This document shows positions 1 to 64,000 of a stretch of DNA of 64,000 nt, in pieces. The stretch's first letter is position 1. Every line of letters begins with the position of its first letter. Origin of the DNA: Cyanophora paradoxa CCMP329 (Eukaryota > Plantae > Glaucophyta); contig QPMI01000022.1 in the NCBI GenBank assembly GCA_004431415.1, positions 310,001 to 374,000 of the forward strand, given 5' to 3'. Made by a program: the position numbers and the translations under genes. Below the pieces are notes generated by a model. The model made no database searches, was not told where the DNA came from, and was given only the letters and a program-made list of their open reading frames with translations.

Positions 1-1403
1 ATGCGGCAGCTGCAGGCGTCCAGAAAGAGGGCAGACCTGAACAGCCGACTCTCCGAGGTGCCTTGCTTTAATTCTAATCTCTATTCCGCCCCGCACCGCC
101 ATGCATATGTGCAGTCGGGCATCCTGCGCCTTTCAATTTGAGCTGACTTTCGAATTCTTATTTTGTGCAGAATTCGAAGAACGCCGAAGCAGAGCGCCAA
201 TCGGAAGAGGTGCCTTCATATATGTGTTTGACGATTCATTGACTTTTATATTAATATATTCCACGCTACCGCGCGCCGCGGCGCTCCTTCATCTTTGTGC
301 GGCAGGTGTCCGAGAAGGAGGTGCCCGGATTTTGAGTTATTTTAACAATCTGGCCAGCGCTGCGCATGCCATCAAGGCATGTGCAGTAACGCGCATCGCA
401 CGTGTCGGCATTGATGTTTGCGCCCCGGATTCTGAAGAAGCAAACCCCCGGATTCGCCACTGTGGCCGGGCGGTCGATATCTGGACCACGGGACTCAAGC
501 AGACACCGACGGTCATCTAGACATGAAAATGCAAGTGCTGCATCTGCATCGATATCCGAGTCTGAGCTCGCCGAATTCGAAGTTGGTTCTAATTCGGCCG
601 CCGGCGCTCGTGAGGTACTGTTTTTATAGTATACTACTTATTCTAGAACATTACTCTGCGTATACTGAAGAGTTGATCATGACGTCGCATAGTTGCCGGA
701 CGTCGACGGGTGCCATGGCCGTGGATTGGGGCCGGGCGCATCGATATCCGGTTCACCAACGAAAGAGTCGTCGACATTAGCGTCGACGCATCAACTGTCC
801 CCGATAACGCACACACCGTCGACGTCGGCAGAGCGTGTTCCCTTCAAGAGCATGAGCAGTTTGAGCACAGACTCCTCTGTATCAGCTTCGCCGATGACGA
901 TCGCACCATGTAAGCATACGCCCAACGTTGAGGTGAGCTTTCCTGTTTGATTGCCACTGAAGTGAGCTATTCGTTTTTATATCTAACTCCTGATTTCGAA
1001 GGCGATGGCGGCCTCGACTTCTTCAGGGGCGGCGTGGACGTCGATGCAAATGCAACCTAATGATCACATGCATCCCCCCGCGCCAACGTCAGCGATCGCG
1101 AATCGCTGTGATCGGGAGAAGCCGGCTGTGGATTATCAGAAGGCGACAGCAGATCTAGATCTAGAGGAGTGGCCCCGGAAGATCGAAGTCGCTCACTCAC
1201 CGGAAGCAGGCTCGAACGTTCACGGCCCGGCTACACCTCGTCAGCGTGTACTGGGCCCGGCGTTGTTGGGCCCCGCGGCCGCTTCGAATCTCGGTCGGAA
1301 AGCACCAGCTCCAGCTCCAGCTGCAGCCGCAGCTGCATCCATGGACCCCCAGCTTTTGGCAAAGCTAGCCAAGCGAAGGGCGGCAGCAGATCAGCCAAGC
1401 TAG
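1..1403 (+). CDS. Multi-exon hypothetical protein, probably 5'-truncated by the window edge
   Basis: Short exons with GT..AG introns (58-170, 210-307) give MRQLQASRKRADLNSRLSE/NSKNAEAERQSEE/VSEKE. The terminal exon ends PAPAAAAAASMDPQLLAKLAKRRAAADQPS* at 1403. No recognisable domain. Confidence 0.4.
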
Positions 1404-1856
1404 AGATTATATTTATATATATATTCGACTATTCATCATTTGATCATCTGACTGCTATCTGGAAGTTCTTAGAAGAGGTTAACGTTGCTTTGCACTTACG
1501 TATACGTATATTATGAAGCTGAAGTTTTCGAATTTTTTTTGAGAGACTACGGTGGGGCGAACCCCCCGTAGGTAGTGATATTAAACATAGATCTCTCTGA
1601 TTTATTTCATATATATCTGAATGCGATCGCGTATGTACCTACGTATACGTACAGTCGCTCAGCGCTAGCGGCCGCGGGCGCCGAGGCGCATGCGCAGCTC
1701 CGAGATGATCCGCCTGCAGCTGATCATAATCGTGAGCATACATTTGCATATATATGCAGTGGCACGGCGCATAGGTATTAAAAATCTAGTATACGTAATT
1801 CTTTGTATACGTGCACGCATGCGCACGGCGCGGGTAACAGTAGTACAATGAACTAT

Positions 1857-2095
1857 AGTACCTTTTCACCACAGTACCAGGCCAGGCTGGGAAATTGCAA
1901 CTCGGCAAACGCCGCTTACCTTTTGCTGCCAAATTTGACATTTGGGACCTGCGAACTACGGCTGGTCTGAGCTTGGAGAAGCAAAAAAATGCCACTGGAA
2001 ACCTTGCCCAATGGTGTATTTGTCCATTTCATTTGTTGAGTAGCAAAAAAATAAGCGGTTCCAGCCCGCATAGTACTGTGGTTTCGTGTACCCAA
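1857..2095. repeat. Imperfect inverted repeat, possibly a degenerate MITE
   Basis: Left accacagtacc-aggccaggctggga pairs with right ttccagcccgcat-agtactgtggt, with inner ttttgct/agcaaaa. The region is more AT-rich than its surroundings. No clear TSD. Confidence 0.25.
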
Positions 2096-2140
2096 TGCTA
2101 CCCATGGGACCCTTTCGCTGGCGGAAAACGCCAATCGTTT

Positions 2141-2315
2141 ACTACAGCGAGTCGAGCCAAAAAGCTTCATGATCAGTCTGAAACTCGGGCGATTTGGTGA
2201 TTGGACAATTTAATTCAAAAAGGTCGGGTACGTTAAAATTGCTTACTACGGCGAGTCGAGTCAAAAAGCCCCAGTCGGAAACTCGAGCGATTTCGTGATT
2301 GGTCAATTTAAATCC
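2141..2315. repeat. Imperfect direct repeat, 2 x ~75 bp
   Basis: actac(a/g)gcgagtcgag(c/t)caaaaagc...aaactcg(g/a)gcgattt(g/c)gtgattgg(a/t)caatttaa at ~2141 and ~2245. Confidence 0.65.
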
Positions 2316-2916
2316 ATGGACTTATATATAATTATATATAGCTCATGATCAGTGAGCTCACAGCTCGTTTTTTTTACCGGTCGACCAAAGTTCACCCAAG
2401 GCTGAAAACCGGTTAAAATGAAATCGCTCTTCGGCTCAGCGGCTATTGGGTTGGCTGGCCGGGACCGGGCTAGCGCTAGCTATATAGGCGCCGCTAGCAC
2501 TACTCTACACGGTAGCTTGCCGGCTACACGCTGACGTTGGCGCACTAGCCGGCTCGAAGCGGGTGAAAAGTTATCGCGATCGCCGGCTGCCCTTCCAATT
2601 GCCCATACAACGGGCATGTCGAGTCGATTGGGAAAAAAACGAGCTGTGCTGTACGGTCTGTACCCAGCTAGCAAGCGGGGGGGGTGCGGGGGGGGCGGAG
2701 CCCCCCCTGCTTGTGCTAAATGCGCATGGACTCCGTATCCGGGGGGGAGAGCTCCAGATCTAGAAGCCCCTTAAGCCTTCGAATTCCCCGTGGCCAGTAG
2801 CTTCTGCAGATGGCATCAATATTAATTGCATCACATCAGACGTTTGAGAGTGAGGGGCCCAGGCTCTAGGCCTACGAGCGCCCCGAGCTTATCGAGAGCG
2901 CCGCGGTTGCAATTGC

Positions 2917-5900
2917 CTATGAGACGCTGCGCTGCTTCCGCGGGCGGCCCGCCCCCGTCCCGTCCCACGCGTACGCCTCCTTATCGTCCTCCTCGTCCTC
3001 CTCCTCGTCGTGCTCGTACGCGTCCTCGCCCTCGCCCTCGCTTTCGCCCTCCGAGTCGCTGTCGGCATCTCCGCCCTCGTCGCTGTCATCGAGCTCGCTC
3101 CCGTCGTCGCTCTCGCTCTCGTCGTCGCTCTCGTCGTCGCTCGCGTACTCTTCCTCCATGGCCAGCATGACCTTGGCCGCCGGCAGCAGGGCCTGCGCAT
3201 CAATCACGATCAGACACTCCCGAGCGGCGCCGGTCGACGCCGCGGGCGCGCGTGCCTCAACTTTGTCGACGATGGTGTCGTCGTACGAGTCGTACTCGAC
3301 GTACTGCAAGTGCAGGCGGCTGCAGCTCAGCGGGGTTCCAAGTTCTAGAGCTGGCGAGGGCGTGGGCGGGGGCGGGTGGACGGACGCGCCTGGTCCTCAG
3401 CAGCGTCGCTGAGGATTAGGGCGCGGAGGCCCGCCCACCGCGGGGGCCCGAAGGCGGAGGCCCCGAAGGCGGGCCCGAAGGCGGGGGGCCCACCGCGTCG
3501 TTTTTGACGTACTGCGCGGCATCTCAGCGGTGCTAGATCTATATATAGCTAGAGCTGGGGCGAGGGAGCGAAGAAGCGCGCCTGTTCCTTGGCAGCGTCG
3601 CTGAGGATTAGGGCGCGGAGGCCCGCCCACCGCGGAAGGCCGAAGGCGGAGGCGAGGAGGGCGGGGTCCGACGGGAGGGGCGACCTGACCGTCAGCCGCC
3701 GCAGCTTTCCCGCGCGCGTCGGTCCCCAGCCGCTGCGGGGCCGGGCCGGGGCGTGAGGCACGCAGAGGGGCGCGGGCGCTGGGACCGAGCCGGATGTCGA
3801 TTCGGACCTGCAGGAGTTCCACAGGAATGCATTCGCGATCGTCCCCGACGGGGTAGCAGGCGAGCTGCAGCACCTCAAGCTCGCCCCAGCTGAGCGGAAA
3901 TTGCGAACGGTGGGCAGGGGGAGGGGGGGGGAGGGGGGTGTGCAGGGAGGGGGAGGCAGAAAAAAACATTTGCTCGGATAGGTCCGGCCAGGCAGGGAGG
4001 GGGTTGCCCCCCTCCCCACGCGCCGCTGTTTCCAGCGGCTCGGCCGGACCATAAGGGGGGGGGAGGCAGGGAGGGCGGGGCGGAGCCGCGGAGGGCGGGG
4101 AGGGGGCACCAAGTCAAGGGCTCGGCGGCGAGCTGCTCGACGCATTGGCGGGGTACGCTCAGGTCGAGCGCCTGCAAAGGACGGGGATCAGGGCAGGGAA
4201 GGAGGGAAGGGGGTACGCCGGCCGCGGGCGGACGCGTGCCTGCAGGCAGGGTCGTGAATCAGGGGGGTTGGGGGCGGTGAGGAAGGGGGTACAGGCGTGG
4301 AGAATCGGGCGCGGGCCTGCAGACGGGAGAGGCGGCGGAGGACGGAGCATAGGGCGGCAGGATCCGTCGCGTTCTGCGGGGTACACGATTCGACGACGGG
4401 CCGAGGGAAAGGGGGGTACACGGGGCGTGCCTGGACGAGCACGAGGGAGCGGAGGGTTGGGGCAAGGGCGGCGAGGGGCGCTGTGTCCGCCTCGCTCCGA
4501 AGGTTCAGCGTCACGTGCTGCGGAGTACGTGAGCTGCAGCTGGGAGCGAGCGGCGCGGGGCGTGACGCATGGGGCGGGCCTCGAGGCGGGTCAGCGAGGG
4601 GAGGGACCCGATCCACTCAAACTCGCCCCCGATCTTGAGCGCTGGGAATTCGAAGGGTGAGGAAAGTAAGTAATTTATAATTAGTTGCTTTAATCAGAAA
4701 GTTAACCCGAATGGAATTTAATTGTACACGTCAAGTAAATCGCGAGCGCCGGGCCCGGGAATTCGAAGCTCAAGGGTGAAATGAGTGCGTAAGGGGATGA
4801 GCCGCTGAGCTCGAGCCATGCTGCAGGTGCCGCGCCGGCCGCGGAAGCCAGCGGGGCGCGCGCACCGCGCATTGACGTCAGGCGCGCGAGGAACGCCGCG
4901 GCGTCGGTGTCGATGCGGGGGCTGTACCCGTACCCATGGCCGCCATCCCGCAGCAGAGCGAGAGGTCGATATCATGATCAGCGAGATCGTGGGGTCAGGA
5001 CGTGAGATGGGCACGGGAAAGAAACCAGGGAGCCGGCGAGGGACAGCAGAACTGGACCCGAAGCCGCTCAAGGCCTGCGGATCGCCCAGAAACAAAAACG
5101 AAGGTACATGCACAAGGGCTCATGATCAGCCATCGGGAGTACCGAATATGTATATACGTATATTATACGCGTACGTATATATATACACGTATATATATTT
5201 AAACTAGGAGAGGGGTATTCGTTTAATTTACGGGGCACCCAAAAAACTGGAAAGGATCGAAAGAGCCGCGAGAGGTGCTTCCGCCTTGCGCTGCGCCCCG
5301 CCCCGGCTTAAGAAGACGCAAAAATCGAAAGGACGGGTGTCTTTCTGACGGCAAGGGGCGGCGCAATGTGCAGGTCGAAGCTGAGGGCGCGCAGAGTGGG
5401 CGCGATCGCGAGCCCGCGCATGCGCTCCAGATCTTCGATCGTGATCGGCAGCCTGCCGCAACTGATCACGCGTACGTACGAGGGGAAATTCCGAAGAGCT
5501 GCTAGGATCGAAATAGAATAAAATAGGGGCGCATGCGCACCCGGAGAGATCAAGGGTTTGGAGGAGGGGAAACGAGCCGAGGAACGGAAACATGGAGAAT
5601 CTGAAGCCGAAAGGCGACCCGAAACTCGCGAAACTCCCCTCCGAGACGCGAAGGGAGAGGGAGCGCAGCTCGGAGAAAGCCGCGAGTTCGAGCGGTGGGA
5701 TGCCCAGGCGCGGGCGGGCCTCGCTCTCGGGGTCCGTCAGGTCGAGCCACAGCTCCAGCTCGCTCAGGGGGCCCGGGAAGCACTCCCGCAGGCGCCCGAG
5801 CGCCTCCGCGGCCGGGTTGCTCGCACTGCTACACACCTGCTCAGCCCCATCATGAGCTCTGGTCTCCGAACAGATTTCGAGTTAACGAAAGATATCCGAA

Positions 5901-6363
5901 AGATATCGATGCGCACCTGCACGCGCCGCGCGCCGCGCCGCGCCACCTTGGGCGCCCGCAGCAGCGCCTCCAGATCGTCCGGGCACGGCTTCCGCAGCGC
6001 GACCCGCTCCCATGCGCTGGGGTCTCCGCAAACCGAACGGAACCGCCGACACACGCCGCGATACAGCTGCAGGAGCTCGGGGCGGGCGTCGGGCGCGTTT
6101 TCTCGGGGATCCAGCTGCGAAATCCCCCCGCAGGCCGGCTGGCTCCGCCATTCCCGTCTCGCCGCTAGAAGTAAAATTCGAAGGAGCAGCTCGTCGGGGA
6201 GCGCGTCGATGGGGCTGCTCACGAGCGCCGGCGGAGGCGCGATCGGCGCCGGCGTCGATCGCGTCTGCACGGCCGCATCATCGAGGCGGGAGCGTACGCA
6301 GGCGCTGCCGCTGGTCGCTTGGCCATCTTCTTCGCGTGCGCGCTTCGAGGCTCTCGTGCCCAT
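2917..6363 (-). CDS. F-box / LRR-like protein, family copy A, acidic C-terminal tail
   Basis: Starts MGTRASKRARE. F-box motif SPIDALPDELLLRILLL...VCRRFRSVCGDPSAW. LRR-like segments FSELRSLSLR, LQTLDLSG, LAPTLRSLVL, WGELEVLQLACY. Last exon is D/E-rich. Several introns. Confidence 0.75.
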
Positions 6364-7750
6364 CGATATCGCGGGACTTCGAGCTGCAAAACGCCGGCCG
6401 GGCCCGGGGCGGCGCCGGCGTACGTTATTAATTCGAGCGATCAATTGCAAATTCGATCCGAGTTCATCGCGAAATTGCAGGAATTCGATCACCGGCGCCG
6501 GCTCGCGATTGCCGACTGCTGACTATTGGCTACGCTCGACCCGGCTATGCTAGGCGGCCTAGGCCGGCAACTGCCGCACTGCGGCAGCGGCGTCCTCCCA
6601 CCTGATCAGAGCTCAGCCTCGCGCTTCTACAGACCGTCGGACTGCGGCGTGCGATACTGCATGTATACGTAACTATTTAGCTAGTGGGCCGGCCGCGATT
6701 TTCGCGCCGGGGGTGCAAGTGGGGAACCGGGATCAGTTTGTGTGCTGTCGCGATCGGTGCTTTTTTCCCTTGGCCAGTCCGAGCAGCCGAGCAGCGGAGT
6801 GCCGAGCGCAACGTTAACAAGAGCGCCCGGCCCGGCCGGCGTGCTCAGCTGCGGGAAGCAGCGCACGCGGTTCTGCGGTATAAGCTCGATGTCGGCGGCG
6901 TGCTGAGCGCAGCAAGAGAGCACGGTCTGGACGACCGGGTGTGCTCGGCTGCGATCAGCGGCGCAGCTAGGCAGCGGCGCAAGCGGTTTTGCGGTGCAAG
7001 CTGAGCTCAAGCACGAGTGCCGGGCATGCGCAGCGTGCTCGGCTGCGGGCAGCGGCGCGTGCTCGGTAGCTATAGGCGGTGCTGCGGTGCAAGCTCGATA
7101 TCGATGCAGTGAAGCCTTGAATTCGAAGCGTAGTCCAGGCGGCACGGGTACCGTGCGCGTGCGGCGTACGCGGCGCAGTGCGAGGAAGCGGAAATCTAGC
7201 TAGCTAGCTAGAGAGAAGTGGTTCCATGCAGAACCGCCGCGTGATGCAGCGCAGCGCCGCGCGCCGCGGCGAGGGCCGGGAGCCGGAGAGCCCGGAGTGA
7301 GATCGAGAGAGTTTCGCGATCGAAGTTGGTTTTCCCCTCGAAAACCACTTTTCGCGAGTTCGAGAGAGCTCTCGCGAGCTCGACTTTGACGCTCGAAAGT
7401 CGAGGGCTGACCGGTTCACCGAGCCGCGAATATCGGATCACGAATAAGCAACATTTTTTTCTGGTGTTGCAGACTGGCCCTCCGATCGAGGGCTCGGAAA
7501 CGGCCTCATTGGAAAAATTTGGCTGAAGCGAGGGAACGGGAAGCAAGGGGGAATCCCTTTGGTCTTCTTCCCCCCTTGCAATTTGTGTTTCGGCTTCATG
7601 ATTAACGGCCGTATGGTCGATGATCCGACGGCGGCGTGATTGCCCTTTGTATCAATATATATATATACGACGTCCGCTTCGCGTTGAATTTCGCGCTAAA
7701 TTTCAAATTTCGTGCGAACTTTTGACGTCCACGCACTCGCGCGAAAATGA

Positions 7751-8450
7751 TTGTACCCGGGGGGCCATTCGCGGCCGGGAGCTCTAGCTGCTGTCATGCA
7801 GGCTGCCGGCGTCAGGCCGCATGCGCAAGCCTTGAAGCAGCCTAGTACGCAGCCTAGAGCTATAGCTATATATGGCGGGCAGGTTCTCGGGGGCCGGGTC
7901 GCAGAGATCAATCCACGTCGCTCACTTTCGGCCGTCTCCGCATCCTCTCCAAATTTAAATGGGCACCTGCTATTCCGGTACGAGAACGCGCATGCGCTTC
8001 GTTGCCATTGCCAGCTCTCCAGTACTAGTGCTCTGATGCTCTTTAATTTGTGGCTAAAAGCAACCAACTGCACCGGAAGCAAGAAGTCCGGGGGCTCTAG
8101 TTCAGACACTTCATGCAAGGGCATCGGAGGCAAGTCTTACAAGGTTTATTCGACAAACAAGTGCATGAACCTGCTGCTCGACCAAGAGGACCAGGTGCGC
8201 ACGCCGCGTTTACGGCCCGCGGCCGCGTTCGAGCCCGAAACACCGACTTGACGATCTCACGATCAGGCGGTGTACGCCGAGGACGACGAGCTCGAGGGCT
8301 ACTCTGAGGTTGCATTGGACGATGCGACGGACGCTGACGCCGCCTATCTCGAGCTCGAGGCTGAGGATGACTACATCGAGCTCGAGCTCGAGCTCTGCGT
8401 GCGTTTTCTTTAAACAATTTTGAAGCTTGCAAAGTGTACATGTGCGACCT
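7751..8450 (+). CDS. Small spliced hypothetical protein with acidic C-terminus (boundaries uncertain)
   Basis: Exon ...LMLFNLWLKATNCTGSKK...MNLLLDQEDQ|gtgcgc...cag|AVYAEDDELEGYSEVALDDATDADAAYLELEAEDDYIE joins in frame across a GT-AG intron. Confidence 0.3.
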
Positions 8451-8780
8451 GATGGCAAACAGGTCGGTGCTCAGGACGAGGCCGCGGGGATGATTTCCGA
8501 GTAGTGCTAGTCCCGGCCACCAGCCTCGCGCTGGCGCGGGCCCCCGCCGGCCGCCCCCCTCTAGATCTTTTCCCCCGCTTGACCCTCCCTCCCCTGTTCT
8601 CCGTCGGCTGAGCGACTGCCGGCTTCTCTCCCTCGTTCTCGCCTTTTCTGCTAGCTGAGCGACTGCTAGCTACCACCCCGAGATGTAATTAATTAATATT
8701 TCTCTCCGGAGATTCAATCTCCCAGCCCTCTGCCCTCCGCCCGCCCCCCGCCCCTCGCTACTCGGCATCCCTAATCGATT

Positions 8781-10780
8781 CTATCTAACAACGTCAGGCC
8801 TCAGCTTCGCCGTCGTCACCCGCCTCCTCATACCCCTCGTCGCCCTCGGCCTCCTACCCCTCCTCCTCGTCCTCGTCTCCGTACCCCCCCTCCTCGTGCC
8901 CTCCTTCAACGCCCTCCTCCTCCTCTTCGTCTCCGTACCCCCCTCCTCGTGTCCTCCTTCAACGCCCTCCTCCTCCTCGTCTCCGTACCCCCCCCTCGTG
9001 CCCTCCTTCAACGTCCTCCCCCTCCCTCTCCTCCTCCTCGTACCCCCCTCCTCGTCCTCGTCTTCCTCGTCTCCGTACCCGGCTCCGCTGCCTTCCTCGC
9101 TCCCGTACGAGTCCGAGTCGCCCTCGAACTCGTACCGGTACCCGTCGAACTCGTCCTCGCATGCGCGCCTCGCCCGCCCGCATGAGGTCAGCTGGTCTGA
9201 TCTGACCTGATCTGATCTGATCTGATCTGATTTAACAGTCGCAGCGCACCTCGAGCGCTTCTGTCACGAAGCCTCCATGGCCACCCTTCATCGACTGCCC
9301 GCGCCCTATAGCTAACCCCAATCAAGAAGGCTTAAGCTTTAGCGCGGAGCTTGGAAGAAGATCTAGAGCGCGCCTATAGCTAGGCCTGCATCTCAGCCTC
9401 GTTAACGTTGTCCAGCACGAGCGTGGGGAGGACCGCCCAGCTGCAGGGTCGCCCCGCGTCGGTCCGCGGGCGCCCGCCCCGCCACCCGAAGACCGACTTT
9501 AGGGCGTCGAAGTCGTTCGGGAGCCGCACCCCGACCCGCAGCGCTAGCACCGTCAGGGCCCGCGCGTCCCTCCCGAGCCGCTGCGGACGCGTGAGAGGCG
9601 CGGCGGTGTCAATGAGCAGGCCCTGAGGCGAGCCTGGCCGGAGCAGACCTCGAGAAGGCCGACGGGGACGACGGGTTTCGGCCGCGAGGGCTTCGAGCTC
9701 GCGCTCGAGTACAGCGAATCGTACTACGGTAGAACTGGGGCCCCAAGGAGTCCACCTCGAAGAGGCCGAACGTCTCCAGCCGCGCCCAGCTGTCGCAGAA
9801 GGCGTATGAGATTTAGAGGGACGAGGGAGAAGGAAGGGGGGGAGGGGAGGGGACGGACAGGGGGATACGCGTTCACCAGGTCAGGGGCTCAACCGCGAGC
9901 TGCTCGTAGCAGCGCGGGGGTTGTTGTATTCTGTATACAGCAGCATATTAGCCTAGCTATGCTTAGCCTTGACCTGACATATGCGTGGTTTGATAGCTGC
10001 GCGTCCGGAATAATAGAGGAGGCCGTCGCCGCGGAGCTCATAGAACTTAGCCTGGGCGAGGAGCCAGTCGGGTACAGGATCTCCGGGAGGAGGGGGGTAC
10101 CGGAGGAACTTAAAAATGCGGCGGAGGTGGGTGTCGGATTTCTGGGCGTCTAGGCCCTCTCCTCGACGCTCTTCCGCCGTACCCCCCCCCTACCGTACCC
10201 TCCTTCCTTTCCGCCGTACCCCCCCCCCCTTCCGTCGAACCCGGAGTCGTGCGCCCGACCCTCGGGCCATCAACAGGAGATTCCAAGCCTCGGCACATTA
10301 CAATTTCTCGCATTCGTATTTTAGTTTATTCTTGACTCTAGCTTGTGTTCGGACATATGCATGTGTGCAGTTCGTAGATCTAGCTTCTTGTAATTAGGGC
10401 AGTAGGAAATCCGAGCTCACATCTAGGCGGACTGATAGTGGGACGCCTAGCTCTGTGATGCGCTTAGAGGCAAGGATGTCTCAGCGGCCTTACGCAGTCT
10501 CGGGCCGTATTCAGTTGGGCTGGCGGTTAGAGCGCGTAGCCAGAGTGCTCGCTGAGCGTCCACCCTTCGGGGTGCCTCGGGCCTTGTCGGTCGCCACATA
10601 TTTTTGTAGAAATAGTAGTGCGGCTTCCCCTTCTGTTTGGTTGCGGTACCTTGATGCCATGATCATGATGAGCACCTTCCGTGTGGGCTTTTGGAGGGTT
10701 TTCCCCCCCCATAGCAGATGCTGCGGGGTACGTGAGCTGGGAGCGAACTTCCCGCCGGCGAACTTTCACCGGCGCCGGCC
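8781..10780 (-). pseudogene. Partial, diverged F-box/LRR family copy B (3' portion only)
   Basis: Shares the family intron/exon junction cgctcccagctcacgtaccccgcag (~10720-10745), WARLE (~9790), QRLGRDARALTVLAL (~9540-9590) and an acidic tail. No F-box exon seen; stops and frame disruptions occur in homologous frames. Confidence 0.5.
8865..9080. repeat. Tandem repeat of ~54-bp units encoding Gly/Glu/Tyr-rich peptide on the minus strand
   Basis: cctcgtctccgtaccccccc(tc)ctcgtg(c/t)cctccttcaacg repeated 3-4 times. Confidence 0.75.
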
Positions 10781-11350
10781 CGGTGGCGCTGATGATATCG
10801 ATCATGAATTCGGTGGCATGGTCGACGTGGTCGCGCAGCATTTTAAGCCGGAGCGCTAGCCGATGCAAATGAGCCGGAGTTCAACGGTTCTTCGCCCGCT
10901 GGCGCGGCGCGGCCGGCGCCTGCAGCTAGCTGCAGGCCCTGCCAGGCTGCATTTGATCATGATCATGAGGCTACCACATGCGCAGTGCCCCCGGCCGCGC
11001 CGCGGCGGGGCCGCCCGTGGCCCCGCGCGCGCGAGAGCCTCGGAGAGCACGCCGTCCGACGGTCGACTTAATTATATATATATGGCTTGATCTTGATGCA
11101 ATCGATCTCGCCGTGAACTGCCCGCGGCCGCGGGACAGCTCAGCCCAGTGTACGTAGGCGAGATCTCTGTACAGACTCTGTACAGAGGCGAGGCCAAGCC
11201 CGAGCCCGGCGCCGCGGCGCGCCCTGCCCGGCCCTAGCTATAGGCCTAGGCTTCGTCGTCGCACAATCCCCGTCGTCGATCATCCGGGGATGAAGGCCTA
11301 GGCTTCGTCGTCAGGAAAGAGGACTAGCGGATCATCCGATGATCGGATAG

Positions 11351-13702
11351 TTAAACTGTGACAGTTCTACAGCACGTCTCTGTACAGAGGGCGCCCTGCC
11401 CGGTCCTAGCTATGGGCCTAGGCCTAGGCTTCGTGCCTGCATCATCATTCCCCAGCCCGATGGTGGCCCCGCGCGCCACGTCGCCTAGCTTGCCCGCGGC
11501 CGGCCATCCCATGCTCCTCCTACGAGTCAGACGCTGATCAAGACTGACCCGTTTCCATACTTTAGCCGCCGCAGCTGTTTCGCATCGGTTCTGAGCCGCT
11601 GCGGCGGCGTCAGGCGAGAGGCGAAAGGGGGATGGACTGGGCCCTATTCGGACCTGGACTAAGCCGTCGGGGATGTACCCGTTCTCGTCGGGATAGCAGG
11701 CGAGCTGCACCACCTCAAGCTTCGGCCAGCTGCCCGGGGGGGGTGAGAAGGGCGGGGGGAGGGCCGGGGAGGGGTTCGCGGTCACCAGGTCAGGGGCTCG
11801 GCCGCGAGCTGCCCGAGGCAGTGGGGGGGAAGACTCAGGTCCAGCGCCTGCGAAGGGCGCGAATCAGGGCGGGGATGGAGAGGAGGGTGCGAATCAGGGT
11901 CAAGCTGGGGAGGGCGGTGGGGGTACTCAGGGCGGGCGCGAGCCTGCAGGTAGGAGAGGCGGCGGAGGACGTGGCAGAGGGCGGCGGGGTTTGCCGGGTT
12001 CTGCGGGGTACACTATTCGACGATGGCACATGGGGGGGTACACCATCTGGACCTGGACGAGTATGAAGGAGCGGAGGCTGGGGGCGAGGGCGGCGAGGGG
12101 TGCCAGGTCCGCCTCGCGTCTCAGGTTCAGCGTCACGTGCTGCGGGGTACGTGAGCTGCGAGCGAGCCGGGGAGAGGGGGGGGGGGGTCTCGCGGGGCGG
12201 GCCTCGAGGCGGGTCAGGGAGGGGAGGAACCCGATCCACTCGAAGTCGCCCCCGACATCGAGCGCTGGGGAGGGGACTTTCGGGCCTAGGGGAGCCTAGG
12301 CCTTACAAGTTAGGGGGCGCACCGCACATGGACGTTAAGAGCGCGAGAGGCTCGGCGGCGTCGCGCGGGATGCGGGGCCAGTGCTTCTCCGCGTCGTAGC
12401 GCCGACGCGTCCGGTAGGGCGAGGATTCCCTGCGATCCCGCAGATAAGGCGTGGCTCACGATCACGCAAGGGGCGGAATGCTGGTGGAGGGGGTACTGGA
12501 CCTCGAAGGGGGGGAATGCCAAAACGCGACACGAAGCCGCTCGAGGGCTGCAGAGGTTGCGAGAGGTCAGTTCAGAAGGGATGGGGGGGGGGGGGGGGGG
12601 GGGGCGGAAGGGGGGGGAGGAGGGGGGAGGGGGGGGAATTATTGACGCGGGCGCACCTGAGAAGCCGGAGAGGGTCGAAAGGGCCAAGCGACGCGTTCTC
12701 TCCTTCGACTGCAGGCGGGTTGAGGAGACAGAGGGGGGCAGAGGGGCAGTGGGACAGGAGACTGTAGGCTCCTTCGGGCAGCGGGCAGAGGGGGCAGAGC
12801 ATTCGGACCATAGCGCTGACGCGCTCCCGTGGGGTGTACAGATCGATGCTGAGGGATCGAAGGGTGGGCGCGAGGCCACGCATATGTTCCAGGCTGCTAA
12901 TCGTCACCGGCAATCTGCGAGGCCTGATCAGGAGGGGAGAGCAGAACCGCAGAAGCGCTGAACCGGCCCACCCGGAGAGGTCGAGGGTGTGCAGGAGGGT
13001 GAGATAGCCGGGCTCAAGGGATGGCCACAGGTTGAAGCCATAGAAGGAATCCGCGTACTCATCGATGAGACGTGCGAGAGTCGTCTCGGAGGCGCGAAGG
13101 GAGAGCGAGCGAAGCTCAGAGAACAAGACTATCGGAAAAATCCGCGGAACGCGGGGGAAGCTCTTGTGGCCATACCACACCTCCAGCTCGCTCACGGGGC
13201 CGGGAAAGCACTCCCGCAGCCGCTCGAGCTCCACATTATCCCAGAGCGCATTGCTGTACGCCTGCGCGCCCGTCCTGCATCAGCAAAACAAAAAACCACA
13301 AACAAAACGTTTAAATTACACCTGCACGCGCCGCGCGCTGCGCCGCGCCGCCTCGGGCGCCCGCAGCAGCGCCTTCAATTCGTCTTCGTAGGGCTTCCGC
13401 AGCGCGACCCGCTCCCATGTGCTGGGATGCTCGCAAAGCGAACGAAAACGACGACAAACGGCGCGATACCGCTGCAGGAGCTCGGGGCAAGCGTCGGGCG
13501 GGTTCTCGCATGGATCGAGCTGCGAAATGCCCGCGCAGGCCGGCTCGCTCTGCCAATCCCGCCGCGCCGCCAGGATCAGGATGGGATGGAGCAGCTCGTC
13601 GGGGAGCGCGTCTATCGGAGAGACGCAGGCGATGTTCGCTGAGGGCTGATGGCGACGGAGGGCGCTGATGCATATGGGGCAGCTCTCGTCAACCATCTGC
13701 AT
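11351..13702 (-). CDS. F-box / LRR-like protein, family copy C (altered ends, possibly a pseudogene)
   Basis: SPIDALPDELLHPILILAARRDWQSEPACAG...VCRRFRSLCEHPSTW; LERLRECFPGPVSELEVW; FSELRSLSLR; HVTLNLRREADLAPLAALAPSLRSF; SWPKLEVVQLACY. Homology to copies A and D is lost below ~11640. Confidence 0.6.
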
Positions 13703-13760
13703 GCAGCTCGAGATATCGACGAGCGGCGGCGCCGGAGGGCCGAATCGATACTGGAGAAGG

Positions 13761-16700
13761 ATGGAGGGGGGGAACGATCCCTGCCGGCGTACGCGAATTC
13801 AGGGCGATGAAAGCCAAACGTCGCGCTCGGGCTGCGTTCCTTCTACGCGCATAGCTTCTTTCCGCCTTTCCTGGCACCCCAGCGCGCTTCTTCGAGCGCC
13901 CCCGTTGACTCGTCAGATCTTCGCGATGCTGGCGGCGGCGACTCCCGAGGGCGCTGCCCTGCTCGCCCGCGCGTCGGAGAGCCAGGGCGTCGCGGACCTC
14001 GAGCTCGCCATCCTCGGCCTCCGGAAGCTGGCGGACACGCAGAGGTCCGCTACTTCGCAAGCGCAGCTCCGTAGGCCGCGTGCCTGCCAAGCTAGCGTCG
14101 GAAGCTTAAGCATATCGCATGCCTAACCCGCCCGGCAATCCGCAGGCACCGCGACGAGGCGGCCAGGCGGCTGTGGGCGCTCTGCGAGGAGCAGCTGGCG
14201 ATGGAGGAGCCGAACGCCCTGTACCTCGCAGACCAGCTCACGCGGCTGCGCGACGAGGCGCGCCGCTCCGACGAGGAAAGCGAAGACGGCGGGCAGCAGC
14301 TGCGCTTCCTGCGGGAGTTCCTGCGGCGCGGCGTCGAGGACTTCACGGGCGGGTGGCAGACCGACGAGCGCTTCTCCAGCTTCGACGGGCGCGGGCCCGA
14401 GCACTTCCCCATGTGCGTCATCCAGGCCGCACAGGTAATCCCCGGTCCCTCCTCTCATATCTCCGCCCGCGCCGCCCGCCCGCGCGGCTGATCCGGGTCT
14501 GCCCCCATGCAGCTCGCGCTCTCTGCGCCGCGGCTGCTGCCGGCGGGCGAGCTCCCGACGCTGCGGCGCGGCCACGACGCGAGCGTGTCGCTCTCCCGCC
14601 TGCAGGTCCGCCCGAGCCCGCGAAAGTCCGAAGCCGAGGCCTCAGAGAGGTCGGCGCCCTTCTTCTCAGGTTGCGTGCCTCGTGGCCGAGTGCTTGCTGG
14701 GGGGCGGCCCCCGCGAGGAGTGCTCCTCGGCCCCGCTGCTCTCCTGGGGCGGAAACAGCAGCAAGCTCGCCTGGGAGCTCTACGGCGCCATGGTAGATTT
14801 GATCCAACGGAATTTGATCCAACGGAATTTGATCCGAATTTGATCTGCGCGGGCGCAGACGTCGAAGCTGCTCTGCGCGCTGGCGTACCTCCGCGCCGTC
14901 CTACGCGCCCTCGAGGCCGGCGACCGAAGGTCGGCCCAGCCCAAAGCTGAAAGGGGTATGGCGCCCCGCTGACCGCTTCTTCGTTCGCAGCTTCCTCGCG
15001 GGGCGCGTGACGTTCCGCCGGGTGACCCTTCCCCCGCCTGCTCCCCCCTCGGCGTCCGAGGCAGCGGCCCCGCTCTGCCCCCTCTCCGCCGACACGGGGG
15101 TACGCTGTGTCCCGCCCGCCGCCCGCCCGCCCCGCCCGCCCGCCCCGCTCAGCGGTGCCGGCGCCTCAGGCCGCGAGCGACACGGATGGAGACTTCGGCG
15201 CCGGCGCCGATGGCGATGGCGACGGCCCCGGCGAGCAGCCGCCGCTGCTCCTCCTCCTGCCCAGCTCCGGCCTCCCCGGCGCCTCGCCCTTCGCCGCCGG
15301 TCAGCTTACCCTTCCTCCGCCCTTGTTTTCTCACTCTTATTCTTTTTCGTCGCAGCGGGGTGCCGGGTGGAGGACGCGGCGGTGCTGGGGCGGCCCGAGT
15401 GCCTCGCGGCCGCCCTCCTCTGCCCCGAGCCGCTGGGCCCCGGGGAGGCCCTCGTCGTCGCCGGCGCCCGCCCCTTCGCCCGCGCCGCCGTGCGGCCCCC
15501 TCCGCTCCTCTCTAAGGCTAGGCTGAGCTAAGCTATCAAATCTAAGCCAGGTATCAACTCAAAGCTCGCTAGCTAGCTTGCTTAGCTCACCTAAGCTCAG
15601 CTTCTACTACTTATAAGCCGGCCCGCTCGCCCGGTCCCTGCTCGCCCCGCCCGCCCCCCTTGCCTCCTCTCTCCGACGGGGCGGCGCGGGCTAAGCTTCT
15701 AAGCTAACCCAAGCTTCTAAGCTAAGCCAAGCTTCTAAGCTAATCCAAGCTTCTAAGCTAATCTAAGCTTCTAAGCTAAGCTTAGCTTCTAAGCTAAGCT
15801 ACTAAGCTTCTAATTATAAGCCGGCCGGCCCGCCCGCCCCCGCCCGCCTCCTCTCTCTGATGGGGCGGCGCGGCCGCAGGGCTGCGGGGCGGCGTTCCTG
15901 TACAGGGGCGAGGCGGCCGCGGGGCCCGGGCCCGGGCCCGGGGCAGCCTGCCCGGCCCTCGCCTTCGTCGCGGAGGGCGAGGAGGGCCCCGAGGCCGCCG
16001 CCGACGTGCGCGCTTCGGTTCCGCCCGAGTCCGATTCGCGGTTCTGACTCGCGGCTCGGAGCGCAGGCGCTGGTCGCGGCCGCCTCGTCCGCCGCGCTCC
16101 TCGCCGGGACGCCCGAGTGCGCTCTTCGTAGTACACCATTGGATCGAATCTCGTTCGGATCGAATCGAACGCGCAGGCCGCCGGCGGTCGTGACGGGCGT
16201 GCCGGCGGCGCTCTTCACCGACTCGCGCGGGCGGCCGGCGCCGGCGCCGGCGCCGCCCGCGGCCGCGCCGCCGCCGCCCTGTGGGCCGCCGCCTCCGCCG
16301 CGGGGGTGCCCCGCCTCCGCCTGAGGACGGAGGGCGACGAGGCGCTGGCGGCGGCGGCGGAGGCGGCCGGCCGCGCGGCGGAGGCGGCGCGGGCCGGCGG
16401 GCGGCCGCCGGTGGCCGGCGACGTGGAGCGGGCGCTGGCGGCCTCGCGCGACCGGCTGGCCCCGCCGGCCTCGCCGGCCGCCGGCCGCCCCGCCAGCCCC
16501 CTCCCCGAGGGCGTCAACCTGCTCGAGCTCTCCGGTGCCCTAATTTGATCCGATTCGATTGGAATTTGATCCGAGGCGGCCCGCCGGCGCCGCAGACGAG
16601 GAGATCGCCGCGTACAGGGCCGGCGCGGCCGCCGCGGGGGCCCCTCCCACGCCGGGCGCCGCCTCGGGGCCCGACCGCGCATGCTCCGCAGCCGTGCGCC

Positions 16701-17058
16701 CCGCCCCGCCCTCCGCTCTGCCTTATCTCTGAGCGCTTCTGTCCCGCAGGGCGGGTCGCTGGCGGTGCTTGCGCACTTCGCGGCGGCGCCGGCCTGCCGG
16801 GCCTCGGAGGCGTGCCGCGCCCGCAACCTGCACGGCTCCGGGCCCTGGCTCGACGTGCCCCTCGCGGAGGAGGGCGAGGGCGAGGGGGAGGCTTCGAGGG
16901 GCCTTGCCTCTGGCCCCGGGGCGGGGGCGGGGCGGGCCCTAGGCCCCGCGCGGGCCCTCGGGGGGGCGGCCGTTCTTCTCGAGGCGCCGCCCCGCGGCCC
17001 GCCCTGCGCCCGCCCCGGGGCCCGCCGCCCCTCGAGCGCGGCGGCGCCCTGCCCTTGA
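13761..17058 (+). CDS. Poly(ADP-ribose) glycohydrolase-fold protein with degenerate catalytic motif
   Basis: Spliced segments LALSAPRLLPAGELPTLRRGHDASVSLSRLQ/VACLVAECLL, SKLLCALAYLRAV, GRVTFRR and GCRVEDAAVLGRPECLAAALLCPEPLGPGEALVVAGARPF match the order of canonical PARG blocks (SLSxxQVACLLANAF, KLxCLxHYF, GxVTFxR, GxVQEEIxFxxxPE...NEAxxxxGAExF). Start approximate. Confidence 0.7.
15691..15812. repeat. Intronic minisatellite (ctaagcttctaagctaa-like, ~19-bp period)
   Basis: About 6 copies inside the PARG-like gene intron. Confidence 0.8.
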
Positions 17059-18024
17059 AAATAGACAGCCTGCTGGCGTAAATGCGACGCCGCGTCGACG
17101 TCGCCGCGGCCGCGGGCGTATACGTAGCCGCGACGTCGACGATGATCGCCCCACACTGTGACGTGTGAGACGGTGTGACCGAGTCGAGCTCGAGCCAGCC
17201 AGGCAGGCTCAGCCAGCGGCAACTTAAGCTTGCCGGCAAGTCAGCGCCGCCTCGGCAACTCAGCGGCTAGCGCGGCAGACTACTAGTAATTATAAGCCGG
17301 CAGCTGGCGCCTGGGCATGCGCAGTAGCGCCGTCGCTGGCAGAGCGCGATTAGATTGAAGATAGTACCCCCAGACTGCTCAATTTTGATTATTTATAACC
17401 CGTCCAATAAGCGGAGTTACCCGGTCAAATCAGTTGATCATGAATGCGAAAGCGAATCATCAATAGGATTATCAGCTAGCAGCGGCCCAGCGGGAATCGT
17501 TGTCGAAATGGCGAACTTGCGATCGCGATTCGTGAATCGATCATCGGATCGGAGATCCGATGATAATGTAAGAATCAGTAACCGTAGTAAGATCGACGTC
17601 GACGTTACCACCGTATACGTACGCTGCTCGATCGATTCAATGATTCGCTGATCCGATGTCGTCTGAGTTGCCATATGCATGTGAGCCTGAGCCGCGGCCG
17701 ACGTCGACTCTGACGGCGACTCATTGCATGCAATTGGCACAATCTGGCAGTCACTGACTCTGCTGCCCGGCGCCGCCGCGCCGCCGCGGCGCCGCCGCGC
17801 CGGCCGCGACGGGGCCGGCGCCGGCCGGGCCGGCGGCAGACTACGCCGGCATTGCCGAGCTCGAGTCGCTGACTCGCTGCCAGAGTCGCTGGCACTCGCC
17901 AACGCCGACTCGTCGCCGAGTCGCTCAGCGGCTGCGCATGCCGCAGTGCATGCATATATACAATGATATGCGCAGCTGAGCTGCTGACAGTGAGCCTGAG
18001 CATCATGCTCATGGCATCGATATC

Positions 18025-21000
18025 ATGGCGCAGCGCGGCGCGCTAAAAATATCGCGGGATTCGCCGAGTCGCGCTGATCTTCCGCTTACCAGGCTACGTA
18101 CTAGTAGTGCAGGGGTGCCAGGGGATCTGCACGCGCAGCGCGCGGCGTCGCGGGATCCGGAATTCGAACAGCTCCAGGCCGAGGCTCCAGCTCAGCTTCG
18201 GCGCAACTTGGCAACGCGTACGGTGCGCGCATGCCTCAGTGCGCGGGCGCGCGCGCGCGGATCACCGGGTGCCGGCGCCTGGCCCCAGCGCAGCTGACCC
18301 GTGGCCGCTTCGCGCGCGCGCAGTCCGCCGAGTGACCCGAGTCCGCTGTGCATGCCGGGGACGGCGGATCGCGCACGGGCACTGGAAGACGAGGCCAGGA
18401 AGGTGCTCCAGATGGATGCCGAGCGGAAGGAGCCGGAGGTCGTCAGCAAGGCCGAGTTCCTCGGGGACGACGGTGTGGAGGAGCACCAGTTGGGCGAGCC
18501 GGGCAGGCACGTGCACGGGAATGGAGAGGGGAAGGCGCCCCGCGCGGGCGTCAAGTTCGACGACGAGGATCCGGAGCTCAAGCTCAAGCTCCAGCAGGAG
18601 CAGGAGCAGGTCAAGCGGACCGGCGAGCAATTCTGGGCCGAGGTGGGCGCAGCTCGCTCCTACGTATCTCTATATAAGTATCATACTACTACTACCGTAT
18701 AGACCAGTCGCGCGCGCGCGCTCGCCGGCCCATCAGCATATCCATCTATTTTTGGCGTTGGCATGCACATGTCCTGACTCGCGCCCGACTTCGCGAATCG
18801 CAGCTGAAGGAGACCAAGGACAAGAGGGAGGGGGCTTCCAAGCACGAGAACGCGAATTCGAAGCTCTCTGGGCTCCTCGCGTCCTGCCACCCGCTGGCCC
18901 CCGCCGCGCAGGAGCTGCTGAAGTCGACAGACGACAGCGCCGCCACCGGCATTAGCCTCCGCAGGCTGGCCCTGTCCAAAAGCTCCAAGAGCATCTCGCG
19001 GGGCGGCTCCAGCGCGGCGCTCTCCTCCAGCGGCCGCGGGTCCGGCAACAAAGTCAAGCCGGATCAGCCCGCGGCCGACAAGGAGAACTCGGCCGAGCAG
19101 ACTCGGCCGAACGACCCCGTCGTGGTCCGTAGAGCGCCGCAGTCTAGCCGCTCCGGATTCGATCCGCCTCCTCTGACCCGCCCCGGCCCGGCCCGGCCCG
19201 GCCCCCTCAGATCCGGTTCCAGCTGGAGCGCGAGTTTCAGTTCATGCGGCTCAACCTCAAGCGCGCCCGCCTGTGCGTATGCATATAGATACCGCCTTCT
19301 TCTACATAGATATCGCCTTCTATATAAATACCGCCTTTTTCTATATACGCCTTCTTCTATATACCGCCTCCCTGTGCGTCGCCCCTCTCTATCCCATATG
19401 CATCTATACATTCCCCGCCTCGCACCCTCCGGCCGGCCCGCTCCCCCCATTCCCCCGCCCTCTTGTATTAGCCTGGCTCCTACACCGGTACCACCCTCCC
19501 TTTCCGCGCCTCTAGCGGCCTCCTCCCCCACTTCTTTCCCGTCCCCATTGGATATCGCCTTTCATATAAATACCGCCTTTTTCTATATACCGCCTCCCTG
19601 TGCGACGCGCCTCTCTATCCCATATGCATCTATATATATTCCCCGCCTTGCACCCTCCGGCCGGCCCGTTCCCGGGCCCCTGCACCCCCTCGCCCCCTCC
19701 CTTCCCCCGTACCCCCCCTCTTCCTCTCCCCCCCCGCTCCTGCACCGGTACCACCCTCCCTTCCCCACCATTTCCGCCTCCCCCACTTCTCTCCCGTCCC
19801 CATTCGTCTGGCCGGCCCGTCCCGCCTGCCCTCCCCCAGCTTCCCCTCTCCCGCAACCCCCCCCCCCCCCCCCCTCCCCCCGGGCCTCCGTCCCCCTCCT
19901 TTCCCCGCGGCCGCCTCCTCCCTTTCGAATACCCCTCATTCGCCCTCCCCATTCCATTCCTTCCCCCTGCCCTGCCCCCTGCCCTTCTTACGGCCCTGCC
20001 GCCAGCCGCCGGACGCTCTTCCCCTCCCCCCCGCCCCCCTCCCCCCGCCCACCTCGAATTCAGAATTCTTCCCTCCCCCACCGTGACAACCCTCTTACTG
20101 ACTCTTTCTTTGGCGTAGATACAACCTCGCGTACACTCGCATCAAACTTATCCGCGAGGTGCCTTCGCCTACCTTGTTTAACCTTCTTTAATGCTTCTTT
20201 TACCTTCTTTAACACGCTTCTTTAACCTTCTTTATTCCCATCGCAGGCCATCATGTTCATCTTCTTCATCCTCCTGTTCTACGCCATGGTGCGCGCGCCT
20301 CCTTTCTTCTTAAGCCGGCGCCATTTCTCATTTCGTCGTCCGCAGGTCATCATGCTCATGCCCCTGAGCCGCGCGTACGAGCACTCCGGCCAGCTCACCG
20401 GAGACGGAGGTGCGCGCGATCGCGATCGCGGCGCATGTACCCATGCGAGTCGATCGCGATCCGACCGATCCCCACGTGCACGATGCGCGCGCAGCCTACC
20501 TGCTCCTCGACCCCGTCGTGGTTCGCGATCGTAGCTTGCTTGTGAAAGCTATTCTTTTTAAGCTCACTTCTATTTTACGTTACAGGGTCAGAAGTCCAGC
20601 GGCACGGACTCGTTCCCGTTCTTCAAGGTGCGCGATCGGCAGGGCGCTATAGCAAGCGCAGGCTTTTAGTTCACCGTTCAGCAGTAGCTATCGCTAGCTA
20701 TACAGCGCCCAACCATAAGCTTGTTCGTTCTAGCGCTAGCGCTAGCGCAAGCGCGCCGACCAGACGCTCGTTCGCCCTCCTCCCGCCTTTAGTTCACCGT
20801 TCAGCAGTAGCTATAACTAGCTGTATATATAGCGCCAAGGATAAGCTTGTTCGTTCTTCTAATCGCATGCGCAATCATTCGACAGAGCGCGAACACAATC
20901 GGTGCGTACGCGCCACTGCGTCGGTTTCTGAAGCCCGGCCCCCCCCCGCGCGCTCATTGAGAGTTCCGATCTCTAGGTGATATCTGGCGCTGGATGCAAG

Positions 21001-24000
21001 ACGTTCTTGTACCCCTCTTCTTTGCGGATAACAAGGAGTCCGGATTCGGAGATTACAGCGCTCCGCTCAATGCCATCACGCTCCGTCAGGTCCTTGCCCC
21101 CTCCACTCCCCCCCTACCCCCTCCCCCAGCCCCCTCCCTTTCCCCCCCCTCCTCCCTCTCCTCTTCCTCCCTAGGCCTAGGTCTCCCCGCCCCGCTCCCT
21201 TCAGGCTCCCGTACCTCCTCTACTAGGCTTCTATCCTCTCTTCTTCGTCCGGCCGACCGCCCCCCCCCCCTCCCCCCCTCCCCCCCCCCCATCCCCCCCC
21301 GCCTCCGCCCCTCCCCCACTCCACCTCCCCTTCCCCCCTCCCCCTCCCAACAGCCCCCTTCCTCTCCTCCTCTCTTTTGTCCCCCCGCCCTCTCCGGTCC
21401 CGCCCCCACCCCCACCCCTTCTAGATCTTCCCCGAGTTTCCTCGTCCTTGCATGAAATCAATCCGCGCTCCAGCTTTCGTTTGACTCTTTGCGCGTTAGG
21501 TTCGAGTCAAGAAAATGGCACAATGCAAGCGCCAGGACATTACTACCAACGTCTTCGATCAGAAGGCAGAGAAGGACAAACTGACTGCTCGCACGATGTG
21601 CTATCCGGAGTGTGCGTCCTCTCGACCAGCTCGCGCAACCGCGCACACGACCCGAATTTCATTTATAATCAATGCAATGCTCGCAGGGAGTCGCAAGGAC
21701 AGCAAGGGAGCGGAGGGGGAGCAGACTGACCCCCTCAAATTCGACGCGTCGAGCGGCCTGGGGAACTATGAGCACCAGAAGGGGCTTAGCTACTTGGCCG
21801 CCTCGCGCTACTGGTCGACCATGCAAGCCGACTACATTTCGGACTACGTGCGCATCCGCTGCGCCGCGGCGCCATCGATAATCGTAAACAGCGCGGACAG
21901 CTGCAGCGCAACGCGCTAACGAACGTTCTCTGTGCAGGGGACCGGAGGCTACGTGCACGTTCTCAAGATCGACCCCAACGCCGGGGAGGAGGGCAAGAAG
22001 AAGGTCCTTGAGGAGATCCAGAAACTGCAGAAGGGCAACTGGATCGACGGCAGCGCGCGCGCTCTTTCCATCAAGTGCGCCGCCGGCCCCGGCACACTAG
22101 TACTAGTACTTAACATCCTCCGCACGGCCCATTTATATATATTGACGCCTTCCGTTTCGCTGTTGGCCGCAGTTTCGCGCTGTACAACAAGCACACGGAC
22201 ATCTACTCCATCGCCGAGCTCCTCGTCGAGCTCCCGACCTCGGGCCTCCTCCTGACGTCGTACCAGATCCGGCCCCTCTACCTCTACCTCGCCGACGACG
22301 GAAGTGCGCCCGCGCGCGCGCCCGCGCGGTATACGTAGGATAGAGGCGAGGGAACTAGCTCCCTTGCGGGTGTGGCGGAGGCGCTAGCTGTAGGCGAGCT
22401 TCCGTCCTAGAAGCGGTGGCGCCCTCCGTTCTCGAGGCGGCCCTTCGAATTCATTCATCGCGATCGCATCGACGGCGCGCGACTGACCGGAATCGACATC
22501 GCAGTGTTCAACTTCTTCCTCATTCTCTTCGCGCTGGCCGTCGTCTTCATCTGTGCGCGTGCCCCGCGTCTCAAACTTAAGCTTTAAATCTAGATCTAGA
22601 TCTGCCCGCACGATATTAATGCCTCTTGCTCATGATCGATTTTCGCGACCGCAGTCATCGGCGAGTTGACGGAGATAGTCCAGAAGCGCCTCGACTACCT
22701 TACCAGCTTCTGGAACATCGTTGAGATCGCCCTTTGCTTCGGGTAATTAATTACAAGCTTCTGGCGTTCTCAAGCTTGTACCGGTTTCTGTTTCGTTGCT
22801 GAACTTGCGATCGGGCCAGCCACTTTTACCTCGGCTGGAACTACGCCCAGTACTTCACGTTCAGCTTGAACGCCAACTCTGCGGTTCGTTATTTTAATAT
22901 AATTTAGAATTTTCGCCGTATTTGGGGCCGGGCACGTCTCCCAATTCTCACGCACGCGCAGCTGACGGCGTCGCCGCCCCAATATGACGTCGCGATTGCA
23001 AATCTGTCAAAGATCAAAGTGCTCAACGGCGACGTGAGGTGCTGCACCAATAATATAATATAAAGAGCGACCCAACTGTAAAGCGCGCGCGAATTATTAT
23101 TAAGTATGCCTCGCGTGCAGTGACGTGGTCGGCATCATGATCGTCGCTTACGGCTTCCGCCTCTTCAAGTGCGCCCGCATGGGGTTGAATTCACATTACG
23201 AGGCTCCCTTTAATTCAGGCGCTCATTAAATATTGTACATGTTCTCGAACTCAGGTACTTCCGCATCTGGCCGTCGCTCTATGTGCTGTGGCAGACGATC
23301 GTCAACGCCTGGCGCCCGTGCGTGCTCGCCTCCCCCCCCCCCCCCCCCCCCCCCCCCCCCATGTTCACTCTTTCGCACGAGATGCTCATCAAGGCTCGCG
23401 CAGGATTGCTGGCTTCGTGTGAGTTTTCAAGCGCCCTCGAGCTCGCGACAAGTGTTTGAGCTTCGCAGCTTTGCTAATGTCTGAGCTTCGCAGCTTTGTG
23501 ATTCTGTTGATCTTCGGGGCCTTTGCGCTCACTGGCATCCTTGTGTTCGGATTTCAGGTGAGAGCATACACTTTATTCTAGTATACGTGAGCTCATAATT
23601 TAGCATAACAATCGAGTCGGGTTCCGAGTCGGAGCCCCGGCCGAGCGCGCGGCGCCGCCCGCCCAGCCCTCCCCTCCCGCGCCTTGGCCTGACCGCGGCT
23701 CTCCTCCCTGCTCAGATCTACGAGTTCCGTCACTTCACTGAAGCGGTGCGACGCACATCAGACTGTCAATTACAATATGAACGCGGACGCTGACTCTGAC
23801 GCGGGCGCGCAGTACTTTTCGCTGTTCCGGTTCCTGATGGGCGAGTTCAACTACTCGGACTGGTCGGACACCTCGCGCACCTCCGGCCTCGTCTTCTTCA
23901 TCGTCTTCATCGTGTTTGTCGTCCTCATCTTCCAGAACGTGCGTGCGCTTAAGCTTCTCTATAATTCTTTTGAGCTGTAGCTTATAATTAGCTATATATC

Positions 24001-27000
24001 ATAGCTTGCAATTAAGCGATAGCTTAGCTTTAGCTTGTATATATACGCGTATATACTTCTCTATCGTTCGCTTCTCTATCGTTTTAGCTTGCAGTGAAAA
24101 CCTCATCGCGACTCTCATGTTCACTTCTAGATTTTCATTGCCATCATTTCCAACTCGTACGAGCAAGTCTTCAGGACCACCAACGAAGAAATCGCCGAGG
24201 AGAAGGACATCATCGAAGAGCACGGCAGCATGTGCGAGCTGTCCTTTTCTCCGAGCTCGACCGTTTCAATTTGATGTGACGACTCGCGCGCGATGATCGC
24301 AGTTTGCCCATTCGCAACGCCGTAGATTATCGGTACGCCGCGTTTTTCATTGCAGCTTGTTTATAGTCTGTTCACTGAGTGGCTTCGCAGTGTTTCCCTC
24401 TCTTCGCGCCCGTCGCAGTGGCAGACTATTTCGGCTCTTCGGAAAATCGTGTGGGCAGATCCGAATTCCACTTCTTCCGACGCAGCCGCTTTAAAGGGCC
24501 AGCGCCCCATTGTAAGCGATCCCGCCACCGATGCTTCAGCACCGATGCTAAGCGATGTCTCGCAGGACCGGACGGGCCTCCAGCTCGCAGCCCGCCAGCT
24601 GCCCGACGTGGCTTCGGACGAGGGGCTCTGCCTGGGCGCGCTCGGCGTCAAATTCGCCGCCGGTGCGGACGGCCCGCGCGCCGCGGCCGGCGTCGGGTCG
24701 TCGCTCGGCGCGGAATACGCGGCGGCGGCGGTCGAGAGCACCAGCATCGACAAGGTCGTCATTCCGAACTCGGACTACTACCCGACGCTGGACCCCGAGT
24801 ACAGACCGCTCGACGACCGGCGCGACAACCACCTGAAGTCCACAGATGCCGGCGCCAAGCCCGGGCCGCTCGGGCCCTACCCGCACCGCATCCGAATCTG
24901 GTTCGACATCAGCAAGCGGAACCGGCGCCGCTTCCTCTCGGGGCCACCTGGCCAGCTGCGCCGGCCCATTCTGGTGAACTTTGCGGGCGACGAGGTCGTC
25001 AATCCTCCGGACCCCGCCAAATGGAAGTCCGGACCCCACAAAGAGGACGCTGGCGCTCCGAATTCGAACGAGAAGGATCCCAAGAAGAAAGATTTCGAGG
25101 CCGACCCCGCGAAACTGTGCTACTACGTCCACAGCGTGTTCGCCGCCGGCCGGCCGCAGCACATGCGCTTCCTGTTTGACGTGCGTTGAAGCCTCGAAGA
25201 ATGTTGAACACTCGCGTCCGATACCGATCTAATGAGTGGCGAGCAGGTCTTGCGCGAGAACCGAAAGGCGTACCTCCAGACGTTGTCTTTCGAGGAGCTG
25301 GCCAACAGACCGCTCCTCATCCGCGTTCTCGACGGCATCTCGCAGCTCGCCGTCTCCACATACAAGAAGATTACGGGAAAGAGGGCAACCACCCAAAACC
25401 TCGACTCCCGCATCTACATGAGCGTATACCGGGTGAGACGCGGCCTCAAGCTACATACTTACGTCGAAATCGCTGCACGCTGTACGGCGGCTGACTCGAA
25501 CGCGCACGGCAGCGCGGGGTCAACGAGAACGGCATGTTCGTCGACTTCGACATGCACAGGATTCCGAGGAAGCTTCTGCTCTCGGGGAAGGTTAAACCCA
25601 TCCATCGGCTCGAATTCGGCGGCGACATGAAACCCGAGATTGCCGAAAAAAGTATCGCTGCATACCAGCTGGAGGTCGGGGGCGGTTCGTCCTCTGCAGC
25701 GGTTTCTCGGGCGAGAATACATCGTAGCTGACCGCTATCGATGTCGTGCGCGCGCAGCGCTGTCCTTGAAGCTGGAGAAGTGGACGTACCACCGCGCCTG
25801 GCTGAAGCGCACGGCCGGGGCCCCCTTCCTCTCCTCCTCACGGCAAGTATCATGATCGCGGATCTCATGTTTCCAAGCGTGTCCGCGCGCGCGTTGCTGA
25901 TCGTAAGACTCGATGCCTCCCGCGCAGCGACGCGTACTTCGACCAGCGCATTGCGAAGGACCTGAAAATCTCAGTGCCCCCGCCGACGCTGGACAAAGCG
26001 CCAGCCTGGATCAAGAGATACGCCGAGAAGCACAACGAAGCGCCTCCGGAGTCGGGAGAGCTCGTCTGCAACAAGACGCTCTGCAGGGCCTACATGTGGA
26101 TCGCGCGCTTCATCCACGAGCGCTCGAAGGAGAGCTCCGGGAAGTTCATCGCGCGCTCCGTCCGCCACTACCTCGTGTCCCCGGAGGAGGTCGGCCCCCG
26201 CCCGCCGTTCCCTGCAGCTGCAGCTGGCGCTCGAGCAAATTTAAACGAGCCGCTCGCGATCGCAGCTCGAGGTCTTCATCAACCGGCTCGTCCGCGCGCA
26301 CCGCCTCCTGAAGGAATGGCGCCTCAACGCGGCCATGGCCAAGGCGAGTTCGGGATCGATCGATTTCGGGATCGATCGATTTTCTTTCCCCCAACTTCCG
26401 TCTAAGCGAAGCGTTGCGCATGCAGGGGCGCATCGCTTTCGACGACATCAACCTGGACACCAGCAACCCGGAAGACACGTTCGTCAACGCGGCCGACGGC
26501 GGCGCGGCGTCCTTCGGCTCCACCCCGGGCCGCACCGTCGCGACCATCTTGAAGATGCTGGCCCTGGATGCCGAGCTGAAAAAGCGCGCCCGCCCTTCTC
26601 TTCCTCGCTTGGATTCCGTCCAGATCTGCTGACCGCGGCTCGCGATCGCGGGCAGGCTCGGCGAGGATCGGGAGAAGCAGGTGGCCATCTTCTCGAACGC
26701 CCAATCGAGCGCGCTGCAGAAGGCGGCGGCCAAGGCGAAAGCACTCGAGGCCGAGCTGAAGGCAGCCTTTTCTCAAGCTTCAATCCACTGCTCCCGCCCA
26801 GGTTTCCTCATTCGAATTCCCACCCAGATCAAGCGCGTGGAAGAAGAGAAGCAGCAGATGGCCCAGAAGATGGCGGAGCTCTCCGGGACGAGCAAGCTGC
26901 CCGATTCCCTCCGCTTCGACGAGTTCCTGTACCTCCTCCGCCAGGAGGTCAGATCAGATCTGATCTGATCTGATCTGAGCCTCCCCCTTCAGATCTGATC

Positions 27001-29632
27001 TGATCCGACGCGTTCCGGCAGGTCCTCCTCCAGTGGGAGGCCCGCTCAGATCTGAGCCAGCTCCGCCTCTTCTCGGCGTTCCTGGGGACGGCGGTGAACC
27101 AGGAGGTGGTCGCCAAGGAGGTCAAGCGAGCCCTCCTCGATTTCTCGCTCGAGTGCTTCGGTGCGGCCGGGCCGGCCGCTGCGCCCCTGCCCTCGAAATT
27201 CGAAGATTTCGAAGTCTGATCTCGAAGTTCGAAGATTTCGTCGACGTGGACGAAGAGGCGACGAGCTACATCCCGCGCCCCATCGACACGCGCGAGATCT
27301 GCGGGCTCTCGGTGCGCGCGACCTTTCATAGGCTTTCACCAACTTCAATAGGCTTAGTTGGCTTAATAGACTTAATAGGCGACCTTTAATAGGCTTAATA
27401 TTCGCGCGACCTCGCCCTCGCGGGATAAGCACAGGCCTCTACTACCCATTTTATAATTGATGCTCACGGCGCCGTGGGTGTACATGTCGCTCATGATCAT
27501 GGTCAGGTCGATCCCGCGATCGGTTACGCTCCCATCGTCGACTACATCGTGAGCCGATGGTGCGCATATTGTATATATCTTATCAACTACGACACGCCGA
27601 CTCCGTTTAATTTGATTTTGACTGATGATTCTTTGATTTATTTCTCAAGGGCGGAGATCCGCGTCTGGCAGTGGCCCCTAATTTTCGTGGAGCCCGACGT
27701 GGCCGGAGACCCGGGCCGGGTCACGAAGCTCTGGGACCAGGTCCGCAGCACGTGGCACCTGCAGCCGGTGACGGCCGCGAACAACCGGGCCATCCGCAAC
27801 TCGGCGAGGTGATTGAGGCCGGCTCGCTTTGATTGGAAGCTTAAGACGTGCTCGCCCGCTATCTTGCCGAGCGAACTCTTAAGAATTGGTTAAGATCTAG
27901 ATCTCACTTCCATTCGAAGCTTAAGACTTGCGCGTCGACGTCCGCTGTACTGCCGATCGAACTCTTAAGCCTTGCTTAAGATCTCGCTTCCTTTCGAAGC
28001 TTGAATCAGATCTTAAGCTTCCTGCCGATCGAACGCGAACTCGCAGGGCGTGGAACGAGCTCACCGCGTGGCCCGAGGAGTACGCCCCGTACGAGGACGC
28101 CCAAAGGATCTCGGACAACAGGCGAGAGATTTCGGAAATTGAACTTTCGGCTGCAGTGCACGCGAACGCGAGCCTGACCATGAGCCTTTTCGCCCCGCGA
28201 CCACAGTTTCTTCAAGGGCGGAAAGGATCGCGAGAGTGAGGAGGTCGCCCGGAAGCTCTACTTGAAATCCATGTGCTGGGACGACGTGAGCGCACTCCGA
28301 TTTTCGCTTAACTTTTAGCTACCCCTTGGAATTCTAGATATGCTGATGAAGTTAAAATTGATCATGATTGCGATCGCTCACACGCGCAGCCGATCGAGTA
28401 CTTGCGCAAGATCGCCGCGACCGGGTAATCAATCGCTTGCTTCGAATTCCTGCCTTCGGTCTTACAGTAGTACCGATACATATCGATGCGGCTGCATTCG
28501 TAGGTACCATCTCACGAAGATTCCGAAGAGCGACGACCGCGAGTTCGATGAGTGCCGCGAGCAGGCGAAGGGCGAGCTTCCATGTGCGTCCGCCTCATAT
28601 AATTAGGGCGTTTTACTTGACTGTTATGATAATAATGGTCGTGTGCTCTTCTTAACGGGCGATTTATCGTTCGCCTTAGGGCATTATACTTAACTGTCAT
28701 GCTTAGGGCATTATACTTGACTGTCATGATAATACTGGTTGCCCGCGCGCTCTTCTTCTTTACTGGCAATTTACGCACGTGCCCGCGCGCGCGCGCAGAC
28801 CTGCTCGCGTCGTCGAAGCACGCCGAGTTCTGCCGCCGCCTCATCAGCGCCAACGTCACCGCCCTCTCCGATGACGTGCGTACAAGTCTTATATTGTATG
28901 GACAGGAATGAAGCGGTGTTATTAATCTCATGCCCTGGTTCCAAACCAATTAAACGTTAATGTATACATTACGGATTTATTCGATCGCGATTAATTGGAT
29001 CCAGAGCCGAGAATCTCGTTATGATCAACGTTGAATTAACATTCGCGAATTGATCCGATCCGACCTGATACGCCCCGCTTCGTGCGCAGGATCTCGCGGC
29101 CCTCGAGGAGCACTCCGAGAGCCGCGCCCTTCTCGCCGAGGACCCGCCCCGCATCCCCGCCCTCTACATCCGGCCCTTCAGCTTCCTCTCCCAGAAGACC
29201 AAGGAGCTCTACATCGCCCGGGTGATTACATGCAATATAATATAATGACCTAATCTATCCTATCTATCTATCTAGCGATCTTATAACTACTCGCAGGCCA
29301 CGGCCCAGCTCAACAACCTCCTGGATATCCTGGAGAACGGCAAGCAGACTGAGCTAGAGGAGGCTCATTTCAAGCACGCGGCCGGCAAGGCGAACAACGT
29401 CGCGATGGTCGCGGTTGACGGGAAGCAGGACGAGCCTCGCGAGGCGGGAAGCGTACGCGTGTCCGAGGATGGAAAGGAAGGGAACGAGGACCCGGAGAAC
29501 CCGAGCGAACCGAGCGGCGCAGCCTCCGGCGGAGCGCGAGGCCCGAGCAGCGCAGCGGAGCAGACCGATGTCCCGGACAAGCAGCCGGGGTACACCATCA
29601 AGCTGCAGTGCCTGCACGTTCTCAAGGTCTAA
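18025..29632 (+). CDS. Polycystin-2-like (TRPP/PKD2 family) cation channel with long N- and C-terminal cytosolic regions
   Basis: Spliced exons give S1 AIMFIFFILLFYAM; TOP-domain motifs LRQ|VRV...CYPE and WIDGSARALSIK|FALYNKHTDIYSIAELLVELPTSG; YLTSFWNIVE; FRLFK|YFRIWPSLYVLWQTI; pore YFSLFRFLMGEFNYSDW; S6 FFIVFIVFVVLIFQN|IFIAIISNSYEQV. More than 30 introns. Both ends approximate. Confidence 0.85.
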
Positions 29633-30610
29633 GTTGAAAGGTCGCGTGATTCACGTCTCGCGAACTATAATTAGGTGCCACGGTTACAAGCTTAAGCCGC
29701 GCAAGATCGGCACCTTCGATTTCGCAATCGCATGCATTTCTATCGTTCACGTTAGCGCACTAGTTGGTATTCTGTCTGCAGCTATACATATGCATGTTAA
29801 TGTACACGTGCACGTGCACGCAATGGTCTTCGCATTAAAGTTTGCAATGGAGATAGCTAGGATAGAACAATGTATACGTGCGTGTAGTATTCGTGATCCG
29901 ATGATTGAGTTCAGAGTTTGCTAGCCGCCATTTGATTTCAAGTTTGGAGCTCACTATGGCCTCAAATCTCCACGGCCAGCAACCAGTCACAGAATTTGAT
30001 ATTTTCTGCAAGTTCTTAAGCTTGTATGTGCAGCATATATTGTTCAGCTGCATGTGCAGCGCGCAGTATATTGTTCAGCTGCAATTAGACTCTGAGAATT
30101 AGATGCTTACGGATATTTGTCGATGCGATTGTACACGTAGAACTGCAATCAGGCCGTCGGACGATAGGGAATCAAGCAGTTCAGACATCAATACAGCGAA
30201 TTATAGCGCTCGTGATTCGTCGCCGAGTCGAATCTGTCCGATCGCGATGGTCGCATACGTATACACTTCAGTTGTGCTGATATATATATATATATTGATC
30301 TGCTGCAATTGCAGATTAAGGAGGGTGGGGATCTGCGGGGACTGATCATGAGGGGTACCGGTGTTGAGGGCTTGGGTTGGGTTGGGGAATTCGAAGGCAA
30401 GATCAGGTGAAGGCAAGCGTGGAAAGCGACAATTCCGAGTGCGCGCTTCGATTGCACGATTGAAGGGCGATGTCGAGCGAGGTCACTGAACGCGGGAGCG
30501 TTGGCCACAGATCGCCGACGTAGCATCGATTATCGCCGGATCTTTTGGAGCTCTTGCGATCGGGTTTCCGAGGTCGGGCGAACGGAGCATTTTCCGCGGC
30601 GGAATCGACT

Positions 30611-31065
30611 TGTTTTTTTAAGTTTGTGGTGTCATTCCTTACATGCACACCACCCCACCGTCCGTCACATCCACCGGCACGAGGGCTACTCTACTACTGT
30701 GAGCGGGTACGTCGTAGTCCAACTAACTATGTGTCCGGTCTTGCCGAGCCAGTTCTCCCAGAGCTGATTGTACCCTTCAGACATAATCCTCCGGAGCCTC
30801 CAATGGGGCCGCAGCTGAAGATCCGTGTGTCCACAGTCGTGAGTCTTCGGCATGATGTACCCAGTTGCACGGTCCTAGTTGCTTGCTTGATGGCTCCTAT
30901 GCTTGGCCGTGTTGGGACCAGGAGCTCGGTACCCCTTGCGGGGCCCCGAGGTCGGGGTTTCTCCGGGATTTGAAGCGGGTTCGGTAGTTTCGGTCCGGAT
31001 TCGAACCGGGGTCCTCTGAGCGGTAAGGCCGACACCTTATCCACTCGACTATGCCTTCCCCTGCT
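30611..31065 (-). mobile_element. tRNA-derived SINE (~455 bp) with 15-bp target-site duplication
   Basis: Minus-strand head has A box TAGTCGAGTGG (31051-31041) and B box GGTTCGAATCC (31007-30997). 3' end is A-rich (cttaaaaaaacaa). Identical flanks gcggcggaatcgact at 30596-30610 and 31066-31080. Confidence 0.85.
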
Positions 31066-31619
31066 GCGGCGGAATCGACTGGCAGACGTCCCTCGCGCGC
31101 GGGAGCGGTGCGCGAGTCTCCCTCCACGCCGCGCTGCGATATGGATCAAATGAGTCAGATGATCCTCACTCCCTCCCATCCAGACAAGTCATATGCATGA
31201 TCAGAGAGGGCAGACGTGATTTGCAGCTGACTTGGCATTCTTCTAGTTCTGCAGCCGATCGTTTCTGCGAAAACCCTGCGAATGCATATGGCGCAAAAAA
31301 TCATCAGATCAAGCCCAACTACGACGGCGAGCTCGATCGAGCGCAAGTACGCGTTACGATCGCTTAAGTTTCATGAGTATAATCGATGAGCTATTCAGCT
31401 AGTTGTCGTGTCGACTTCAGTTTCGACTTCGGGATCTAGTGAATTGAGCCGAGGGCTTATGCATATTCGCATTATATATATACTTCGAGGGAAAATCTAG
31501 AGAGAATCTCGATCTCGATCCGATGTCCTAGAATTTAAGAGAACATTAAGTAATCGAGAGCAGCTGCAGGAGCGCGAGCTCGCGTGATATAGATCTGCGT
31601 CGCATACTGCAAGCCATGC

Positions 31620-36040
<4,421 letters not shown>

Positions 36041-36800
36041 AGCAGAAATTATCATCATAGCATGCGATTGCAAGATCTAGCACAGTTCAAGTCCAAGGGA
36101 ATATCCAGTGAACACAACGTGTACATGTACTGCGAGCTGCAGCTGCCGGGCTGAGCGGAATTTCACTATATATGTTACTAGCTATAATCGTAAGGGCCTC
36201 GGAGCGAGTCTACAAATTAAAAACGAGCCTCGATTCCGGATATCGATCCAGGTCCGGGCCCGGGGAGCCCCGCTTTGTGCCTTTGGCTACACATGCGCTG
36301 CTGTTCCTGTTCGCCTCTCCTGACCATGGGGTCCTGCGTGCACGTGCGGACTGCAGCTGGCGGCTCGCAATCGCGCAAGTTCTGATACTCCCCCCCCCCC
36401 TCCGGCCCCCTCCCCTTCCCTACCCTCTTTCCTCCTGCCTTCCCCCACCCCCCTCACACTCCGGGTTTTCCCACGTGCACCTGATCCGCGCCCTTCAGAT
36501 TTGCCGAGTCGCCTCCGCCCTCCGCACATACCTCGCGGCACGTACCCCGCAGACTGCGAACGCCTACGGAAAGCTCAGCCGGTTCCTAGCTGTGAAAATA
36601 GTTCATAGCGGTTGGGCGGGAAGAGGGGAAAGGGGGGGGGGGGGGAAGGGTAGGGGAGGCCGGGGGAAGGGCCGGAGGGGAGGAAGGGGGGGGGGGGGGG
36701 CTGGGTGGGGGCGGTGGGGTTCCCTCGGGACGCGCCCCGAGGGCCCCTCCCCCGCCTCGCGTCCCCCCGAGGCCCCGATCGTCGTCTGCGTCTGCGGCAA

Positions 36801-39311
36801 TCAGCACTCGTGCCATTCCTCGTCGTCCTCGTCCGCGCGCTCGACGGTGCGGACGAGCTCGACGACCGCCGCCGGCAGCAGCTCCTGCGGGCCCGGGATC
36901 AGGGTCAGCAGGCGCGGGTGGAGCTGCAGATTCACGGAGAGACGCGCCTCGAGGACCACAACGAGCAGGTCCCCGCGAAGCTGCGGGCCGGGATAACTCA
37001 GCGGCTTCGCGTTGATCCGAGTTTGGGGCGCGCGAGCGCGGGCGCGGGCGCGCGGACGCGCACCTGCTCTCCTTCATCGTCGGTGACGCCGAGGGAGCGA
37101 AGGGCGACCCAGCGGCGCTCCCGCCGCGGCCGCCGCCGCGATCCAAAGGTGGAGGCGAGGGTTTCGGCGTCCCACACGAGCGGCGACTCGAGCTTCAGCC
37201 GCCGCAGCGCCCGCGCGTCGGTCCCGAGCCGCTGCGCACGCGTCAGGCGCGGGGTGGAAGGGACACTGCGGCCGAGCCGAACCTGGATGAGGCTCGCGGG
37301 GATGTTCTCGTCCCCGTCGAGGTAGCAGGCGAGCTGCAGCACCTCCAGTTCGGCCCAGCTGAGAGAGAGTGTGTGTGTGTGAGAAATGATGAGAGAGCGA
37401 TTGTGTGTGTGTGTGTGTGGGGGGGGGGTACGCATTCACCAGGACAGGGGCTCGACCGCGAGCTGTTCGAGGCAGTTTCCGGGTACACTCAGCTCTAGGG
37501 TCTGTGGAGGGGGCCAATCAGGGTGAGGCGGGAAGAGGAGGGGGTACACTGGGCGGGCGCAGGCCTGCAGGCGGTAGAGGCGGCGGAGGACGTTGCAGAG
37601 GGCGGCGGGGTCCGCGACCGGCGCGTTCTGCGGGGTACGCAGTTCAACGACGGCACGAGAGAAGAGACGGGGGACGGACAAGGGCCAGAGAGCGGAGGGT
37701 GGGGGCGAGGGCGGCGAGGGGTGCGATGTCCGTCCCGCCACACAGCTCCAGCGTCACGTGCTGCGGGGTACGTGAGCTGGGAGCGAACCGGGCAGGCCGG
37801 GACGCGCGGGGCGGGCCGGAGCGCGGGGCGCGCGGGGCGGGCCTCGAGGCGGGTCAGGGAGGGGAGGAACCCAATCCAGACAAAGACGCCACCAATCTCC
37901 AGCGCTGCGGAGGGGAGGGGGGTGGGGGGATTAGGCAAGGGTTTGAGCTCGGAGCAGGCGGGGGCCGCCGGCCTGCGGAGCGCACCGCGCAGGGACGCAA
38001 GGCGCGCGAGGGGCGCAGCGGCGTCGCGAGAGAGGACGGGATGGGTCCGTCTCGCGCTGCGAGGATCTTGGCTTGCGAGAGGAAAGGGGCCGGCCTGCGG
38101 CTTGCGCGGGGACGGCGCACTTACTTCGACCAGGAGATACCCCAGAACTCCACCCGGAGCCTCTCAAGAGCTGCCGAGGGTGCGAGGTTGGACAGAAACC
38201 TTCAGCACGCGTACGGGGCTGGGAGGCACGAAGTACCCCGAAATCCGGAGGAGAGTGCGACAAAGCAGGACATGGGTTCGACCTTTTGCGGCGAGCGCGC
38301 TGAAGAGCAGAGAGGGGCAGAAGTAGAAAAGGGCAGACCTCCAGTTCCGTAACCCCTTGCGATAGAAGGAAGAGAGAATTCTGGGGGCAGAAAGCGACGC
38401 TGAGGGCTCGGAGGGTGGGCGCGAGGCCGCGCAGGCTATGGAGGTGCTCCAGGGCGATCGGCAGCCTGCAGGGATTTAGGGGGGGACAAAAGGCTGAGGC
38501 CGGCGGGCGGACCCCGAAAGGTCGAGCGTGTGGATGTGGGAGAGAGAGGCGATAGCCGGCAAAGATTCCTCGAGGTATGTGGAACTGTGGTCTTCGATGC
38601 TACTGCAGGAGCTTTCGTCCGAGGCGCGAAGGGAGAGAGAGCGCAGCTCGGAGAACGCCGCGAGCGGCGGGATGCCCAGGCGAGGGCGGGCCCTGCCCTT
38701 GGGGTCCGTGAGGTCAAACCACAGCTCCAATTCGCTCACGGCGCCCGGGAAGCACTCCCGCAGCCGTCCGAGCGTCTCAGAGTCCATCACAGTGCTGTAC
38801 ACCTGCTCGCGCCCGCCCGGCATGATCACTGTGCGCGCGCCCGAACGACATCGCCGCAAGCAGATCTAGAGCATACCTGCACACGCCGCGCACCGCGCCG
38901 TGCCGCATCCGGCACCCCCAGCAGCGCCTCCAGGTCGCTCGGGCAGGGCTTCCGCAGCGCAATCCGCTCCCACGCACTGGGGTCCTCGCACAGCGATCGA
39001 AACCGACGGCACACGCGGCGATACCGCTGCAGGAGCTCGGGTCGAGCGTCGGGCGCGCTTTCGCGGGGGCCGAGCTGCGATTTGCGCATGCCCGCGCAGG
39101 CAGGCTGGCTTTGCCACTCCCGCCGCGCCGCCAGCACGAGGATGCGAACGAGCAGCTCGTCGGGCAGCGAGTCAATCGGGCAGCTCTCCTCCTCCAGCGC
39201 CGGCCAGCTTGGCTGCTCCCCCGAACTGCCATCAAGCCGGGCGCGCACACTGGAGCTGCCGCCGTCTGCTCGGTCATCTTCGCGTCCGCGCTTCGTCGCT
39301 TTGGGCTCCAT
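36801..39311 (-). CDS. F-box / LRR-like protein, family copy D
   Basis: MEPKATKRGREDD...SCPIDSLPDELLVRILVLAARREWQSQPACAG...VCRRFRSLCEDPSAW; LGRLRECFPGAVSELELWFDL; SWAELEVLQLACY; ends ...LLPAAVVELVRTVERADEDDEEWHEC*. Confidence 0.75.
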
Positions 39312-39523
39312 CTCGCTCAGAGTCGCTGCTGAGTCGGCTGCCAGTCGGAGTCTGTCGGCGGACTGTCGCTCCCTGGGGAGTACGTAAAACATTTATTCGG
39401 TCAGGGCTTTCTATACTTTCGATCTTACTATAGCTAGCTATAGCTAGCTCCGTATCTGCAATCGACAGGGGAGCCGCACGGCCGCAGCCTCATCGAAGTC
39501 GCACTTCCGCCGCCGCCGCCGTG

Positions 39524-41123
39524 ATGAGTGGCGAGGTCAGCATCTACTACGCGTCGGGATGGGCGACCGTGCACGCGCACTACTGCGTCGGCGGCTCCTG
39601 GACCGCGCCCCCGGGGCGGAGGATGGATGCCGTCTTCGACGGGCGCCTGCACAGCTGTGCGGTTGGCTTGTCGCAGGTCGGCCAGATCGAGGTCCGTTTT
39701 CGCAGAGATTTCAAAGAACGGAATTCGAAGCACCCACGACGCGCGCCCGCCGGCAGGTTTGCTTCAATGACGGTTCCAACAACTGGGACTCGTACGCGCG
39801 TCCCCCGGCCCCACGACGCCCAGCGGGGCGACGCCGATGTGAGGCCGCAGATGCGGCGGCAACAACTACAAGATCGACGCCGTCCCCGGCCGGCGGTACC
39901 TCGTCTCCGGCGGCAGCGTCCGCCCCGTCCCCGGTGCGCCGCAGCCCGGGCCCGGGCCCGCCCTGCTCGTGCGCTCCGATCCTGAAGCCCGCGTCCCGCA
40001 GAGGCGCAGCTTCCCTTCCTGCTGGTCTCCGACCTCGACGGGACGATGGTGGGCCTGCCCGGCCCGGCCCGCCGGGGATCAAATCCGGGATCAAATCCCC
40101 TCGCGCCGCGCGCGCAGGTCGCCCATGAGGACGGGGAGCCCGCGCTGCGGGCGTTCGGAGAGCTCTTCTGCGGCGAGCTCGCCCCCGCCGGCTGCCTCCT
40201 CGCGTACTCCACGGGGCGGTCCCCCTCTTCGTTCGCCGCTCTCCTCGCTTCCACGTGCGTCGACGACGTCCTGGGCCTTGTTCGGGATGAGCCGGCCCTG
40301 GCTAAAGCCCTCAGCAGGCCGCTGCTCCGGCCGCACGCGCTGGTTCTGGGCGTGGGCACGCAGATCTACGCCCGCGACGGCGCCCAGTGGGCCCTCGACC
40401 GTGCCTGGGAGCAGCGCATCTCCGCCGGCGGCTGGAGCCGCTCCCTCGCCGAGGAGGTGCGCTAGCGCCATCCCCTCCTCGCCTCTTGCCGCGGCCCTCC
40501 CTTAGCTCGCGCAGGTCTGCAGGGTCTTCCCGGAGCTGAAGCCTCAGCCCGAGTCGGAGCAGAGCGCCCTGAAACTCTCGTTCCACGCCCCCGCCGACGC
40601 CGCCCCGCGCCTCGTCGCCGCCATGGGCGCCGCCCTGGGCGCCCGCGGCGTCCCGGTGCCCGCCCTGCGTCTACTTCCCCCCTTCGCTCCAAGCGGCTGA
40701 CCCGCCGCGGCAGGCCCGCGTGATCGCGTCGGGCAGCGGCGGGTCCCGCTACATCGACGTGATCCCCGCCGCGGCGGGCAAGTACCACGCCATGCTCTAC
40801 TTGAGAGAGAAGCTCGGCTTCGCCGCCGACCGCACCCTCGTCGCCGGAGGTCCGTTGACGTTGACGTTTGCGCGGATCAAATTCCCGAATTCGAATTCGA
40901 ATTCCAACTTGAGCGCCCCGCCGCCGCAGATTCCGGAAACGACGCCGACATGTTCACGGGCGACGAGTTCGGCGTCGCGGTGGGCAACAGCCACGCGGAG
41001 CTGGTCGACATGGTCCGCGGGCGCGGCCGGCCGCACAGGCACCTCATAGCTAGCGGGCGCGCCGCGGACGGCATCCGGGAGGCCATCAGGCACTTCAAGC
41101 TGCAGGCGCCGGCCGCTGCGTGA
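39524..41123 (+). CDS. CBM25 starch-binding module fused to a sucrose-phosphate-phosphatase-like HAD-IIB hydrolase
   Basis: N-terminus VSIYYASGWATVHAHYCVGGSWTAPPGRRM...IE|VCFNDGSNNWDS|CGGNNY fits CBM25. HAD motifs follow: LVSDLDGTM, YSTGRS, GVGTQIY, EQSALKLSF, IDVIPAAAGKYHAMLYL, TLVAG|DSGND, GVAVGNS, AADGIREAIRHF. Confidence 0.85.
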
Positions 41124-41291
41124 CGTGCGCCTAGTGACCTTGTTCCCGAATGGATGCGAGTGCGGGTGCGAGGCGTCCGAGGTGCCAGCGCAGGGTGGAA
41201 CGGGGGGCTGGAACCGATTGTGTAATTGTACAAGGATAGATTATGCGGGCTAAGAGGAAGAAAAGGGGCGGCAGGAGAAAACGTCGCTCGT

Positions 41292-42298
41292 TTACTTGCT
41301 GCGAGGAAAGGAGGGAGCGGGGCGTCAGGCGTCGCGGCGGAAAGCGGCGGGCGGGCGGGCGGGCGGCGGGGACGGACCGGAGCCACTCGACGAGGACCTT
41401 CTGCCGCTTGATCTTCTTCTGGAGCTGGAGGAGGCCGTACAGGAGCGCCTCGGCCGTGGGCGGGCAGCCCGGCACGTAGATGTCCACGGGAACGATGCGG
41501 TCGCAGCCGCGCACCACCGAGTACGAGTAGTGGTAGTAGCCGCCTGTCGAGCGCTGAGCGGGCGCCAACAGAAAGGCGAAAGGAAAGGACGAGGCGCCGC
41601 ACCGCCGTTGGCGCAGGAGCCCATGGAGACGACCCAGCGCGGCTCGGACATCTGGTCGTAGACCTTCCGGAGCGCGGGCGCCATCTTGTTGGTGAGAGTG
41701 CCGGCGACGATCATCACGTCGGACTGGCGGGGAGAAGGACGGAAGATGATGCCGAAGCGATCCAGGTCGTAGCGGGACGCGCCTACAAGGCACGGAAAGG
41801 TCACGCCGAGCACGAGCGAGACGGAGGGACTGGCGGACCAGCCTGCATCATCTCCACGGCGCAGCACGCAAGACCGAATGTCATGGGCCAGAGAGAGCCC
41901 TTACGCGCCCAGTTGACGAGGGCATCGAGCTTGGAGACGACATACTCTGCGAACCGCACAGGAAGAGGCACGGGCCATCAGGCGGCGAATAGGAACGCAG
42001 AAGGAGACCGTGCGTCTCTTCATTCCACGCCGAGAACCTAGGCGAAAGGCGGCGCACCGGCCTTGGAGTCGGGGCCCTTGTTGACGAGCGAGGTCGACTG
42101 GCGCAGGCCGGCAGGCTGGCGATCAAGGATATCGTTCACAACGCGCAGCTGCGGCGCCAGAGCAGGGACGGAGGCCCTGGCGGCGCGGATCATGAATCCG
42201 GCGGCGGCGGCATGATTCATGATTCCGGGGGCGCACCTGGTAATGGCGCGCGCGGCCGGCGCAGCGGCGGCCGCCCCAATGCCACGAACGCTGAGCAT
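41292..42298 (-). CDS. NDUFS7: NADH:ubiquinone oxidoreductase PSST (20 kDa) subunit, mitochondrial
   Basis: [133 protein letters not shown]. Presequence-like N-terminus; 5 introns. Confidence 0.97.
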
Positions 42299-42479
42299 GT
42301 CGCCGAGAACCCAACTGGCGGGGGGTACTGGCAAGACGCGAGAATCATCAGTGCCGGCGAAAGCAGGTGCGCCGGAGGCCGAAAACCCGCACAGAGTCTG
42401 CGCAGCAGTCGGACCTGCGTGGCCCGGCCGCCCGCTCCCGCCGCCCTTGAGGCCAGCTGAGCGAGCTCGCGGCGCGCAG
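42299..42479. promoter_or_regulatory. Probable compact bidirectional promoter region between NDUFS7 and NTT
   Basis: The two inferred start codons are head-to-head, 181 bp apart. Confidence 0.45.
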
Positions 42480-45400
42480 ATGAGCGCGGGGGGCACGTCT
42501 TTCGTGCTGCCGGTTTCGGCGGCGCGCATCTCTAGGAGCCGCCAGGATGCGTCGAGCGCCACGAGCGCCACGGCCGCGATTCACCGACATGGAGCCAGCC
42601 AGGGCACACTGCCCACTCGTCGGGCGCAGCGCGGTTTCTTCGGTGGCGCAGTCAACTCGCAGTTCGCGGCGCGCCCGCATCGGGTTGCGCCTCCCTGCGA
42701 GGTGCGCCATTGCACCTTAGCGTGCAGAGCTACCAGGCAGCCTCTGAAGAACAGCTCGGAATTGCAGGCTCCGGCAGCTGCTCGTTTCAGCGTGAAGGCG
42801 ACTGCGGCGCGCGCGGAGGTCTGCCGCCCGTGGCCGCTTCGAATAGCCGCGCGATATCCTGCGATTCCCGACGCGGCACCCCGCGCAGGTCGAGAGCCCT
42901 GTTCGGAAGCGCAACGATGCCGCGCTTACTCTCTTTGCTGTGGCGGTGTCGCGGGCGTACCTCGCGAAGACCGGCGATTCCGGCACGAGGAAGATCCGGC
43001 GCGGCCTGGAACGCTTCCTGGCGCGCCTTGAGTCGCAGCGCCAGCCGACGCTCGCCATGAGCTCGTCAGCGTGCGCGCCTCGGAAGCCTCGCTCGCGGCG
43101 GCTCGGCCGTAGCCGCACGGTTAACCGACTATCCGATTCGCGCGACGCAGAGCGGCCGGGGCCGTTGCGGAGCGGCCCCCCTCGAACCCCCTCCTGAAGC
43201 TCATCCCCCTCGGTGCCATGTTCTTTCTCATCCTGTTCAACTACACGGGCGAGTGTCTTTTCCGGTCCGCCGCGCCCGCCGCTTCTGATCCCCGCCGGCC
43301 CGCGCGCAGTGAGGCCGCCTTTCTTCTTCTTTTCGTCTTTCCTTTTCTGTTTTCGCGGCTCTTTCTGACGACGCTTCGCCTTCTCCGCCTTCAGATCCTT
43401 CGCGACACGAAGGACGGTGCGGTCCCGTTTCCTCTTCCGGCGCTCCTGCGAGACGCGCGCGCCGCTCACCGCTGGTGGCCGCCGCAGTTCTCATCGTGAC
43501 CGCGCCCGGCTCTGGCGCCGAGGCCATTCCTTTCATTAAGACCTACATCTGCGTCCCGTCCGCCATCGCCTACGGTGCACCCCTCCCCGCGCCCTCGCCG
43601 CCGCTCGCGCCATCCCCGGACCGAGATTTTTCTCGTAGCCATCCTGTACTCCACCCTCTCCAACAGGCTCAGCCGCGAGAAGCTCTTCTACGGTACCCCC
43701 CCTCCTCCTTCCCCCCCTTCTTATGCCGACCCGCGCCGCCCGGGGCGCCTTCGCAGCCGCCCTCAGCCCCTTCCTCCTCTTCTTCGTCACCTTCTCGACG
43801 CTCATTTACCCCAACCGGGTGCGAGGGGGGACGAACCCGCTCACCTGAGCGACGACGGATCGGAACGACCGCTCACCTTTTCTTTTTCGCCGCAGGCGTT
43901 CCTGCACCCCAACGCCTTCGCCGACATGCTCCAGGCGACCCTCCCCGCCGGCCTCAGTGGCGTCATCGCCATCATCCGCAACTGGACCGTGCGCCCGTAC
44001 CCCCCCCCGCGCTCCCGTCTCGTCTCGCCCGTCTGACCCGCCGCCCCGCAGTTCGGTGCTCTTTCTCCTTTCTGCGCCACGCTCTCCCGGCCCCGCTAAC
44101 GCCCCATTCCCCACCCGTTCTCTCCCTCCAGCGATGTTCTACGCCACTTGTGCGCCCGCGTACCCCCCTTCTCCCCACCGGCGCCCTGACCCCTCCTCGC
44201 CCTCCAGCCGAGCTCTGGGGCTCTGTCGTGGTATCCCTCCTCTTCTGGGGCTTCGCGAACGAGGTCACGACGGGTGCGGCGATCGCGCGATTCTGTACCC
44301 CTTCCCGTGCCTCCCAACGCGCGCCCCGCAGTCGACGAGGCGAAGAAGTACTACCCCCTCTTCGGTCTCGGTGCGCGCACGCCCGTACCCTTCTTCCTCC
44401 CGCTTGTACCCTCTGCCGACCCTGACGGCCGCCCCCAGGGGCCAACGTCGCCCTCATCTTTTCGGGCCGCGTCGTTAAATACCTGTCCGACCTCCGGAGC
44501 AGCCTGCCGCCCGGTACCCCCCTCCCCCCTCCCCCTTCCTCCCCCCCTCCGGCTCACGTACCCCCGGCAGGCGTGGACAAGTGGGGCGTCTCTCTGAACT
44601 ACCTCATGTCGTGCCTCGTGATGGGTACCCTCGGCATCATGGGCATCTTCTGGTACCCCCCCCCCTCGCCCGCTTTTGCGATCGCCATCGGATCCGATCG
44701 CGAACGCAGGTTCATGAACCGGCGGGTGATGACGGACCCGTCCCTGTACTCCCCCAGGAAAGCGAAGGTCCGTACCCCCCTGGGGGATAGATGGACGGAC
44801 GGACGGACGGCTGGCTGCGTGCTTAGCGATGCGATGCGCGGGCGCGCGCGATAGCAGCGAGCAATCATAGTCTGGCCCGGCCCTGCCTAGCCTGGCCCAG
44901 CCCAGCCACCCTATCCGCCCCCCGCTCCCAACGTTGACCGACGAGCGCAGGAGGGGAAGAAGAAGCTGAAGATGAGCCTGGGCGAGTCCCTCAAGTACCT
45001 GGCCAAGCAGCCGTACATCCTGAACCTCCTCATGCTCGTCATCTCCTACGGCATGGCGATCAACCTCGTCGAGGGTGCGCGCGCTGTTGTTCTTTGGCTG
45101 GGCCGAGTAGATAGATAGATGGACCTTGGGAGCGGAGAGATAGATAGATAGCCTTCTAAGCCACCTTAGCCACCTTAGGCTATCTCTAAGCCACCTTAGC
45201 CACCTTAGGCTATTCGTCGAGGGTGCGCGGAGAGATAGATAGATAGATAGGCCACTAAGCCTTGCCTTGCTCGCCTCGAGGCCTTAAACTCTACCGCCAC
45301 ACCCAAGCCACCGTGGTCTACCTATCTCTCCGGAGGGTCCGCGCGCTATCGCTCGATTCTAGCAGATTAGATAGATGAACCGCGGCTCCAAAACGGTAGC

Positions 45401-48400
45401 CGAGCCAGGCAGAGGAGCGAGGGAGTAGCGGTAGCGGCAGCAGCAGCAGCAGCAGCGCAGCGACGCCACCCACATGCCACTCCTATCTATCTAGAATCTT
45501 ACATCAATCCATCCATCTCCCCCCCTCTCCATCCATCTAACCGAGCTCCGCCCCTCCCGCCCTCCCCCTCTCCATCCATCTAACCGAGCTCCGCCCCTCC
45601 CGCCCCCTCGCGCAGTGACGTGGAAGGCGAAGCTGAAGGAGCAGTTCCCGAACCCGAACGAGTACAGCGCCTTCATGGGCGACTTCAGCTCCACCACCGG
45701 TCCGCCCCGAGCGCCCGCGGCCGCCTGGCGTCTTAAATGTCGATAGCTTAATCTTAGGCCTATATATATAGCCTTGGCACCGGTCCGCCGGGGCCCCGTG
45801 ACATCTTAGATCTGAGGGCAGGGGGCTGGGAGACCCCAGCTACGACCCTAGCAGTCTCTCTCGCCCCCTCGCTCGCCTCGCCCGCTCACTCATTCGCTCG
45901 CTCACCCCGCCTCGCCCCGAGCGCCCGCCCGCCCGCGGCCGTCTGGCGGCTTGCTTAATCTAGGTCTAAATATCGATATCTACAATCTTTAAATATCTAC
46001 GATATCTTAATCTTCGGCCGCGGGCTGCGGGTTGCGATATCTTAATCTTAGGCCGCGGGTTGAGGCACTCACCCCACGTGCGCGCGCTCGCGCAGGCGTC
46101 ATCACGCTCGGCATGATGCTCCTCGGCCGCTTCATCCTCCAGGTCCGCCCCGCCCGGCCGAGCCCGCCGGCCCGGCCCGGCCCTGCCCAGGCAGGCCAGC
46201 CCCGCGCTAGCGCTAGCTCGCCCCGCCTATCCCGGTCCCCCTAGCCAGGCTGTCGGTCTGCCGCCTAGCTGGCCAGACAGGCCATCGAGCCAACGTCGGC
46301 TAGCATTCCCCAGCGTTAGCCGAGCCGGCCCGGCCCAGCCGAGCCTATAGAAGCAGTCAGTCGAGCCAAGGCTGCTTGCCTAGCTTTTCCAGCTGGCCCA
46401 GCTTTCCCAGCAGCCGAGCCAAGGCTGGCCAGCTAGACTACCCTACCTAGCGCTAGCTGGCCCGCTCAGCCGAGCCAAGGCTAGCCAGCCAGCTGGATTG
46501 TCCTAGCTAACCAACTCGCGCCGCGCAGCGCTTCGGGTGGAGCACGGCGGCGATGGTGACGCCCTCGGTGCTCTGCGGCACGGGCCTCGCCTTCTTCGCC
46601 CTCGTCGTCTTCGGGCAGCAGCTCGCCCCCCTCACCACCGCCGCCCTCGGCGTCACACCCCTCTTCCTCGCCGGTGCCCGCCTTTCTATCTACTATCTAT
46701 CTATCTATCTATCTAGCTTCGCTTAACTAACTTAAAGCTATCTATCTATCTAGCGTAGCTTAGCTTGGCGCCCCTCACCACCGCCGCCCTCGGCGTCACC
46801 CCCCTCTTCCTCGCCGGTCAGTCATCTATCTATCTATCAATCTACTACCTCCCTTTACTACATGATAGTTTCGCTTAACTACCTTAGTAGCTAAGCCTCG
46901 CTTTACTACCTTGACTTGGCGATCGCTCGCCAACTCGTTGGCTCACTCGCCGCCCCTCTCGCCCGCAGTGCTCGTCGGCGCGGCGCAGAATATCATGTCC
47001 AAGTCCTGCAAGTACTCGCTGTTCGACCCGTGCAAGGAGATGGCCTACATCCCGCTCGACGCGGAGGCGCGCCTCAAGGGCAAGGCCGCCAGTGCGTGGG
47101 CGTGGGCGGCGCTCGCGGCGCCTCTCCCCTCCCTCGCTGTTCGAGCTAGAGCGTGAGCTGATTTATTTCTCTTCCAGTTGACGTGATCGGGAACCCGATC
47201 GGCAAGTCGGGCGGCGCTATCGTCCAGCAGGTGCCCCGCCCCTCCCCGCCCCCGCCCGCCCGACGGCCGGCCGCCCGCCCCGCGCCCGCCCCGCCCCGCC
47301 CCGCCCGTCAACCAAGACGACGCCGCTAAGCGCGCTTCGTCGCCAAGACACGCACGCCCAACAGCCGCCCAATACTCGCCCGCCTTTTTTAAAGTTTTAT
47401 AGATTCTTTTAGAGATCTTTAAGATTCTTAAAGCCGCCCCGCCCAACAGCCGCCCGCCGTCTGTCTGTCTCACTCACGCTCTTGCAGGTGCTGCTCTTCA
47501 CGACGGGTAGCCTGGTCGCCTCCACGCCGGGCCTCGCCGTCGTCCTCGCCATCGTCTCCGGTGATTTCGCGCTCTTGACACGTCTAAGATAGATGGTATA
47601 AGGATGAACAAGGATAGAGAAATAAGCAAGCTGCAGCGTACAGGTAGGTGGGTAGGTAGGCGGGTAGTTGGGTAGATAGACGGGCGCGAGCTCGAGCCGC
47701 CTCCGGCCCGCCCTTCCTCCCTCCCTCGCTCCGTCGCTCCCTCGCCCGCCTCGGAGCGCCCTGACGGGGCCCCTCCTCCCTCCCCCGCAGCGATGTGGAT
47801 CTACGCGGCGCGGAGCCTGGGCGTCGAGTTCAACAAGAAGGAGGCGGCCATGCAGGCCGAGCAGCAGCGCGCCACCGACTCCGAGCCGTGCGCCACGTCG
47901 TCGACGTTGTTCTGGCCCCAGTGGGGCTTATAAACTTCTTATAAAGCGCCACGTCGTCCACGTTGTTCTGGCGCTTATAAAGATCTCATAAAGCGCCACG
48001 TCGTCGACGTTGTTCTGGCGCTTAAAAAGATCTCATAAAGCGCCACGTCGTCGACGTTGTTCTGGCGCTTATAAAGATCTTATAAAGCGCCACGTCGTCG
48101 ACGTTGTTCTGGCGCTTATAAAGATCTTATAAAGCGCCACGTTGTCGACGTTGTTCTGGGGCTTATAAAGATCTTATAAAGCGCCACGTCGTCGACGTTG
48201 TTCTGGCGCTTATAAAGATCTTATAAAGCGCCACGTTGTCGACGTTGTTCTGGGGCTTATAAAGATCTTATAAAGCTTCTTCTTATAAAGATCTCATAAA
48301 GCAGCGCGCCACCGAGTCCGAGCCGTGCGCGCGCCCCGAGCTCTTCTAATGCGCCCCGGGCTCCCAGAAATTGTAGTTGTAGTTGTTATAAAGCTCTGTT

Positions 48401-48692
48401 ATAATTCTTTCCTCTAATTCTGTTATAAAGCTTCTTCTTCTTCTTCTGAGGCCTGTTCTTCTTATTCTTATTCTTCTTCGGCAGGCCCAAGGACGGGGGC
48501 GGCTCGGCGCCGGCGATCCCGGGGAGCGGCCCGAGCGGCAACGGCAACGGCAACGGAAACGGCAGCGGCGGCTCGAGCACCAACAGCGGCTCGGGCACCT
48601 CTTTCGTCGTCGACCCGATCGTGGGCGAGGGCAACAGCAGCGGCGCGACGCCCGAGACCCCCTCGGAGCCCATCCGCGGCCAGAGCTCTTAG
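42480..48692 (+). CDS. NTT: Plastidic ATP/ADP nucleotide transporter (NTT/TLC family)
   Basis: [130 protein letters not shown]-terminal [12 protein letters not shown]... resembles a transit peptide. Confidence 0.95.
47890..48300. repeat. Intronic tandem array, 8 x 47 bp
   Basis: Unit gcgccacgtcgtcgacgttgttctggcgcttataaagatcttataaa starts at 47890, 47946, 47993, 48040, 48087, 48134, 48181 and 48228. Confidence 0.92.
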
Positions 48693-49256
48693 GGCGTTTT
48701 CGGCGCAGTCGTTCGTTTCGTACGTATCCGGCGACGACGACAACGTTTTGTAGTAGAGGGTGATGAGGGTGGATGCGTGTACCCTCGCAACGATCGCGCG
48801 CGCGCACTTGGTTGTGTGTGTCCTGAGGCTCTTTTATTTAAAGCAGCTAGCGCTCGATCACTATCCAGGATCGATCATGATCAACGTTTCTCATTCGAGT
48901 GCTAGGATCTACGCCTACTAGGCTAGGATCCGGATGTATACGTAGATGTGGAATTTCTTCAATGCATCGTAAAATCTTTAATGCAATTATAATTAATTGT
49001 CCGAATTTGAATTCGAAACGCGCATACGCGGTGTGCCGCTAACGCGCGCGTACTACGCGTACGTATACGGTAGCAGTGCGTGATTTGGGTTTGATTTCCA
49101 ATGTCAATGAATGCTGGTTTGAATTCAATTGCGAAGAGCAGCGCGTGGGGATCGGAGGATACGTACAGAGAGATCTACGGCTACACCTAAAGCTACAGCT
49201 ACGGCCCTACAACGTCCTATTCAAAGTAGGAATGAAGGAAAGGGGAGCCGGTCCGG

Positions 49257-52200
49257 TCAGCGGAAGGCGCCGGCGTTCCGCATCCGCTGGGCGCTCAGCA
49301 GGTTCGAGCGGAGGGTGTTCAGGCACGACGGGCCGTCCTCGATCGGCTGCGGGGCGGGGCAGGGCGGAGCGGGGCGGGGCGGGGCGGGGCGGGGCGGGCA
49401 GAGATCAGCTGAGGTCTCTTCGAGGGTCCCCAAGGCTCAGCTGAGGCTTAGAGAGGGGCGGGCGGCTTTAAGTTCGGCTTTAGGTTTAAGACTAGCTCTA
49501 AGCCAAGCCGAGCGAGCCGAGCCGAGCCGAGAAGGATGGGGGGGTACGCGAACCGGCGCGAAGTCGCCCTCGGCGAGGGCGTCGTCGAAGTCCTGGGGGA
49601 TGGGGCGGCCCCCGGGGGCCGTACCCCCCGTCGCCCGCGAGAAGACTGGCGGGAGGGCGGGTTAGGGCGAGGGAGAGTGTAGGGGGTACAGGCGGACCTT
49701 CGTGCCAGCGGGCGAGGATCTCGGGCCCGACGCACTCGTTGAACTCGGCCATCTTGCGCGACACGGCTGCGGCGAAAACTGATGAGCGGAGAGGGGAAGT
49801 TGGGAAAGGGAGTCGCGCGGAGCCGAACCGAAGAGGTCGACGGTGTCGATGAGGTCCAAAAGGTGCTCCCAGGAGTCGAAGAGCTGCACGTGGGGCCACA
49901 CCAGCCAGTCGCTGAACTGGAGCCAGTACGCCACGTCTGCGCGCGCGCGTACCCCCCCACTTAGCACTCTCTTCGCTCCATCTCAGCTTATTTCGTTCGC
50001 GCGCGCGCACCGTCGCACTGGTCGCTGTTGGGGCTAAAGGCGGTGTAGGGCTTCACCAGCACCTCGGGGTGCCCGTAGACGCGCTCCCACGTCCTAGGAG
50101 GACGTTAGGGGGGGGGGGAGAAGGGGGGGTAGGGATAAGGGGAGTACGGTGCACGCACAGGTCGTACTTGCGCTGCCACTCGAGGAGCAGCTTGTACGAG
50201 GGGAAGAAGAGCGGCACGTTCAGGCGGTAGTACTCGAACCTGTCGGGAGGGTACAGGGATTAAGGACCCGGGGGGGGGGGGTGAAGATAGGGTGGAAAGG
50301 GGGGGGGTACCAGGACATGACGGAGGTCTGGTACGGGATCTGGACCATGAGCCGGTGCGAGGCGAGGTCCTGGTAGGTGTACCCCGGGGGGCCGGGGTAC
50401 ATCTCCGACAGGAAGCGGAAGTCGTAGTCGCGCTTCCGGCGCTGCGACTCTCGGAAGACGGTCTGCGGGGGGTACCGGGTCAGACCGGATCGGCGGGGGG
50501 GCGGCGGAGGGGGTATGGAGCGCGCGCCTTGTCGAGCTCAACGATCAGGGGGTGCTTCCGGCGGTCGTTCCAGGGGGGCAGGCCCTGCCGCCGCCGCCGC
50601 CGTCAAGCAAGGCGAGCAAGCAAGAAGAGAGCGCCGCCGAGGCGGACCAGGTTGTCGCGGTAGGGCCCGATGAGGAGCTGGGGCCGCGTCGGCTTGTACG
50701 TGACCGAGCCGACGTACCCGCACCACGAGGGGATGTACTTGACCTGGGGTACGGGAAGGTAAGCCAATGAGGAGGAGGAGGGGGAGGAGGAGGGGGAGGA
50801 GTTGCTAAGACAAGCCGGCGAGCTCGAGCTCGTGCAGCTCGCACCGGGACGCCGGTGTGGTAGCGGATGTAGTTGACGTCGAAGAGGTTGTTCGCCGCGA
50901 TCGTGTTTCGCGGGTTCGCCGCGATCTGCGGGGCAGGAAAAGGCTGAGCAGAGGCGGCCCGGCGGGCGGAGCAGGAGCAGGAGCAGGAGCAGGAGAGGAG
51001 GGCAGGAGGCGGAGGGGAAGGGGCGGGGAGGAGGGTGGACTCCATCTAACAGCATTCGATAAGCAAGGAAGAGGGGGGAGGGCGTATCCGTCCCCCTCTC
51101 TTTCTATCCAAATCTAACTCCACAAGGAGGCGCATCCAGGTCGAAGGGCCTCGTGGCGGCGGTTGCGGAAGGAGGGCCTATATCTGTAGGGGCGACTCTT
51201 ACTATACTTATAGGCTTCTAGCAAAGAAGGCTTATAAGAAGGCCTATACAGTTCGAACTCCACAAGGAGGCGCAACATTCCGCAGCATTCAGCAAAGGGC
51301 CTCGAGGCGGTGGCGGAAAGAGAGGGTCTAGACGGGGGAAAGGAGGTCTATCTCCACAAGAAGGGGGTTCCACAAGGGTTCCATGGGAAGCGAGCGAGCG
51401 AGCGGGAAGGAAGGACCTAGTTCTAACCGAGTAGAAGGAAGAAGAAAAGAAGGCGCACGCGCTGGACGTTGTGGACCCACTCGGCCCAGCGGCGCGGGGA
51501 GCGCGCCGCCGAGAGGTACGGCTGCCGCCACTCCACCACGTCGTCGTTGCGCCCTGGGGGGAGGGAAGGGGAGGGAGGGACGACCGGGTCAGCGGGCGAG
51601 CGCCGCCCAACAGACCTCCTAGAGGGCTTGGAGGTCGCACCGAACTCGAGGCGGGTGGTTGCGTAGAGGACTATGGAGCGGTTGAAGGGGAGGAAGAGCT
51701 CGCAGTTCGCCAGCGGGTGCGAGCTGCGAAGGGGGGCGAAGGGGCGGGGGCGTCAGAGGCGGTCCGGAGGTCGGAGGTTCTAAGCATCTCATCTCATCTC
51801 TCTAAGGGGCGGGGCGAAGGGGCGGGGGCGTCGTCAGAGGCGGTCGCGATGACAGGACGGGCGGCGTGTCAGCCCCAACCAGAGGGGCGGCGGCGCGGCG
51901 TGGATTACAAGGAGGCTAGGCTCAAAACCGGTTGAACCCGGCTAGGCTCGAGGCGTCTCAACGCACCACATGAAGACGTCGGCCTGCTGCATCTCCGGGT
52001 CGTTCTTGTACGCCTCGAAGAACTCGCTGAGGGGGGGTTAGGAAGAGTGGGGATGGGTGGTGGAGGGGGGGGGGGGGGGGGGAGGGCGCGCCGGCGGGTG
52101 CGCTGGGGGCAGGGCTCCAGCCCGAAGCCCCGCCAGTCGTCGAAGGCCAGGACCTACGGGGGGCCGCGCGGGCTCAGGTGAGTTCGGACTCGGATTCGAG

Positions 52201-53782
52201 TTCAGGTGAGCGAGCGGGACACGGGACTTGCCTTCAGGTTGCGCTTGCAGACGTCGAAGAAGCCGCAGTTCCAGAACTCGATCTGGTGGGGCGCGGCGGG
52301 GCGTTTAGTTTGGTTTCGGTGTGAATCCTATGCGGCACCTAACAACATTTCGAAACCCCCTATCATCTAACGATAGATGCGGGGCGGGGGCGCGCCTGCG
52401 CGTTGAGCTTGATGCCGAGCTCCCGGAAGTGGTCCATGTTGCCGCCCACGGGCCCCGCGTGGAAGTCGTTGATCCAGACGGTGTACCCCCGCATCGAGTC
52501 GGCGAGGGGCGACGGGGCGCGCGATGACTTGGCGGCGGCGGCGGCGAGGGAGGGCGGCGCGGGGACGAGGGGCGCGGCCGCCCGCGAGGCGCCCTTCTTG
52601 GCCGGGGCGGAGGGGGCAGAGGAGGCGGGCGACGACGACGAAGCGGCCGCCCTGCAGGAAGACTCGCAGAAGGCGTTCTCGCAATCGCGCTCGGGCTCTG
52701 TAGGGCGGAAAGTCACGCGCGGGCGGGGCATGTCGGCGGGAGGGGCGGACCGGGCGGGAGGAGGGAGTCGTCGCGGTGGAAAGTGAAGACGAGATCGTCT
52801 GCGACGCCGAAGAAGCCGCCCGTGGAGCGCTCGTTGCGGTAGACGACCTTTAGCCACACGGCGACGTACGCGGCGCCGCTGAAGTTCCCGACGCGCACGC
52901 CGCGGAGCGAGTTGCGGCCGACGCCGGTGAGGCGCCCGCTCTGGATCGTGAAGGAGTCGCTCTCAAGGAGGACGGCGTCGCGCGGGTCGCCCGAGCGGGA
53001 GACAACGATGTCCCAGATCACCATCTGCTGCTCCTTCGGGTGCCGCGTCTGGCTCCCCGTCGGGCGGAACGAGCCCTCGATGGAGATCGCGCTGTAGCCC
53101 GGGACGGCGTGCAGGTAGTAGCCCTGGAGGTCCTTGAAATCGGAGCGCGTCGAGTCGCCCCAGCGGAACGCTGCGGCCGCCCCCGCGCGTGGGCGGGGCG
53201 CGCGAGGCGACGGAGCGCGCGGAGAACTCACCCTCGGGCGTGATCTGCGCCCTGTGCGTTCCGAAGATGAGGCCAACGTCGGTGCTGGTGCGGTCGGCGA
53301 CCTCGCTGACTGTCCAGTCGTGCGGCGTGTTGGCGCAGTACTGCTGCTTGGCAGTCACGAAGCTCCACAGCAGCGTCCCTCGCGCATCCCTCGACACGGT
53401 CCGCGCCTCGTTTCGCCGCAGGGAGCGGTCCGGCACGACGCCTGAGCGGAAAGCCTCCGCGCGCGTGATCGTGAACCGCCCGTTATGGGAAGGAAGGCCT
53501 TCGGAATCGAAGAAGGAGACGGAATCTGGGGCTGAGCGGAAGCGGCCGGTCGTGCTGAAGATGGAGCTGTAACTCCAAATCAGAAGGCACACGCCTGCGC
53601 CCGCGACCCGAATTAGCTCCATTCTTGCATAGGGTCACGCGTGCGGGTGACGGCGGCGCGGCCCGATGCGCGGCCCGCGGAATTGATCCACCACGCCAAG
53701 CGGGCGAGGCGCCGGGCACCCAGAACGCACCGAATGCATACCAACCCAGCCTGCGACGCGTCCACGGCGGGGCGGACGGCAT
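49257..53782 (-). CDS. Type II membrane protein, putative GT-B-like glycosyltransferase of an uncharacterised family
   Basis: Signal anchor MPSAPPWTRRRLGWYAF|GVCLLIWSYS. Conserved-looking C-terminal domain: WINDFHAGP, EFFEAYKNDPEMQQADVFMC|SHPLANCELFLPFN, ANNLFDVNYIRYHTG, YQDLASHRLMVQIPYQTSVMSW|FEYYRLNVPLFFPS, WPHVQLFDSW. About 13 introns. Function is inferred. Confidence 0.6.
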
Positions 53783-54150
53783 CTTCGCGCCGCTTGCTCC
53801 ACCTGCTTCGCGCCGACTTTTTTTGCGGCGCAGAACGCGTACCCAGCCGAGCGACCGGCTTCTTTTGCAGCGAGCCCAGCGGCCGATCCAGCGCCTTTGG
53901 GAGTCGAAGCCTGACCGCCCCGAGGACGAAGGCGAGCTAGCCGAGCGACTTCGGAACGCACAGTGACCGTCGTCGTGTAGTCCAACAGCGACGCGGCCAT
54001 CCACTCGGCGAGGCCTGGAGGAGCAGAGGAGAACATTTCCCGGCCATCTGCCCCTCGGCCGCGCCCAGCGACAGCCGCAGCTAATCCAGGAGCTCCGAGC
54101 CCCGACCTCGGCCACCAGCTGCGAGCTCGCAGAGCGTAGCTAAGTGAAGG

Positions 54151-55104
54151 ATGGTGAGGGCAACAGACAGCCAGATAGTTCTCGCGCCCACAAACGAGTG
54201 GTTCGGCGTCCCGTCGTACAGCGCCGACTACAGGGCGCCGGGCGTCATCTACCGGAAAGAGCAGGCCCCGAACCGAGGGGGCGGGGCCGGCGGGGGCGCC
54301 TTCGACGGCCTGCAGGCGAACTACGAGCGCACGCGGGCCACCCACTACGTGACGAACACGCGGGCGGCCTTCGCGGACCGCTCGGCGCAGCGCGTGGTCT
54401 CCTCGTCCATCCCCCGGGACGCCCAGACCAAGAGCAGCGTCGTTCTGGGGCAGGCAAGCTGTCTTCTCTCTCATTCTCGTGGAGGAAGAGCTAGCCTGAC
54501 CCAGAGCCGCGCAGGACGACCTGGGGGGCGGGCTCTACCAGACCCACCACGCCTCGGTGTACAACCCCGTCTCGGAGCGGCACGCGCACCCCTACGACAG
54601 CCGCCCCGTGCAGAGGCCCGTGCAGCAGCACCCGCCCTACGACCTGGTGAGCGAGGGGGAGCCAGCCCTCGGGGGCGCTCTCGGATGTGCGTTCGCGCCT
54701 CACTGAGGGGAGGGCAGATCAACGGCGGCGAAGCGAAGCCGCGGCGGCTCAAGGAGGGGTACCAGCCTTCCCTGCCCGCCGGCCGCAAGGCCATCCGCCT
54801 GGTACGCTGAGAGAGCCGGGACCACAGCTCAGCTGAGCTGAGCTGAGCTGATCTGAAGCGGCCCCGCCCCACCCCGCAGGAGCCTGTCGAGGCGAAGGTC
54901 GGGCACCCCAGCTTCGGCATGACCTACAACAGCATCGACGGGCGCATGATGAAGAAGGTCCGCTCGCTGCTGCTGCTGCCCTCGACCACCGCCCGCGGCC
55001 GACTGCAGCTGCCCTCCGCGCAGCCGCCGCCCCCGCTGCCTTCCAAGGTCTTCACGGAGCGACCGCCCCTGAACTCCCTCGGCGCCCTCCGCCCGCCCCT
55101 GTGA
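54151..55104 (+). CDS. Hypothetical protein (4 exons), weak resemblance to ciliary microtubule inner proteins
   Basis: Clean splicing through three introns (the first GC-AG at 54454). Motifs HYVTNTRAAF and KSSVVLGQ|DDLGGGLYQTHHASVY. Confidence 0.55.
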
Positions 55105-55499
55105 TTCGTAATCGAACCCGACCCGCTCTCTCGCTTCCTCGGTCCCCTAGCTTTCCCCAACCCGCTCCTCTTTAGTCTTTCTCCCGCGCCCGGCGGTCCG
55201 CTGGCGCGCTCGAATTCGATTTCGATGTCGTTCTCTGGAATTATGCAAAGAAGACAGAAGACACATCATCATCAAAGCATCTCGAGCACACAGGAATACG
55301 GAATCCTGCTTGCGAAGTTCTGTCTTAAGCTGAGAAATTGAAGAGCGAAAAAGCAAAGCGGCGTGATTATGTCAACATTATCGATACTGTCGCTTGATAT
55401 CGATAATTTCGCTGTATCGCTGTACAGAGGTAAATATCACATGTCCTTGTTGAGCCGCGGCAGCAATTCTGCAGAACCAAGAGGTCAGCGACGCGCCGC

Positions 55500-56182
55500 A
55501 GCCTAAGACTCTGAGAGACGCGGTACAGCGCTTGCGCACCACTTGCGGCCGGTGAGGATCCGTACGCTCACGAAACCGACAGCGACGACCGCGGCGGCCG
55601 CAGCGGCGGTGATAGAGATCGTGCGCTTCGATGCGGACTCTGCGGCGCGGACGTGAGCCGGGCGCCGACCGCGGGCGCAGCATTGCTGTCAATCATATGA
55701 GTCGGGTGCGGACCGGCAGTCTTCTCGGCGGCCTCGGCCTTCTCGGAAACAGCCTCCTTAGACTTGCTGAGGAGAGCAGAGGCGGATTCGAGGAGCGCGA
55801 CGGCCTCCTGCCGAATCTTCTCGGCGTAGCCGGCGGCCTTCTCGCCGTAGCCGGCGACAGCGGCGGGGACGTGAACGGAGGGCAAATGCGAAGGAATGGA
55901 CTTCGCAATCTCTTCCGCCTTCGCAATCGCAGGTCCGGCGTAGCTGCGGCCGCGGGGGGCGGTCACACGGGTCGCGGCGGTTGACCGGTGGGTCGCGGCG
56001 GTTGACGGGCGGGGGAGGCGTATGCACTTCAGAGAGACTAACCGCAGCTGCACGACTCTAGAAAAAATGCTCTGTGACCGGCTAGCGCACCTGGTCACGG
56101 TATCGACGACGATCTTCTTGACCTCCTCGGCCTTGGCCTTAAGAGGGGAAGCAGGTGCAGGTGCAGAGGCCTCGGCCGACAT
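55500..56182 (-). CDS. Small Ala/Lys/Glu-rich helical protein with hydrophobic C-terminus (3' end approximate)
   Basis: MSAEASAPAPASPLKAKAEEVKKIVVDTVT|SYAGPAIAKAEEIAK...KAEAAEKTA|ESASKRTISITAAAAAVVAVGF with GT-AG introns. Confidence 0.5.
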
Positions 56183-56348
56183 CGCTGCTGCTGCTCTTTA
56201 CTTGTGCTGCGTCTGCTGACGGAAACTTACTTCGAGGGGGAAGAACTGTGAAGAGGGTACAAACAACGATCGACCCTGCCTCTACCCCCAGGACGCAGCA
56301 TGCGAGCAGCTAGCTAGCAGAGTGCAACCGACTCGGCAGCTTGCAGAG

Positions 56349-59300
56349 ATGGCGGCCGAACCCGAGACTCCGGGCAGCCCTGACTCCGCCTCGAGCGCTG
56401 ACGCGCTGGGCGGCAAGATGAGGTCAGTTCGTGTTGCGGCTACCGGGCGTCTTGCCTCAGCGGCTATTTATGCTGATGCTTCATCGAGCAGCGAGCTTTC
56501 CGTCTTCGGGCACGTGTTCCGCTCCGTCTGCAATTCGCTCACTCGCATGGTCTACGGAGAAGCGTGGTCCGTCTTGTCTTAGCTAGATTTTGAAGCGCTC
56601 TTTAACACTCTCAAATCTGACGTTCCGCGCGTTCCCGCAGGCTTTATCGTGCGCGGAAGCTCTCGATCCATACGCGCCTTCGTGACCGCTCTGACCTGCC
56701 GCGTAGACCCCGCCCCAAACGGCCAGGGCGTATTAGATTGTTATGAGGTGAGCTCGCCGACGCCGCCACGTGCTCTATCTGCCCTCGATCTGCCGCTCAT
56801 CTCTCGCGCCCTTTCCGCTTCGCAGGGTAAGAAGCCCGCGGTTTCTTCTCCTAGCGCTCTCTCAGTCTCTTTGCAGCCTTCTACATCCAGGCGGCGTGCA
56901 TAAACCACGCTCAGTCGTTCCGCTACTTTCGCAATGTCTGCAAGGCGATGCGGTCCGAAGTTTCATTCATCGCCTCTTCCCGCGCGGTGCTTACATGTGT
57001 ACTTTCTTTTCTGCGGCGATGCACAGATTCAGAGAGGGGGAGGGGATGCCTGGTGCGCTGGCAGCTCAGTCGCGCCGCGCCGAAGAAGCGCGTTCGCCTA
57101 ACCGCCTTACCGATAGGGCGCATGATCAAATTCCGCACCCCGGAGTGGCTCGTGGACGTGTCTATGTACCCCAAGAAGGTCTTCCTGCGCAAGGAAGCGG
57201 CGGCGCAGGTTCGCGGGGCCTCGCCGCCCCCTTAGAGGACTCGCCGCTCTCCACGCCGACCGCGCCCCTTCCCGCAGGTTGGTTTCAAGGCGGCTTTCGG
57301 GTTGCCCCTCTTCTTTCAGAACGGTACCCCCTACGGCGTCCTCATGTTCTTCTCATTCGGGTACCCCCTTCTCCTCTCTTTCTTCCTCCCCACTTTCCTT
57401 TCCTTACGGCCACGCAGCCGCCACGAGATCGACCCCGTCGTCATCAACTACGCATTCGAGCACGCCACGGCGGCCTTCTCTCCCTTCGGGCTCGTCGTGG
57501 GCTCTACGGCGCCCCTCTTCAACCGCCTCTACGTCAACCCGCAGGACCTCACCGTCTTCGAGAAGCGGTACCCCCATTCCGCTTCTTCCCCCCGCCTCCT
57601 TTTTTGACCGCGGGTTTGGCAGGGAGGAGGACCGGACGGACGCCGAACTCGACTCGCTCTCGTCGAAGCTGAAGGATCTGTCCCTGTTCCGCCGCTTCGA
57701 ACACCACACACGAGTACGTTTTTCTTCGTACCCCCTTGTTCTCCCGCCTCGCTTTCTTGCCGACCGACCGCCCGCCCGCCCTGCGCTCCTCAGACCTTCT
57801 GCCGCGTTGCGCGGCTGCGCAAGTACCTCCCGTACGAAACAGGCGAGCGTGCTGTACCCGGGAAGCCCTTGCCTTACTTACGCGCGGGCGGCCGGGCAGT
57901 TTTCAAGGCGGGCGAGACGGGTACCACGTCGTACGTCATCGTCAAGGGCTCGGTACAAATACTGGAGCCCGAGAACCTCCAGGTGAAGCGAATGTTCTTC
58001 CCAGGGCGATCCCGGCCGCCCTCTGAGCGGCTCGAACCTCCCAGGACGGGTACGTGCTGCACTCGTCCGAGACGATCGGCGAGGCTGCGCTCCTGGCAAA
58101 CCAGGTCCAGAGGTGCGGACGGAGGCGCAACGCCGTACCCCGCTCCTTCCCCCGTCTGCCGGCGCCGAGCCGGCACGTCGTTCGCAGAGACGTGACAGCG
58201 ATTACGCTGGAGGAGACGTGGATGCTCGAGATCGGTGCGCGTTTCTCTGTCTCGTCTCATGCCGCCGCCCGCCTCACGCCCCTTAGACCTGAACAAAATC
58301 GCCCCCGCCGAGCGGCCCAACGGAGGCGCCGCCGTCACCTCGCCCTCGAAGCCCGGCGCCGGCGCCAAGGCAGAGGAGAACTCCGAGGTGAGCCGTACCC
58401 CCCCGCACGCCCGTACCCCTTTCAACCGGCCCCGCAGCCGACGTTCCTGTCGGACCCGGACGCCCTCCCGACTCCCGATACCCCCGGGCTCGCCCCGGGG
58501 TACCTCGAAGCCATGCTGAACGACATATTGAGTAACCCGAACCCGTCGCCCTCTCTACCCCCGGCCACACCCTCGAACCTTCCCCCCTCCGCCGGACCCT
58601 CCGTCTCTACCCCCAATCCCTTCGCCCTCTTCAACCAGGCCGTACCCGGCATGGAGCACGTGCTCTGGGACCCCTCCACACCCCTCAACAAGCCCCCGGA
58701 AAGCCCCGGCCCGGGGCGGCCCGCCCCGGACCGGAGCCTGGGCGGCCTGCAGCCCCCCGCCGCCGTAGATATGAGCCGCTTCCAGCCGCCGCCGGTGCCG
58801 GCGCCGATCACGCTCCAGACGCTCCAGCAGCTCCAGGCGCTGTCCCCGGACCAAGCCGCCTCGTCCGAAAGCGGCTCGGCTCGCTCCCCGGGGCTCTCCC
58901 CCCAGCACCCCTCGCCCCTCCCCGGCCCGCCCCTCGACCCCTTCCAGCTGGACGGCAACCCCACCGCCCCGTCCTCGGCCTTCCCCGGCCAGCCCCCCTT
59001 CCCCTTGTCCGCCCCTCCCGGCGCGCCCCTGCGGCCGGGCGCCATCCCGGTCCCCGGGGCCGTTCCTGTACCCGGGGCGCTCTCCCTTGGCCCCCCGATC
59101 CAGCCCAAGTCCCTCAAGAATCACCCCCGACCGGCCCCCGGCATCGTCTTCGCGCACGAGGGCCCAACGGGCGGGGCGACGAGCGCCCTGGCCGCGGCGG
59201 CCCTGGCGCACGGCATGCAGCCGGCGGGGCGGCGGCCGCGGCGGCCGCGGCGGTCACGGCGGCCGCCTTTACGGCGGACGACGACATGGACGACGCTGAC

Positions 59301-60594
59301 GGGGACGGGGACGAGGACGATGTCGACGTGGGCAACTCGCCCGGCGGCGCGGGCGGCGCGGGCGGCGCGGGCGGCCCCGCCTCGGCCTCCTCCTCGTCCG
59401 TGCAGCCGACGTTCACGCCGGGCGCCCCGGGGGGCAGCGAGAAGCGCGTCCGCCCCAAGAAGAAGTCGGCGGCGCACATCACGTACGAAGTCCTCGCCCA
59501 GCATTTCACTGTACCCATCAAGGAGGCGTCCGCCAAGCTCGGGTTTTCGACGACGACGCTCAAGAAGCTCTGCCGGAAGTTCGGGGTGAAGAAGTGGCCG
59601 TTCCGGCAGCTGGCGGTGTTGGATGACTTCGTCGTCTCGTGCATCTCTCGGGACCTCTGCTCCTCCGTCGCCGCCTCCTCGGCCGGGCCCGTCCCCGGCC
59701 TCGGCCTCGCCGGCGCATCCTCGGCCACGCTCGGCGCGGCGGCGGCGGCGGCCGCCGCCGCCGCGGCGCTCCGGCGGGTCCCTGGGCGCCGGGCGTGCCC
59801 GGGGCGCCCCCACGCTGGCCGACATCCAGGCGGCCGTGACGGCGGCGGCGGCGCAGGCGCTCCGCGCCGGCGAGGGCGGCGACGCCGCCGGGTCGTCCAC
59901 GAACGCGCCAACGCCAACCCGTCGCTGGCGGCGGCGGCGGCGGCGCAGGCGCAGGCGCAGCTGCTCGAGACGTTCCTGCGGGGCGTCACGAACGCGGCGG
60001 CCGAGGCGCGCCAGAACGCCGCCGTCGCCACCGCCGCCGCCGTCGCCGCGGCGACCTCCGCCCTCCCCGTGCCCGCCCCGGGCCCCTCCTCCTCCTCCTC
60101 CTCCTCCTCCTCCGCGCCTCCCTCGGCTGGCTTCTCCCCCGTCGGACTCGACCCGGCGTCCCTCCAGCGCATCCGGGCCTCGCTGAGCCCCGCCATCAGC
60201 GGCTCGGTCTCCGACGCCGACCTGCAGGCCTACGTCTCCCGCAGCCTCGCGTCGGGGCCCCTGGGGACCCCGGGCCACCTCCCCATGCCCCCCGGCCAGC
60301 TCCACGTACCCCTCAGCGGCATCAAGCGCAAGGTTCGCTACATCCCCCTACCCCCCATCTTTAGCCCCGTACCCGCCCCGCGCGAGCCTCGCGGCGCTCA
60401 CGTAGCCCCCTCAGAACTCGGAAGGGACGTTGCATGGGATCGGCGGCGGCCCGGGGGCACCAGCTTTCGGGGGCGGCCCCGGGCCGGAGCGCACGCAGAA
60501 CCTCCCCCCCGGTGTGCATCTGCAGGCGGAGGGGCAGCAGAAGGGGAGGGTGCTCGGCCCGGGCGCGTTCTTTAGGGGCACCGGCCCTAGCTAG
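56349..60594 (+). CDS. RWP-RK transcription factor with NLP-type GAF-like region and cyclic-nucleotide-binding domain
   Basis: GAF-like GEGMP|GRMIKFRTPEWLVDVSMYPKKVFLRKEAAAQ|VGFKAAFGLPLFFQNGTPYGVLMF. cNMP domain LKDLSLFRRF...VFKAGETGTTSYVIVKGSVQI...IGEAALLANQVQR|DVTA. RWP-RK domain ITYEVLAQHFTVPIKEASAKLGFSTTTLKKLCRKFGVKKWPFRQL at ~59478-59612. Confidence 0.8.
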
Positions 60595-61374
60595 CATCGA
60601 CGTCGTTGCGTGCTTGGGCAGTCCGAGCAGGCGATTTCCTCCTAGGCCTCTTTGTGATACCTCAGTTATCGATTTTCACTTCTCCCACGTGCACAGTCTT
60701 TTCAACAGCTCGGTAGGGGCGTACTGGTAGGCCGCGCAGCACTCGCATTCGCGATTTGCGATCGAATTCCGAATGACAGCAGCAGTTGCAGACAGCTCCG
60801 TGACAGATCGAAGCCGGCTGCTGCCTGCCGTAGTACAGGCTGTACAGCGGCCTGCCGAGCAGCGCTAGCTGCGCAGTGCGCATGCGCGAGCTCTCGAGTG
60901 CGCGCGCCCTTGTTCGGAGATGCGAAGCTTTAAGATAGCTCGAAATTTCAAGGAGGCCGGGGTACGGGGTACGGAGAACTCGCAAGTCTGCTAGCTAGTT
61001 GGCAAGGTCGCGAAGTGACTCGAGTAGCGGACAGCGCCGGACACCGGCTTTGGTCCGCCAGATCTCGATCGAGCGTGCACTTGGCCCTCTTTTGGAGCCG
61101 ATGATATGACAGTGCTCTAGGGAGTCTAGGCAAGCAGGATATCGAATCGTCCGGCTGAGGAACCGGCACCGACACGGCGAGGACTCGAGCGAGCGACGAA
61201 CGCATCGGGCGTCACAGCAGCGACCACCGGATGCCGCTCTCGCCCTCTTCTTGAGAACAACCAGGCTAGAAGAGCGCGATGGGCGCGGGCGCGGGGCGGG
61301 CGTACGAGGCGCCGGAGGGTGAGCAAGCCGAGCTTGTCCGGAACCCGCCCCCGTCCCTCTGATCAGTTGAGCAG

Positions 61375-63119
61375 ATGGCGAGGGGGAAGCTGCGGAAGAG
61401 AAGCAGGAGAAGGCGCCCATCGCCCTTCCCGGGCGCGACGAGATCCTAGAGAGAGTTCAGGCACGAAAGCAGTCGAGCTCAGCGCCAGCACCAGATCCCA
61501 CGCTGGAGGCGGAGGACGAATCGCCCGCGCGTGCAGACGGCGGCGCTAGCTCGACGTCCGGCAGGGTCGCCCAATGGCTCGTCCGGCAGAAGCAGGAAGG
61601 TCCGCTGTGCCAACGCGCGCGCGCACGCACGCACGCAAACGCAATTGCAAGCCGCCTCCTCTGATCCGTGCGGTGCGGCAAACGCAGCGATCCCCGTAAT
61701 CCCGGCGCCGCTGAATCTCGAGACGGGCGCCGACGACCCGTTCGGAGCGCCGGAGGAAGAGGAGGATGGGGTGGCCCCCGGCGCGGCCGGCGGCGCCGCC
61801 TGCCCCGCTCCCGCGGCCGTCGCCGCGCTCTACCAACTGCCGACGGCTTCGAAGGCGTCGGCTCCGGCGGCTCCGGCGGCGCTTGCCGCCCCGCCGGACG
61901 AGTTTGACGAGCCGGACCAGTGCCCGATCGTGAGGCGCCGCCTCTGCCGCCCCCGCCAGGCCATCGCGGTGGCCCTCTCCGCGGCATCCTCCCCCGAGAC
62001 CCGCAGCGGCGTCGGCGGCTTCGACACGCCGCCCCCGTCCCAGACCCTCTTCCCCCAGGGCCGATTCGCGCAGCTGTCGGCGTCCGCGTCACCCCCCATC
62101 TCGCGCGGGCCGCCGAGGGCGCCGGGCGACATGTTGGGCCTGGAGCCTCAGCCCCGCATCCGCAGCCTCAGCCCGGCCCCCGCCATGCAGCGGCGGGGAT
62201 CGCAGCTTGAACGAAACTTCTGCTCCCGCCTGCAGCCTGTCGGCCCGGCCGCCCCCGCCGACATCCTCGTCCTGGACGGGTACGGCGAGCCCTCCGGGGG
62301 TACCAGGACGCCATCCAGCGCCGACGAGGACGCGGACGACGTACCCCCCGTCCCCGGCGCCCGCCGCAACTCGGAGGCGGCGGCCCCGCCGGACGCGGCG
62401 AGGCGCCTTCGGCGCCAGTCCCGGACGCACGCCACGGCCCCGCCCGTCCTCGTATCCCCCATCTCGTCCTTCCTGCAGTACCCCTCCGCAGCCCCCGGCT
62501 CGGCCCTCGGGAGCCCCGCCGCCGTCGCGCGCCCCGCCGTCGTGCACCCCATCGTCTCCCCTCGCCTGGGGCCGAGCGCCCCTCCCTCTTTCCCCTTCCC
62601 GATCGGCATGCGGCGCATGAGCGCGCCGTCCCCGATCATGGACCCCCCGCCGCACTTCCCACTCGGGCTGGCGCTTCCCGACGGGGGGGTACCGGTGCAG
62701 CCCCTCTTCGGCGGCCGGCGCTCCTCTGCGCCGGTCGTGTCTCCCGTCGGCAGCCTCTCCTCCACGCTGGTTCGTTGTCATATGATTTTTCGATGTCAAG
62801 TTTCTTTCGATCTCACGCCTCACCTGAGGCGCAGGGAAGCACCGCGGCGTCGACTGTAACGCTCCCGGCGATCGGCTCGCCCTCGCGGGACGCGGGGCCC
62901 GGGCCCGGCCCCCGCCGGCCCGCCTCCCGCCCCGTCGCCCCCCGGTCCCGGCCCGCGCCGGGGGCTCCTGCCTCGGCCTCGGGGGACGTCGGGCCGGGGG
63001 GTACAGCCTCCCCCGGGTCCCCCAGCTTCTCCCGGCCGCTGCCGCCGAGCCCGCTCGCCGCGCCGCAGCAGCCGCAGCCCCAGACGGGCATCGCCCAGCT
63101 CATCCAAATCATGAGATAA
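61375..63119 (+). CDS. Pro/Ala/Ser-rich low-complexity hypothetical protein
   Basis: Long GC3-rich ORF 61531-62859 plus a terminal exon to 63119. No domain recognised. Confidence 0.35.
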
Positions 63120-63917
63120 CATCATGAGATAACATGAATTCCGTACATCGCAACTAACAATTTCGTATTTACAGTACTTACGTTTACTTATACATACAAA
63201 TACATCCCGCCCCCATCAATTCGCCGAATCACGCTCCAGCCGCGATATGCGATATGAATAAGTAGAGCTTTATCGCTTCACAATAACTAGTCGACGCCGC
63301 AGTTTAATTGTACGTTTTCAACTCTGCAAGGGTATATATATAATTATACTATGATAATCCGATCCGGATCCAGATGTACATTTTCCTAGGTTATCGATAT
63401 CCGATGATCGTGTGGTTCAACGGTTCTCGTAATTGAATAAACCTCACTTAGAGCTCGATCGATGCTACCGTAGTACACGGCAGAAACAACGCATGCGCGA
63501 TCTCAGAATTCGAAAGTGCAATCTCATGATCATATTTCAAGGGTTATCGATCGATACCGTACTGGTTCTCGCTTCACTTCAGCTTCAATTCCAATGCTAC
63601 ACGGCGCCGGCAGGGACAAAGAAACTCACGTACGCGTCGAGAGTGCTATGCGCGCGTGCGCGGGTCCGCTACAGCTAACTAGCTGGCATCTGCATCTGGA
63701 GGATGCCTAGGACCCTCGATATCAAAACTGCCGATATCAAAACTGCTGCAAAACTATCTGTCCGGACCAGGACCCCGGCCCGGATACCGATATCAAAACT
63801 GCTGCCGGGCCGGGCCGGACCGGGCCCGGGAGCCGCGGCCGGGCCGGGCCGGGCCCCGCCCGCCCCGTGCGCATGCCTCCCCCACGCCACGCCCTGTCCG
63901 GCCCTCCCCCCCTCCCT

Positions 63918-64000
63918 TTAGAAGAGCTCCGCGAGGGTGCAGCGGACGCCGCCGCCGCCGATCTTCTCGATCGTCGAGATGTCCGCGTGCAGAAGCTCCT
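63918..64000 (-). CDS. 3' end of an amidinotransferase / arginine-deiminase-related (CtlX/DDAH-like) gene
   Basis: ELLHADISTIEKIGGGGVRCTLAELF* contains the superfamily C-terminal GGGxxRC catalytic-Cys motif. The gene continues beyond the window. Confidence 0.8.
   Translation of the reverse strand, partial: ELLHADISTIEKIGGGGVRCTLAELF

Follow-up and report, generated by a model that had tools for sequence, protein, structure and literature searches.

The NIN-like proteins (NLPs) of plants, with NLP7 as the reference, carry two GAF domains (GAF-A and GAF-B), then an RWP-RK DNA-binding domain beyond a long linker, and finally a C-terminal PB1 domain. Nitrate is bound by GAF-B, and in NLP7 the triad involved is H404/L406/Y436 (PMC13523203). 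Chlamydomonas NIT2 and the other chlorophyte GAF-RWP-RK factors have a GAF and an RWP-RK separated by a low-complexity middle, and it is the presence of both domains that defines a NIT2-like protein (PMC4620153). NIT2's GAF reportedly does not bind nitrate, and the Chlamydomonas nitrate-assimilation genes of the NIT2 pathway are under the control of cGMP, which acts by a mechanism not yet known (PMC4620153). In bacteria, CRP, FNR and NtcA join a sensor of the cyclic-nucleotide-binding (cNMP) fold to a winged helix-turn-helix that directly follows the C-helix. In eukaryotes, to our knowledge, cAMP and cGMP signals are passed to genes via kinases, Epac and channels.

The Cyanophora paradoxa gene described here lies on the plus strand of the window (the whole stretch of DNA analysed, 64,000 nucleotides). 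It corresponds to EukProt tig00000113_g5675 and encodes, once four assembly frame errors are corrected, a protein of about 1047 amino acids in which a GAF domain, a cNMP-binding domain, a long Pro/Ala linker and an RWP-RK domain follow one another, without PB1. An earlier note, made from the sequence, had placed the gene at 56349-60594; the ATG and the end of the stop codon fall at exactly these coordinates, and the motifs quoted there are present. The features are as follows.

56285-56348, plus strand: 5' UTR, approximate start, deduced from an RNA contig whose part before 58436 measures 1127 nt, where the model has 1063 coding nt
56349-60594, plus strand: coding span of 18 exons (gene model, RNA joints, EukProt model P0001)
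56349-56422, 56492-56566, 56641-56648 (8 nt), 56707-56747, 56826 (1 nt), 56877-56952, plus strand: exons 1-6 (gene model)
57027-57052, 57117-57208, 57278-57360, 57418-57567, 57623-57713, 57794-57842, plus strand: exons 7-12 (gene model)
57900-57982, 58045-58112, 58188-58234, 58287-58387, 58438-60332, 60415-60594, plus strand: exons 13-18 (gene model)
56641-56648, plus strand: 8-nt microexon, its letters present between the joint sides in RNA runs X1 and X5
56826, plus strand: putative 1-nt microexon (G) between two GT-AG introns
56493-57466, plus strand: single GAF domain, split over 9 exons, of the prokaryotic-sensor, NLP GAF-A or bHLH-MYC_N type (Pfam, AF2, fold comparison)
57539-58291, plus strand: cNMP-binding domain of Epac/PKG type, with N-terminal helices, a beta-barrel and a short broken hinge, without a C-helix lid
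58078-58200, plus strand: phosphate-binding cassette, Gly-Glu, nine residues, Arg (G321, E322 and R332 of P0001)
58292-59441, plus strand: long linker of low complexity, rich in Pro and Ala and with an acidic patch; it is probably disordered and resembles an activation domain in sequence
59442-59465, plus strand: basic stretch KRVRPKKK directly before RWP-RK, a putative nuclear localisation signal
59475-59615, plus strand: RWP-RK DNA-binding domain, KWPFRQ variant (Pfam, 69.5 bits)
59616-60594, plus strand: Ala/Pro/Gly-rich C-terminal tail, without PB1, holding the last intron (60333-60414)
59225-59226, plus strand: probable assembly error, a G-run that is one G too short (G inserted in RNA contigs from both studies)
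near 59728-59777, after 59800 and near 59910, plus strand: further frame breaks, the fourth deduced from frame arithmetic

The gene is real and expressed. Its 17 introns measure 50-82 nt each, 16 being GT-AG and one GC-AG, and the exon chain is backed by spliced RNA contigs from two studies. Most joints are directly visible, including those of the 8-nt microexon; the first joint, 58234/58287 and 58387/58438 are supported by binned depth and by the length of the contigs instead. An apparent RNA joint from 56747 to 56876 has non-canonical ends, which the 1-nt exon at 56826 would explain while keeping the frame. One RNA contig runs from the 5' end through the GAF and cNMP domains into the linker, reaching 58695/58868, and the 3' part is represented by pieces at 60125-60330 and from 60413 onward. 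The gene stands head-to-head with an upstream minus-strand gene.

The earlier note had treated a frame change near 59220 as a possible sign that the cNMP and RWP-RK parts are separate genes. This frame change is present in the assembly, and it looks like an assembly error since the RNA of both studies carries one more G after 59225. The same contigs carry an extra G after 59800 and a third gap, making three gaps in all. It is highly improbable that gene prediction fused two adjacent genes, one for GAF-cNMP and one for RWP-RK, or pieced together a decaying pseudogene. Four frame breaks in the assembly would fit such a fusion, as would a 54-nt hole in RNA contig cover (58922-58975) that no single RNA contig spans, and the position of the 59225 break outside DNA contig cover. 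However, RNA restores the frame, which stays open through the hole; the hole has a GC content of 78% and is flanked by RNA contigs of equal depth (14.5 and 13.7). Stretches of the Cyanophora assembly with zero Illumina cover were filled from PacBio (PMC6704402), and the homologue from Gloeochaete is an unbroken 994-aa ORF on one 3324-nt contig. The single-gene architecture first proposed is supported. The EukProt model P0001 keeps one 78-nt intron as coding sequence (aa 67-92) and introduces a spurious one around the 59225 break; the retained intron puts a false loop of 26 aa into the GAF structure model. Database searches used the individual exons or P0001 itself, and joined or X-bridged spliced versions served for local comparisons.

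The cNMP domain scores 40.3 bits with Pfam cNMP_binding (cut-off 27.5), and its best sequence match is the first CNB domain of Epac2 (E 9e-10). Its AF2 model shows the cNMP-binding fold with confidence, and its nearest structures are those of Epac, PKG and PKA (Epac2, Z 15.7; Epac1, rmsd 2.3 over 131 residues). It has the fold, N-terminal helices and phosphate-binding cassette of these domains, and differs from them in that the C-helix lid is absent and that the partner is a DNA-binding domain instead of a GEF, kinase or channel. In place of the hinge (alphaB) and lid (alphaC) helices, the AF2 model shows only two 3-residue turns, then disorder (pLDDT 55-59). Past the last barrel strand the sequence is low-complexity in the Cyanophora paralogues too, and the Gloeochaete protein possibly has a short hinge. 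Thus the domain once described as "complete-looking" does have the profile match, the barrel and the cassette, but not the C-terminal lid helix. In known CNB domains the hinge and lid provide affinity and output. Given the conserved cassette, and despite the missing lid helix, binding of cAMP or cGMP is likely.

The Gly, Glu and Arg of the cassette are invariant in 5/5 members, in domains only 24-29% identical, and 12/123 columns are invariant in the cNMP domain versus 4/270 in the linker. Degenerate CNB domains usually lose the ligand-contacting Glu and Arg, and the retention of both in five divergent members from two genera argues against a pseudo-sensor, in which the barrel would be kept as a structural or protein-interaction module on the GAF, or would hold an intrinsic ligand as in KCNH channels, with control exerted by partners or phosphorylation. 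We consider this unlikely, though it is the strongest of the competing explanations. It would account for the missing lid and for the atypical residue after the cassette Arg: this protein has Asp there and its relatives have Cys, Thr, Cys and Leu, whereas Thr/Ser/Asn predominate among 34 other CNB domains. The first CNB domain of Epac2, the best match, is a low-affinity site, and the solved folds nearest to the GAF, those of EGL3 and MYC3, are ligand-free and protein-binding.

An NtcA-like 2-oxoglutarate sensor was ruled out, because the domain is of Epac/PKG type with a canonical cassette; Pfam finds no HTH_Crp match in this protein. The resemblance to CRP, FNR and NtcA lies in the logic of a cNMP-fold sensor and a DNA-binding domain on one chain. 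Here the CNB domain is of eukaryotic type, there is no C-helix dimer coil, a GAF is added, and an RWP-RK about 330 aa away takes the place of the winged helix-turn-helix. The protein is at most a convergent analogue.

The GAF-like block does have a profile match: when cut out it reaches 25.7 bits with Pfam GAF_NLP (cut-off 24.1), and its AF2 model (pLDDT 87) folds as a GAF. Its closest solved folds are the N-termini of EGL3 and MYC3 (EGL3, Z 16.8, rmsd 2.2 over 140 residues), which are likewise N-terminal in transcription factors but are accompanied by a bHLH that is absent here; Pfam bHLH-MYC_N gives 17 bits, below its cut-off of 30. Comparison with NreA gives Z 14.4. With a GAF-A model the glaucophyte GAF reaches 30.5 bits and with a GAF-B model 21.6, while a model built from the prokaryote-type GAFs retrieved with it gives 118. 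Its resemblance is to sensor GAFs of prokaryotic type and to NLP GAF-A rather than to GAF-B, which binds nitrate. A quick tree puts glaucophyte and NLP GAFs on one side, with a support of only 16 for this grouping.

The NLP7 triad was mapped by spacing onto the GAF-B of plant NLPs, with NLP7 itself outside the alignment. The three columns are kept in 9/11, 10/11 and 11/11 plant NLPs. Here they read M/F/F, without the His, and across the glaucophyte family M/F/F, I/I/H, V/L/F and I/F/F. With the triad absent, the nitrate input suggested in the earlier note is not supported. Quite unlikely, too, is the dual-input idea of the earlier note, in which the protein would be a functional equivalent of NLP or NIT2 that senses nitrate, 2-oxoglutarate or some other nitrogen or carbon metabolite chiefly through its GAF and uses the cNMP domain as a secondary input. 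The GAF_NLP score points that way, as do the nearest eukaryotic Atlas cluster, which is chlorophyte GAF-RWP-RK(-PB1), and the NLP-like RWP-RK and PB1 of the Gloeochaete homologue. Against it stand the GAF-A and prokaryote-type scores, the different residues at the triad, the reported failure of NIT2's GAF to bind nitrate (PMC4620153), and the immediate neighbours of the gene, among which no nitrogen gene was recognised.

Between the sensor region and the DNA-binding domain lie about 330 probably disordered residues, for which neither Pfam (58438-59217) nor a homologue search with the linker found a match. The RWP-RK is intact (66.6-69.5 bits; cut-off 29.3) and lacks the NLP-type helix found after this domain in plants and Gloeochaete; a plant-NLP HMM gives 40 bits here versus 76 for Gloeochaete. 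As noted at the outset, there is no PB1, even in the frame-corrected protein (Pfam; hhalign 3%). A vestigial PB1 in the tail, suggested by a short SDADLQ match, was rejected after the hhalign result. The protein is not an RKD (RWP-RK only), its N-terminal part containing GAF and cNMP domains; it has the GAF and RWP-RK of a NIT2-like factor. It differs from NIT2, compared by description only, for which no cNMP-binding domain is reported, and none was seen in the chlorophyte GAF-RWP-RK Atlas clusters.

The layout is common to this gene, two further Cyanophora paralogues, a third paralogue with a broken RWP-RK, and one Gloeochaete transcript. Among the best 150 matches of 1.84 billion sequences searched, only five proteins, all from glaucophytes, have a GAF beside a cNMP domain, and the layout was not found outside glaucophytes. 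Literature searches on RWP-RK together with cyclic-nucleotide binding or with glaucophytes, Cyanophora included, gave no description of it. The combination, which the earlier note did not recognise, is rare. The 80 plant loci retrieved are all NLP-type, with an RWP-RK and, as far as the contigs extend, in most cases GAF(s) and PB1 as well; 0/80 have a cNMP domain. A family-alignment profile retrieved only itself, a fern NLP and one kinase, a search insensitive enough to miss known members; a metagenome scan biased to plant NLP words gave plant NLPs only. No viral RWP-RK relative was found, and sequence searches of the PDB gave neither an NLP nor a PB1.

Plant NLPs have two GAFs and these proteins one, the cNMP domain standing where plants have GAF-B. 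It is better described as occupying the place of the second GAF than as "inserted". PB1 is absent from this gene and from its Cyanophora paralogues, but the Gloeochaete homologue has both the post-RWP helix and a terminal NLP-type PB1-like domain, giving GAF-cNMP-RWP-RK-PB1. Pfam scores this domain at 21.2 bits, below its cut-off of 23.6; hhalign gives 95.8%, and a plant-NLP HMM 27.6 against a maximum of 9.6 in 2000 shuffles. This PB1 is a new observation. It suggests that the NLP scaffold predates the split between glaucophytes and the green line, and makes the bearing on NLP origins stronger than first noted.

On balance, we favor a cyclic-nucleotide-gated, nuclear, one-component RWP-RK transcription factor belonging to a glaucophyte subfamily. 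In its favor count the kept cassette, the domain order common to the family, the intact RWP-RK with its basic stretch, and the cGMP control of nitrate assimilation in Chlamydomonas; against it weigh the missing hinge and lid, the residue after the cassette Arg, the distance of about 330 residues between sensor and DNA-binding domain, and the hole in RNA contig cover. The GAF and cNMP domains would form one regulatory module, with cAMP or cGMP docking in the beta-barrel, the conserved Glu contacting the ribose and the Arg the phosphate. Given the missing lid, the switch would probably be read out by repacking against the neighboring GAF or a partner rather than by a classical hinge. The signal would then free or restrain the distant RWP-RK and the activation region of the linker, as with the N-terminal region of NLP7, or else change nuclear retention or partner binding, and so may act on DNA targets that could include nitrogen-metabolism genes. 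The GAF would most likely be a dimer or partner surface, or bind a second metabolite other than nitrate.

If this holds, cyclic nucleotides would have a direct route to genes, through a transcription factor that carries the cNMP pocket itself. A CNB domain with an intact pocket and no lid helix is also a natural test of how much of the hinge and lid cNMP allostery requires. According to TAPscan v4, the NLP subfamily was gained in the Phragmoplastophyta (PMC11712027), whereas the Gloeochaete homologue, with its GAF, NLP-like RWP-RK and PB1-like domain, points to an older scaffold, to which the nitrate pocket would have been added later through GAF duplication. We propose, tentatively, that a family of glaucophyte transcription factors binds cAMP or cGMP directly, as a eukaryotic counterpart of CRP on an NLP scaffold. 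A GAF...RWP-RK...PB1 protein may already have existed in the ancestor that glaucophytes share with green plants. Its second sensor slot would then have received a cNMP domain in the glaucophyte lineage and, on the green side, a GAF that arose by duplication and binds nitrate.

Cyanophora paradoxa is a glaucophyte with a GC-rich, intron-dense genome that was assembled from PacBio reads (PMC6704402). The model that we built from sequence for the gene at 56349-60594 has 18 exons, and its 17 introns are 50-82 nt each (16 GT-AG and one GC-AG). Contigs from runs X1 and X5, which belong to two studies, are devoid of these introns while those from X14 and X15 contain them, and X1 and X5 are therefore RNA. 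In both RNA sets, a single contig spans the 5' part, the GAF and the cNMP-binding domain and reaches into the linker. An 8-nt microexon is seen in these contigs, and a nearby RNA joint is most readily accounted for by a 1-nt exon at 56826 flanked by two canonical introns. Three other exon joints are supported by the depth and length of the RNA contigs, and are not among the listed joints. The EukProt protein (Cyanophora paradoxa tig00000113_g5675.t1, here P0001) is identical to our model save for one retained intron and an intron invented around the first frame break; the published gene model misses the apparent 1-nt exon at 56826 and retains the intron upstream of it.

An earlier note proposed a GAF-cNMP-RWP-RK protein, with a frame change near 59220 that might separate two genes. 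The RNA closes this break: an extra G is present after 59225, and again after 59800, in both X1 and X5, and altogether RNA and assembly differ by three gaps over 58976-59909. We infer a fourth break near 59910, because the coding bases in the assembly number 3140, four short of 1048 codons. The breaks sit in 77% GC sequence, and assembly stretches without Illumina cover were filled from PacBio (PMC6704402). No RNA contig bridges 58922-58975; the frame is open there, with equal depth on either side. The Gloeochaete wittrockiana homologue (P0005) has an unbroken 994-codon ORF on a single 3324-nt contig. Taken together, we are nearly certain that 56349-60594 is a single gene. Its neighbours are:

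55532-56182, minus strand, head-to-head neighbour: three exons; the 140-aa product is rich in Ala and Lys and has a hydrophobic stretch at its C-terminal end
61397-62859, plus strand, downstream gene: long low-complexity Pro/Ala/Ser-rich ORFs

The head-to-head transcript starts about 40 nt from the 5' end of our gene, the depth of its RNA contigs is about 5-10 times higher, and the two probably share a bidirectional promoter. No functional link between them is evident.

Pfam finds all three domains, each above its own cut-off (RWP-RK 66.6 bits, cNMP_binding 40.3 and, with its region excised, GAF_NLP 25.7), which gives the GAF-like block its profile match. PB1 is absent, as the note had stated, even when the tail is read through its breaks (X at breaks). 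At 60130-60260 the tail carries a short SDADLQ, like the end of an NLP PB1, and IRASL, like a PB1 start, too close together; as a vestigial PB1 this reaches an hhalign probability of 3%, and it is either chance or a collapsed remnant. AlphaFold pLDDT is 87 for both the GAF and the cNMP domain. In fold, the GAF most resembles the N-termini of EGL3/MYC3 (Z 16.8), followed by generic GAFs and by NreA (Z 14.4), and its Atlas neighbours are GAFs of cyanobacterial and other bacterial cyclases/kinases and a chlorophyte GAF-RWP-RK cluster. For the cNMP domain, the best matches are Epac, PKG and PKA.

Searching 1.84 billion representatives with a GAF + cNMP query, we found both domains in only five proteins among the best 150 matches, the remainder matching a single domain. 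All five are glaucophyte:

Cyanophora paradoxa tig00000113_g5675, the gene under study
Cyanophora paralogue tig00000042_g15646
Cyanophora paralogue tig00021428_g21177
Cyanophora paralogue tig00000237_g20459 (P0011), RWP-RK broken in the model
Gloeochaete wittrockiana transcript P0005, L081:159-3143

The RWP-RK of P0011 starts normally and then falls out of register, probably through another assembly frameshift. No Atlas cluster of at least 50 members joins cNMP to RWP-RK, and a cNMP domain is missing from all 80 plant RWP-RK loci examined. No description was found in the literature searched; databases already list the Pfam pair as a precomputed annotation. Our current best estimate is that the architecture is glaucophyte-only so far, from searches blind to very divergent members or GAF-less cNMP-RWP-RK proteins.

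The "complete-looking" cNMP domain of the note is complete only in part. Its Pfam match stands, and the cassette residues G321, E322 and R332 are invariant in all five members at a domain identity of merely 24-29%, with 12 of 123 columns invariant in the domain and 4 of 270 in the linker. Two features count against a live pocket. The residue following the cassette Arg is Asp, and the C-helix lid is absent: in the AlphaFold model the last strand gives way to two short turns and disorder. The Cyanophora paralogues are similar, and the Gloeochaete homologue may keep a short hinge after the barrel. Cyclic-nucleotide binding by the predicted pocket is likely. Given the missing lid, any output would have to bypass the classical mechanism, and the simplest way would be for the domain to repack onto the neighbouring GAF. 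We lean slightly towards a cyclic-nucleotide-gated one-component regulator as the most plausible way in which the product works.

The nitrate input suggested earlier fares less well. The nitrate triad of NLP7 is H404/L406/Y436 (PMC13523203), and its 0/+2/+32 spacing maps to the second GAF (GAF-B) of plant NLPs, where H is found in 9/11, L in 10/11 and Y in 11/11. These columns read M/F/F in our gene and vary among its relatives. The glaucophyte GAF scores higher with the NLP GAF-A model than with GAF-B, and much higher on prokaryote-type sensor GAFs, a set chosen by the same query. Thus the cNMP domain sits where plant NLPs have their nitrate-binding GAF-B. None of this supports nitrate sensing of the NLP7 kind, and by the criteria tested the gene is outside the NLP family.

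The RWP-RK of the Gloeochaete protein is NLP-like, including the helix that follows it (76 bits; 53% identical across 59 residues to the RWP-RK of a fern NLP). The protein also has a C-terminal PB1-like domain, slightly below the Pfam cut-off (E 3e-4). This scores 27.6 bits with the plant-NLP HMM, where none of 2000 shuffles exceeds 9.6, and has an hhalign probability of 95.8%, making this protein GAF-cNMP-RWP-RK-PB1. The basic Lys of this domain is kept and the acidic motif is partly eroded. The GAF-cNMP half aligns collinearly with the genomic paralogues of Cyanophora, and this speaks against contamination from a green alga. The NLP subfamily has been dated to Phragmoplastophyta by TAPscan v4 (PMC11712027), whereas 36% of the members of one chlorophyte Atlas cluster already have PB1. 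A quick GAF tree (support 75 for glaucophytes together, 95 for NLP A + B, 16 for glaucophyte + NLP) is compatible with an older scaffold and does not show it. The gene and its architecture are real, the latter apparently undescribed and so far glaucophyte-confined, and the most economical interpretation is an older scaffold of the form GAF...RWP-RK...PB1, from which Cyanophora lost PB1.
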